A stretch of 62,744 nt of DNA, filler included, from Rhabdomonas costata (lineage: Eukaryota), in NCBI GenBank assembly GCA_019059605.1. It is 34 parts of 34 records of this genome, joined end to end, with 100 filler letters (N's around TTAATTAATTAA, not from the genome) between each part and the next. Parts side by side here need not be neighbours in the genome. Positions count along the whole stretch, not along the records: positions 40,670 to 42,417 come from JAHMHO010009644.1; 33 more parts are not named here. One strand, given 5' to 3'. The notes under the pieces were generated by a model, which was not told the origin of the DNA, did no database searches, and saw only the letters and a list, made by a program, of their open reading frames with translations. Positions 1 to 62,744 of this stretch are shown here, one piece after another. The translations under genes were made by a program, and so were the position numbers. Every line of letters begins with the position of its first letter. Position 1 is the first letter of the stretch.

Positions 1-235
1 TGTGTGGGGTGTTTGGTTGTTTTGTTCCTCGATGCGCAAAGGTGTTGCTGGGTTGGCAAATGCAAGCTCTGATTCCAGATGCATGAATAGCAAGCAACAT
101 GCGTATTGCTTGGTTTGGTCTATCAGTGATTTCACGAAAGCCACTTTTTGAGCGCCACAGAGCCTATCACAGACCCGTGAGGCTCTTGCGGAAGGATGTG
201 TGATGGACGGTGTGTGTCTATGCGGGGTTGCTCAG

Positions 236-564
236 GTGACGTTCAACCAGTTCGTGATGGCGCCCGAGCGGGGCCCCCGGGAGTGGTTCCACGAGACGGC
301 TAGTGGCACCCCAGACGTCATCGCGGCGATGTTTGGGCGCAGCTTTGACCTGACTGCGGAAGTCCCGTGGTACGCCGTTGAGGACGGCGAGGAGGAGGAT
401 CCGGAGCACGGTCAGGCTGAGCTGGAGCGGAAGTACAGGCAGGCCGTGCCTGTCGTGGCGTCGGCTTCGCTGCAGACGTATGGACACACTTTGGCTGTGC
501 ATGTCCGTGTGTTTGTTTGTCCCGTCCTCCCCAGAAAAAACTCACCCTACCAAGAACACAGCGT

Positions 565-597
<33 letters not shown>

Positions 598-1349
598 TTG
601 GTGTGTGAAAAGTGAAGACAGGCCACCGAGCATCAGCGGAGTGGCGAGCGCAGAGGGTTGGTGCTACCTAATCCCCCGTTTTATTGCGCCATTGAGGGTT
701 TCCCCAAGAACTTCCGCCCAGCAGCAGAGGGTGATCCGATCCAGAGATTATTTGAAGCCTTTGAAGAGCTCTGCGTTGTGTGTGTGTGTGTGTGTGTTTT
801 TTCTTCCAGCAGGTTGGGCTGCTGTCACGTCACTGTTATCGCCTATTTTGTGGCCTTAAAGTGTGAGTCGGGGTTGGGTGTGCGTGGGGAGGTGCAAAAT
901 TCGTCGAGAAATCCAAGGGAACGTTTTAGGTTAAACGCACCTTACTGGATGAGGGTGAGGTAATGAGCAAAAGCAGCTCTCTTTGCAAAGCACACCGTAA
1001 AACTCCGTAGATGAGCTGTGGTGCCTGTTCTGCCGCTTCCTTTCGGGCCTTGCAACCTGGCACGCTCCTCCGGAACAGGACGTTAGGCCTGACATGCGAC
1101 ACAAAGGCCACCCTTCTTCTGGACACACACGACGTGACGGGCGCCGCGGTGCGGGAGAAGTGGCTGGCCGTCCCTGTGGCCCTGGTCAGCAAGCTCCCGG
1201 GGTTTCTGTTCACGGCCTACACGGTGGCCTCCACATTCAGTCCGGCGCTGGTGCCGCTTCCTTGGTACGCCACTTTGTTGTCCAAGGCGGCCAATGCCTC
1301 GCAGCAGGTCTTCGCGGAGCCCCCACAGCCGAAGATGCAGCGTCTACTG
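236..1349 (+). CDS. Hypothetical protein, two internal exons (236-477, 1079-1349)
   Basis: GC3-rich exons bounded by AG/GT. A phase-2 splice joins ...ASLQT|TLGLTCD... in frame. No family recognised. Confidence 0.7.
615..760 (+). repeat. Intronic structured repeat, copy A (partial, flanked by TG microsatellites)
   Basis: Shares GAGTGG(G)CGAGCGCAG...CCCAAGAACYTCCGCCCAGCAGCAGAGG(G)GTGATCCG with 41395-41494, and the CAGCAGCAGA..GGTGATCCG core with 60750-60770. Confidence 0.9.
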
Positions 1350-1754
1350 GTGTGTTGCAGCGGAAGTCAAAGAATGCTTCCTTCTTCCTTTCGGCGCCTC
1401 TGCCATCCTCGGGCTGGACCGAGGAAGCCATCAGCACATCGGAGGCAGGGGATCCTCGGAAGCCAGAACCTCAGCCATCCTCAGCCATCCGGTCTGTTGT
1501 GTGCGCACCATTGTATAAGTCAGCCGTTTCCTGTGCTTCAGCATAAGCCCCGGTTGTATTGCACTTCCATTGTGTATCAGGTACACATGTGCAGTTTCAT
1601 CAGTGACACCATAGGGAGGTGTTGGTCGGTTTCATTAAAATCCCTCATTCGGGAACACGGGGAGCCCAGGGAATCACTCCTCATTCGAGGCTCGGTATGG
1701 CTGGTATGAATTGAGGAGGTGCTTATTTGGTGCCGCAGTGGCAAAACAAAAACC

Positions 1755-1854
1755 NNNNNNNNNNNNNNNNNNNNNNNNNNNNNNNNNNNNNNNNNNNNTT
1801 AATTAATTAANNNNNNNNNNNNNNNNNNNNNNNNNNNNNNNNNNNNNNNNNNNN
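1755..1854. other. Artificial contig linker N44-TTAATTAATTAA-N44 (first of 33, recurring about every 1.85 kb)
   Basis: An identical 100-bp spacer with stops in all six frames recurs throughout the window, and the flanking contigs are unrelated. Confidence 0.99.
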
Positions 1855-3075
1855 TTGTGTGTGGGTGCGGCTTTTTTAGCTAGTCATGCAGGGGGTGCGG
1901 GGTGCGTTTTTATCGAAAGCCTGCTGAAGGTTCACTGAGGGATTGTGTTCCTTTTGTATTCAGCTGTTATTTTGGCTTCTGTGCTTCTTCTCCTGTGTAT
2001 AGCCTTTGTGTCAACAGTTTTTGCTACTTCTTTGTTTGTGGGCCTATTTACGTAGCACCGTTATTCTCGCCATTTAGGTGTCATTGGAATGCAAATCTTG
2101 TCGAGTTTGATTTTTAAACTTTGCCATGCGATTTTTTCTGAACTGAAACGTCCGAGATTCTCCACTAGAAAACTGTCTCCACGGATTTGCTTTGCTTTGC
2201 TTGATATCAGGTTTATACAACGCCCGTCCGGACAGGTTGTATGTTAGGATACCGGTTAAAACCTGCCCTAACGTTTCAAATGCCTTTGTATCGACGGGCC
2301 GCCTGATGTAAGCTCTCGTGGCTCTGGGTCGCAGACAGCCTTTATCACGATTTGATTTCACCAAGATTTCTGTGGAAAATTCCATTTATAAAAGGAAAAC
2401 TGGTTTCAAATCGCAACCGAAAAGCGGCACAAAAACATCATGAAACCCAAACTCAAACCCAACGAAAAAGCGTCAACATCAGAGGTCGGTTCAAGACATT
2501 TGAAATCAATTGAAATAAGCGTTGCAGAACACCTCTTTTAATTATCCATCTGCTCAGTTTTCATTTTGTCAATCCAAACGGGCAAACATGCAACAAGCAC
2601 AACGGAACATGCGCATATAGAATGGCATTTTCTAGAGCAAGACTATGTATGCGGTGTATTTTCGGTAATCATCTCAATACTGGCCTTCTTTTCGGCCATT
2701 GTCTTGCTTCAAACCATTCACGTCTACTTGATCACCATTATTTCTCATGTAAGAGATTTATCTTATTTTCTTAGCGCATTCTGACTCTCATTTATTTTGT
2801 GCATTTCTCTGGTTTGCATTCGTTCATTGTTATTATTTTGCACGGAGCAAAATCTATCGAGAGTAGTGCGCGATAGATGCTGCGTGTTTCAGTAGTAATT
2901 ACCCTGTTACGCTGTGGATTCCATAGATACGTAATGTAACTTATGTCCACTGGTCTCCTGCGTTGGTATACGGTGAAACCACGGCTCTCGCACACACGCA
3001 CCTATCCACACACCCACGTTTCCACTAGCAAATGCCACAGTCAAACATAGAAGGAGTGTGTAGTCGCACAGAAGT

Positions 3076-3240
3076 GAGCAGCAATAGATCAAATAAGTTA
3101 GCCGCTGGAAAATGGCAGCTGCAACAAATTACAGGGACCCGCGTGGCAGAATGGATGTTACCACATGTGGAACGTTTGGAGTTGATTATGTTGAAATTCC
3201 ACACATCCGAGAAAGAGCATGGATTTGTGGAGTTTGGAAA
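3076..3240 (+). pseudogene. Decayed coding fragment of a dispersed family (homologous to 7020-7160)
   Basis: RDPRGRMDVTTCGTFGVDYVEIPHIR aligns with RDPCGRREVTICGTFGGEPVPVPHHR, with several synonymous differences. Frameshift and stops lie upstream. Confidence 0.6.
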
Positions 3241-6200
3241 CACGCACTACTGCCACCACAAACACCACAGCACATGGACGCAAAGCAAGTCGGTCGTTGC
3301 AACTCTCTGCACAAATGGACCTTGTCGGATGAACTGCCCACCGCCTTAGAGCACTGAGTGTATGTGGTGACCAAATGAAAGAATACCAAACCACAAAGTT
3401 ATATAACTGATATTTCAACGCATATACACACCCACACCTAAGAACAAAGACTGTGCACAAAAATAACAATTTCCCATTCGATACAGTTTTCCATAGGGAT
3501 CAAGGAATGCACACAAATGTAAACAAAAGGGTACAACTCGCAAATGTCAACAGAATTGTGTCATACAAGTGCAAGAGAAATCAAGAGCTAAGGCAACAAC
3601 CCCNNNNNNNNNNNNNNNNNNNNNNNNNNNNNNNNNNNNNNNNNNNNTTAATTAATTAANNNNNNNNNNNNNNNNNNNNNNNNNNNNNNNNNNNNNNNNN
3701 NNNTTTGGGGGGGGGATGAACTGCGAAAGAAAACTTGTAAAAACGTGAAGAAAGGGCATCTTTCGGAAAAATATTGTCCGCGTCACCTGAAAAAGTCACA
3801 ACCGAAAGAAGTGCACCTTAAATCAGACATTGTCGGACTTACAGCCAACAAAGGGGTGGGGAAAAACTGGTTTTGACCTGGAGGTGGTTTTGCCATTTTA
3901 CCTCAACCTCTTTCTTTTGAGATGACGCGGGCCATAACATCAGTCGGTGCAGGCAAACTTTACCTAAAATTTACCCCGTGACAGGAAAAAAATCTTGCGT
4001 TTAACAGTGTTAAACGTTTAACGGCGTGCACGACCCCACCACCAAGACAAGTCCCCTCCTCATCCGTCCGCTCCGGCCGCGCCACGGACTGCGTCCGGCC
4101 CCAGACCCCAGATGTTGTACCAATCGGTCCACAAAGTCCCAAAAAGGTGAACGCAATGTCAGACGAGCTAGCTGTCTATGTCTCTTGCTCTTGTGGCAAT
4201 GTCGCCCCCACCCCGCTCGTCCTTCGTAACTACTTCCGTTTCGACTTCCTCGATAAGTCATCATCATCATTAGAGCAAAGAGAGCTTTTCGAAACAGTGG
4301 TGGCAACCAAAATGCAGGGCAGGCGCCCCTCAAACTGTGGAGGGGAACCGTCCTCGCATAAAGGCTGTGAGCAATGGGAGCAGATGTTACAGAGGGAACC
4401 TGTGGCCGGCGCTGAGGGGTGTGAAGCTCGCTTAGGGCGGCCTGCAAGGCGGAGAGCTGCAGCTTGGCATCCCTGAGCTCTTGCGACAGCACGCAGCACT
4501 GCCTGTGCAAAAAAAGAAAAGCAGCATACAGGTTGTAGTGGCTAGAAGGATACCTGTGCTCCCCCTGCGCGCCGCTTTCGACTGGTCAATGGCCTGATGT
4601 GTGCGTGTGTGAGCGCAACTGAAGTCAACAGCAGTCAGCGTACGGATGCTGTGTTCGGCGATGTTTGGCCCCTTCACACTATCACGACATTGAGTGAGTG
4701 TTCAAGTGAATGCGCGCGTGAGTGCGTGTGTATAATTGCGTGTGCGAATTTACATGTACATCTGTATTTGGACTGTGGGAACATGGGGTTGCATATTTTG
4801 GGAGCCCGGCAGAATTCTGGGGAGGGGGCGACATACTCTCCAGAGGAGTGGTCAACGTTATGAGAGCGTCCTGGCGAGAAGGAGGTCCCAAGGGCATTGG
4901 AACTGGCATTGGCGCTGGCACTGGCATAGGAGGCCTGCACAAAAGAGAGGTTGCAAGAGATGGGCAGGAGAAGAGCACGGCGATAACTACGAGAGAAATT
5001 CACGGCTGCTCAGTCGTCGATGAAGGGAGATTGCTGGCAAACAGAGAAAGTGTAATGACAAATACGGGGACAGGAAAAAACAATCTGAAGTGAACTGCCC
5101 CCCCCCCAATGGCAACACTCTCCTCAGTGCATGGCTATGTGCCAGAGAAAAGATTGGCGTCTGCATCAAATCCGACTGTCGGTTTGAAAAAGCCTAAAAG
5201 GCCCCGACAACGAATTCTTCTTCGTCAAAAGCCTCCCTCAAATTATGCCGGCGGATTCTCTCCTCCTCCCCTCCCCCCATATGTGCACGTGAATGTACAT
5301 CTTTCTGCATTTTTTTGTTTGCTTTTTTCTTCTTCAAAAAATAATGTGTGTGCAGTTGTGGACGAACTTGCAGAGCCGCAAGGGGGCACCCCCATCGGCT
5401 CTGCAAGTTCGTCCACAACTGCACACACATTATTTTTTGAAGAACAAAAAAANNNNNNNNNNNNNNNNNNNNNNNNNNNNNNNNNNNNNNNNNNNNTTAA
5501 TTAATTAANNNNNNNNNNNNNNNNNNNNNNNNNNNNNNNNNNNNNNNNNNNNACCTCACCAATCGTCGGGGGCCTCACCGGGGGGGAGGGGGGACCACTT
5601 TTTTCGGCTCAAATCCTCAATTCGCCTGGTGACATCCACGAGTTGGCATACACCATGGTCACTCCCGGACGGGACCGACCAAACCGTGTTTGTCCCTCGC
5701 TGTGCGCCTTGGAGGCCTTGAAGGATCTGACTCGGTGATCTGTCGCCCAGTTTGTTTTGCGGTGGTTGAGTTTCAGGCCTTTCATTTCTTTCCAGGTCAG
5801 GGCAGCAAATTAGGAGACAGGATTTCTTTTTTTTTAGACGACTTTCACAACACGCAAGATAACGCGGGTTTGGTTTGTTAGCATACAAACTGACTGGAGA
5901 CCTAATATTGACCTCAGAATTAGGTAGAGCCCAAAAGAACTTCATGCTGTCACCATAGCGGGAATGCTTGTGTTTACCCACCCTGGAGGCCATTTAGGGC
6001 CATTTGTGTTGTTGGGCCCTTTTTGCCTTTGGAAGGGCAGTTTGTTTTGTGAATGAACTGTAGGCTGGAACATCTTCCGAAACACGTAGGCGGCAATAGC
6101 AATATACAAGTGGGAAAGATGACAACGCTTAGAATACACTATCACCTCCATTTCACCACAATCCTGTATGTATTCAGGAAAAGCGAATAGCATTCTCAGT

Positions 6201-6498
6201 GAACAACAAGTGGAGGTCGGAAAATGCTCCACTTCACTTTGTGTTCGGAGAAAAAAGTTGTTTAGTCGCAGAAGCTAAGGTGAGATGGTGAGAGGATCAA
6301 TTTAAGTTTCTCTATTTTTCTCTCTCTTGGATGCCTTTTACGCTCAAAGCTGTTGCCGTGTAAACATATGAGGGCGGAGTTGGACCTGTGGTTCGGCCTC
6401 GTGGTCCGTGCCTGTTCTCAGTTTCACAGGAATAATTTGAGTTTAGTTCCGAACCTTCTTGTCTCTTTGCTTTCTCTTTGCTTTCTCTTTGTTGTGAC

Positions 6499-6613
6499 AT
6501 GACTCGTCAGTCTGCTGAGGTTCAGCGAATCTGGGAAGTCTTTCGCAAGTTTGACAGCGATGGCAACCAGACGCTCTGCGTGGACGAGCTACGGAGAGCC
6601 TTTCTGATGCTGG
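6499..6613 (+). CDS. EF-hand calcium-binding protein, first exon
   Basis: MTRQSAEVQRIWEVFRKFDSDGNQTLCVDELRRAFLML contains a DxDGN..L..xE loop. GT donor at 6614. Confidence 0.8.
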
Positions 6614-7019
6614 GTATTTTGTGTTTGTTCACAAAGTTTGAGTATGCTCCTTGGTTCCTTGTCTGCCTTTAATTTGGAGATAGTCTTGACCCCCGCCCTA
6701 TCACGTATAGGTACCCTTCCGTTTGGTATGCTCTTGTCTTCTTCACTGGCTTTCTCCACATGCATATGATGCTTATGGGGGTGTGGCGAAGAAGGCTCAA
6801 AGGCGAGGCGAGCATGCGTGGGTGTGTTCGTGTGCGTGTGCGTGTGGTGTGGTTGATATCCTTTGAAACCAAGCGACACCAAGCGGTGAGCAGGACGTGA
6901 GAAGGATGGGAAGGGAAGCGACAACCCGGAATGGGTAGGACCACGGCGACCAGACCGACCGGGTGGGCTGGAGTGCGGGGGAGTGAAGGTGAGTGCAGAG
7001 TGCAGAGTCTTAGAGACCT

Positions 7020-7160
7020 GAACAGCAATGGAGTGAGGCGGGTATCTGGTGGAAAAGAGCAGCTGCGCGACAATGGCCCGGGACCCGTGCGGCAGAAGGG
7101 AGGTTACCATATGTGGAACGTTCGGCGGTGAGCCAGTTCCGGTTCCCCATCACCGTTCGC
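7020..7160 (+). pseudogene. Second copy of the decayed coding fragment, downstream of the EF-hand exon donor (probably intronic)
   Basis: Nucleotide and peptide similarity to 3076-3210. Confidence 0.6.
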
Positions 7161-8412
7161 TCCAAAATTATGTCTCGCGAGCACCCGTGGCCAACAGCGC
7201 GTGCGCCAGTCAGTCCACAGTGGTCACCAACAACCAGTCAACCAGGCAACCAGGCAGCAGCCAGCGCGCAATGCGCCCAACACACACACACACACACACA
7301 CACCNNNNNNNNNNNNNNNNNNNNNNNNNNNNNNNNNNNNNNNNNNNNTTAATTAATTAANNNNNNNNNNNNNNNNNNNNNNNNNNNNNNNNNNNNNNNN
7401 NNNNGTGGTGGGTGTGTTTGGTGTTTGTTGTTCATGAAGGGTGTGTGTGTGTGTGGGGGGGGGACGCTGAAAGCCAGAGGCGGCTGTGCAACCCGGGTTT
7501 GACGTTTGCTTGCGTTGTTTCCGGCAACGCCAGTTTTTCCCCTTGTTTTGGCACCTGCAACCTTCCTTACACCGGTTACTGGTTGTTTTTTTTGGAGGGG
7601 GAGGGGAGGAAGTAGTTGCAGTTGTGCACCTGCTGTCTGCTGGGTTTTGTGCCTTTTTGTGATTTTTTCGGTGATTTCCGCCAACCTAGCAGCCCCAAGA
7701 GTGGGGGGTGGGGGTGCTCGGGCGTGTGTGCAAGGGCGGGAGGGGAAGAAAGCCACGACTTACCGAACAACGCTTTCATTTTTAACGCTGTGCTATGCTT
7801 AACTGCGGGTAACGACGTTGTTTTTGCAGTTCACGTAAGGCCCACCTCCCCACCCAGGAAACGTCCTTGCCTGTGCCGCGCGCTCCAGCCAACCCGCGGC
7901 CCACTCGTCCACCAATGCCCCAAAAGCCCACCTTGAACCAGTAGAAAAAGGCACCAGAAAAGGCCACGCGCCCCCATTTTTTGTGCGCTTTTTCTGTAAG
8001 GTACCAGTCATGGCTTCAACACGAGCGTTTCTCAGTTTCTCAGGTTGGTTGCCCTCAGAGGCAGAAACAGACGGAGAACCCTCGACTAGAAGTCGGTGGG
8101 GGACCCGGTTTGGACCCCCCTTCCAATGGATATATTCGACCATCTTATATTGATTGTGCAGCCGTGCCAGCCTGGGGGTGGGGGTGCACGTTAAATAATT
8201 GGACACACACAAGCTTTGCGTTCGTTTTCCTCTTCCAACCGTTACTTGCAAAATTCCCCCCCCCAAAAAAACAGTGAAATTCTCACAGCAAAAGGGAAAA
8301 GAGCTGCTAAAAACCGAAAGGTATCTGAAGGATATGAAATACCGACACCAGGACAGCAACGTAACATCCCCCCAAACTGCTCCATTCCAATCCATTTTCT
8401 CTTTTCTTTCAG

Positions 8413-8972
8413 CTGGCGGATGTCGACGGTGGCATCAACCCTGCCTCCATCAACTTCAAGAATGTTACATTGGAAAGTGACAAGTTTGTGTGCATCCGCG
8501 ACAGCAACGGAGATGCCAACAGCATCGTGATTGTGGATCTGTCCAACAGAACCAACACGAGGCACAAGATTTCGGCGGATTCAGCCATTATGAACCCAAT
8601 CTCCAAGGTTTTGGCTCTCAAAGCCCAGCAGACATTGCAGATCTTCAATCTGGAGCTGAAGTCAAAGATGAAGTCATACTCCATGCCGGAGGCAGTGACG
8701 TACTGGAGGTGGATCTCCGCTCAGACAATTGCAATGGTGACAGCTACCGCTGTGTATCACTGGTCCATTGAAGGTCAATCTGTGAACCTTTGTTTGGTTC
8801 TGCGGGCCCTGGTTCACCATCCTTTAGTCTGATCCGTTTTGGCTGCACTTTAGGAGCCAGTGAACCCCGAAAGGTTTTTGACAGAAAAGAGGAGCTTGCA
8901 GAGGCTCAGATTCTCAATTACCGTGCTGATTCTACCGAGACCTGGCTGCTTTTGGTGGGAGTCAAGAAGTTG
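8413..8972 (+). CDS. CHC: Clathrin heavy chain N-terminal propeller (exons 8413-8773, 8854-8972)
   Basis: TLESDKFVCIRD, ISADSAIMNPISKVLALKA, LQIFNLELKSKMKSY, VYHWSIEG and AQILNYR motifs. In-frame GT-AG intron. Confidence 0.97.
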
Positions 8973-11905
8973 GTATGTGTTGTGCATGTCCTTCGTCAAT
9001 CGTGTCCAAATCTCTCCATTTTTTTCTGGTTCAAGAAAGACAGAGTTGTGGAGGCTGGAGGTTCTTCAGAAAACGTCGTTGGTGGGCAAAATTTATGCGT
9101 TAGACGTCAGGCGTTTGTAGATAACTGTTTTTTTTTCAAGTGAAGCAGAGAGANNNNNNNNNNNNNNNNNNNNNNNNNNNNNNNNNNNNNNNNNNNNTTA
9201 ATTAATTAANNNNNNNNNNNNNNNNNNNNNNNNNNNNNNNNNNNNNNNNNNNNGTGGGGTGTTGGGTGTCTCTCTCTTCAGGCACGAGCCAGAGAGACAC
9301 CCGTCATTCCCCGCTTGGTGCGTGTACACGTCTCCTGGATGTCCGTCCGTCTGCAACGCTATGCCTCACCAGAGGCATGCTGAGTGTACGTGCGTCTGCA
9401 CAGCGTACTGGGTGTCACAAGCTGCTGCCTCGATCCTTAGCCCCTTTACCGTCCTAGATAATATAAGCTTTTCAATGTACGTTGCTTGTTTGCGGGAGTG
9501 CATCTGCTGCGTGCTGCTGGCGTGAAAAACTATTTCCCACCTGGGTATTCCTGAAAGGTCCTGACCAACGAAATATCCCTGCCTTCGCTTGTTCCGTACG
9601 CCTCGAAGATTACGAAGATCTTGTCCTAATGACTTTCGATTCAGATGGTTTTTGGTTGGGGACCACCGGCTCGTAATTACGAATCCCCTGCCTTACTGCC
9701 TCATTCTGAGGTACATGGGAGAGAAAGGGAGGGTGCGTACAGTATGTGCGTACGTATGAACAGAGCCCGTGGGTTACTGCGTGCGAAAGTTTTGGAGTGT
9801 GCTCTGCCTGCTGCATTGACCTTCACAGGAAGCGAAGAAGACGTGCTCGTCTGTGGCCGCTGAGATACCTGTGGGAGGCTTGGGGCTCTGGGGCAGTGCC
9901 TTTGAAGCGTAGGTGCAGCCTCGCCACAGACGTGTACCTCGTTGCATAGCGTATCAAATCCGAACGTTTCCGGCTTTCCAAACAGAAACACAGTATACGC
10001 AAGTAAATAAACCTTGTGAAGAAGCGGATGACAGGATTTCCCCCCCAAGAGGATCCTTCACACACATTCGGTTCGGGAGTGAACGTGCAAAGCCTGCAAG
10101 AAACCAGGTCACTACGTGCAAAAACGTAGGCAAAGAAGTTTGCTATCACTCATGACAAGGCTTTGATCTCTAGACAAACAGCAATGGGATTCAGAGGAGA
10201 AGGATAGAGTAAGTAGACGGAGTGTGGCCAGAATTTGGAGGTCAGGCTATTCAAACTGTAGCCGTGAAGGAAACCAAGCCGAATACTCACTTGGCAAGTT
10301 CATTGCACTTTTTCAACTCGTGGAGTTAGTCTTGAGGGAGGTAGCGCGGTCCCATTCACAAGACGCGGTCATTGTAGTCTCGACCACAGCCAGAGAAGAG
10401 GGGGGGCCCCCTTCTCTGGGTAAACGAGCGTTTGTCGCCTGATATAACATCTAGAAAAACTCCGCGGCAACTGCTCCCACTATTTTTCAGACTCCCCCAT
10501 CAGACTCCCTCGTGGGGGCATTGAGGACAAAAGCACTCTCTAAAGTACTCATCGTCTGACACATCGGCACACATACACACTAAAATAACAGCAGCATGAG
10601 CACTGAAACCGAACACTTGGTACAGGAACGCGTTTGCCGGCGACCACGGCATCGGCGGCAGAAACGGCGCGCCAGCGAATCGCTGAGAGTGCCTCAGCAA
10701 AGGAATTCCAGTTCAGTCCTGGGATGCCTGACGAAGCGAAAATGGAAACGGTTGGAGTGGCGACCTAATGTTACATCAAGTGTTGCGCGAATTAAAGGGA
10801 TAGTAGCAACCTCACTTCCCTCCCGAAGAGACAGAAGTGGAAGCCTGGACGCTATGTGCACGAAAGAGAAATGCGCAAGTACTCATTTGCAGCACAGCAG
10901 AAGAAGAAACTCGAACTCCTAGAAATGTTGCCGAAACCTGACTGCTACTTTGCGCCCCGGCTCCCCATGACCAGACAACCTGCATCCCCCCAACACNNNN
11001 NNNNNNNNNNNNNNNNNNNNNNNNNNNNNNNNNNNNNNNNTTAATTAATTAANNNNNNNNNNNNNNNNNNNNNNNNNNNNNNNNNNNNNNNNNNNNTTGT
11101 GTTGTTTCAACAGGTTTCCAACGTTGATTTTTCCCGACATTACGCCCCTGGGACTAACATGCATACAGGACACATATAAGTCGCTTCAGGTATTTAACAG
11201 GTGGGTATGCCAGTTAGTCCCAGGGGCGTAATGTCGGGAAAAATCAACGTTGGAAACCTGTTGAAACATAATAATCCTCTCTGGGTCGAAACAAAGTGAA
11301 AAAACATGACCGCCAATTTCCCTATGTGTGTTTTGTGGGAATACCACCTATGTGGGTTTACCATCCCCATTCATTACTCTCGGTAGCAGGAAAAGGCTCA
11401 GCCCTTGCCAAGGCTCTTTGTCTGCGCAACCGCAAAAAAAAAAAATGAGGGAAATGGAGAAAAAGGTGCAACTGCGTTCCGACACGTGGCGAACCAGACC
11501 AAACCTTCTCTGTACCATAACTGCTCAAAGGGCAACCCTTATTAGGTCCTAAAGGAAGGCTGATCTCTGATCTAATATCACTAAGATACACATGTAGTCA
11601 GGATGGGGCAGGAGGGGGGGGGGATGGCGAATATCACTACATGTCACCGCGTGACGTTGTCCTTTTCGAGTCAATGGACCTCTGTTTCGTCGAAGAGGAC
11701 AAGCTGTTCCCGATTTAAAACTACACTGGATGAGTTAATTTCTTCCGGCGTGACATAGCCCTCACATTCTGAGAACGGTTGTAAGAAAAAAGATAACGCT
11801 AAATGTGCAATTCCGAAAACCCACAACCACACAACCGATGCACAACTTGTATGTACGCATATCGCAGGGTAGCGATTGCGCAGGGCGAGGTCCGAAAGGC
11901 ACGTA

Positions 11906-12108
11906 CCTTGAAAATGTTGAGCCGGCAGTTACGGTCAGAGGAGGATTTGAGGACCTCCTCGGGTGAACTGGGATGACAACCATACCTGCAAAAGAAATGC
12001 CCGAGTGGGGCAGCATGTGATAGAGAACCTACCCTAATTCCGGGAGTGAATCCAGAGATTCGAGCGCTTGTAATTCATGTAAAAAATTCATGTAACCCCA
12101 AATATTCT
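11906..12108 (-). CDS. Hypothetical protein, two short exons
   Basis: NIWGYMNFLHELQALESLDSLPELG|YGCHPSSPEEVLKSSSDRNCRLNIFK joins in frame across GT-AG boundaries. Confidence 0.4.
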
Positions 12109-13547
12109 GTTGACTTCTGTTTCAAAAAAAGTTCACCAAATAATGCCAAACAATTCTGGAAAAGTGCGATACTCCTTTCAACGAGGGAAGAAGACTGATT
12201 GCTCAGCATGAGAAAGCAGTGCAGCACGTAATGTGGACATACCATCATATGAGTAAGGGGAGTGAACAAAGCGAGCTGCCATTGACCGTCCCGCCGCAAG
12301 CAAAAACAACAAACAATAAACGGAGGCAAAGAAAATCCGCCAGGAAAGAAACAGATAATAGTTGCGGGTCAGATTGGGAGGGGAGAGGCCGAATCAGGCC
12401 GGGGCCGTTTTATACACAAAATCCTCCCCAAATGCTGCGGGCCAATTCTTTCACCATCGACCGGCATCTCGTGCCCCATGGTGGCTCTGCTATGTTTTTC
12501 TCGGGGGCTAGACGTGCTTCATCCCAAAAGTGAGAAGGTTTCACCCAAACGCCGAAAGAATCAAAAACGACGAGAAATACACGCACCGGCTACACAAACA
12601 CAACTAGTCCTTAAGTTTAAGCAACATGCAGAGAGAAAAATGCTCCCTCCAAACCTCTGTGCGCTCACATGATTTTTCAGAAGCGTTTTCCCCGCCTCTC
12701 AGTTTTAGAATGAAACCCGAAAAGCAACACCTCACCCCAAACGCCCAACGCTGCCAGGCAAATGGCTGCTCAGCTGCCAAACCCCACGAAACGCACACGC
12801 TGCTTGCCCAAACATACCATTACACCACCCGTCTTAACCCCCCCCNNNNNNNNNNNNNNNNNNNNNNNNNNNNNNNNNNNNNNNNNNNNTTAATTAATTA
12901 ANNNNNNNNNNNNNNNNNNNNNNNNNNNNNNNNNNNNNNNNNNNNGGTTTTTTGTTTATGGGTGTACATTGAGCCTGGGTAGATTTGCGAACAGCGTTTC
13001 TTTTTTGGTTTTTTTGTGGAGACTGAGACATGGTTAGATTTGGCAGAGCTGTCTGGGGCCAGTTTGGTTTTTCTGGGTGATGTTGTTACCACAGCGTTTT
13101 GGAAATGTGACAGACTGGCAGGAGGTTTCTTTTCGGTCGGCTTTTTCGCTGCTTCTCTCGTGCATTCCCCCCCCCCTCTTCTTCATGTTTTCTGCGTTTT
13201 GTTGTTCCCCATTCTTCTTCCCCTCCTTTCCCTTTTTGCTTCCTTTATTGCGTCTTGCTTGTCTGCCTGCCTGCTTGGGTGCTTTTTCTTTGTGTTTCTA
13301 CATTGTCTTTGTGTTGCTAAACTGCGCATCTTCTTGCCTTTGTTTTGCAGCTTACCTTTTCCGTAGTATTTGCCGTGGCATTTGCCGTCGTTATTTCCGA
13401 GCCGCTGTAAATCATCATTTCCTTCCAAACGCAAACTGTGAATTCTTTCACTATGACCTTTCAGTTTCTGTTTGTTCCGAAATTCATTGCCTTTTCCTTT
13501 CGTCCATCTTCCATCTCCTGGCTGTCTTTCGACTGGTGGATGCACAG

Positions 13548-14230
13548 AACGAGCAAGAGAAGCAGGCCGCCATTGTTCGTGCCGAAGGCGAGGCGGAGGC
13601 CGCGAGTCTGGTACTGACCTCCCCCCCCTCTCTCTTGCTTTTCTTCTCTTTCTCTCTATCATCCTCTCTTTCATAACCCCCATAAAATTGTACGATATAC
13701 ATGAGCCGCCAAAAATGGATGCGACTGGCCTGGGGTGCAAGGACCAGCACACAGCCGTTACCCGTGCTTCGGCTCAAGCCCACTATTTGTTTGGGCGAGA
13801 GTTGGCAATTGTTGGGCGAGTGACCAAAAAATATAGCCATAGGTTAAAGCAATTGTATTGTGAAAAGGCAGTGAAAAGGCGCGCAGGTTTCGGAAAGCAA
13901 AAGCACAAAGGTCCCCGTTTTGCTTCGGGTTTGCGACCTTGGATGTCCAAATTTATTTGTTCCGAGGGTTTACTGGCAACGCTTGTAAGTGCCCGGATGT
14001 GGTCATCAACGTTTCAGAGTATGTTTGGTTGGTCAGGTTTGTGGTACGGCAGTTTGTCCGCAGCAGCAGGTGACATTATGAATGAATTCCAGTCCACCTG
14101 TTTTTTCCCGCAGATCTCCAAAGCACTGACCAAGGCGGGCAACGGGTTGATTATGCTGCGCCGAATTGAAGCTGCTCGGGAGATTGCCAAGCGGCTGTCG
14201 GAGAGCGGCAACGTTACCTACGTCCCCAAG
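13548..14230 (+). CDS. PHB1: Prohibitin 1, C-terminal exons (13548-13610, 14114-14230)
   Basis: NEQEKQAAIVRAEGEAEAASL|ISKALTKAGNGLIMLRRIEAAREIAKRLSESGNVTYVP matches the prohibitin-1 C-terminus. Confidence 0.95.
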
Positions 14231-14380
14231 GTATGCGCTTTGGTTGCGGTGGGGATTTGGACAATCAAAGGCAGTGCCAGACTAGCTTTTTACTAGCTCT
14301 TCCTTTAGTCAAGTTTGAGGAGAAAGAAAGAGCAAAGCGAAAATGGGAAAATGTGCCTTCCATAGACCCGAGGAAGGACC

Positions 14381-14437
14381 TTTCCGCGCTTTTCCGCTTT
14401 TCCGCTTTTCCGCTTTTCCGCTTTTCCGCTTTTCCGC
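14381..14437. repeat. 8-bp tandem repeat (TTTTCCGC)n, about 6 units, intronic
   Basis: Directly visible in the sequence. Confidence 0.95.
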
Positions 14438-15069
14438 ACTTCCTCCACCCCAGCCAAGGTACAAGCGAGTCGTGGAGTGAGATTTTGGGAGCAAACATTA
14501 CTTACCACTGGAAAAAAACTGTCATCATATAAGTGCCAGCTAAAATGCTGTTCTAATCGAGCTATCTCCCGCAACAACTGTGGGATGGCACTGAATGATT
14601 TAATTATCAATTTAGCAATAAATCAAAGGTGTATAAAGGAAAAGCAGGAATTAGATTACACACCGGCGAGAAAATCAGAATCCACCGCAAAAAANNNNNN
14701 NNNNNNNNNNNNNNNNNNNNNNNNNNNNNNNNNNNNNNTTAATTAATTAANNNNNNNNNNNNNNNNNNNNNNNNNNNNNNNNNNNNNNNNNNNNGGGGGT
14801 TTGTGTCTTGACAAAAGGGAAGTCCGCTTCAAAAGACGTAGCACCATGACTCCGTACAATAAAAAATGGCTGGTCGCCGCTTGATAAGCTTATACCAGGT
14901 CTCTGGCACTAGAACGCCCCAAGAGGGGAGGATTTCGGAACAGTTGGCGCTGCGGTGCGGTGGAAAGGCTCCAGCAAGGGACTCAAAGGGAGAGAGGAAA
15001 GGCGACGATGTCCATAAGATATCCAGTAGAGAAAGAGGAGGGGCAAGCATAGGATACCCAGGATCTCAC

Positions 15070-15347
15070 CCATGACGTACGGGGTGTTTGCCAGGGGCAC
15101 GCCCTCCTCAAGGAGCATTCTGGTCTGCTCCTCGTCCAACAGGCGCCCGATGAGTTCCCCGTGACGGCCAATATCCAGCCCAAAGATAGTCTCCAGCTTC
15201 CTTTTTATGAGGCCGGAAGGAGACCATTGGGACGGAGCGCCAGCGAAGGGGCTGCTCTGGAGTGATGACTGCAGCGGAGTGCCTCGGATGACTGCGGAAA
15301 CAACTGTCTTTGCAGGCACGCCGAAAACTTTCTCTATCGTCGGCCAA
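15070..15347 (-). CDS. Hypothetical protein exon
   Basis: Open frame WPTIEKVFGVPAK...LLEEGVPLANTPYVM, bounded by AG and GTGAG. Confidence 0.5.
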
Positions 15348-17276
15348 CTAATTGAGGGTTGTAGGAGCGGCGGAGGACGACCCTCAGGTTTGGAAGCGGT
15401 TGCCAAGGACAGAGTGAAAACGTCACATTGCCCAGTGTTCAAAGTCCGGCGCACACAGCAGCAGCAAAGATACACAGAAGAGAGGGATACGGGAGAACAC
15501 AAGAGAACAACAAAACAACTAGAAAAACCCACACCTGCGGGACTACAAGATCTCAATGCTCGATCCAGGGATTGATTTGCGCACCCAGGAGTGTGCTTCC
15601 CCTCAGTTCTCTGTAAGTCAGCTCTGCACACGTCTCCCGTACCACCTTCCGGCTTTTCATCCCTTTCTTGTTCCTTGTTTGTTGTTTGCTGTTAGCTAGC
15701 TATTTGCCGTTTCCACGTGGGTCTTTTACCGAACAGTGGTGTCGCTGTGCCCTGCAGCATGAGGTGCGATGGTGGAGATTTTCAGTGGCGCATTGGTGCA
15801 TTATTGGAAAAAATTCTAGATTTCTAGATTCTAAAAGTGAAGAACTGGCATACTTTATGCAGTCCTTCTTCGTCAACCGAGAAAACTTGGCCTCCTGAAC
15901 GATCTTACGGACATGGGGCTGCAGCTTCCTCGTTATGGACTCCTCTGTTGGTGGGAAATCCAAAGCAAAAGAAGCAAAGAGTATCCTACATAAAGCCAGC
16001 AAAGGCAGAGTTCCACACTGCGAAGCGCGCGCGAAGAAGACATGACCGATTGTTGTCAGACCTTGGGCTCGAAGATAAGGTATCATGAGTCGCTATCAGT
16101 TGTCCGTGAGTACGCACATCGAAGCAGTTACTATTTTTAAAAGGTTATCAGACCTTGTTTCGAAAAAGGCTCATCCGCAGGAAGATACAGATGCATCACC
16201 GCGGTTCCCAGGATAAGGATTAAGGTGGATGTTGCATTTCGGAAGGGTAAAAAGCGGAAAGCAGGAAAATGGAGTCCTGGGGCGAAGAAAGAAGGAAGAC
16301 CCAGTCAAAAAGAACTGAGGACAAACCAGAAAGTAGCCTTTGAAAGTGCTCGTCGATGAGCTGCCGCTTCGACTGGAGAGGCACTCCAGTTGCGGCCTCA
16401 AGTCGGCTGTGAACCACAATACCAACTCAACACTTCGAAAAGTTTTGAAAGAGCTTCAACTTCAACTTCAATTAAGCTTCGGGTCGCAGCTTAATTATAG
16501 AGGGGCATGCATAATTATAGAGCTGTCTCGTACCCCCCAACCCNNNNNNNNNNNNNNNNNNNNNNNNNNNNNNNNNNNNNNNNNNNNTTAATTAATTAAN
16601 NNNNNNNNNNNNNNNNNNNNNNNNNNNNNNNNNNNNNNNNNNNGGGGATTGGTTGTGTGTGTTGGGTGTGGTAGCTTTGCCTGCCCGCGAGTAGCTCCTC
16701 TTCTCCTTCGTCGCGGAGGTGGGCTTGAGCCACCGCAGGGGGGGCCAGGGCAACCAGGCGCTGCGGCCCCCTCGCGATCGGATGCGCCGCGGAGGCGAAG
16801 CGGTGACGGGGCTAAAGTGAAGTTCACGGGATAGCGTGTGTATGCGTGTGCCCCTGAGCCCCCTGAGCCAGCGGCATTTCTTTGTTAGGCTCGCTCGAAA
16901 CAACGCACCGCTACTTTTTTTTTTGCTGAAGCCCTCTGCAACGCCACCACCGTCGGCAGCGTGAAATCCGATCGCAATGGATCACTTCGGCACAAAGAAG
17001 AAAGAACGAAGTCCATCGATCCGCAAAGTCAACACGTTGAAGACCACCCACCCGCACAGACACATAGGAAAACCAATTGTCCGCTCCCCTCTGCCTACAG
17101 ATGTGCTGGCAGGCTGCCAAGGAAGCTCAACTCAGGAATGCTACCATCTGACCATCGGTGCACAGGTCCGAAGGAATGCAGTGGAGAACAGACGGGTGCT
17201 GCTGGAGGACCCCACCCCCGACCCCAACCACTCGCAGACGAACTTCTGCACTCACTGCACACACACACAAACGCAC

Positions 17277-17432
17277 CCACGCGCGGTTGCGCAGCTCCAC
17301 CACGTCGGCCAGCAGGCACTTGATTCGAGTCTTGGCGGGGCCCCCCGCCAGCCGCTCCAATTTCGCGAAGTACTTGTCGCAGTCCTCTCGGCGGGTGGGA
17401 TTGCTGTCCAGCTTCTTCCCGATGCTGGTCAG
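17277..17432 (-). CDS. MIF4G-domain protein (eIF4G-like), exon encoding the end of MIF4G
   Basis: LTSIGKKLD...DKYFAKLERL...RIKCLLADVVELRNRAW. A 156-nt exon between AG and GT. Confidence 0.85.
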
Positions 17433-18923
17433 CTGGACACCCCCAAAAAAGGCACAGGGTAAACGTAAAAACAATAAAGTAGGCAAAGGATAGCAGAGGT
17501 TCAGATCTTTTTCTCGTGTCCTTTTTATGCAGTGTGTTGTGAGGGGTGCGTCGGACCACCTTCGAGCCGGCACTGTGCAAGGGGTGGCCTCCAAAAAAAA
17601 AGAGCAGGATGGGTATGTGGAAGGCATCGGCAGTCATGTCGACAAACCGTGAGGACCATGCCGCAGGACGCCAATAGCTGCAGTTCAATATAAGAGTCGT
17701 CGGGAACCAGACCCTCAAGCCGCGTTGGCCACGCCTGCCCTCGATCGTGCTCTGCGTGTGCCACTGCAGTTACGTCGCTGCGCAGCCCCAAGTTTTAGGC
17801 GGTGCCCGCTTCTGTAGGGCCGAGTTCAGATTCCCCCGTTTTCTGATTGACAGAGTGTCTTCGTTTGGGACAGTCGAGTGGCAGATGCTGAAAGTCACAA
17901 AACAATGGCGCGAAAACACCCCCGAAAAAGTACAACCCTAATCCGAGAGGTGGGGCTTGGTCCTGCTCAGGCGCCTGTGCTGGAACGCCGCAGTATTGAA
18001 GATCTCGACCTCTTCAGCTAAGCCGCTGCCGTGCTGCCGTCATCCCGGTCTGCGTGACTTCCACACCTCATTGCGGTACGCTCGCCGCAGTGGAGGGCTG
18101 CGGGAATTCTCTTCTCTCAGTTCAAAACAGAGCAACGCATCGACTCAAATCAAGTGAAGAAAAATCCTCCCAGAGGTCTTCTTCGTTTGGGTTTCCCTCT
18201 ACTCTAGGCTCCACTGCAGAAAACAGCGATGGATGTGTTCCACCCGCAGGCGTAGCAGCAGGGTGGGCCCAACGCGGCACAGACCCGGCACCACAACGCA
18301 TCCATGCCTCGGCCTTCCGAACCCTACACCCTCACAGAAAAAAACCTCCCAGCAGCACGGTTGTGCACACACCATTGTGGACCCCAACAACNNNNNNNNN
18401 NNNNNNNNNNNNNNNNNNNNNNNNNNNNNNNNNNNTTAATTAATTAANNNNNNNNNNNNNNNNNNNNNNNNNNNNNNNNNNNNNNNNNNNNGTTTTGGCT
18501 GATATGATATGTGGACTAAACCAAGCGGATGGCTGCGCTTGAAGGGTATTTAACCTTTTCTTGCTTGTTGGTACTAATGATTCTCAAACTGCTTGTAGCA
18601 TGACTGACGAGTGACATTTTGGAACGTTGTGCTTCTGGTTTGCACTTTTTGAATGGGGCTCAGCCCGAGACCTCGTAGAATAAAGATGTGCACAATCTGT
18701 TAACAGCAGGAACCTCCACGGAATCGCAGTGTTTGGGGTGCAAGGGCACCCACTCTTTGGGTTCTGTTTTTTCTTGTTCGTTTTCACCAACCAGACAAAT
18801 CCCCAAAATGCGGTTCACATCACCCCGATCTCGACCGGCAGAACATTTCTTTGCAATTGGGTTGGTATCTTCCCCCCCCCTTCCGTTCCTCCTATCGACT
18901 TTTTCCCTATATCTTTTGAACAG

Positions 18924-20172
18924 GACAATGCTTTCAACAGCATGCGAATGGATAAGAGCCGTGCCTTTGTGAAGCTGCTGATTTCCCTCATGGAGCACGC
19001 CACCCCGGTGCTGAGGAACGATCCCATGTGCCTGTACCTGTCCTCCCCTCTGTATGTGCCACCTCCTCGTCCTCCTCCACACGAACAGGAAGGGTTACCC
19101 TATTCTTCTCGCTCGAATGGGAAATTCCCCGAATGCCATCATGTAGAAAACTACCCACAGCAGCAGCACACTATCTTGGTATTGCACTCTCAGATTAGGC
19201 GACGCGGCAGCAAAATGAGCAGACAAGTTGCAAAGAAAGAAAATGCATGGCTGCCTTTGTTGATTTCCAGCGACTGAGAGGACCTGAAAACAACAGATTG
19301 CAGTCCGGTGGTGACCAACGATATCGATGAGCCCAGATCATAGCTGGTAAAGGGGAGAATGTCAAATCATCATGCCAAAGCCGCGGCACTCCAGACATGT
19401 TGGGAGCGATGCTGTGTCATGATGTGCATTTTTGGAGTGGTTGTTGAAATGCCTTCTCTCACAACACTAGCTACACCCTGGGCGACATTCACGGCAACTT
19501 TGGGGACCTGCAGTTCTTCATGAGCCAGCTGGTGAACTTCGGGCAGCTGAAGTACACCCCCACGAAGTTCCTCTTCCTGGGGGACTACGTGGATCGAGGG
19601 CTCGGCTCGGCATGCGAAGAGTGGGAGAGAGCGCTGATTACAATGTGAAGAAAGAATAACACCTCTCCCGTGCGAAGTTTTATTCTCTCGACGAGTTCCT
19701 TTGCCAGTGTCCCAAGATTAACGGGGAGACATGAGTTCATTAAGAGACCCGATGAGGCACAAGCAAACCCTGCGTTGAGCCTCCGTTAAGTCCCTATTCA
19801 GTATTCACTATTCGGTATGCAGTTAGTACACCACTGCTAAGTAAACCGCTGCTAAGGAGTTGTTTCCCAGGAAAAAGCAATGTCCGGAATGTCCAATATC
19901 CTCTGATAGTCTTCAGTTGTTTTGTGACGTATTTACCATTCGATTAGTTTGGGGTGCATTATTGCTCGATGCCTCTTCCGCTCTTCCCGCTGTATCTCGG
20001 ATCTCTTTGATCTATTTCTTCTAGCCTTGTGCATTTTTCTCATGTGACGCGTCCGAACGTTTTCCGTTTTCTCCCATCTCCCCTCTCTTTTCAGGTTCAA
20101 GTCGCAGCCTACGTGCTGGCGATGAAGGTGCTGTCGCCCTCCACGGTGTACCTGTTGAGGGGGAACCACGAG
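18924..20172 (+). CDS. PPP-family Ser/Thr phosphatase (exons 18924-19051, 19471-19609, 20095 to about 20172)
   Basis: GDIHG, GDYVDRG and LLRGNHE motifs occur in order. The second intron requires a GC donor. Confidence 0.95.
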
Positions 20173-20340
20173 ATGTGGAGAAAACGGAAAACGTTCGGAC
20201 GCGTCACATGAGAAAAATGCACAAGGCTAGAACAAAAAACNNNNNNNNNNNNNNNNNNNNNNNNNNNNNNNNNNNNNNNNNNNNTTAATTAATTAANNNN
20301 NNNNNNNNNNNNNNNNNNNNNNNNNNNNNNNNNNNNNNNN

Positions 20341-22076
20341 TTCTGGTTGTTGGCGTATTGCGCAGCCTGAGCGATGCTCTTGTTAATGATCTCCTGGTCA
20401 TTCATCTTCAGAACAATCCCAATCCCAAGGTCTGGCACGCAGGCGTAGGCGGCCTCCACGCTCACCCCGCGGTAGTCAGTCTCCTGAGTGACTCCCTTGG
20501 CACACTGCGTGGTGGCCAAGCTCACCGCAGAAGTGCTCGGGGCCAGGGTTGGGCATGACCTGCCGCTGCAATTGAACTTTGGTTTTGTCAGCAGCTGGGC
20601 CCGAGTCGTGCCATTGACACTCACCCGCCGGGCAATCACGAGCTCCGAGGTGCCATTGAGCTCTGCATTGATGACGTTCCCCACAGCCCCCAACTGCTCC
20701 ATAATCTCCTCCTTCAGCTCATCCAGAGTCACCTCCATCACAAAAGTGGTGTTCAAATCTGGTAGCAGGGCCGCCATCGCTAGCACCTGCTTGCGCTGAT
20801 AGCTGCTCGCAACAATTATCTGGCTGTCGGCCACTCCTCGAACGGCCGCCGAAATGGTGTGTGCAGAGGCTTGGTCGTACACACAGACGCCCCCGCTGCA
20901 CGTGCTCGGATCCATCGTCGTCAAAGGAGTCCCTGGAGTTGCTTGAGACACCACCAGCAGCTCTAGTGTGGTCTCGCCCAGGGCTCGAGTATGGGCGTTG
21001 GCTGCGTCAGCGGAGGCCAGGATGAAGGGCACGAACTTCTTCTGCAGAGCTGCGGTGGTGACAGTCAATAGCAGTATTGTGTCCGTCAGACAGTCCACCG
21101 GGACATAGGCTGCAAGCGAAAAGTATGAGGAAACGACGAAGTATGGTGAAGCGAGAAATAAAATGCAACAGCACAGACGTGTGCAGTTTGGTTGCGTTGC
21201 GGACAACGGCACACCAATGTACGCCGGAAGACCAGTGTAAGATACCCCCTGCAAGCTGCCCGACTGCGAGCTGAACGCCAGCTGGATCGCTCTGTGCTGA
21301 TCCGAGCTGACAGTGCAGCTCGTCCCAGAGGGGCAGTAGCGCAGAGTGCTGGTCACGACGGCGGTGCTGTTGGGGCCAGAGGGCTTCTGCACCAAAATCA
21401 TCTCATAGCCCTCCGACAGGCGGTTCTGATTGAATCGGTTGACGATCTGTTGGGCATTGGCAGTTGTCACCCCGGCCACCACACAGGCCTCGGACAGAGT
21501 GTTGGCCATCGTGGTCACCCGGGTCAGGCTGCGGTCCAGGGAGACATCCACGAAAATGTCGTCCACAAGCCGAGCCGTGACCTGCAGCGCATCGCTTTGG
21601 TGGTTTCCCGTGGTGCGCAGATTGCCGTTATAGCCTGCGTGCTCCACCATCGCCGAGAGCATAAACGTCGAAGAGCGCTGGTTGACGAGCTGGAGAGAAG
21701 GCGTGAGCGAGATGACAAGGAAAGTCTGTGAATTCATTCACTGCTCCAAGACGGCGCAGCAAACAGCGCAACTGCAGAAGAGCTCGCAGCGCATCGGTGC
21801 CAAAAAAGCGGTGTCAGCACTGCAATGAGTGTTCCACGAGTGTTCAGCGCACATGGTGACACATACCACGGTCTCGCGGGCCTGAATCACGGTGAAAGAA
21901 TTCAGCGCGTGGTGCACCAGGGTCAGGTCATGTTGCAGCCGCCTCTCTTCCATGGCCATCGTGCTGCTCCAGCTCAGCCCAATCGCCGTGCCGGCCACCG
22001 CCATCGCCATCACAAGAGACATTATCACCACACTTATGACCAGCCTGGTGGTGGGCTTCATGCGCTTCCCATAAAC
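20341..22076 (-). CDS. Membrane-anchored protein with tandem Cache/PDC-like modules (exons 22076-21867, 21689-21215, 21109-<20341), partial
   Basis: A hydrophobic helix (LVISVVIMSLVMAMAVAGTAIGLSW) precedes repeated ~120-aa units. The clearest unit ends in TDYRGVSVEAAYACVPDLGIGIVLKMNDQEI. Confidence 0.8.
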
Positions 22077-22289
22077 CTGTCCCCACACANNNNNNNNNNN
22101 NNNNNNNNNNNNNNNNNNNNNNNNNNNNNNNNNTTAATTAATTAANNNNNNNNNNNNNNNNNNNNNNNNNNNNNNNNNNNNNNNNNNNNTGTTGGTGTGT
22201 TTGGTGTTGTCGGTAAGCCCGAAATTGGGAGAAGAAAAGATTGAAATCTTCGTTCTACATTTTAAGTTGATAAAGTTTTAAACGTGGTA

Positions 22290-22620
22290 GGGTCTCAATT
22301 CCAGTGAAAGGAATCGGTCCCTCAGCATTTGCAAAAAATCAGCCCGGTTTTGATTGGGACTTTGTCGAAATGGCCATATGCGCCTACCACCATGGCATGT
22401 CTGTCCTAGCGTACTGCAACATGGTAAGTAAGCTGCTTGGTTCGTTTGATATGCTCGACTTGATCCAACCACTGGAGGAGTCCTGCACGATTACCATCAC
22501 ACTCGGGGAAGTGCGGGTCCTTTTCGGCGTACATTTCAGCTGTCTGTGGTATGGGGGCCTTTGGCTGATATTTCACTTGTCGGCTGCGGTACGCCTGTTC
22601 TCGACTCCGAGATTGCTTGA
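22290..22620 (-). mobile_element. Decayed retrotransposon Gag-like fragment
   Basis: FPECDGNRAGLLQWLDQVEHIK..L..VAVR*..AM..AYGHF...(frameshift)ADFLQMLRDRF resembles a Ty3/gypsy capsid N-terminal pattern. Contains a stop and a frameshift. Confidence 0.45.
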
Positions 22621-24096
22621 GCAAATCCTAGGAGTGCTGATTGAAATTCCAGATTATAGGCATTGCTCGTCTCCAAGGCATTGGTCGTGGAGAGGGATTG
22701 GTCTCAGAGGAGAGTCCGAACGTCCTCGATAGACATGGTCATGGAGATGATTCGATGAAACGACGGAGTGGAACGGGGTGGACGAGGCTAGTTCAACTTT
22801 GGTTCAACTATGTTTTGCGATGGACCGATGCAACTGAAAAAGGTGGAGGGACAAAACAAACGAACGAGTGCTAGACAAACAAGAGGGAAGGAAACAACCG
22901 CCTCGTGCGCTGGGGTATGTCTAATTCGGCAGGGGAGTTATTGCTCTCGACTCTTGTGCGTCGCCTGTCGGTTCTTCCGCGCGCGCTTGGTCCTATTCTC
23001 GTCCTTGGCGCGCTTGCCGTACTCGCTCAAAAACTTCTGGATTGGGGTCATTCCAATTGGGTTGATGTCGTCGGCGTTTCGTCCTTGGGGGGAATTCGGG
23101 TTCTCTCTACTTGCACGCTACCAAAAATGTTACCCGACCATTTTTCTATTGTCAACGGAAACAAAAATTGGGCTGACACTGGAAAATTTTGGCAGTGTCC
23201 GTGCAAAAGAAAAATTTCGCCGCAAGGAAATTCAAACCAACACCTGAAAAGGAAGGCAAAAGGAAAAAACAGCAAACTTCGGGCCAGGAGGGTCTTTTTT
23301 ACCAGGTCGGCCGGGCCGAATGGGAAGCCGGTCCTGCCAAACCCGATCGGCTTTATCTGGGCGAGCCACAAGCCTTTCAATGCGTAGGGTCGTTACCTCA
23401 ACCGATCGGTGGTTCGGCAGGGCACTAGGAGCGGAAAGGATGGAACAACGCTCTCGAAGTGGGTTTGGTTCAACGAAGCACGGGCAAGCAAAAGGGAATG
23501 ATTGAAGAGAAGGAATTTCCTCCCAATCCTCCGGTCCGTTTCCCCCCCCTCTATCTCTCTCGCTCGCTATCCCTGTTTCCAAAGTTCTGCCCTTTCGGTC
23601 GGTTTTGCGTGTGTAGGTAAATCTTGTCCGGCTTCGCACTCCTGAAGCTCCTCCTCCGCAACAGATCGGTCCCGGTGGGTTGAGCGGGATACCGGGGAAT
23701 CAATAACGGGGCGGGAAGGTTGAACCCATGCCCGATCTTAACACGGATGCGAACGTTTGCTGAAGCAATCGTCCAATAGGCATTCCGATGACGCCACACA
23801 TTTGGTCGTTTGGTCTCTTGTGGGCGGCCTGGTGTATGGTTGGGGCTTTCCTTTTTTCCTGGTGTTTGTGTGCGGGCGTGCCTGCGGCCCCCCCCCCCCT
23901 CTTCTTTTCTTCTGCCCGGTTTCTGAGGCAGTGNNNNNNNNNNNNNNNNNNNNNNNNNNNNNNNNNNNNNNNNNNNNTTAATTAATTAANNNNNNNNNNN
24001 NNNNNNNNNNNNNNNNNNNNNNNNNNNNNNNNNGGTTTTGTTTCCGGACTTCCAACGTTCTGCGTTGGACATTTGCCCCAAGGACCGTGCTTCAAA

Positions 24097-24127
<31 letters not shown>

Positions 24128-24313
24128 GAGACTGGTGTCTAGGGTGTGGCAAAGAAGATACAAAGGCACACACATGAAAACATCACTGCGCCAGTGGAAG
24201 AGAAAACATGCACACAACAAAATTACACAGGGCGTTTTTGGGGAAGAAAGTAACCAGTTCCTCTTCCCCCCCTGTTTCCCATGTGTGCCACACAAAAACA
24301 CACGCGCATACAC

Positions 24314-25782
24314 CTTGCCGTCGGCCGTGACCGCGGCGAAGACGGTGCTGCTGTAGGGGGCCCACACGGCCTCTCCCACGGTGCTGCCCAGGTCAAAGCT
24401 TACCAGGGGCCGCCGCAGGCTCTGTTCCCACAGTTTCACCGTCCAGTCCGCTGAGGCCGTGAGGAACACCCCGGGGTGCCAGCGGTTCCACGCCACGCTG
24501 TACACCGGCATATAGTGGCCCTCGTAGGTCTCCAGGTACTCCGAGTTGTACGCCTTGCTGCACTTCCGCACCTTACCCTCCTCCGTCCCCACCACGAAGA
24601 TCGCCTCGTTGGCCTTGCTGAAGTCGAAGCAGGTCCCCCCACTGAGCCCAGTCAGGGCGGCATCGGGCTCCACGTCCACCCCCTTCTCTGCTTTCCTGGA
24701 CCACAGCCCACACACGGGGGTGGCAGGTGGAAACTCCCCTCCGAACATCCTGACCACCCTCGAAAAAATAGGCAGCCCAGTGGGTGGGTGCAAGCTTGGG
24801 GATTGCAATAGCACACTCCCACCTAGCACTCCAGAGGCCACCAATATGCACGCTGGATATTCTGGATAGGTCGGCGTTGGGGTGAAAAAACACTCCATTT
24901 TTAGTTTTTCCTATGAATGCCGGTCTTGGGCAGAGCGACCAATAATTTTTGTATTTTGTTTTTTCGCGAAAAGGGCCAAATCCATTTTAATTTCTTCTTC
25001 TTCTTCTTCTTCTTCGGTGAAACATGGCCCACACTGTGCCTGTGGATAGATACAGTACCACGCCGGCAGTTACAAAAGGATGGGTGTGCACGTGAGCGTG
25101 GGTGTGCGTGCCTCATCCAAATTCCAAAAGCTGAAAGCCCAATCAAAACAACAAATTCAAAACCAAACAACAAAAACGACAGAAGCGCCGACCTTGACCC
25201 TTGCTCCCCCCACCCCATTTGAACTGTCAATGGTGTTCTTTCAAGTAAAGGCGCGGGTTAAGCGGTAGCCTCCGCCCATGAGCTTGCATTGAGTGCAGTT
25301 GCACACACCCTGTCGCTGGGGAAGGGGGAATGGGAATGCAAAATATCACGTGGCGGGCGAGCCCACCCCACAATGCACACCCATCAACGAGCTTCAGCTC
25401 GATGACGTCGGTGTACTGCAGCTCATTCTTGGCGAGGATCCAGTTCACCACCCTGCCGTCGCTGCTGACGCTGTAGAAGTTGAGGTACTTCGGGGGGTCC
25501 TCCTTCTCCCAGCACACCTGCCACACCGGGTCGGTGTGCTTGCCCGTCCGCACGCTGCTGGCGTAGATCGGCGCGCCGCCCTTGGCCCGCACGTCGTACA
25601 CCACCACGCTGCCGTCGTACAGCCCGCAGGCCAGCAGGCTGGCGTGCTGGGGGTGGAAGTCCAGGCACATCACCCCGCTCTCGGTGTGGAAGGTGTACTC
25701 CGGAAAGCTCGGGTTCTTCAGGCTGAAGCAGTGGATCAGCCCCTGGCCCTGCTTCAGGAAGTCGTACGAGCCATACCAACCC
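24314..25782 (-). CDS. DNAI1: Axonemal outer-arm dynein intermediate chain 1 (IC78), exons 25782-25381 and 24695-24314
   Basis: GYGSYDFLKQ, SLKNPSFPEY, GKHTDPVWQV, VGTEEGKVRKCSKAYNSEYL and WAPYSSTVFAAVTADGK motifs. Confidence 0.96.
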
Positions 25783-26260
25783 CNNNNNNNNNNNNNNNNN
25801 NNNNNNNNNNNNNNNNNNNNNNNNNNNTTAATTAATTAANNNNNNNNNNNNNNNNNNNNNNNNNNNNNNNNNNNNNNNNNNNNGGTTGGTTTTCTGTGGG
25901 CCGTGCTAAAAGTTTGTATGTTTTTAGGTTGAAAAGGATTTTACTCAAACGCACACTTATTTTCCAGTCTTCACTGCATGACTTCCGTTGCGTTCAGCTT
26001 CCATCCTTCCTCCCGATTATCTCACGCACACGTATTCTTTCTTTCCTTCCCCCTCGGTTTCTAGGTGGGTTTCCTGCATATCCATCTTCCATCTATCACG
26101 AGTCCGGAGCTTCATCGAAGAGGCGCTCCTTATTTGTTTTGATTTTTCTTACTTGGCTTGAAATCGCTGTAATATGTGTATGTGTATATGTGTATTTGTG
26201 TCTGTGTATGTGCGTGGTACCCAGCCTCACCCTCCTCTGGTTGTGTGGACTGCCTTGCAG

Positions 26261-27062
26261 GACGCGAGCTCCGCCGTGGCTGAAGGGGAGGATGGGCTGC
26301 CCCGCGACGAAGAGCTCTTCCAGCAGACGGGGTGGCCCTTCGACGAGGTCCGCGAGGAGGAGGAGCAGCGCGAGGCGGAGCGCAAGGAGAAGCAGGCTGA
26401 GGAGGAACGCGCCGCGGCCGAGGAGGCCGCCCGGCTGGCCGAGGAGGAGGCCGAGAACCAGCCCGACCCTGAGGAGCAGGTTCACTCCACACCACCTCCA
26501 ACCTCAGCGGGACAATGCGGTGAAGGGCGGATTTCCCCTGCATTGTTCTGTTTGTTTTATTCCGCCGAAGCGTGGAAGAAAGATGGATGTGGGGTCGGCT
26601 GCTTGGTCGAAGTGACAGTAAAGATACGGCAGGAAAGATGCTCCCACGTCACGCAGCCGGTACCATTGCTGCTTGAATTAGGAAGGTGCCTTGCTTTACC
26701 AAGAGAAATGGGTTTTAGAGGGATTTAGAGGGCAAGGGAAGTGTTCACGCAACGCGACCGCATGGGGCTGCGAATGCAGTCGCTGGGCTCAACTCAGGGT
26801 GCAACGAGTGCAACGATGGCTTCCTGTGTCAGCTGCAAGCGGCTGCATGAGTGTGTCTCGCCCAGTGCGAATTTCGTCTGTTTTGATGCGCCGCCTTGTC
26901 GCCGAGTATGCGCTGCCTTGTCTCTGCCTTCGTGTATTGCCACAGGAGCAGCTGGAGAAGGAAGCCGCGAAAAAGACTCGGTTGGAGAAGTACAACAGCG
27001 AGCCTCGGTGTGTGATCTGGAGGCACCGGCTCTACTTCTTCACCAATGACGAGAACATGAAG
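26261..27062 (+). CDS. Glu-rich protein with a YHS-like segment, possibly adenylate kinase 9-like (exons 26261-26479, 26946-27062)
   Basis: In-frame phase-0 exons. CVIWRHRLYFFTNDENMK resembles the YHS-like repeats of AK9. Confidence 0.55.
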
Positions 27063-27724
27063 GTCTGCTCGTGAGCTAGAGGAGGAATCCTAGGATCCCC
27101 CATCTGTAGCCCTGTTTTGTCCTTTTGTTCAGGGCGACGTTTGGTTGAACGCGCAAGAAATGGGAGCCTTTAATAATATGGCAGCAGTGAGCATAGTGAA
27201 CAACTCAAACCGGAATCTGGGAGCTGGAATCTGCGTCCTGCTGGGGACGACAACAAGGCTGGAGAGCAGGAGTTGCGGCGCAGCAGCGCAGCAAGCGTAA
27301 ATTAGAACCCTAACTCACGCAGGGAAAGCAGGGCATAGTGTACCCTCCTAAGAAAAAGGCTTTGGGATAACTGCGCCTGGGAGGAATTCAACTGCAGTAT
27401 CTTCTTGTGTAGGGTGCGAGGATGCATTGCGCAGCTGTTTGAAAATTGCCCAACGAAGAAGGCCGTCCAAAAGTTGGTCATTGCCTGTCTCCCGAGCGGT
27501 CGGTGTGGCGATTGGACCTCTGAGCTTGGCCCATACCATAATTAGTTTTAAAGAAGATGAGCCAAATTTCGGCCTGTACTCGACCACCTCGTCCCCCCCA
27601 CCACAACCCCCAAACACACCCACANNNNNNNNNNNNNNNNNNNNNNNNNNNNNNNNNNNNNNNNNNNNTTAATTAATTAANNNNNNNNNNNNNNNNNNNN
27701 NNNNNNNNNNNNNNNNNNNNNNNN

Positions 27725-29476
27725 GTTTTTTGTTTTCTTCCTCTTCAGCCTCTCCGAGTCCTCGATTTCCCGACTGCAGCGATTCCTCACGTACTGGCTT
27801 CGCTCTCCTTTCGTGCTGCGCGGGTTGAGGTCGGGGTGCGTCTTCATCATGGTGCGTCCTCTGTCCAGAGGTCGCGGCTTCTTCCTGGGGGTGTGGTGGC
27901 GGGCACTGCGATCCTGCTCGAGGCGATTCATGCGGGAATGATCTCTCCTCTGCTCGCGCAGGGGTCTCGGGCTGGGTTTGCTGGGCAGCTGCGGTCTGAT
28001 CTTCGTCGACTTCTACGGGCCCTTTTGACTGCGCCCATCGTCCGAAAAGGTTCAGGAACTCACTTCTGGGAAGATCTCGCGGGTGCTTCCAAGGGGCTTC
28101 GCTGCCATTTTGCTGACTTCTCCTCAGCGTGTCTCGTGCTGCTCGGAGTGCCTTGTTGATCCAGGCTCTGAGCTCTGTGACCCTGACTTCTGCGGTCTGC
28201 CATTTCCTGTAAAGGAACTGCTTCCACGTCTTTCTGATTTCTTTATCCGTATAGCCTCTCTCGGCCGCTCGCTGCAAGGTCCAAAAGACTGCTTGCTTGA
28301 AGTCCGACAGTGTTGAGCACAGTTCCTGTGCTGCCACAAAACGCCCCATGAGCACCCCTTTCCACTGTGCGGTGGATACCACTGACTGCTTCGCTGGATA
28401 CCTCCGGATGTGAAACGGGTACTCCCATTCTCGATCGTAGAGGGCTGTTCGCACTTTCCCATCTTGCTCGTATACCTGGATCCCGATATAGGTGACGCTT
28501 GCTCCTTCTCCGGTTGTTGTGTAGCGCATGCCATACTGGTCTTCTGAGGGAATCGGTTCGGGGGCAAATAGGTCGTCGAGAAATCTACAATTTGTCATCG
28601 TCCGGAGGTCCGTTTGCTCCACGAAGTCCCTCTCAGCAACGTAACAGAAGATGTTTGCCAGCTGTGGCGAGGGTGAGATCCCCATTGGGATTCCTTTGAT
28701 TTGCCTCCTGATGGTGCCCCCGTTAACAATGTAGCAACGTCCCAGGACCCAGCGGAGATTTGCACCACTTTCTTTATTGGCCACGAGGTAATCGCATCTT
28801 CGCTTCCCCCGACTATCCATCTCTCGCGCGTCACTTCGAGTTCTTCTCCGTTCACTCCTCTTTCTTCGGCTTCGAAGTCACGCGCCTCTCTGAGGGCCTC
28901 TTCGACTCTCCTCAGCAGCTCCGCATGCGGGATATTGGTGTACATGTCCCGGAAGTCTACTGTCCTGAGTGACTTTCCTGCGAGCTTTTGTAGCTGCGGT
29001 CGGATCCAACCTGCAAAGTCCTGGACACTCTCCACTATCCAGTAGGCCCGCTTGCCCGTCTCGGTGAGTCTGCGCTCGTCTTTTCGCCTTAACGAGGCAA
29101 GCGCCGTTTGCAAGATCTCGGTCAACGCCTCCTGCGGCTCTGCCAACGGCTGTTTCGGCTTCCCTTTGTGCTTCTGCTTGTTCGTGCCGGCTTCTGCTCC
29201 TGACCTGACACCCACAATTGGGCGCCAGCGCTTTTTCTTGGACTTGTAAATGCCATAGAGATATGGCACTCCGTCTCCCAGTGTTACTTCCTCTTTCTCC
29301 GCTTCCTGCCTCATCTCTTCGCGTAGCTCGTCCCAGGTCTTACTCTCCTCTTCGTAGACGTCCTTATCATTCAGCATTGCCACCAGCTGTTGTGCGTACA
29401 TCCGCTTACAACATGCGTGAATAAGATGCGGGCCCCGGTCTTCTGGTAGGAACACTAGGTCTTGCTGTGCCTCCTT
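27725..29476 (-). mobile_element. Penelope-like retroelement reverse transcriptase, partial, with one frameshift near 28760
   Basis: PYLYGIYK..RWRPIVG, DFRDMYTNIPH, QIKGIPMGISPSPQLAN, RFLDD and the thumb motif TALYDRE..YPF.IRRYP. Intronless. Confidence 0.92.
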
Positions 29477-29900
29477 NNNNNNNNNNNNNNNNNNNNNNNN
29501 NNNNNNNNNNNNNNNNNNNNTTAATTAATTAANNNNNNNNNNNNNNNNNNNNNNNNNNNNNNNNNNNNNNNNNNNNGGTGTGGGTGGGAAAGAATGAGGT
29601 TCAAAGTAGTGTTGGAGTGCATTTTCCATTGTCGTCGTTATCGATACGTTTTTGTGTTGTATGTCTTTTTGTGGGCTTTGAATGTGAGCGGATTTCTTAA
29701 CAGAGATATTCTCTTTTTGTTTGCAAAAAATAACGTACTTTGTCCCCAGTCCTATGAGAGCACCCTTTCCTTGTTTACCGCATCTTTTCTGCTGGTGTTG
29801 TGGGAATTTGTGACCCATTGCCGGACAGTCTTCGCCTAAAATCACCCCAATTTCCGGATAGCAGCATTTCCAGATGGTCCTTGACCACCCTTACCTACAG

Positions 29901-30681
29901 CTGGAGCACCTGTACCACCGCTACATCGAGGTCGTGCACGAGCAGATCACTGCGCACCGCGGGCTGGTGGACCACGTCCTTGGGGACCGCGTGATTGCCC
30001 TGTTCAACGTCCCTCGACGGTGCCCTCAAGCGGAGTACCACGCTGTGAAGTGCGGGCTGGAGGTGCTGGCGCAGTGGGGCATCCTCCATTGCCATCCCTC
30101 GGGGGTGTCCTCAGCGGATCCTTGCTCTATCCCTGGGGAGGGTATCCCCACGCGGGGGCTGGCATACTTTGTGCCGGCAACTTCGGCCTCTCCGCCTTCT
30201 GTCGCCGAGAGCGTTCCCATCGAGGATGCCGAATCTCCGGGCCTGCTGGGGCTTCGGGTGGGCATCGCAAGCTCCCCGGTGAGCTTTGGCAACCTGGGCA
30301 GTGATGTGGTGAGGAGGTTTGTGGTGGTGGGGGAGGCGGTGAGCCAGGCTGTTGCAGTACAAAAGGTGGCGTGCAAGGCGCTTGGGGTACCGGTTCTTAT
30401 CACGGAGTCCGTCGCGAAGCAGGTGAGAATACTCCCCACTTCGTGCCTTTGACATCAAGCTTGACACTTGCTCCTTCTTGCAACCACCCCCTACGCGTTG
30501 TGTACACTTTTTTCTTTGTTGTTTCTTCTGTTATTTTTTGTTCTCCTGTTTTAGTTCTCCTCTATTTCAGGTCGACTGTCAGATTCAGTGCCTCCCCGCG
30601 GCGGTGCTGCGTTTCGCTTCGAGTGGGTTGCTTCCCGTCTATCACCCCACGCGGGAGTTCCCCAGCTCAGCGAAAGATCAG
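29901..30681 (+). CDS. Class III adenylate/guanylate cyclase domain, catalytically degenerate (exons 29901-30422, 30571-30681)
   Basis: HRGLVDHVLGDRVIALFNVP, LRVGIASSPVSFGNLGS and FVVVGEAVSQA motifs. Confidence 0.88.
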
Positions 30682-33599
30682 GTAATTTTTCGGTTGGTGC
30701 ATAATGATTGCGGTGATTCACGTGCGGAATGAAACGACGATCGGTGGTACACCTTTTGTGCTGGTAACTGTTAGAACTTCCCTTCCCTGGGAAGTCCTCT
30801 AGAAACTGCTTTTCTTCTGCTCCCTTTACGCCACGGCCATGCCGTGTGGTACCCTCCACCAGCAAATGCAGCCAATCGACCGAATCCCGTGCTTTGGGTC
30901 GACTCCGTGGGTCGCCAATAGCTGACCCATATTTGCGCCTGATGCCTGCAGAAGTGTCAATCCCAGTAATCGTTTCTGACTGCGAAGTTTTGCCGTGCGC
31001 TTCCGTGTATCTGGGTTGTGGTGGGTGGTGGACGTGTGTGGTGTTGTCCCTGGCGATGGGCCGAGATCTTTGATTCTGTTGAACCTCAGCAGAAGAAAAC
31101 AAGAAAAAAATGGCAAGCTTACGATTCATGAAAATACCTCATGTTTCGCTCAAGGGAAAGAGAGAGAAGAGAAACACATACTTAGAGAAAGGAGGAGGAG
31201 GAGGAGGAGGGGAACCACACGTCAGCCGGACGCCACCACGAGCTTCATTTCCCATGCAGGCGGGTGGGGGAGAACTCTCACCTGCTTCGCGACGGACTCC
31301 GTGATCAGAACCGGTACCCCAAACGNNNNNNNNNNNNNNNNNNNNNNNNNNNNNNNNNNNNNNNNNNNNTTAATTAATTAANNNNNNNNNNNNNNNNNNN
31401 NNNNNNNNNNNNNNNNNNNNNNNNNAGGGTGGTTGGAGAACACCTGGTCCAGCGCAGGCATCACCACACCTTCGGTCTCCTTCTTGCGCTTTCTTATCTT
31501 TCTTATCTCGTTTCTTCAACCTCATTTTATTGCCGTCAGACTGGTAAAGGAGGTTTGTAAAAAGAAAAGTGAAAAAGTTGAGAAATACATTTTCCGTGTG
31601 AAAAAAATCTAAAAGCTTCGTTAAAGAGAAGCCAATCATGATTGTCTGCGAATTTCCTTGCCTGCTTCTCCTCTGGTTCCACATTTTTTCCACACTTTGG
31701 AAGCTGCTTTATCCCTCAGGCGCCGTTATCCCCCTTTCCCCTTTTGGGCTGCAATAGTTAATGGAGATGCTTGCGTCGGTGCCCGAAGACGTGGTGATGC
31801 CTGCGCTGGACCAGGTGTTCTCCAACCGCACAGACGACGTGCGCAACATGTCCGGCTACGTCACATGTGCGTGTTTCCCCCTTCACCACGCCCACCAACA
31901 CTATTTGTTTTTCCTTCGGCAGGAAGTCCTGGTTTCTTGGCAAATCTTGTACAGCATTGACGGGGGCAGTGGTGTGTGCATGTGCAGCAGTGTCCAAATA
32001 CTGTCGGTCGCTAGTTGACCCGTGAGATCCTCCGAGCTTAACGCGCAATGAGATGGTGCGGTCTACACATGCTCACGTGGTTTAAGATCTGGTCCCTTAT
32101 TCTGCATCTGCTCAGTCGCTCTGCCTCTGCCTTCGCTTCCTTATAGCAATCATTGCGAAGCACGCCAGGGCAAAGCGCTGAGGGGGACTGCGCCCCCCAC
32201 CCTGCGTTGCCTGCGTGGGTTGTCGCTGGCGGCTGCCTCTCTAGGGATTGCTTGAAATGCGTGCCTGCGAAACACACACTTCAGTTGGGACTGACCTTCT
32301 GCAACATGCCTTTTTTTTTTAGCTCATCTTTCTGTTGTAGTGATTTGCTGCGGACTTTCGCGCGGGAACGATTCAGTGATGCTGTGGTCATTGCGTCGCT
32401 TCTTGGCAATGAAGCGGTTGCGCATCCTCATATTCGAAGTACTCCGATTTGAGTGGAAATAAAATCCATCCTCCGTAGTTGGCGGGTTTGAGGAACACAG
32501 ACTCCACTTCAGAACTACTTCAGTTGCTACGTCAGATGTCCGAGATTGCCATCACGCAGGAGCACATAATAACGCTATGCATTATTTCTAGAAGACACAG
32601 AAGGCAGGTTTATGTCCCGCGTCTGTTTTTTCTTTCGCCCTTCGCAGCTCTCGACTAACACACGGCGTGCACTAGGGGCGAGGAGGAGTATTGGGCAAAG
32701 TGAAAAGTTTCCCCCAAAGAGAAAACATTTCACTTGGGGGAAAATTTTACCTTAGCCGGGTATTGCATTTTATCTTCAACCATTTGTCTTTTTTCGGTAT
32801 GGAGGGCCACCATGTGGAAACCGAAAAAATTATTAGCTATAGGATCGGTTTCGTGGCCCAATGGAAGTTGGGGGAGTGGAGTGGTAACAGTTACCAGTGT
32901 TAAACTGGCTTTTTTTCTTCCTAATTTAACTATGGCAGGCTACACCGTAAATCGAGAGTTTGCAACCTTGCGTCTTCATCAAGAGACAGCATATGCTACC
33001 CAGGCCCAGCGGCATAAAAACACGCCAAAAAGACTTCAGTTCGAAACGGTACGTACTAAGTTCTCGATTTCGGGGTGTAACTAGGCTTATAAACGGTGAG
33101 GTAAAGTATGCCAGCACTTTCGAAATTGCTTTATTTTCGTGTTTGTCCCCTGGATGTTTGACGTCCCAACAAACNNNNNNNNNNNNNNNNNNNNNNNNNN
33201 NNNNNNNNNNNNNNNNNNTTAATTAATTAANNNNNNNNNNNNNNNNNNNNNNNNNNNNNNNNNNNNNNNNNNNNGTGGGGGTGGTTTTGAAATGGAATGT
33301 TGATCTCAGAGCGTGATTTGCCGCCTGTGTATTTGCATTGACTGAAAGTCAGCTTAGAGCTGAACTGTTGCATACTGTTGCAGATGTTGATCGGGAAGTG
33401 GAAGTCAGTGAAATCTCAGGAGATAAGCCAGGTGCCGATATGAAGCGTTCTCAAACTGAGAGCTAGAAAAGGCTGCTCAAATTTCAATAAAACTCTACCT
33501 CCTTCTGGGTTTTGCGCCGGCTTTTTCGCCTCCGCGCGTCTCCCTTGCAATATGGTTACAAAGCACAACCAACAAAAGGAAGAATAAATGAAAGACTAG

Positions 33600-34915
33600 T
33601 GTAGGATGCATTAGATGTCCCGAGAATGCCGACGTAGGGTGACCCCTTGGTGGTGTAGGGGTGTACGTAAGGTAGGCACCAGAGGTACCTAGGGTGCAGC
33701 CAAGGTAGTGGAGCATGCGTACCACCTAATGGTGGGGAGCATGCGACATCTCTTGGTCTTCGTGTTCTGAGTTCGTGTTTCGGATTTCGGGGTTGGGTCT
33801 TTGGGTTTTGGATTTGGGGTTTGAGTCCGGGGTTCAATTTCTGCGTGGGTTTTTGCTCTTCGGGTTCTGGTCTTCCTTTCTTCCTGTAATTGGGGTTCTT
33901 ACATCTCGGGAGTATGCGCAGCATACGACCAACAAAAAATACGCACCTGCTCTTCTTCATCTGGGGGACCACAAGAATCACCAGATGGTATCAAGTGCAT
34001 CTATTGTGGTTTTATGTCCACATCTCCTGTTATCGTGCATTTGGTCATTCTGTATCAGGGTAGGATGGTGCGTTGGTGTCATGGCAGGTGGGTGGTTATG
34101 CTGTCTATCCTACCTGAAGGTCATGCGTATGTGATTGAGGTTTTGGGTTAGTGTCTCCGAGTTCATGGTGTCATGGATCAGGTTTCTTTCCTTTGGGTCT
34201 TTGGGTTTCGGTCTTCGCTTTTGGTCTTCGCCTTAGCTTTTCGGCCTTCTTGTTGTGATGGTTCTTCGGTTCTTCAAGCGCATCCATACTACTGTTTCTC
34301 GGACGGGTTAAAATCGGTACCAGCAATTGCGGCTATACCAGACGTCCTGCCTTATGTTCTACACCAGCGCCTTTCAGTTTACAAACCATGATTGTGCATT
34401 AGTTCTACTCGGCGATCAAGCCTAGCCTGAAAGGTACTGGCAAGCGATCAAATAGCCGGTCCGGAGAATATTGCGATGTCCACGATGTTGGCGTTCCCTG
34501 CTCAATAGTGCGCCAAGGGATGTGATTTCAGAAGCCTTGTGTCATTACACTTCGCTTGTCCATGTAGCCGGTTCGTGTGGGTTCGATGGTGTTAGTGTTT
34601 CCGTAGTTGTGGGTTGGTCGGCGTAGCTGTTTCTGTCTCTGGGATTGGGGTCCAGGGTTTGGTAAGCGTGACTTCGTGAGTGTATCATGGGTTGTGTATC
34701 TGGTAGTGTATCGGTGTTGTTGGACGTGTTCATGGGATGTGCTTTGTTGGTGGAGGGTTCTTGCGTTCTTGCGTTTGTGGTTCATTGGCGTGTGTGTATC
34801 TGCTTGTGCGGAAACGGCTTAGTCAACCATGCCGATCGCACTTTCCCATTTCACCGGTTTCTCTTGTTGTGTGGCCTTTCCAGAGATTCAGGTTTCTTGC
34901 ACTTTGTTAGTGGTT
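33600..34915 (+). repeat. G/T-rich dispersed repeat family, copy 1
   Basis: The blocks CCCCTTGGTGGTG (33643), GTCAACCATGCC (34822) and TTGTGTGGCCTT (about 34868) recur as reverse complements at 36793, 36244 and 36207. Confidence 0.8.
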
Positions 34916-36169
34916 TTCGATGAACGTGGATGGAGGCGGATGGATAGGAGACCTAGGAGGACTGTGAGACCCAGCAAGAGGCACTGCCTGCAGCAGCTAC
35001 GACATAGATCAACGACACCAACNNNNNNNNNNNNNNNNNNNNNNNNNNNNNNNNNNNNNNNNNNNNTTAATTAATTAANNNNNNNNNNNNNNNNNNNNNN
35101 NNNNNNNNNNNNNNNNNNNNNNGGTGTGGCGTCACTGCCACGACCTCCCTACACCAACAACGTCAGTGGCATTGACTCACACACCGTGTACCAGGTGATG
35201 CATTGCCCTTGCTGCCATCGTTGGGTCGGTCGGTGTTCCTCGGCCTCTACAACATCAACATCCACCGTGGTTGTGTGACATCACCAGCTAGGTCAATGCC
35301 ACGACACCCGACGTTGGCACACGTTAGCCCTTGACACACATTGTGATGACATGATGCTGTGGATGGGACGGAAGGGAAGCAAAACCAACGCCAACACCAC
35401 CACCACCACAGGAACACAAACTACGCATAGAGTGGAGTGGAGTACACACACCCGATGTATAGCTTATGCCTACTGTGCTGATGATGAGGATGGGTAGGAG
35501 TGACCCTGACCACCATCACCACAGCCCATGACATCACCACAATGGGAGGAGCGCTAACCCTTACACCTAACGCATAGCACTATAGTAGTAGGTAGCCGAT
35601 ACACTACTGCTACAGGCCCTACGACAGGGTATGGTTAGCCTCCACAACAAGTCCCTAACCCACCAGGTGACAGATGCCACTACAACCATGGTAACCATGC
35701 CCATGGGTTGGTGTACATTGCCATCCTGTGGCTAGGTGGTGTGTCCAATCAATGACTGAGGCCATGAAGCATATCCCTACGCAAAGGGTTACAACATGGC
35801 TCGCCTCATCCCAACCATACATCAGGTGGTAACTTAGGCCCTGAGCTACTACACACACAATATACCCTAGGTTCAACGTGGGGCTACCACATCTACTACT
35901 ATAATACATACGCGTGTGGTTCACCGTATGACCTAAGCGCACCCTACCGTAGTGAGTGGTGGCCTCATCCGTGGTTTACCAGCGTGCGTTTCCAGGCGTA
36001 CCTGATCGACCCGTTCAGTACAGCGCGGTCACATCAACTTTGCATGCGGAACCTCTTCTACGCATGGTACTGGGGCCTGAGCTGCTGTCTGTGATCTATG
36101 CACTCCGATGGATGTATGTGAATTTGGTGACTGCGGGGTACACACCTCTCTTAGGAGGATAAAGACGAA

Positions 36170-36870
36170 GAACCACGACGAAAGATAGAACCACTGAATC
36201 CCTGGGAAGGCCACACAACGCAAGAGACCGGTGAGATGGTAAAGGCATGGTTGACGGAGACAGAGACACGAACCCAACCCACACGAAACACGAAGCACCA
36301 CCCATGAACACGACAAGCACATCACAATACACTACGCACCCCAAGCTACCCTCAACACGACACCCGAACCCAGAGACGCGACCCCGAACCCCGAACCCCG
36401 AACCCGCTACGCCGACAATCCCAATGCTTAACGAACCGCTTGACAACCCACGAACCCACACTCATCAAGAAACCAGCTATATGGATAATCTGCCTACTAA
36501 ATCCGTTCATCACTACGTCACTGGAATAGGCGTTCTACCCCCTAAACCACGGTGATACATTCGGCTGGTTTTGGGGTGTCCAGTTTCCTCTGCTCATGGT
36601 CAGGTTCACCTAATCATACCCTATTTCGCCTTCTCCATGCTCGGAAACCCGAATGCCAAGAACCTGAATGCCGAAACCAAAAAACCAAACGCCGAAGCGA
36701 AAATACCCGGGGTCAGAACCCACACTGAGACCCAGATTCCCAGCTGAGGGTAACCTGGGGTGTCCTGGGCCCCCGATGCACCTGGTACCCTCCACCACCA
36801 AGGGGCTAGAGGTGATATTGACCTCAGGTGACCATCCAACGCACCTACTCCTGGTGGCCCCTGGTGCACA
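36170..36870 (-). repeat. G/T-rich dispersed repeat family, copy 2
   Basis: Colinear reverse-complement similarity to 33600-34915. Contains (CCCGAAC)n units. Confidence 0.8.
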
Positions 36871-37492
36871 AACNNNNNNNNNNNNNNNNNNNNNNNNNNN
36901 NNNNNNNNNNNNNNNNNTTAATTAATTAANNNNNNNNNNNNNNNNNNNNNNNNNNNNNNNNNNNNNNNNNNNNGCAGTACCCCCCCCCCATCGGCCTTAC
37001 CTTGGTGTTTGGTTAACTTGCTTTCCTGTCAACTGCACGCCAAAACAGTGGCAACCGCAGCTGCGACAACTCTCCGCAAACGGGGACTTTTTGGCTATAT
37101 GCATACAGAACTTCCTCCAATTGACGTCATTTTTTTGACCCGACGACCCTTATTAGCAGTCACTGCGTTAACAAGTCGTCATCGTCTCCAGTCCACATCG
37201 GGCGAGTTTCGAATCAAGCATCGTCCTCATGGAAAAATTCCCTCCCAAAAGTTCCCAAGTATCCAAGCTCATTTTAAGAACCTTCCAAGGGCCACTGGCA
37301 GGGGTGGACGACCGTCTTTATGGCTAATTTGTTCAGTAAACAAACCCGACAACGTTGCGCATGAGTTGACTATCATCCGTATTTGTTCCATGCTTTGACA
37401 GATATATGGTTTGCTCTGCCCTGCTCACTTTTGTGTTGAGTCCTTAAAAACCATTCCCTTGCCCATTCCCACTCACTTGTCCGTCGGCCCAG

Positions 37493-38722
37493 GTGTACCC
37501 CTTTGACCCCGGCGTCACGCTGATCGGGCGGATGAACAAAGAAAACCCTCCGAAGATTGAGTTCAACGGCATGGGCATCACCAAGGATCATTGCGAGGTA
37601 TGCACCCCCACTAACTTTCTAGCTTTGTGCTCATATGGAGCATTTGTGCCGTCTATGCCTCTCCGCTCCCAATGTCAGGACCTTAAATGCGCAATAAACA
37701 GGTGAATCTCTGAAACACCTGCACCAGGTGTGACAAGTAACCTGTTACGGCGAATGTGAGTTAATGGATGATTATTCGGGCATTATTTGTGATCGCAGGT
37801 GGAGTTTGACGCTGAGGGAATGAAGGTGTACCTCACCCCGCGTAGCACGGGGCGGTGCCTAGTGAACGGAAAGAAGATCTCCGCGCGGACGGAGCTGCGT
37901 CACCAGAATCGGGTCTGGCTGGGCAATAACTATGCCCTGCGGTTCTGCTTCCCGGGGCAGGAGGCTCAAGGCGAGGGCAGACCCGAGCCTCCCGACTACT
38001 TCTTCGCTGAAGCCGAGGTCGCCGAGAACGCCGGAAAGTCCGCCTCCTCGGGAAAGCGTATCTCCGCCCTCAGTTTCCAACACTCACTCGAATGGGTTAA
38101 ATGGGTTAAATGGGTTAGGACTCCCACCTCCACCTCCGCGCTGTCCTTACATTGGTATTTGAGCCCTTCAGTGTAGACATCCAAGTAGCCTTTTGAAAGA
38201 ACTGGCTTTCCCAACATGGAGCAAATGTGCCTGCGTTGAGTGCCTAAATGATTCTCGAACTTTCGATGGTCCAAGGCGGACAGGCACATGCACGTTTGCA
38301 TGTTTGGTGCTGCTGGCATTGCATGGTAGTTACAGGAACATAGCTATGGGGATGGTGTTCCATAGGTCGCACGGCATTATTTCTAATAAACACCTAACAG
38401 AATTGTCGGGGACCAGTGGCAAACGAAATGATCTGATCGGAAGGTTAATGGCACAAAGGTGGGTGCTGTTCTCCACAATTCCAAGAGAAAGGGGGAAGCA
38501 AAAACGTCCCTCGAATCCACGTCATTTCCAAATAGCCCGCTCCTAGAGTGCGCCCAGGACGTCAGGTCACTTGAAAACTGCTGGGGACTTCTTGGGACAT
38601 TACACACACAGCGTCCCTCGTCCCTCCCCCTATCGCACCTCCTCAGCGGGAAGTGCGCTGCTAACGGACGAGCTGCGGCACAAATTGGCCGAGGCGGAGC
38701 GGAAGATCGACCAAACCAACAA
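37493..38722 (+). CDS. Kinesin-3 family (Unc-104/KIF1/KIF28-like) FHA region (exons 37493-37597, 37799-38057, 38647 to contig end)
   Basis: TLIGR...IEFNGMGITKDHC and CLVNGKKI..RTELRHQNRVWLGNNYALRFCFP, then DYFFAEAEV and a coiled coil. Confidence 0.85.
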
Positions 38723-38848
38723 NNNNNNNNNNNNNNNNNNNNNNNNNNNNNNNNNNNNNNNNNNNNTTAATTAATTAANNNNNNNNNNNNNNNNNNNNNN
38801 NNNNNNNNNNNNNNNNNNNNNNTTTGGTTCCGAAATAAAAAGATGAAT

Positions 38849-38970
38849 AGTGGGCACTAATTAGGTATGAATAGTGTGAACTATTTATGAATGAATAACC
38901 CAACAGTGGGCACTACATAAAATGTACTTTTGTGTAGTGGGCACTATCCATGTTTGTACAGTGGGCATTA
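38849..38970. repeat. Four copies of AGTGGGCA(C/T)TA plus one degenerate copy, 3' of the Merlin ORF
   Basis: Copies at 38849, 38905, 38936 and 38960 in an AT-rich context. Confidence 0.85.
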
Positions 38971-39146
38971 TTTAGGTGCCGGAATTATGTGCAGTGCTAT
39001 TTATCGTCGGAAAAGTTACCTTACGCGCGTCAGTGCAACAGAAGGAGCATGAACCCTACGGTTTCCAGGTAAGCTGGGAAAGTGCAGAAATGTTTCCAGC
39101 TTGATGAAAAGCGAAGGAATACTTGTCCTGAATAGCGACCGCATCG

Positions 39147-39887
39147 CTACCCGAGACTCTTCTCCATCTCTCTCGCACCCTTTTTCAAAACTGCCCAGAA
39201 ACCTTCAGCGGCATTCGTGCAAACACCACTGCGCGAAAGAAAACCTGTCTTGTGTTTCACCGTGCCGTGCCTGTACTTTCGTCGAAGACAACGATAAACA
39301 GCCAGTTCGTCTGTCCAAACTCTGCAACCTTCGCAACAAAGACGTGTAAGATGAGGAACAATGTGGCACGACTTTCTTCCTTCACCAGGTGGGATGTGAA
39401 AAATAGCTGCTCGACAAACCACGAACTTTCTCCGATCTGAGAGCCACAACATTTCAACTGCTCCCCCTATCCAACTCTTCTTCCGCTTAATTTCTTTTCC
39501 TCGCTGATATTTCCGGTTGCATCCGTCCAGAGTTTCATTCCACACAATAACCGAGTCGAGATGCGCACCCAATTCCCTCTTCCCGCTGAAAACGCTCTTC
39601 CAACAGTAAACGAGCAGTAAACGAGCTCTTGCACACCTCGGCACTCAATTTCACCGCAGGCGCCTTTCCTCAAGCCACGCTCCAATTCTACTCACAACTA
39701 GCCTTTCCTCAAGCCACGCTCGAATTCTACTCACAACCACCCCCCTCAAAAGAAGACATCCAAACAAAAATGTCTTTCGAAGGCTAACTTTGCATTCCCT
39801 TGTTCCTCGCAACGAAAACCGTTTCCAACAATTCGTGCATCTGAAACACCTATATCCGCGGTGTCTGGAAACACATGCTTTGCCCAC
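39147..39887 (-). mobile_element. Merlin (IS1595/ISXO2-like) DDE transposase, disrupted
   Basis: CxxCxKRFSLR zinc ribbon, NET...RKYQRG, WIGGAVE, VWTDELAVY, HGTVKH..GF and TNAAEGFW. Frameshifted, with a 39-bp internal duplication at 39662-39737. Confidence 0.9.
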
Positions 39888-41148
39888 AACAACTCAACAG
39901 CAGCATCTCTTCCTCTTGCGGCTTGAACAGGTCAGGCTCTGACACACAGGCGAAGTCGACACAACGAGCACAAGCGAACAATTGCAGAAAACATCTCTGA
40001 ACAATCACAGGGGCATTCCCCCATTTCTGCTCGTCCCACTTCCCCGTGATTTCTCGAATCGCACAAACTCAAGCACCTTCACAAGCGGTTGCTGGTTGAG
40101 CTGCGAATAACTCATCTTCAGATCACAAAATCGAGGCGGGCACCTTTCAACCGAGCAAGCAGAACGTCCTTCCTCTCACTGTGGCGTCAGCAACACTGGG
40201 CGTGGTGGAGCACTTAAGCAAGTATTGCCGAAAACTCGGACCCCCCTCCTCTGCCTCCGATTCCTCCCTTTCCCCCACTGCTTCAACTCCCGCTCCTCGT
40301 CTCTCTTCTTCTTCTTTTTGCCAGATGACAAAGGAATGAATGAACATACTGTCCAAGCTTGATGTGATGATGAAGAATGCGCCGTTCCCGAGAAACACAC
40401 TCTTTCCTCTTGGGGCACAGTTTCATTTGCTGCTCAACCGCCTCTGCGAGGCTTTTCACTTCTTTCTGATGAATCCTTCAGAAAGATCATTTTGGCCCAA
40501 CACTTCCTTCGCTCTCACTCTCTCCTTCATTTTCGTTAACTTCCCACACACCCCAAACACACCCACCACNNNNNNNNNNNNNNNNNNNNNNNNNNNNNNN
40601 NNNNNNNNNNNNNTTAATTAATTAANNNNNNNNNNNNNNNNNNNNNNNNNNNNNNNNNNNNNNNNNNNNTGTTTGTTTTTTCCTATGCTGCTACTATACC
40701 TTTGCGCTTTTGGTTAGGGGTATGAACGTGAGCATTGCGAAAATGCACCTTGTCTCTGGTGCTGATGTGCGCAGTTTCTTTTTTAGGCTTTTGGGCTTGT
40801 TCCCACAAGCAGAGCTCCGCCAAGGCACCTGATTCCTATGGTTTGGGCTGAGCATCGGTTGGACATCGAACATATTGGGCCCTTGCCGCATGTGCATCGG
40901 CTGGATTCGCTGGAAAAATGCTCGCCAACATTTCCACGGTATCTTTCTATTAACTTCCTGATGATGGTTGTATGGGGGGAGGTTCAAACCCGTCCGACTC
41001 AACGACCGTTCCTCTTCACTGATGACACAGCTCTAAGTTATGGGTGGTCACCGGTTGCGCACATTACGGATTTCTGAACCGGTCAAACACCCTTTCCCCG
41101 ATAGCAGGCTGAACTACTCTCGTCCAACCGCCCGACCGCCCCAAAAAC

Positions 41149-41949
41149 GTGCTCCCCGGGGAGGACGCTGTGCAGGCCACTATCGACGGTCTCTTGCAGG
41201 AGCGCGAGCGCCGAGTGGAGGCGATACGCAAGGAAGTGACCTTCCTCAATCAGGTGGGTGTCTCGCTTGATCTTCTCTTTGCTGACGCCCTTCTGCTCTT
41301 TCACGCTGTTCTCGGGGTTCTCCTTGCCAAGAAGAAGATGACCTGAGGATCCCAGGCAGACAAAGAGTCGAGAGAGGCCAGCGAGTGTTAAGCAGAGTGG
41401 GCGAGCGCAGGGGGTTGGAGCTGCTTTGAACCGCGTTGTAATGCCCCAGTGAGGTTTCCCAAGAACCTCCGCCCAGCAGCAGAGGGGTGATCCGTACCCC
41501 GAGAAGCGGCCAGGCAGCGGGAGAGCATTTGAAATCCCGCTGGAGGCAGAAAGACCTCCACCGAAACAATACCTTGTACGCGCGCGCGCGTTTACGCCGC
41601 GTGTGTCGGGAGCCAAATGCCGTGAGAATTGTAAGAGCTTTCCTCTGCACCAGGCGCCCTAAATGGGGTGTCGCACTCGATGCATTGTGTCTGTGTGAAC
41701 TGTAGCATAGTGGGGAGGGGGTGCCGTCGTGCGGTGCCAGGGGTTTGTTTATACGGGAGGAGGGTGAGGGACGGGCCAGTTATTCTCATTTCCAATTTTT
41801 CTCACCAGACCGTGAAAAAAATTGAGGAGATCGAGGCGGCAGCCAGGCTCCAGCACGAAGGGGGGCACACCCAGATCGTGACCTTCATTGAAGAGCTGCA
41901 GCCCAGGATTGCTGGCCTCCGCGAGGAACTGCGGCGATGCAGGCAGCAG
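41149..41949 (+). CDS. Coiled-coil hypothetical protein (exons about 41149-41253 and 41809 to about 41949)
   Basis: ...KEVTFLNQ|TVKKIEEIE... joins in frame across the GT-AG intron 41254-41808. Outer boundaries are uncertain. Confidence 0.65.
41278..41580 (+). repeat. Intronic structured repeat, copy B (most complete)
   Basis: Stems TGGGCG/CGCCCA, GAGGTT/AACCTC, GGGGT/ACCCC, CAGCGGGA/TCCCGCTG and TGGAGG/CCTCCA. Homologous to copies A and C. Confidence 0.9.
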
Positions 41950-42963
41950 GCTGGCATCCCTTGCCCCACCCCCCTACCAAAAACAAGGGAATGCATTCTG
42001 GTTCTGCATGGCCCTCTTGCACCGTGCGATGGTTGTGGGGCTGCGACGAGGTCCCTTTTGAGAATTCATGAGAATATTTGAATATTGATTAAGCATACAC
42101 TTGCCGTCGCTATCCGCCCCGATCACAGTCGGTGGGTTCGCCCGCTCTTAGATTGCTGGACACAGTGAACCTTGTTTGGAATCTTGATCCTGCAAACCTC
42201 TAGCATTCCAGTGAGTAAGCCCACACTCGATGTTGCAACAGTGACTGCTTTGACCAAGACCGCGTTTCTACCAAGCTTGATCCAGTGCTCAAGACTACTC
42301 CGCTGTTGCTGTGTTTTCTTTGCATGGCGGAGCCACTCAATTTTGGATTTGCACCCCTTACCCGCACCTCTCTTCTCCACAGTGGTATATGGCCAAGCTC
42401 CATGGGCTGAACCACAGNNNNNNNNNNNNNNNNNNNNNNNNNNNNNNNNNNNNNNNNNNNNTTAATTAATTAANNNNNNNNNNNNNNNNNNNNNNNNNNN
42501 NNNNNNNNNNNNNNNNNGGTGGGTGTGGAGAGGAGGTGTGCTGTTGGATGTGTGATAGTGTGTTTTCCCTGTGACACTGTTTGCTTTCTCATGCATTTGT
42601 CAGTGAAGCAAGTGTGTGAGAAAGTTAGTCGGAAAAAAGAGAAAGAGAAAGAAATGCCCACAGGAGGAATTCCTTTCCAGCCTCGCAAACAGCCTCGTGG
42701 AGACAGATATGGACGGGACGGGATCGGGACGGAAACATACTGGGCTGGTGCTGACTGTGGTTCATATTGTATTGTGAGCCTTAATCCCTATCGGGAACTG
42801 CGCGGTGGATTAAACTTTTGCCATTCTCTTGGTGGCAACCAGCCAGTGCACAAGGGCGGCACTCTCCATCACCACTGCGGTATGGGTTGGGGTTACTTTA
42901 ACTCTTACTTCCAACTGGTCGTGCTTACCCTCGCTAGCTGGACCCCCCCTCTCCTAATTGCAG

Positions 42964-44243
42964 GAGTCCAGTCACAGTGACGGAGGAGAGGGCACCGCGG
43001 ACGAAGAAGAGGGGGGTAAGGTCTCCGCACCGGCCGTTCCTGGGCTGCTACCTACCTTCACCCTATACGGTCTGCACCCTCTGTCCCCGTACCTGGACCT
43101 GCGCGGAGTGAAGACCGGGTCTGCCCCACCCCGAGGCGGGGGAGCATCCTCGGCGCCCACCACCGTTGCAGAGATCCTCGCCAGCTGTACGGGAACTAGC
43201 GGTGGTGGTGGTGGGGGCAGTCGGAGCACGGGGCGACCGTGGATCCGGGAGTACGTACGCGGAGTGCTGACAGATGCCGCAGACAAGCTGGTGACGGAGC
43301 TCCTGGGAAACCTCCGGCGGGCTCAGGTCAAGCTGAAGGAGACCGAGCCCCTGAAGTTCAACGCCAGGAAGAGGTGCGCTGGAATTCTCTCCGTAGTCCA
43401 ATAGGATATCTTCCGGGTGCACACTGAAAATATGGTAGACGCGAAATCAGGAAGTGGCAAGTGTTTCCCCCCCCACACACACATGGAAAGGGGGTTTATG
43501 TGAGACGTATGAAAACACTTAGGAACTTAAAGAGATCCGGGAAAAATGCCCGTGGGCACTTGCCTACGAATAGCTGTTGCAGGGGGCACGTGCATCGCCA
43601 CCCAATCGTGTGCAAAAGTTTCTACCCATTCGAATACGCGCGGCATGTGCCCCAGCACGCTTGCATCGATCAGTATTACCCAAGTAGTATTTTCTGTGCG
43701 ACTTGAGGAAAGTGAGAAGCGAGCAAGAAAGGAAACGGGGAAGGGACGGCAGGGGAGGATGGGCTGAGAAGAGCCGTCAATGAGAGACAGACAGACAAAC
43801 AAACACATAAAGGGAAGCGGCATAAAGGCAAGGCGGGAGAGCACACCACTCGTAAGAGTGTGGAGCTATTCTAAGGACCGCTTCATTCTCAGGGTTTTCC
43901 CTGTTGAGAGTAGGGTGCCGTAGTTGTGGGGAGGGGAAGCCACGTGGGGCTTGTGTCCTGTGGAGCGCAGTCTCCTGTCCGCGGAAATCTCAACCGCACC
44001 ACTGGCGTCGGCCAGCCGTCGCCCTGAAAGTGCATCAGTGATGATGCTCTGTGCTCAAAGCAGCTCCTTTGGGACCTGGATCTGTCAAAGTTGCCTGAAA
44101 CTTGCGTGGGGAAAAGAGAAGAAAGAAACTGCTCTCTCGACAAAGGTACGTTGTGGGGTTGAGGCAATCCCTGAAGGGGCTGCTGGCGAAGCGGGCCAAG
44201 CTAGTGCTGATCGCCCCGAACATCGAGAAGGCCGAGAGCGCCG
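42964..44243 (+). CDS. SBP2: SECIS-binding protein 2, L7Ae RNA-binding region (exons 42964-43373, 44146-44243)
   Basis: IREYVRGVLT...ELLGNLRRAQVKLKETEPLKFNARKR|YVVGLRQSLKGL..KRAKLVLIAPNIE. This is the SBP2-specific segment followed by the L7Ae core. Confidence 0.85.
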
Positions 44244-45026
44244 GTGCGGCATCCCCCCCCCACAANNNNNNNNNNNNNNNNNNNNNNNNNNNNNNNNNNN
44301 NNNNNNNNNTTAATTAATTAANNNNNNNNNNNNNNNNNNNNNNNNNNNNNNNNNNNNNNNNNNNNCTTCAGGAAGCCCTTCAGCGGTCCCATGCAAACCT
44401 CAAAGTGAGAGCGGCTGAGAGTCGCCGTCTTCGTGGACGTGACCGCCAAAACATCCGCCACACACCTGAACCCCCCCGTGATCACCCTTCAGACATTTGC
44501 ACGAGTAACACAACCCACACCTCCTACTCCATGCTGGAAGAATCACTCTGTGGTGAGTCTGCATGCTCAAATAATGAGCTCAACTTCAGTTGACAGTCTC
44601 ACATGAAGGCTCGCATGGAATACCATCCCCTGGAGATGAGTTCTTCGAAAACCAACGTAACAGAAATAAGACTTGACAAGGAGACGTTCACGACCAGACC
44701 TAACCTGATGTCCTAGGAACACTGTATCCAAAAACAGAGTCACCTTGCCGCCGCTGCTGTATACCGAACCGACGGTACCCGATGCGTGTATGCGAGTAAG
44801 TGTGTGTCGAGCCGCGAATGTTCCAGTGTCTGATAAAGTGATCAGACGTATTCCTTCTAATGTCCTGGTCGCTGTCTTGTTTCACTCAAAGCGAAAACAG
44901 AGAAGCGAAAAACACTCGCTCGCTGAATGCTAGGGTGACCCCGAGCCCCATGCCAGGGAACTGGGAGTGTGAACTTCCCACCTCTGCGGTGGTGTGTGTG
45001 CGTGCGGGAGGGGCGGAGGGTGACAC

Positions 45027-46111
45027 TTGTGGTTGTTCAGGAACTCCAGCTCCCCCACGGAGTCCCCAAAGCTGAACTCGCACACGCGAAGGGGCTGGTC
45101 GCCGTCGTCACGCCCAACCACCTCCACGGTACCCTCGATGATGATGTGCATAACCTCCGGTCGCTCTCCAAACCGCAGTAGGTGGTCTCCAGGCTGAGAC
45201 CCCACCCCCCATCCTTCCGTGCGAACACAAGCCTATCACCCCAGGGTTTCATCAAAACCAGAGACCTTCACTGCCCTTCACTAATCCACGCATGGTGCAA
45301 CTAGTTATATGATGGAGGATAGTCTGCGAGTGGGGCGTTGAGAGTGCTGAGCAGCTAAACTGATCTCACGCACTATTGGAGAGACTTGGGAGTTGAGATG
45401 TGCGCACACATCCGAGTTGGGCCGCGAACGTCGCATAATTCGGGTAAGAGCATACTGTTCCATCCTTTGACGCCCGCGAGCGAGCAAGAGAGTGAGAGTG
45501 GAAGGCACATGGAGGGCGAGTCTCGGCGCTTCCAATCTTTGAAATTCTTGGAAGTAGTCGTTTTATTTCGAACCATTTGGCAGGACTTCATTTTATTTTC
45601 ACTTCATTCACTTCAAATTCTCAATTTTCGACTCGACCTGCAATACACCGAAATTGTCAAAAATGTCTTTCATTAAAGAGTAGAATGACTTTTCGAGGGT
45701 CAAAAACATGCCTGAATCGATTCAGGCAGGTGCTTTTTCTCGAGCAGGTGCTTTTTTTCAACAGAAAACAGAATATCACCCTTCCTTTGCAAAGGGGTGC
45801 GCACACCAACAACACCCCAATACCGGGAGAGGTGGAGTTTTCAAACAAAAAGTAAATTTCAGAACCAAAGCACCGCAAAATATACGACGGCACATTAACA
45901 GCATCGAGCATGGGGACATGGGGAAGGGTTGTGTGTGGGGACTTTGAAGAAAGCCGGCTGGAGGGCGTCCGCCAGGGTTAGGAGGTCGTAGTGCGAGAGG
46001 CCCTCCAGGAAGGGGACGCGCAGCAGCAGGTCCTCGTAGAGCCGCCGCTTCTGCGCCTGCAGCTTCTTCACAATGCGGCGGTAGGTCAGGCGGTCCAGCG
46101 CCCACCCCCGC
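45027..46111 (-). CDS. Tandem cyclic-nucleotide-binding domain protein (PKA-R/CARP1-like), exons 46111-45943 and 45193 to about 45027
   Basis: WALDRLTYRRIV...KRRLYE...VPFL...LADALQP, MHIIIEGTVEVVGR and GDSVGELEFLNNH motifs. Confidence 0.9.
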
Positions 46112-46212
46112 ANNNNNNNNNNNNNNNNNNNNNNNNNNNNNNNNNNNNNNNNNNNNTTAATTAATTAANNNNNNNNNNNNNNNNNNNNNNNNNNNNNNNN
46201 NNNNNNNNNNNN

Positions 46213-46956
46213 GTTGGTTTTTTAGGTTTTCGTTGAAAATGTACCCGAACATCTTTTGTACTGTCTCTGCAAATGGGAGCAGAGGGAGAGGAGAGGAGGG
46301 GATAACGGACGAATGACAACTGCCTCTGTAATTTATTGGCACATTTGATAACTGGAAGGGCTGTGATATTCCGCTTATGATTTGAGAAAGAAACGACCTC
46401 ATGCCGATTGCACGGCATATCAAGCAAAGCATGGAGGCGGTACCCTGGCGCGTGAAGAAGGCCAGGGCCTGGTCATTGTGGGTCTTAATCTCCTGCAGGA
46501 GGTTCTCACAGTCCAGCAGCTCCTGTCGGGCGACAGGGGTCAGCATGCGATGTCAGACGAAGGGAACGTAATCAGTAGCGGGTTCAGTTCGGTCGCCAAT
46601 CACATAATGCCACAATATCGCTACCTTCGCTGACTGCCTCGTTGAATCGGACCCTGTCTCGACGTAGCGCCCATATGCGATAACAAACGAAAGCACTTAG
46701 TCGATCGACATATGCTTCCTGATGTTTTTTGTGGGCTGAGCTTATGAACTTCGGAAACTGCATCCAGTCGCCCAAAAACGTGGAGCACAACGGGGGTAAG
46801 TATCTGTGTTGCAACCAAACCGACTTCTCCTCTGACTCGCACTCCACTTTTTAGCATGATTCAACGTGTGGCATATTGGCGATGACGACGGAGAAAGGAC
46901 GAGGGTCAATGGCGTTACGTCACCTCGAGGGTCAACTCTTCGCCCTTGTTCAGGAG
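46213..46956 (-). CDS. SAPS/PP6 regulatory subunit N-terminus (exons 46956-46924, 46522-46444, 46266 to contig start)
   Basis: LLNKGEELTLE|ELLDCENLLQEIKTHNDQALAFFTRQ|ETVQKMFGYI resembles the SAPS pattern TLEELLDE.D.LQE.K..N. Confidence 0.75.
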
Positions 46957-48434
46957 CTTTTGCACCGGGGTCTCCTCATAAAACTGATCAAAAAAGGCCA
47001 TCTGCTAGGGACGGCACTCACCCTAAACCCAAAAACGGAGTCTGCAAAAAGAAAGGAAAGGGGAGGGCCCCAGACGTCAGAGGAGCGACTGGGCCAAAGC
47101 AACGCGAGCCCGCCGGGCTCGAACAGAGGGCCACGCACCGAAAGATGGGCTGTGGGCGGGGGAGCGGACAGCAGCACAAGCTGTGGAAGAAAAACATGGT
47201 AAGGCAGGGGGACGCGCAAAAAGTCGACCATCCTCTCAGCGTTTACATCCCACTTCACCACGACGGTCAAATAGTGAAAAGCTCTCCGGTTGAGCAGGAA
47301 CGACGGCACACCTGAACGTTGGATTGTCACATTGAAACACAATAATTTGAGGGGAGTACTGAGCTCAAAGCATCCCGTGCCAGCTCCCCACGTGGAGTCC
47401 TGCAGCTTCCGGTGATCCAAAAGACAAGACCGCCTTTCACATATGCTCCAGCCCGACGCACCGTGTTACCCTGCCGCAGATTTATTGTACCCAATCTGAA
47501 CAGCTTGTGGGGCAGCATAGCCATTATAGTCAAGCAGGGGAACTGGGGCTGCAGCAGCGCCCCCCCCCCCAGCACTGCTTTTTCGACCCGACATACCGAG
47601 AACAGTTTGCAGGTTCCATTATATAATGGCAAGGAGTAGGTGATGATCCACCTTCCTATTGGATTCCCGGTGAGTCCCTTTTCAGGAGCCAAACCAGTGA
47701 ATGCTCCCCCTCCTCGGCAAGGGCATCTCCAGTTTAAGACACACGTACAGCCATCGCACCACAGGAGAGAAGGTCCACACACACAGTGCAGAGAGCGCTA
47801 TAGGCAAAGCAACGATATTCACAACACATCATGCAGAGAATGAAAACCAGAACGCATTCGGTCGCATAACTTCTTTCCCCCACGGGACACATTCAAACAT
47901 TCAGACAAGCATACCCAGAATATCCGGATATCCACAGAAACGCTCCCCATCCTTACCCCCNNNNNNNNNNNNNNNNNNNNNNNNNNNNNNNNNNNNNNNN
48001 NNNNTTAATTAATTAANNNNNNNNNNNNNNNNNNNNNNNNNNNNNNNNNNNNNNNNNNNNGTGGGGGGTGTCAGTGGCCGACCTTTTTTTTGGGGGGGGG
48101 GCATGACTCTGTGCTCATACATCCCTCCGCACGCCCGTCCTTTATCGCTGCTGGCCACGCGGGGCGATCCAACCTCTTTTCTCTGTTGCTCTTTTTTCTG
48201 TGTGCCACCGAGCCAAGGGATTCATCTTGCCGCTCCATTTTTGTGGAAGAACACAATCCCGAGGTTCTCGTGCATTTCACCGTTCTCCTCGAACGATTCG
48301 ATGTGTTTCTTCATTGTTAGGGGTTGCTGATGTTGTGATTAGGTGTGGTGATATGCTTGTAGACTCGTATCCTTCACTACCCCTTTATTTTGATAACTTC
48401 CTTCCCCCGAACCCCAATCTTGTACCACACGCAG

Positions 48435-49439
48435 CTGGCATGGAGCAGCACCCACACTGAGCTGGTATGCACCGGGGGTGTGGACACTACGGTGAAGCTC
48501 CTGAGCCTCAGGCACGCCAAGCAACCCGTGGTGGCCACGGCACGGGGCTCGCTGAGCTCTCACATTGTTGGTCTGTCACAGCGCCACAGAGAGAGGGAGA
48601 GAGGTGAGAGATGTTAAGAAAGGGATAGTTGGTGGCTAATGTGTTGTGGCGGGTGAATGGAGAGCTTGCATCATTCTTCGCAATTGCGTCCGATGCGGAA
48701 AAAGCAGACCGCTCGTTCGTATCTCTGAAAACGGGAGCCAGCACCAATATGCCCGGCACTCCGATAACCTCGTAGCTGGTGTTGGATGAGCTTCGTTCCA
48801 AGGTGGGATTTAATCTTTCCCTGAACCCCTGACGTTTCATCTTGGTTCGAGTCAAGTCCAGAAAGAATAATCGACACGCCGATGGATCTCTCTCTAGCTC
48901 TCTCCGCATAGACCCTTACCACTCAGATCTGCACTGTTTGATACTCGGAGCCGAAATTTGAAGCGGATTTTTGCGCCGGATTGTGCGTGCCTCACATGCC
49001 TCCCCTCGAACTACACGGTTCTCCTGCACTCCCCCGTAATACTCTCCAATCTGTATCGGTGCGTCTGTTGTGTGCGCCTTCCATACGCCAATGGATGCGA
49101 TTCTATCGTCTCCATCCACCACCTGCTGGGCAAGAAGTTCACAGTCGAGGGAGGGAGTCTCTCCTATGAAAAATGTGTAGATTCCTCCTGCAAATGGCAT
49201 GCGATTTAGAATATTCGAGTGCAAAACTGGAAGCACGGGTGCAATTGTGCGTTGATGTTGAATGTGTAGGGCTGGCAACCACCACTAATCGCGCGGAGGG
49301 TACCTTCGTCGCCCTCAGTAGCAGCGCTGAGCTGTTGGCACTGAACCTCTGCACAGAGTTCCTTCTTCCCCTGGCCCCACACCGTCCTTATTTGGAAGGC
49401 ATTGAACCCACAGCCGATGTCCCCGAAACCACTCCCAAG
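48435..49439 (+). CDS. WD40-repeat protein (exons 48435-48570, 49270-49439)
   Basis: LAWSSTHTELVCTGGVDTTVKL is a WD40 blade. The phase-1 splice is in frame. Confidence 0.75.
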
Positions 49440-50197
49440 GTCAGAGAAGCCTCTCACTCTTCTTTTCTTTTCTTTCTTTTCCTGCTCTCCTGGGCCACTG
49501 GATCGAGTTCCCAGGTAAGTCACCTGTGAATTACGGTGGATTTTTTATCCCTTGTTGCGCTTGTAAATTATCCTTTTCCTTTGCCTGTGTTTCAGAGGCA
49601 ATTTACCCGTCTCTGTGAACAGAAGATGTCGGTGCAACTTTTCTGGGGGGATAATGGGCAGTGGGCAATGGGCAATGGGCAATTGCAATTATTGTTGCCA
49701 GTGGAAAGCAAGGAGGATATAGGGGACATGAAATGGCTTGCATCGCCCTCTAACCTTCCCCTGCCACAAGCAAACGAAACCACAAAAACCAAACACACAC
49801 CCAAAACANNNNNNNNNNNNNNNNNNNNNNNNNNNNNNNNNNNNNNNNNNNNTTAATTAATTAANNNNNNNNNNNNNNNNNNNNNNNNNNNNNNNNNNNN
49901 NNNNNNNNGGTGTTGGGGAAGAAATTCAGGGGTTCGACTCCTACCCTTTCCCCCGATTCGGGCCGACGTACCCCTGAATTTCTTCCCCGGATATTATTGA
50001 TCGTCCCAAACGCCGCTGGGCATCGTGGGCGGTGAAGTGAAGGCGGGAATTCTGTGAGTGTACTTGGTCCGGCTAAATAATTGAGTTGACGCACAAATTG
50101 GGCTGCGGAAATTTTTCCTTTTCATGACTGGCAGGGCCTTGTACTTTGTCTTTCCCACTTCATTCCCCTTTCTTTGTTCTTCCCTTTGTGACAACAG

Positions 50198-51338
50198 AGG
50201 CTCTTCTCTGGGGATGCCGAAGTCGTCCCCTGTGCCTGTGCGCAGCTACTCCGAATCTTCAGTCACTTTGCTCACACGACGTCTCTCGGGATGCTCCACC
50301 ACCGCTCCCGCCCTCTCGGCCGCACTCTGGGCTGCTCTGGAGGGCTGCAAGCTCGGCTTCAACGGATCCACACCTAAACCCCTGCTGTCCCTTTCTCGGA
50401 CCGAAATGGAAGGTACGAACGTATGCGTGAATGATATATGGTCTCAGAGTGGCTGCGCAGCGTGTGGGTCGTCGAATGGGTCGTTTCGCCCTTCTTCACT
50501 GAATGCCCTGGTGTCTGTCCAGTCTCCGTCTCTCTACGTGCCCTTTCGAATGACCGCAGTAGCAGTGCATTCCGAAGCATCGGGAGACTGAATCTTGCGC
50601 GTTGGTTTTCTGGTGTCCTCTGGTGCAACTCCCGCTCCCTTCACCCTCTGTTAGCGGTTTGTTTTAATATTGTGTGCGTGTGTGTGAACCCGATCAGGTC
50701 TGTTCCATCCTACCCACGTGGACTCGGTGGTGTCAGAGATGTCCACCGGAGACCTGCTGTTGTTCTACGGAAAGGAGGACCTTCGCAGCCGAGTGATCCG
50801 GGGGTTCCAGGGCCACTCCTGGTTCAACCACTGTGTGCTTCTGGTCCGGGACCCCCCTCCGGAGGTCCTGGAGGCCTACGAAGTCCCCCCGAACCCAGAG
50901 AACGTGTATGTCTTCGAGGTCGGAATGAACGCAGGAGCCTCTCTTCGAGGGCTCCGGTGGTACCTCCGGCTGTACATCCAGCGCACCGCCCCCACAACGC
51001 TAGTGTTCTGGCGGAAGCTGGCGAGCTCCAGCCTTCCCCAAAGCGCACGGTCGTACCCTGGTCTGTGCGAGTTCCTAATTCAAGGCAAGAACATCCCTTA
51101 TGAGAAGAATTACCTGAAGTTTGTGGTAGCCCGGCTGCGCCTCAACCAGAAGGAGTTCAGGACCATGTTCTGCTCTTCCGCCGTGGTGCGGGCCCTGCAG
51201 GAGATGGGGGTGGTGCGGCCCGAGGTGGTGCCCTCGCACTTCTTCCCGAAGGACTTCTCCGCGATCCTGAGCCCCCGTAGGCTCCGCGAGGTGATGATGC
51301 ATGGGGAGTACACCGTGGAGAGACTGCTGCTGCTATAG
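50198..51338 (+). CDS. Permuted papain-like (NlpC/P60, YiiX/YaeF-type) enzyme (exons 50198-50412, 50698-51338)
   Basis: TGDLLLF...WFNHCVLLV (His) precedes MFCSSAVV (Cys) and FFPKDF. TAG stop at 51336-51338. Confidence 0.85.
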
Positions 51339-52653
51339 CGCTTGCAGGGGCGTGTCCTTTCGCATAAAATATCTGCTTGTCGTAAAAGCTTTACTGCATG
51401 CCAGCCCAGCGACGTGCTCGTTTTTCCTGTCCTCTTGAGTGTTCGCGGGTGCACGGTGCCCCAAGAGCACCATCAGTCCTTGGTGTCACCACGCGCCCAC
51501 CACTGTATTGCCTCTCGTGTGGGCACGCAATTCTGGAAGGGCGCCTCACCCTCTGGCGCAAACATAACACCGCTTTTTCAGTGCTTGTGTGTACCGTATG
51601 TACCGAGTTTTCGCTGGGAGGGGAAGTTGGCAGTGCTGGCAACGATACCAACAAACNNNNNNNNNNNNNNNNNNNNNNNNNNNNNNNNNNNNNNNNNNNN
51701 TTAATTAATTAANNNNNNNNNNNNNNNNNNNNNNNNNNNNNNNNNNNNNNNNNNNNTGTTTGTGGGGCGGGACGGCAGCTTTCACACTCTTTTATCCAGT
51801 GTGACAATGCACGTCACGTCGTTCACCCAGAGAATTGACATGGTTTCCGAAGATTTCACGCAGAAGAAAAGTTCTGAGTTTACGACGTGACGTGCATTGT
51901 CACACTGGATAAAAGAGTATGAAAGCTGCCGTCCCGCACCACGAACGCAAACAAACCAAGCTCCAAATGTCAGACTTCGTAGTTCGTGGCCGCTCGGAGT
52001 ACACCTGCGGACAGAGGGTGAGGCACTTGCACCGAGAGAGAAAGGAAGGCTATTGCCCACCTCGCAAGATCGAAGTGCAGTGACGTGAAGGCGGAAAATA
52101 TACCATTGCAAAATGCTATCACCGAGAGTCAAGAAGTAGAGCAAAGCTACCTTTCCGCATGGTGCAGTCCTCCCGAAACGTTGCGGTTGCTTTCATTCAT
52201 CGGTTCCACTCCACGTCTCAAGTCCGCTTGTCCGTGATCCATGAACAAATTCTGTCCATAACTATGTCTCATCTGCCTATCCTCGCTCACCGCTGTGCAC
52301 GCCCCCCCCCCAAAAAAAACGATGTTTCCGATAATGCTGTGCAAGTTACTTTCAGCAGATTGCCTGTGAGGTTGTGTGGTGATGCTTTTTTAGTCTTCAA
52401 GTAAAAAAGGCAGTCTTGCTCCAGTTCCAGCGAAGTATTTCTCGATACATCACAACCGCCGCACAAGTTTCTCCCCCAAACCTCAACAACCCACCAACGA
52501 GGACCCGACCTGATGCCTCTAAAAAACCCCCAGTACATCCTCAAACCCCCGATCATCACCAAATATCATCGCCCCTGTCACCGAAGAACATATCCCTCAG
52601 ACAACCACACTGGCACGGGAAGGGAGAAGTAGGGGGGGGGTTCTCCCGCTAAC

Positions 52654-53459
52654 CTCGGGGGCCATGAACACGAAGTCCCCCCGCTGGGCAGTGCCCTCGT
52701 TCTTAACGGTGTCCATGCAACCCAGGTCGGCCAGCTTGACCACCAGCGTGCTGAGTTGGGCCTTCTTGACCTGTTTTCATGCAAAAAGCAACCTGAACCC
52801 GCTCCATCAAAAGGATGAGACTTGGAAGCTCTCAGAATCGGAAGACCGACAACACTTATGAATGGAGTATCGATAAAGGAAGGTTGGTTGAGGGTATCAA
52901 GGGCTAGAGTTGGATTGGGATGGGATTGTGGTGGATCAGCTTCGGGTTCAAGTGGGTACAGGGGCACAGGGCTGATGCTAGAGTCGGGTGCGGCCAAGAT
53001 CTGTGAGCTTGTGAACGTTGGAAGCTAGAACGCAGCGGCATATTTATTTCGCAAGAATGGATGGCAGCAAAAGACATGCCAGGTATACTGCGTGCCACAT
53101 GGGTATTCTTCCTGGTTGTTCTGCTTAGGTGTGCAGTGCTCTCATTTCTCAACTCTGCTAAACTTCGGGACCATTTCGTTCCACCTGTAAGCTTCCAATT
53201 ACACTCGTCTGAATGTCAACAACAAACCGTGATATTTTTGTGCTTTACAATCCAAAGTTCACCGTTACGTGAGTTGCTGTCTAGGTCCAGATACATCGGC
53301 CTTCCAGGCAGAAGTTTCGCCAGCAGCCACACCTCTTGCTCCCGACTGGCTGTGCGGTGGCCGCTGCGGCAGAACAGCAAGTTCTCTGGCTTCAGGTCCA
53401 GGTGGACCAGCCCGTGCTGGTGCAGCGGCTCCAGGACGTCCAGAACTTGCCGCACTATT
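52654..53459 (-). CDS. Protein kinase, non-RD type (exons 53459-53333, 52770-52654)
   Basis: LVHLDLKPENLL, VKLADLG and FMAPE motifs. Confidence 0.92.
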
Positions 53460-53724
53460 CTAACAATGACCCCTGTGCGAGAGCATTTCCCCATCCAAAA
53501 ACCCNNNNNNNNNNNNNNNNNNNNNNNNNNNNNNNNNNNNNNNNNNNNTTAATTAATTAANNNNNNNNNNNNNNNNNNNNNNNNNNNNNNNNNNNNNNNN
53601 NNNNGTTGGGTGGTAGCTGCGAAAATGCGAATTCGCATCCGATTTCCGAAATTCAGAAAAAAAAAATCTCAACATTTGATGCAAAATCAAATTCAGGTGT
53701 GTGTATGCGTGCGTGAGGGCTGAC

Positions 53725-55198
53725 TTGCAGCAGGCGGTGCACAAAAGCCATCAGGGCGTCGATATCCTTGACCTCGGTGAGGGTGGTGTGCAGCAGCGAG
53801 AACAGCAGTGCCAGCCCATCCGCGCGGGGCAGGGCCTGGGGCATCGTGAGTAGCATGTCGTAGACGCTGCACAGGAACCGCTCGCGCATTCCCTCCGGCG
53901 CGGAGTACCGCGTCATCTCAAGCAGCAGGCGCAGCGCACACAGCCTTTTTTTTAGATCGGGAAGATTACGGGAGGCGGAGGGGCACCAAGAGCCGGTGCC
54001 CCTGCGATACGCAGCATCCCGCGCACGGCTTCTGCTCAACTTTCACTCTTTTCGGCCCAATGGCCCCGTCACTCGCTACTCGCTGGAGACCGCAATCAAA
54101 ACCAAAGGGCTCTCCTTTCCCCAGGACTCGTTCCCCTTGCTTGCCTCCCGAAAATTCCTATGAACATACAGCCGATTTTGAAAAACACACACACACACAC
54201 AGACACAAAATAAGGCACACCGGTGATGGAAGACCGCACAGCGTGCGACGGTGAACAGGGTGGTGTAGTGGGGGATCATCTCCGTGGTAGCCTTGCAGTT
54301 CATCAGCGCCTGCCGCACTCCACGAAGCATCGCAGCCATGATGCGATTCCCCACCTGAGCACAACATAGAAACCCCGGACACATACCTGCCAACTCTGAC
54401 AATGACAGAACAGCATGCGCTGCAATCGAAAGCCTGTCCTCGCATATCTGCATGTCTGGGCGTGCCGTTGTGCCTAGGCTGCACAAACGTCACTTCTACA
54501 GAGGGTCAACTGGACTGCGCTTTTTACAACACCGATCACCAGGCCCAGAGAGGGAGAAGCAGCCGATAAGAGGAGAGTGAAAAACAGTTGCTAAGTGAGA
54601 AAAAGCAGCCCCAAAAAATCAAGTGCCGTTCTTCTTAATGATTTGAAAAGCAGCATAGCGGTCGGGGAGGGGAAGCGCCCACCTCAGCCTCGGCAATCAC
54701 TTGCTTGAAGATGGCCAAGTACACCGAAAGCATCTGCGTGACCAGCTGGGCCTCCCGCGGAGTCACTTTGATCAGGCCCAGCACCGCGGATGCATAATAC
54801 CTGTATTCGAGGGTGCCCAGTGTCCCCCACTCACTCCAAGTAAAGTTTCCTTGATATACACCACTGACCTATGCATGGGTTGGGTTGGTCACCGGTGGGA
54901 GTCTGTGCGGTATGGCGTACAAGTAGTAATCCATTGACAAGGGACAGCATTACTTTGAAATCCTGTGGCAGGCGGGGGCCACTCATCAACAGCAGGGCGA
55001 ACGTAAAATTGCACACTCAATATCTAAGTCACGTGTGTACCATTGGAAAACACTTTTCATATGTCAAAGCGATACAGACAGACGGACCTGGCCATCACGG
55101 GGTTGTTGGCTCGAAACAGGAACCGCTCGATTTCGATCACGACGGCGACCTTCACCCTGGGGTGCTGGTTCGTCAAGCAGACCAGCAGGTACATCGCC
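53725..55198 (-). CDS. CEBPZ: CEBPZ/Mak21/Noc1 ribosome-biogenesis protein, four internal exons
   Basis: QHPRVKVAVVIEIERFLFRANN..AR|YYA, RIMAAMLRGVRQA, RFLCSVYD and MAFVHRLLQ motifs. Confidence 0.82.
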
Positions 55199-55489
55199 CT
55201 GGACGCGCAAATGTCGGCAGAAAGACGTGGACGACGGTGGAAAACCCAAAGTTTGGGAATCGCATGGGTCCGGGTAGAATAGGTCTTAATCGATCGCAAT
55301 ATATAATTCATCTCTATCACATTATGCACCTCACTATAATACCACCACACCCNNNNNNNNNNNNNNNNNNNNNNNNNNNNNNNNNNNNNNNNNNNNTTAA
55401 TTAATTAANNNNNNNNNNNNNNNNNNNNNNNNNNNNNNNNNNNNNNNNNNNNGTGGGGGTGGGTCTTCCCTGTTGGGTGGTTTGCTCAG

Positions 55490-56740
55490 GTCTACATGGT
55501 TTCCATTTCTTGTATGATGGGGTGGTTTCTTTCTCGGCTTCCGGAGTGGACAACCTGGGCCCTGCTTGCTGCGGTGGCGTGCTATGACGTGGTGGCGGTT
55601 TTGGCTCCCAGGGGACCGCTGAAGCAGCTTGTCGAGGTGTCCGCGGAACGTTTGACTCTCTTCCTCAACTTCTTATTCGATAATTTAACCGCGGGGGTGG
55701 TGAGTGGTGCTTTGGTGGAATTATTATCCTGCGAAGTGGGCGGGTGTGGCGTTTTTGCCTTTTCTGGGTGAGTCTGGCAGAGTCTGGAAGCAGGCGATAC
55801 ATTGCACGAACGACAAGAAGAACCGGTGGCACTGTGAACGTGCGTTGGGAAATGAAGCAGGGCATACGGCAATATATACGTACAGAAAAGAGAAGAAAGG
55901 CTGACTTGCAGCGGGACCATTGCTTCGGGCTGTTCTTGGCTGGAAAGAAGCAGATAGCCCAGCTAACAGCTAACAGGACTATTCCTCAACTTTTTGTGTG
56001 CCTGCACGCGTCTCCCTTCACGTTCTTCACCGCGTCCGTGGGCTTTCCTCTTCGCACGTTGTGGGTGTGGGTGTGAGGGGGAGTGGGTTTTGTCGGGCCG
56101 ATGCTTTTCTTCTTGAGCCATTCTGAATGGCATTTGCTCCTGTGTTGTGTCTGTGTGCTTTTTGCCCTCAATGACGGCATATGATGTGCCTGCTCTCCTT
56201 GCTTGCTCGTGGTGGCCCACCGAACCATTGTGCGGCTCCCCGTTTTGTGCGGGCAAGCCATTTGAATATTTCTCTGAAAAACATAACTAATTGGTTCCAA
56301 GATCGCCAAGAGAGGGGAAGGGAGGGGAAACCGTTGAAACCACCGGGATCATTATTCCTATGCTTTGGGTTGTGTGAAGCTCGGGCTCCGTGTGTTGCCG
56401 TGGCTGACTGCCGGACTGTCCTCAGGAATCCCAGCGGCGCCAGGAGCCCCTCCCGGCACTGGTGTACGACTCGCACGTGTTCAAGCTCGGCCTAGGGGAC
56501 TTTATCTTTTACTCTGTGCTGGTCGGCCGGGCCGCTATGGACAGCACCCTGGCCGCCACCGTCTGCCTGGTCGCCGTGGTGGTGGGCCTGTGTGTTACGC
56601 TGGTGGGGCTGGGGCTGCTCCGCGCTGCCCTCCCCGCGCTGCCTTTCTCGGTGGGCCTCGGGATTATGTTCTATGTCCTGGCTCGGTTTCTGCTCGTACC
56701 GTATGTCGCCCAAGTTGCCGGACTGGGCCTCTGGCTGTAA
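55490..56740 (+). CDS. PSEN: Presenilin, C-terminal half (exons 55490-55636, 56426-56740)
   Basis: LPEWTTW, YD (first catalytic Asp), GPLK.LVE, PALVY, KLGLGDFIFYSVLVG (second catalytic Asp) and LPALP. TAA stop. Confidence 0.97.
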
Positions 56741-57423
56741 CTGTGCTTGGTAGCTCTGAAGGTGCAGGGCCCCACCCGGCTTCAACAGCCCGGGTTCACA
56801 TCTGACTGAGGTTGAGATGCTTGACTCGTGATCAAGCGTGCTCACCCTCAAATATCACTTTGATGTACGTGTAGTTTTCGGTGGCCAGTCTGGCAGTCCT
56901 CACAGTCCAGAATGGCCACAGCTGAGCAGCTCCTATTACCGGGGTGTCGATCGGTGTCTGAGTGGGAATCTTAAGTAATCAACCGCACGTCATGGCGAGC
57001 TGCTGTCGCCTTGGTCAATCCCACCAGAAAGTTACCAGTTTAGTTTTGAATGGGACTCTTTTTCTTTGCAAGACGTCCTTTCTTTCTTTTTTCCCAATAC
57101 GTATCCCTCTGATTTTTTCGTGCCCAATCCTCTTTGCAACGCATGAACGAAACCACGCGTAGAGTCTTTGAGCAGGCACTGGACCGGGAGCTTTTCCCGG
57201 NNNNNNNNNNNNNNNNNNNNNNNNNNNNNNNNNNNNNNNNNNNNTTAATTAATTAANNNNNNNNNNNNNNNNNNNNNNNNNNNNNNNNNNNNNNNNNNNN
57301 TGTGTTAGATGTGTTTGGTGTTGGGTGGGTCCAAATGACCCTTCCCAGCCAATGTAAAGGAAAAACGCTCAAAAAGACCCCCCGAAAAACGACCCAAAAC
57401 AAATGTCCGCATTGCTAGCTCAC

Positions 57424-58487
57424 CAGGGAACGGGAGATGCTCAGAGCGAAGTTCACGGAGCGCTGCGCATCGTCCTCGTGGGAGTGGTAGGGCAGCCCAA
57501 ACACGTACAGTGCGACAAGGCCCTTGTCGTCAAACACAACCTTTGCATGCGATGGCAAAGTAAAAGTTTGGAGCGCGAAACGCGTGTGTGGAAAAGCTGT
57601 CTTTTTTAAATCCAAGACTTGGTCACAATCTAATGGGACATGTCGTACTTCGTCGTTCCACGAGGTGAGGTGAATTGAAGTGCAAGTATGCAGAAGACGT
57701 GAGGGAAAGAAATAACACATCATTTTTCACGGCGATCCGTTTTACGTTAGTTAAGGTGACGTAATGTAAGACAAGGAAAAGAAAGCGACGGGTCACAAAC
57801 ATGGAACGTATCAGAAGCATAAAAATAACGCATCGTGCATCGTCAGCTTATTGCGAACATAACGGTATTCAGCATATCTTGTATATCGTAACATGTGACA
57901 GCGTCAAACATGTGGCTGCGCAAAAAACATAGCCGCAAAGGAAAGCCACTTTCTTAATATGAACGTTTCTTTGCCACCAATTGTCCAGCGTCCAAAGCGG
58001 TAAAAAGTACCAAAACGCCATTGCTGCAAAAAAAAAAACAAGAGACACAAATAAGAAGAAGAGTAAAAAAGAGGGGTGGGCGTCACAACAAGACCAGTAC
58101 TACTCACACGGAGAGAATTATGGTGCAAAAAGGGGAGGCCTACAACCAGCGGAATGAGAGTGAATAACCCGACAGGAGTAGAAAAACAGTCAAGAGAATG
58201 CGGATGATAGTTCAGAGAAGGGAGGTGTTTGGCGTAGGGTGCCGTAGAGAAACGTTCCGAAAACGGTAATGCACATACAAAAACACACCAGGCCCCCACG
58301 GTACTTTGCCCCCAACGTGACGCGCACACACCTTGTCACACACGCCGTCAAGATGTTGGGCCTTCTTCTGGATCGTCCCGATGGCGGTATCGATGGAGCC
58401 CAGCTCGTCATTGTTGAGGGGGTCTCGGATGGAGTTCAGCAGCTTGATGAACACGGTGCTGACCGTACGGAGCTGCCCCACGCATTC
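57424..58487 (-). CDS. Soluble adenylate cyclase (ADCY10-like), second cyclase domain (exons 58487-58332, 57540-57424)
   Basis: GQLRTVSTVFIKL...GVCDK|VVFDDKGLVALYVFGLPYHSHEDDAQRSVNFAL. Confidence 0.88.
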
Positions 58488-59370
58488 CTGTACCCCCACA
58501 CACACAACACTGACGTCGACCGGGGGTGCAAGTGAACTGGCGAATCCCACAATAGCGCACAATAGCGCACGTGGCAGAGCAAGGACAGAAGAAGAGTTAT
58601 GTAGTTTCCCCGTTTTCCCGCAACGCGGGAGCTGCGGGCCAATGCAGATGGAAAACAAGCGCCAGTGACGCGCGAAGTCTTTTTCTGTGGTGGTTGCTCT
58701 TTTGTTTCACTCGCGCGCACGCGAGGCGAGAAAAAGAAGAACGAACAAATAGGGAACCAAAACTGCACATGACAGCGGTGTCATGTTCGGCCGGTTTCCG
58801 GCCCCCGTCCACACACAGAATTAGAAGTAGGTAAATTACACAGTCATGTCACAGTCATGTCGGCTTAGTCTCTGTATCGTAAATGTCTTTCATGAACGTC
58901 CGCCACAAAAACGAAAGCGGAAAGCGGAAAGCTGTGAAAGCTCTCAGCAATTCCGCTAACTGGGTGTGAAGACACAATTAAAGACAAAATGGATGAAATC
59001 GTGCCTCCTTTTGCCTGAGACTCTGAGTAGTATTCAAGACCAACCACANNNNNNNNNNNNNNNNNNNNNNNNNNNNNNNNNNNNNNNNNNNNTTAATTAA
59101 TTAANNNNNNNNNNNNNNNNNNNNNNNNNNNNNNNNNNNNNNNNNNNNTGTTTTGTGGTTCTGGTCGGGGTGTACGTTATCCTCCATAGGGCGTATGCAC
59201 CGGTGTTCTGGGTGGGTCAAGTGCTTCTTTTGGTTACCACTTCTCAACATCGATATAATATCAACATCGATATATTGTCCCGTGGGGATCCATACGATGA
59301 CCAGCGGTGCATCATGAAACCCCTTGGACCTATGACCGACGACCAACCTGCTTTTTGGTGCTACTTACAG

Positions 59371-60499
59371 GTTGACGTCCACGTGCACATGTCTGCTGGG
59401 TTTCCGGCGAAGTGCCTGATGGACTTTTTCGCACAAAAGGTGCCTCGCCAATCCCCTCCACCATTACACAGCCCCTGCCCTGCACTGACAGAAAGAGCGT
59501 GTGTGTGTTTGTGTGCGAGTGAGAGAGAGAGAGAGATCTGTCTGTCATTATCATTAGTCTCGCGACTGCTCGAGACTCCGGTCATTCTTCAGGCAACGTA
59601 TGTCCCCAACCTGGCACCTGCTGACCCCCAAGTTTCACAGGGGAAGACCTGGTTGACCCAGAGCTGCCTTCAGCCTAACACCTAATCGAGACTAGGTGGT
59701 TGACCGTGATACAGATTGGAGCCGATCTCGTTGTCTGACAGTATCCATGCCAGTGTTTACTCTTGGCACCCAACTCGTGTGTGTGTGGTCACTCCTCCTT
59801 GCCAAGTGCACCAAGTGTGTGTGCTCACTCCTGTTCAGGTAGGTATGACGCTCAAACACACTTCACGTCCGTCGTGGGCTCGTGGTTTTTTTTCCCTACA
59901 AGCACGCACAGTTTTCCTTTGCGCACACGCTCACCCGCTCACGGGTACTCTCTGAACGGGTGGCTTGCCGCAGGTCCACAACCACGGTGGGGATATAGTG
60001 CTGAAGTCTGCCGATGGGAACCCGCTAACGTTGTCCGAGTTTATCGCGGAAAACAATCTCCGAGTGGAAGAGTTCGGTGTGCTTTGTGTGCATGAACAGC
60101 TGGAATGGCTGGTCATGTGTGTATGCATTCAAGTGAGTACCTTGATCCGTCACTTGGAGACAGGGCCTGGCTGGATCGCGACAACTTCCCTTTCTATGGG
60201 GACGGAGCTGACTTCATTTTCCGAAAACGAGCGTATTGAAATAGGACGTGGGACGATTTCAGTGCCTGAAAGGAGTCTGTGCCAAATTTCTCACCTGCTC
60301 ACCCAAAACAGTCAAATTTGTGCAGGAATTGTGCGAAGCCAGCTCTTGTTTTGCTCCTCTCCGCCTTCACTCCATTCTTTAATAGATGCTCATGCGGTGG
60401 CGGCGAGTAACTTTGAGCAGCAAGCCGACAGCACCGCCGCGAAGCTCCGCAGCTTGCTGCTGCACGCGGACAATTACATGGGGGGCCGGTACTACGCAG
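59371..60499 (+). CDS. AMP deaminase-like protein (exons 59371-59439, 59974-60076, 60386-60499)
   Basis: VDVHVHMSAG (metal-binding HxH), LTLSEF and LRSLLLHADNYMGGRYYA motifs. Confidence 0.85.
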
Positions 60500-60584
60500 G
60501 TGTGACTGTGGGACTTGTGCTGATGTGGGGGGACTACTGGGGAGCAAGTCCTCTCGGGGTGCGGGCCGGTCACCGTTGTTGCCT

Positions 60585-60860
60585 TTTGCTGATCTGTCTT
60601 ACTGCTTTTTGTTCGTCGAACGTTTTCTCCGAACTGAGATAGGGAGAGGATCTGATAATTCCAGGCAGCAGTGGCGAAGAGAGACCCCTGAGCCATACTC
60701 TCTCTCGAACGGTTGCATGCTTCACTGACGCTTTTCAAAATCCTTCGCTCAGCAGCAGAAGGGTGATCCGCCTTGAGAAGCGGGCATGCTGAGACAGGAC
60801 ATTTTTAAGCCCGCGGCTGGCGGAAAATGCCTCCACCTCAAGCAATGCGCTGTGCACATA
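60585..60860 (+). repeat. Intronic structured repeat, copy C (diverged)
   Basis: TTTGCTGA...CCAGGCAG...GTGGCGA...CAGCAGCAGAAGGGTGATCCG...GAGAAGCGG...CCTCCACC is colinear with copy B. Confidence 0.85.
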
Positions 60861-61797
60861 TGTTTGTTTCGGGAGGATTCGGTGGAACCAAAACCCNNNN
60901 NNNNNNNNNNNNNNNNNNNNNNNNNNNNNNNNNNNNNNNNTTAATTAATTAANNNNNNNNNNNNNNNNNNNNNNNNNNNNNNNNNNNNNNNNNNNNTTGA
61001 TCCTCTCTCCATTTTACGAGGTCAAGGCAAGATCAAGACACGCACAATTACTCAGTGTTGTTTGCATAGTCTCTGTCAATACTCGAAACTCATTCAGCAA
61101 AACGACCATCTGTATTTTCGGTTTGGAACTCCAGACGCTAAAATAGGAACGGATGTTATTGCTTCATTTTTTCTTTAGTTCTCATCGACCTTAACGTACA
61201 AATTCATTTTCGAAACACGGACAATATTTCCAGAACCCAGCTGCTGAAAAAATTTGCGTAAACACCAAAAATGTCAACAATCGGGTGACAAGAGTTTTTT
61301 GTCGAAAATGCTCTCATGCACTTGTGATGAGGATAGCGATTCGGCTAGTTACCCACGTTAGCCTCGACGATTATGTAAACAAGTAAATGTCAGTGGTTAA
61401 TGCACTGGTTCTTGTTGATTGTCATTCGGGGATCTTCGTCAGAGATCAGAATGTGTTAAACCTCGCATCGCGCAGGCGCAAAATAAAAACAAACTACATT
61501 TTCTCTTTACGACCAAGGGTATGTGGGTGGATGGCTCTGAATAACTGAAAGAAGATATTAGAGATATAGGAAATGGAAAAACAGGATAGGGAAAGCACGC
61601 TACGAGGGCGTCTGCTCAGCCGAAGAGTAATGGAAGCTAAGATACATTCGCCCTTTTATGAATAATTACGAGAACTCATCTGTGCTGTTGTGTCTTGTGT
61701 TTGTTGTGAATAATTATGAATTTAGGCGCTTTGACCCATTCTAGTCGCCCGAGGTAGACTTGCATCGAACTTGGATTCATTGGGTGGTTGTGTATAG

Positions 61798-62559
61798 TGA
61801 GACCCCTGAGGAGGCTCAAGCGGAGAGCTACCGCCGGGCCAACCAGTGGCGGGAGCTGGTGAGCAGCTTCCTTGGCCTGACGAAAAATGAGGTTTTGGTT
61901 CTGCAGGACAAGTACCTTGTCGTTCGGACAAAATCGTATCTCCACAATCCTCGGATGCAATGCTCCCCCCACCTTTCTGTATCTTCGCCTCTGTCTGAAC
62001 CACCCGGAGCCGTTGTTTTCCTTCCTTCCTTCCCCTTGTACTGATTTGTCAATACTTCATCGAAGCTGTTTTGCTTTTTCCGTTTGTCTCTTCCTTTCCA
62101 TGGAACATATATGAACGGTTGGAGCGCCTGCGGTTTTTGTTTAATGAAGGCCGCCTGATCAGCACCGCGCACCTAAAACTGGATACACCAGTCCCTGCTA
62201 GGGTGAAGGGTGGAAAGCTCGCGGAAGGAATAGACACTAACGCTTAATGCCTCCTACAATACCACTGTGAACTAAGAACTGTGGCTCGCACTGCACCCAC
62301 TTTGACTTTGGGTTTTCCATGCAGCCTCTCCAGAACGAGGGATCCGGGAAACCCTGGAAAGCCGCGTGAGCCATTGGTGACGTTTCTCACTGACGCCAGG
62401 TTTCGCTCCGTGGTGGACAGCGTAATTTGGACGCCCAAGATGCACCGCGGCAGGCTTTCTATCGGCAGTCGGGACCGTTGTTCGGACGCACCGGGAAGCA
62501 GGACCCTACTTTTCGCAAAGTCAGCTCTTGAGGCCGAGGTGTTGCCGTACTTTAATGAG
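61798..62559 (+). CDS. Hypothetical protein, two exons (about 61798-61935 and 62325-62559)
   Basis: Open frames join across GT-AG: ...VVRTKS|LSRTRDP... Confidence 0.55.
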
Positions 62560-62744
62560 TGACTTGCTCTGTGTTCGAATTGAAGTGAAATGTTGGTGCG
62601 AGTCACATCCAACTCACACCAATCGTTTTTTAATAACTGCGGTTATACACCCCCCTCCGCCACCCGGAATCGGTTGGTTCCCAACTCCTTCTCGTCAACC
62701 ACATCGGTGAGCACTCAAAGAGCGACACCCTATCCCAACCAACC

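Follow-up and report, generated by a model that had tools for sequence, protein, structure and literature searches.

Shortened intronic copies of a GT-targeting, probably non-autonomous retroposon in the genome of Rhabdomonas costata

The window, i.e. the whole 62,744-nt stretch of Rhabdomonas costata DNA analysed here (assembly GCA_019059605.1), consists of 34 contigs, unrelated to one another and each about 1.75 kb long, joined by linkers and drawn from an assembly of 97 Mb in 104,289 contigs. An nhmmer search with a family profile identified three homologous copies of one element, designated A, B, and C, all on the + strand (E-values of 1.5e-27, 2e-86, and 2.6e-27, respectively), with no fourth copy in the window. 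The three diverged copies in the same + orientation that an earlier note on this DNA had described were thus borne out. Copy B (41312–41582, +; model positions 866–1135, aligned by nhmmer over 41312–41579) corresponds to the final ~270 nt of the element and reaches its fixed end, where the tail has decayed to (CG)n. It lies in a predicted GT-AG intron of 555 nt (41254–41808, +), with open frames on both sides in phase 0; its earlier placement in an intron of a + strand gene agrees with this intron between two in-frame coding stretches.

Copy A (610–778, +) is truncated and internally deleted; its nhmmer-aligned core (610–745) matches model positions 919–1057, and the decayed remainder to about 778 was read by eye. 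The sequence contains a (GT)n tract at both its variable end (563–607, +) and its fixed end (777–797, +). The host intron opens with a GT donor at 478–479 (+), and the preceding coding segment (233–478) scored 32.9 on the + strand versus 8.8 on the − strand with a codon model. Copy C (60640–60863, +; model positions 882–1142, nhmmer and alignment) is more diverged and, according to the alignment, lacks about 28 nt, including the 5' arm of a previously proposed outer stem. A likely GT donor is found upstream of it at 60500–60501 (+), the acceptor falling past the contig end, and the coding segment by this donor scored 16.8 on the + strand. The donors at 478, 41254, and 60500, and the distances of 163, 143, and 171 nt from them to a GTGG(G)CGA landmark, had been read correctly; the starts first given for B and C took in ordinary intron DNA, the aligned starts being 41312 and 60640. 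Two short motifs recur in copies A, B, and C, respectively: CAGCAGCAGA at 719, 41474, and 60750, and GTGATCCG at 731, 41487, and 60763. Beyond what had been described, the element has a fixed end with a (GT)n tail, flanking GT tracts, and a longer parent.

The copies had been thought to share the landmark, two invariant motifs, and stems that vary in sequence yet still pair. The landmark is homologous between A and B, but its apparent match in C, the GTGGCGA at 60671, is a non-homologous motif that aligns about 35 nt further upstream in the nhmmer alignment, C having lost the landmark segment. Because the 5' arms are non-homologous, the outer and downstream stems of C do not represent covariation, and its loop stem alone holds one apparent compensated pair. 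Both motifs are indeed present in A, B, and C, but neither is invariant family-wide, with CAGCAGCAGA exact in 26 and GTGATCCG in 15 of 67 copies. Compensatory changes in the five stems stood at chance level (2, 1, 0, 4, and 2 observed versus 1.3, 1.3, 0.9, 2.8, and 1.6 under independence), and the broken pairs in all five likewise matched the expectation under independence. Stem positions changed no more slowly than others (0.109 versus 0.135, p = 0.3) and RNAalifold gave no consensus pairs among 34 copies, so that the covariation sought in the earlier note was not found by either approach. Folding was no better than in shuffled sequences (z of +1.07 for A, −1.38 for part of B, and −0.19 for C), including B at 41330–41582 (z of −0.52). 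Rfam yielded nothing above chance in the window, in 15 long-copy loci, or in 5 head-bearing or B loci.

A, B, and C are not conserved structured RNAs. Neither the suggestion of an intron-encoded ncRNA nor that of a splicing-related element placed at a constant spacing from the donor was supported: copies decay like neutral DNA, show no covariation, vary continuously in length, and occupy scattered intron positions. The distance from the upstream coding segment to the fixed end ranged from 87 to 1250 nt (median 330; n = 33). Moreover, an introner supplying both splice sites was rejected, as the flanking coding segments are 5–1158 and 2–905 nt away.

The high copy number proposed earlier holds for the genome as a whole, where the element is dispersed in some 400 copies or more. 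With copy B as the query, 485 first-look candidates were obtained, 40 of them scored. A 21-nt motif near the fixed end gave 165 matches with at most two mismatches (control, 0) and is present in 18 of 43 independently found copies; from these values, we estimate a family of about 390 copies, a lower bound, because more divergent copies, A and C among them, escape the motif. No copy was found in 40 systematically chosen large contigs (143 kb), so the three in the window are a lucky draw. Divergence from the majority sequence had a median of 13% (range 8–30%; n = 74) with no codon periodicity, and at least three subfamily haplotypes were distinguished. In 8 of 138 loci (L008, L021, L067, L083, L089, L097, L099, and L114), a second, overlapping copy was observed in the same orientation, a frequency far above that expected from genome-wide density, which may reflect hot-spot introns or local re-insertion. 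Metagenome contigs contained no exact match to the element; a single viral-contig match was discarded, as it was a 20-mer within unrelated sequence.

The two ends of the element behave differently. The fixed end was reached by 93 of the 109 copies with room past model position 1000 (a motif close to this end had served to select part of them), and it continued into a GT tract in 73 of 94 copies. The variable end was scattered: 61 copies, collected by the terminal motif, started anywhere in model positions 741–1085, with a median length of 150 nt. The 30-nt 5' flank was GT-rich in 49 of 82 copies and CA-rich in 0 of 82, whereas 3.8% of randomly placed windows are GT-rich. At the variable end, microhomology averaged 0.92 nt versus 0.34 nt expected (n = 24, with a GT run abutting the element). 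For exact target duplications, the 4 cases among 87 copies were not significantly above the controls, which averaged 1.1 and reached at most 5. Mismatch-tolerant ones were in modest excess among 83 copies, with 5 versus 1.1 expected at a score of at least 8, and 12 versus 4.7 in a second comparison; the clear cases are 12–16 nt long and start in the GT run. If the RNA corresponds to the + strand, as we infer, the element undergoes frequent 5' truncation from the fixed end, and it inserts into (CA)n/(GT)n microsatellites (49/82 5' flanks, 73/94 fixed ends). The fixed end, the scattered truncation, and the GT target support the earlier suggestion of a SINE or non-autonomous retroelement, and A, B, and C are very probably dead, shortened copies of a retroposon of some kind.

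The longer parent was recovered as a unit of about 1.35 kb with no recognisable protein. As the copies were followed upstream, candidates fell from 485 to 65, 16, 4, 3, and 2, and the 1136-nt profile was extended by a head of about 200 nt held by two loci only, L077 and L182, whose heads are 73% alike. In both, the head directly follows a fixed-end piece (93 nt and about 35 nt, the latter carrying a deletion), which in turn follows a GT tract. This head-to-tail junction, a partial tandem or pseudo-LTR, was therefore present in 2/2 head-bearing contigs, a small sample in which one contig is heavily deleted. Since two heads that are only 73% alike carry the same junction, it was probably already in the template. 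In the head itself (L077:380–460, L182:460–515), alternative hairpins or a simple pseudoknot are possible, in two copies with no Rfam match.

No Pfam family was detected in six frames of two copies, a coding reading of the unit had a best atlas value of 0.77 with no credible homologue, and a search of 1.84 billion protein representatives returned one weak low-complexity match only. The protein-coding reading was rejected given the absence of Pfam families, the lack of codon periodicity, and an internal duplication that is out of frame. This duplication involves a module of about 200 nt, whose two versions are 73% alike at a spacing of 316 nt. Unlike the region first singled out, these modules are the best-folding parts of the unit (z of −3.7 and −4.6, majority sequence). 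In three module stems chosen by eye, both partners were substituted in 3 of the 17 pairs and pairing is kept in all 17; run on both modules jointly, RNAalifold predicted 3 pairs only and did not recover the by-eye stems. The modules begin like a hammerhead core, with CTGA(T/C)GAG. A hammerhead core also has GAAA and a cleavage triplet in register; here they are not in register, there was no Rfam match, and this reading was rejected. Another repeat piece (L035:1060–1152, L051, and L105) is joined to the element at model positions 440–476 in two of these loci; in the third, it occurs by itself in an intron. This may indicate a chimeric subfamily or 5' co-mobilisation.

The sense orientation seen in the window extends to the whole family, with 70 of 74 copies (~95%) in the orientation of the host gene. 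Host strands were called with a codon model trained on element-bearing contigs, for which 75 of 138 loci were callable, giving 71 sense and 4 antisense calls; stricter cut-offs gave 48/49 and 25/25 sense. For the final count, the host strand of B was set manually and L077 was excluded, its "exon" being the element head. In control contigs (43 called of 71), (GT)4+ and (AC)4+ tracts on the sense strand numbered 28:17 overall and 16:5 between coding segments. The orientation of the element exceeded this bias (Fisher p = 1.2e-5 and 0.023, respectively), as it did for (GT)3+ between segments (p = 5.6e-5). The strand bias of GT tracts therefore accounts for part of the orientation only.

The − strand of the element is rich in pyrimidines and carries 4.75 acceptor-like sites per kb, versus 0.18 on the + strand and a background of 1.7. 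At least one strong acceptor would be present in 40 of 84 short copies if reversed, versus 1 of 84 as placed, according to a crude acceptor model trained on the most pyrimidine-rich candidates. The bias thus likely results from selection against reversed copies carrying cryptic 3' splice acceptors. However, all eight copies without a good antisense acceptor were also sense (a small sample), which acceptor selection does not predict. A rather doubtful alternative is that the near-absolute orientation is set at insertion, through strand-specific, transcription-dependent integration by Penelope-like elements (PLEs) into genic GT repeats, possibly with capture of short fragments of the element RNA at its fixed 5' end, and with an ~18-nt terminal motif, common to the autonomous element and the non-autonomous family, as the recognition signal. 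The polarity would then be opposite to that of ordinary target-primed copying. A literature search on orientation bias found nothing.

Candidate enzymes are encoded in the R. costata genome, which contains N-terminal GIY-YIG PLE proteins of the Chlamys type. A GIY-YIG fragment (L248) shares 37% identity with a protein of 1417 aa that combines an N-terminal GIY-YIG domain with RT and Josephin domains, the layout given for Chlamys-1_cBra in the available part of PMC8557442. With this protein as the query, 33 matches were obtained among 190 genome candidates, the best with 49% identity over 490 uninterrupted residues, and some Penelope-like matches keep RYIDD/RFIDD intact. No copy of the element was present in the 71 RT loci examined, out of 150 PF00078 loci scored, nor in the 18 GIY-YIG and 28 PLE loci examined. 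Its 3' end matched no autonomous PLE in the 28 PLE loci, on contigs mostly too short to hold PLE ends. A two-block motif (5 + 9 nt, 14 nt in all) is common to the fixed end and the terminal region of one PLE family, where it runs antisense to the PLE ORF in the + orientation of the element; it was noticed post hoc, in 2 loci of this one family.

The terminal region of a Chlamys-type PLE (L285:143–311, L284:1–166, and L293:837–882) lies both after the ORF end and before an ORF start, as a pseudo-LTR, and includes a candidate GT-AG intron of ~45 nt. Another PLE fragment (L288:1385–1432) is followed by (CCCTAA)n on its sense strand. An inverted, truncated copy at the 5' end of the element was observed in four loci, all at contig ends, where fold-backs are common in controls (6/40 and 6/34), and was not taken as PLE evidence. 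Imperfect fold-backs terminate about 15% of contigs (6/40, 6/34, and 5/30), so an inverted repeat at the end of a contig of this assembly is not trustworthy as biology. The genome also holds RLE-type and APE-type LINE ORFs, as well as RT fragments unlike gypsy and LINE types (L221, L231, L265, and L267–L269), which we take to resemble tyrosine-recombinase (DIRS/Ngaro-type) elements.

Taken as a whole, the explanation that we favour, with moderate confidence, is a new family of non-autonomous retroposons, probably mobilised by PLEs. A Chlamys-type GIY-YIG endonuclease and RT acting in trans, an identity suggested by the genes above, would nick a (GT)n/(AC)n microsatellite. Element RNA, presumably of the + strand and ending in a short GUGUGU, would pair with the nicked (AC)n strand. 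Copying would proceed from the fixed end and mostly stop early, leaving a 5'-truncated copy whose new end may join the upstream flank through 0–3 nt of microhomology; rarely, it would run through a head-to-tail template and yield a partial tandem (pseudo-LTR). After insertion, copies would decay neutrally, the hairpins being relics of an active master. The sense excess would arise partly from the orientation of GT tracts in introns and mostly from the purging of reversed copies with cryptic acceptors.

Membership among non-autonomous Chlamys elements is likely on three structural grounds, namely the 5' truncation, the microsatellite target, and the partial tandem. According to the available text of PMC8557442, Chlamys PLEs show 5' truncation, partial tandems, (CA)n and (C)n targets, non-autonomous partners, and no canonical hammerhead; the part of 10.1101/2022.05.23.493040 at hand describes new insertions as intronic, microsatellite-targeted, and of 128 bp in median length. 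As far as these two sources go, MRC1 and Chlamys-N4_cRei of Chlamydomonas reinhardtii are similar non-coding, intronic units. The element shares with such PLEs heavy 5' truncation (median of 150 nt versus 128 for Chlamys; 10.1101/2022.05.23.493040), a partial head-to-tail tandem, a dinucleotide microsatellite target, the lack of a canonical hammerhead, and target duplications that are hard to see (PMC8557442; 10.1101/2022.05.23.493040). It differs in that no 3' end shared with an autonomous family was found in the 28 PLE loci, in its host, a euglenid-type protist, and in its 95% orientation bias, which the portions of PMC8557442 and 10.1101/2022.05.23.493040 available to us do not report for Chlamys. 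Non-LTR retrozymes, as partly described in 10.64898/2026.07.22.740005, are also non-autonomous, tandem-prone, and PLE-associated, with modules starting CTGA(T/C)GAG. Unlike them, the element has no complete type I hammerhead, and retrozymes are reported there to be excluded from introns. Trypanosomatid SIDER/RIME/NARTc elements, extinct short non-coding euglenozoan retroposons in transcribed regions, have a conserved 5' hallmark, duplications of 11–19 bp, and locations in 3' UTRs in the available text of PMC2323293; the present element is 5'-truncated, GT-targeted, and intronic, and SIDERs are only a loose analogue.

A possible but unlikely alternative is that the copies are 3' tails of an RLE-type or APE-type LINE that targets GT repeats, or of a SINE with the same tail, the junctions being chance second insertions or one rearranged subfamily. 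The fixed end, the truncation gradient, the microhomology, and some 12–16 nt duplications would suit target-primed reverse transcription, and RLE-type and APE-type ORFs occur in the genome. The accessible portion of PMC3812793 describes AC-repeat-targeting LINEs (Mino and Waldo), and the microsatellite LINEs covered there (MinoAg1, Waldo, Kibi, Koshi, and Dong), with their SINEs, share with the element a fixed 3' end in a simple repeat, one orientation, and 5' truncation. In contrast, the element has a head-to-tail junction and extends over ~1.35 kb without an ORF or a match to an RT, an endonuclease (APE or RLE), or any Pfam family; no examined RT locus carries its tail. Moreover, the same junction was found in 2/2 head-bearing contigs that are only 73% alike, directly adjacent second insertions occur in only a few of 139 loci, and Rfam detected no tRNA, 5S, or 7SL head in head-bearing or other loci.

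It is improbable that the element RNA is instead the − strand, the fixed end being its 5' end and the copies short 5' pieces or extended PLE "tails" lying antisense to their hosts. Stop codons are depleted on the − strand (6 versus 14.6 in shuffles; 1/1000), an ATG lies about 15 nt from the fixed end, and the 14-nt motif shared with the PLE terminal region then has the same orientation. Chlamys targets are given as (CA)n, the − strand view, in the part of PMC8557442 available, and the 35–93 nt pieces in L182 and L077 resemble a 30–40 bp PLE tail. Against this, the open frames match no protein, the PLE motif was matched post hoc in 2 loci of one family, and G-U pairs and the module folding z-scores slightly favour the + strand. 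Priming would have to occur at variable RNA 3' ends with 0–3 nt of pairing, for which no precedent was found in the literature as partly covered here.

A rolling-circle DNA element (Helitron or Replitron type), whose origin end would be fixed while its termination varies, is very improbable. In its favour are the head-to-tail junction, a hairpin close to the fixed end, and the Helitron-like GIY-YIG proteins that the genome encodes, but both ends occur in only 2 of ~400 copies, break points are scattered, and variable target duplications occur. Helitrons keep both defined ends and make no target duplication; they are also defined by TC...CTRR ends, and none were found here. Nor does the element have short terminal direct repeats like those of Replitrons in the portion of PMC10288648 available. 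Finally, a conserved structured RNA encoded in introns, or a splicing element, for which intronic position, the sense orientation of 70/74 copies, several possible stems of 5–7 bp, and a purine-rich + strand might speak, is scarcely credible and already largely refuted by the absence of covariation and consensus pairs, stems that are no slower to change (p = 0.3), continuously varying lengths, scattered positions, and the lack of an Rfam match.

Two further repeats were observed in the window. In the contig of copy C, positions 59519–59826 (+) belong to a second, unrelated family that ends in a GTGCAC-like motif and a GT tract, and that matches 10 element-bearing loci, 8 of them in the orientation of the element. 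At 51771–51933, a 163-nt near-perfect inverted repeat, whose Rfam miRNA hairpin score was far below threshold, may be MITE-like or represent the paired ends of a non-conventional intron.

The available portion of the PLE survey PMC8557442 makes no mention of euglenids, and that of the euglenid draft-genome paper PMC8219788 contains no transposon terms. Our literature search found no report of PLEs with a non-autonomous dependant in euglenids, although a relative may be listed in the supplementary element library of PMC8557442. The present analysis removes a false ncRNA candidate and points to Chlamys-type PLEs with a non-autonomous dependant in a euglenid-type genome. Moreover, the 95% orientation bias offers a handle either on the purging of cryptic acceptors in an organism with both cis- and trans-splicing, or on the mechanism of PLE integration.
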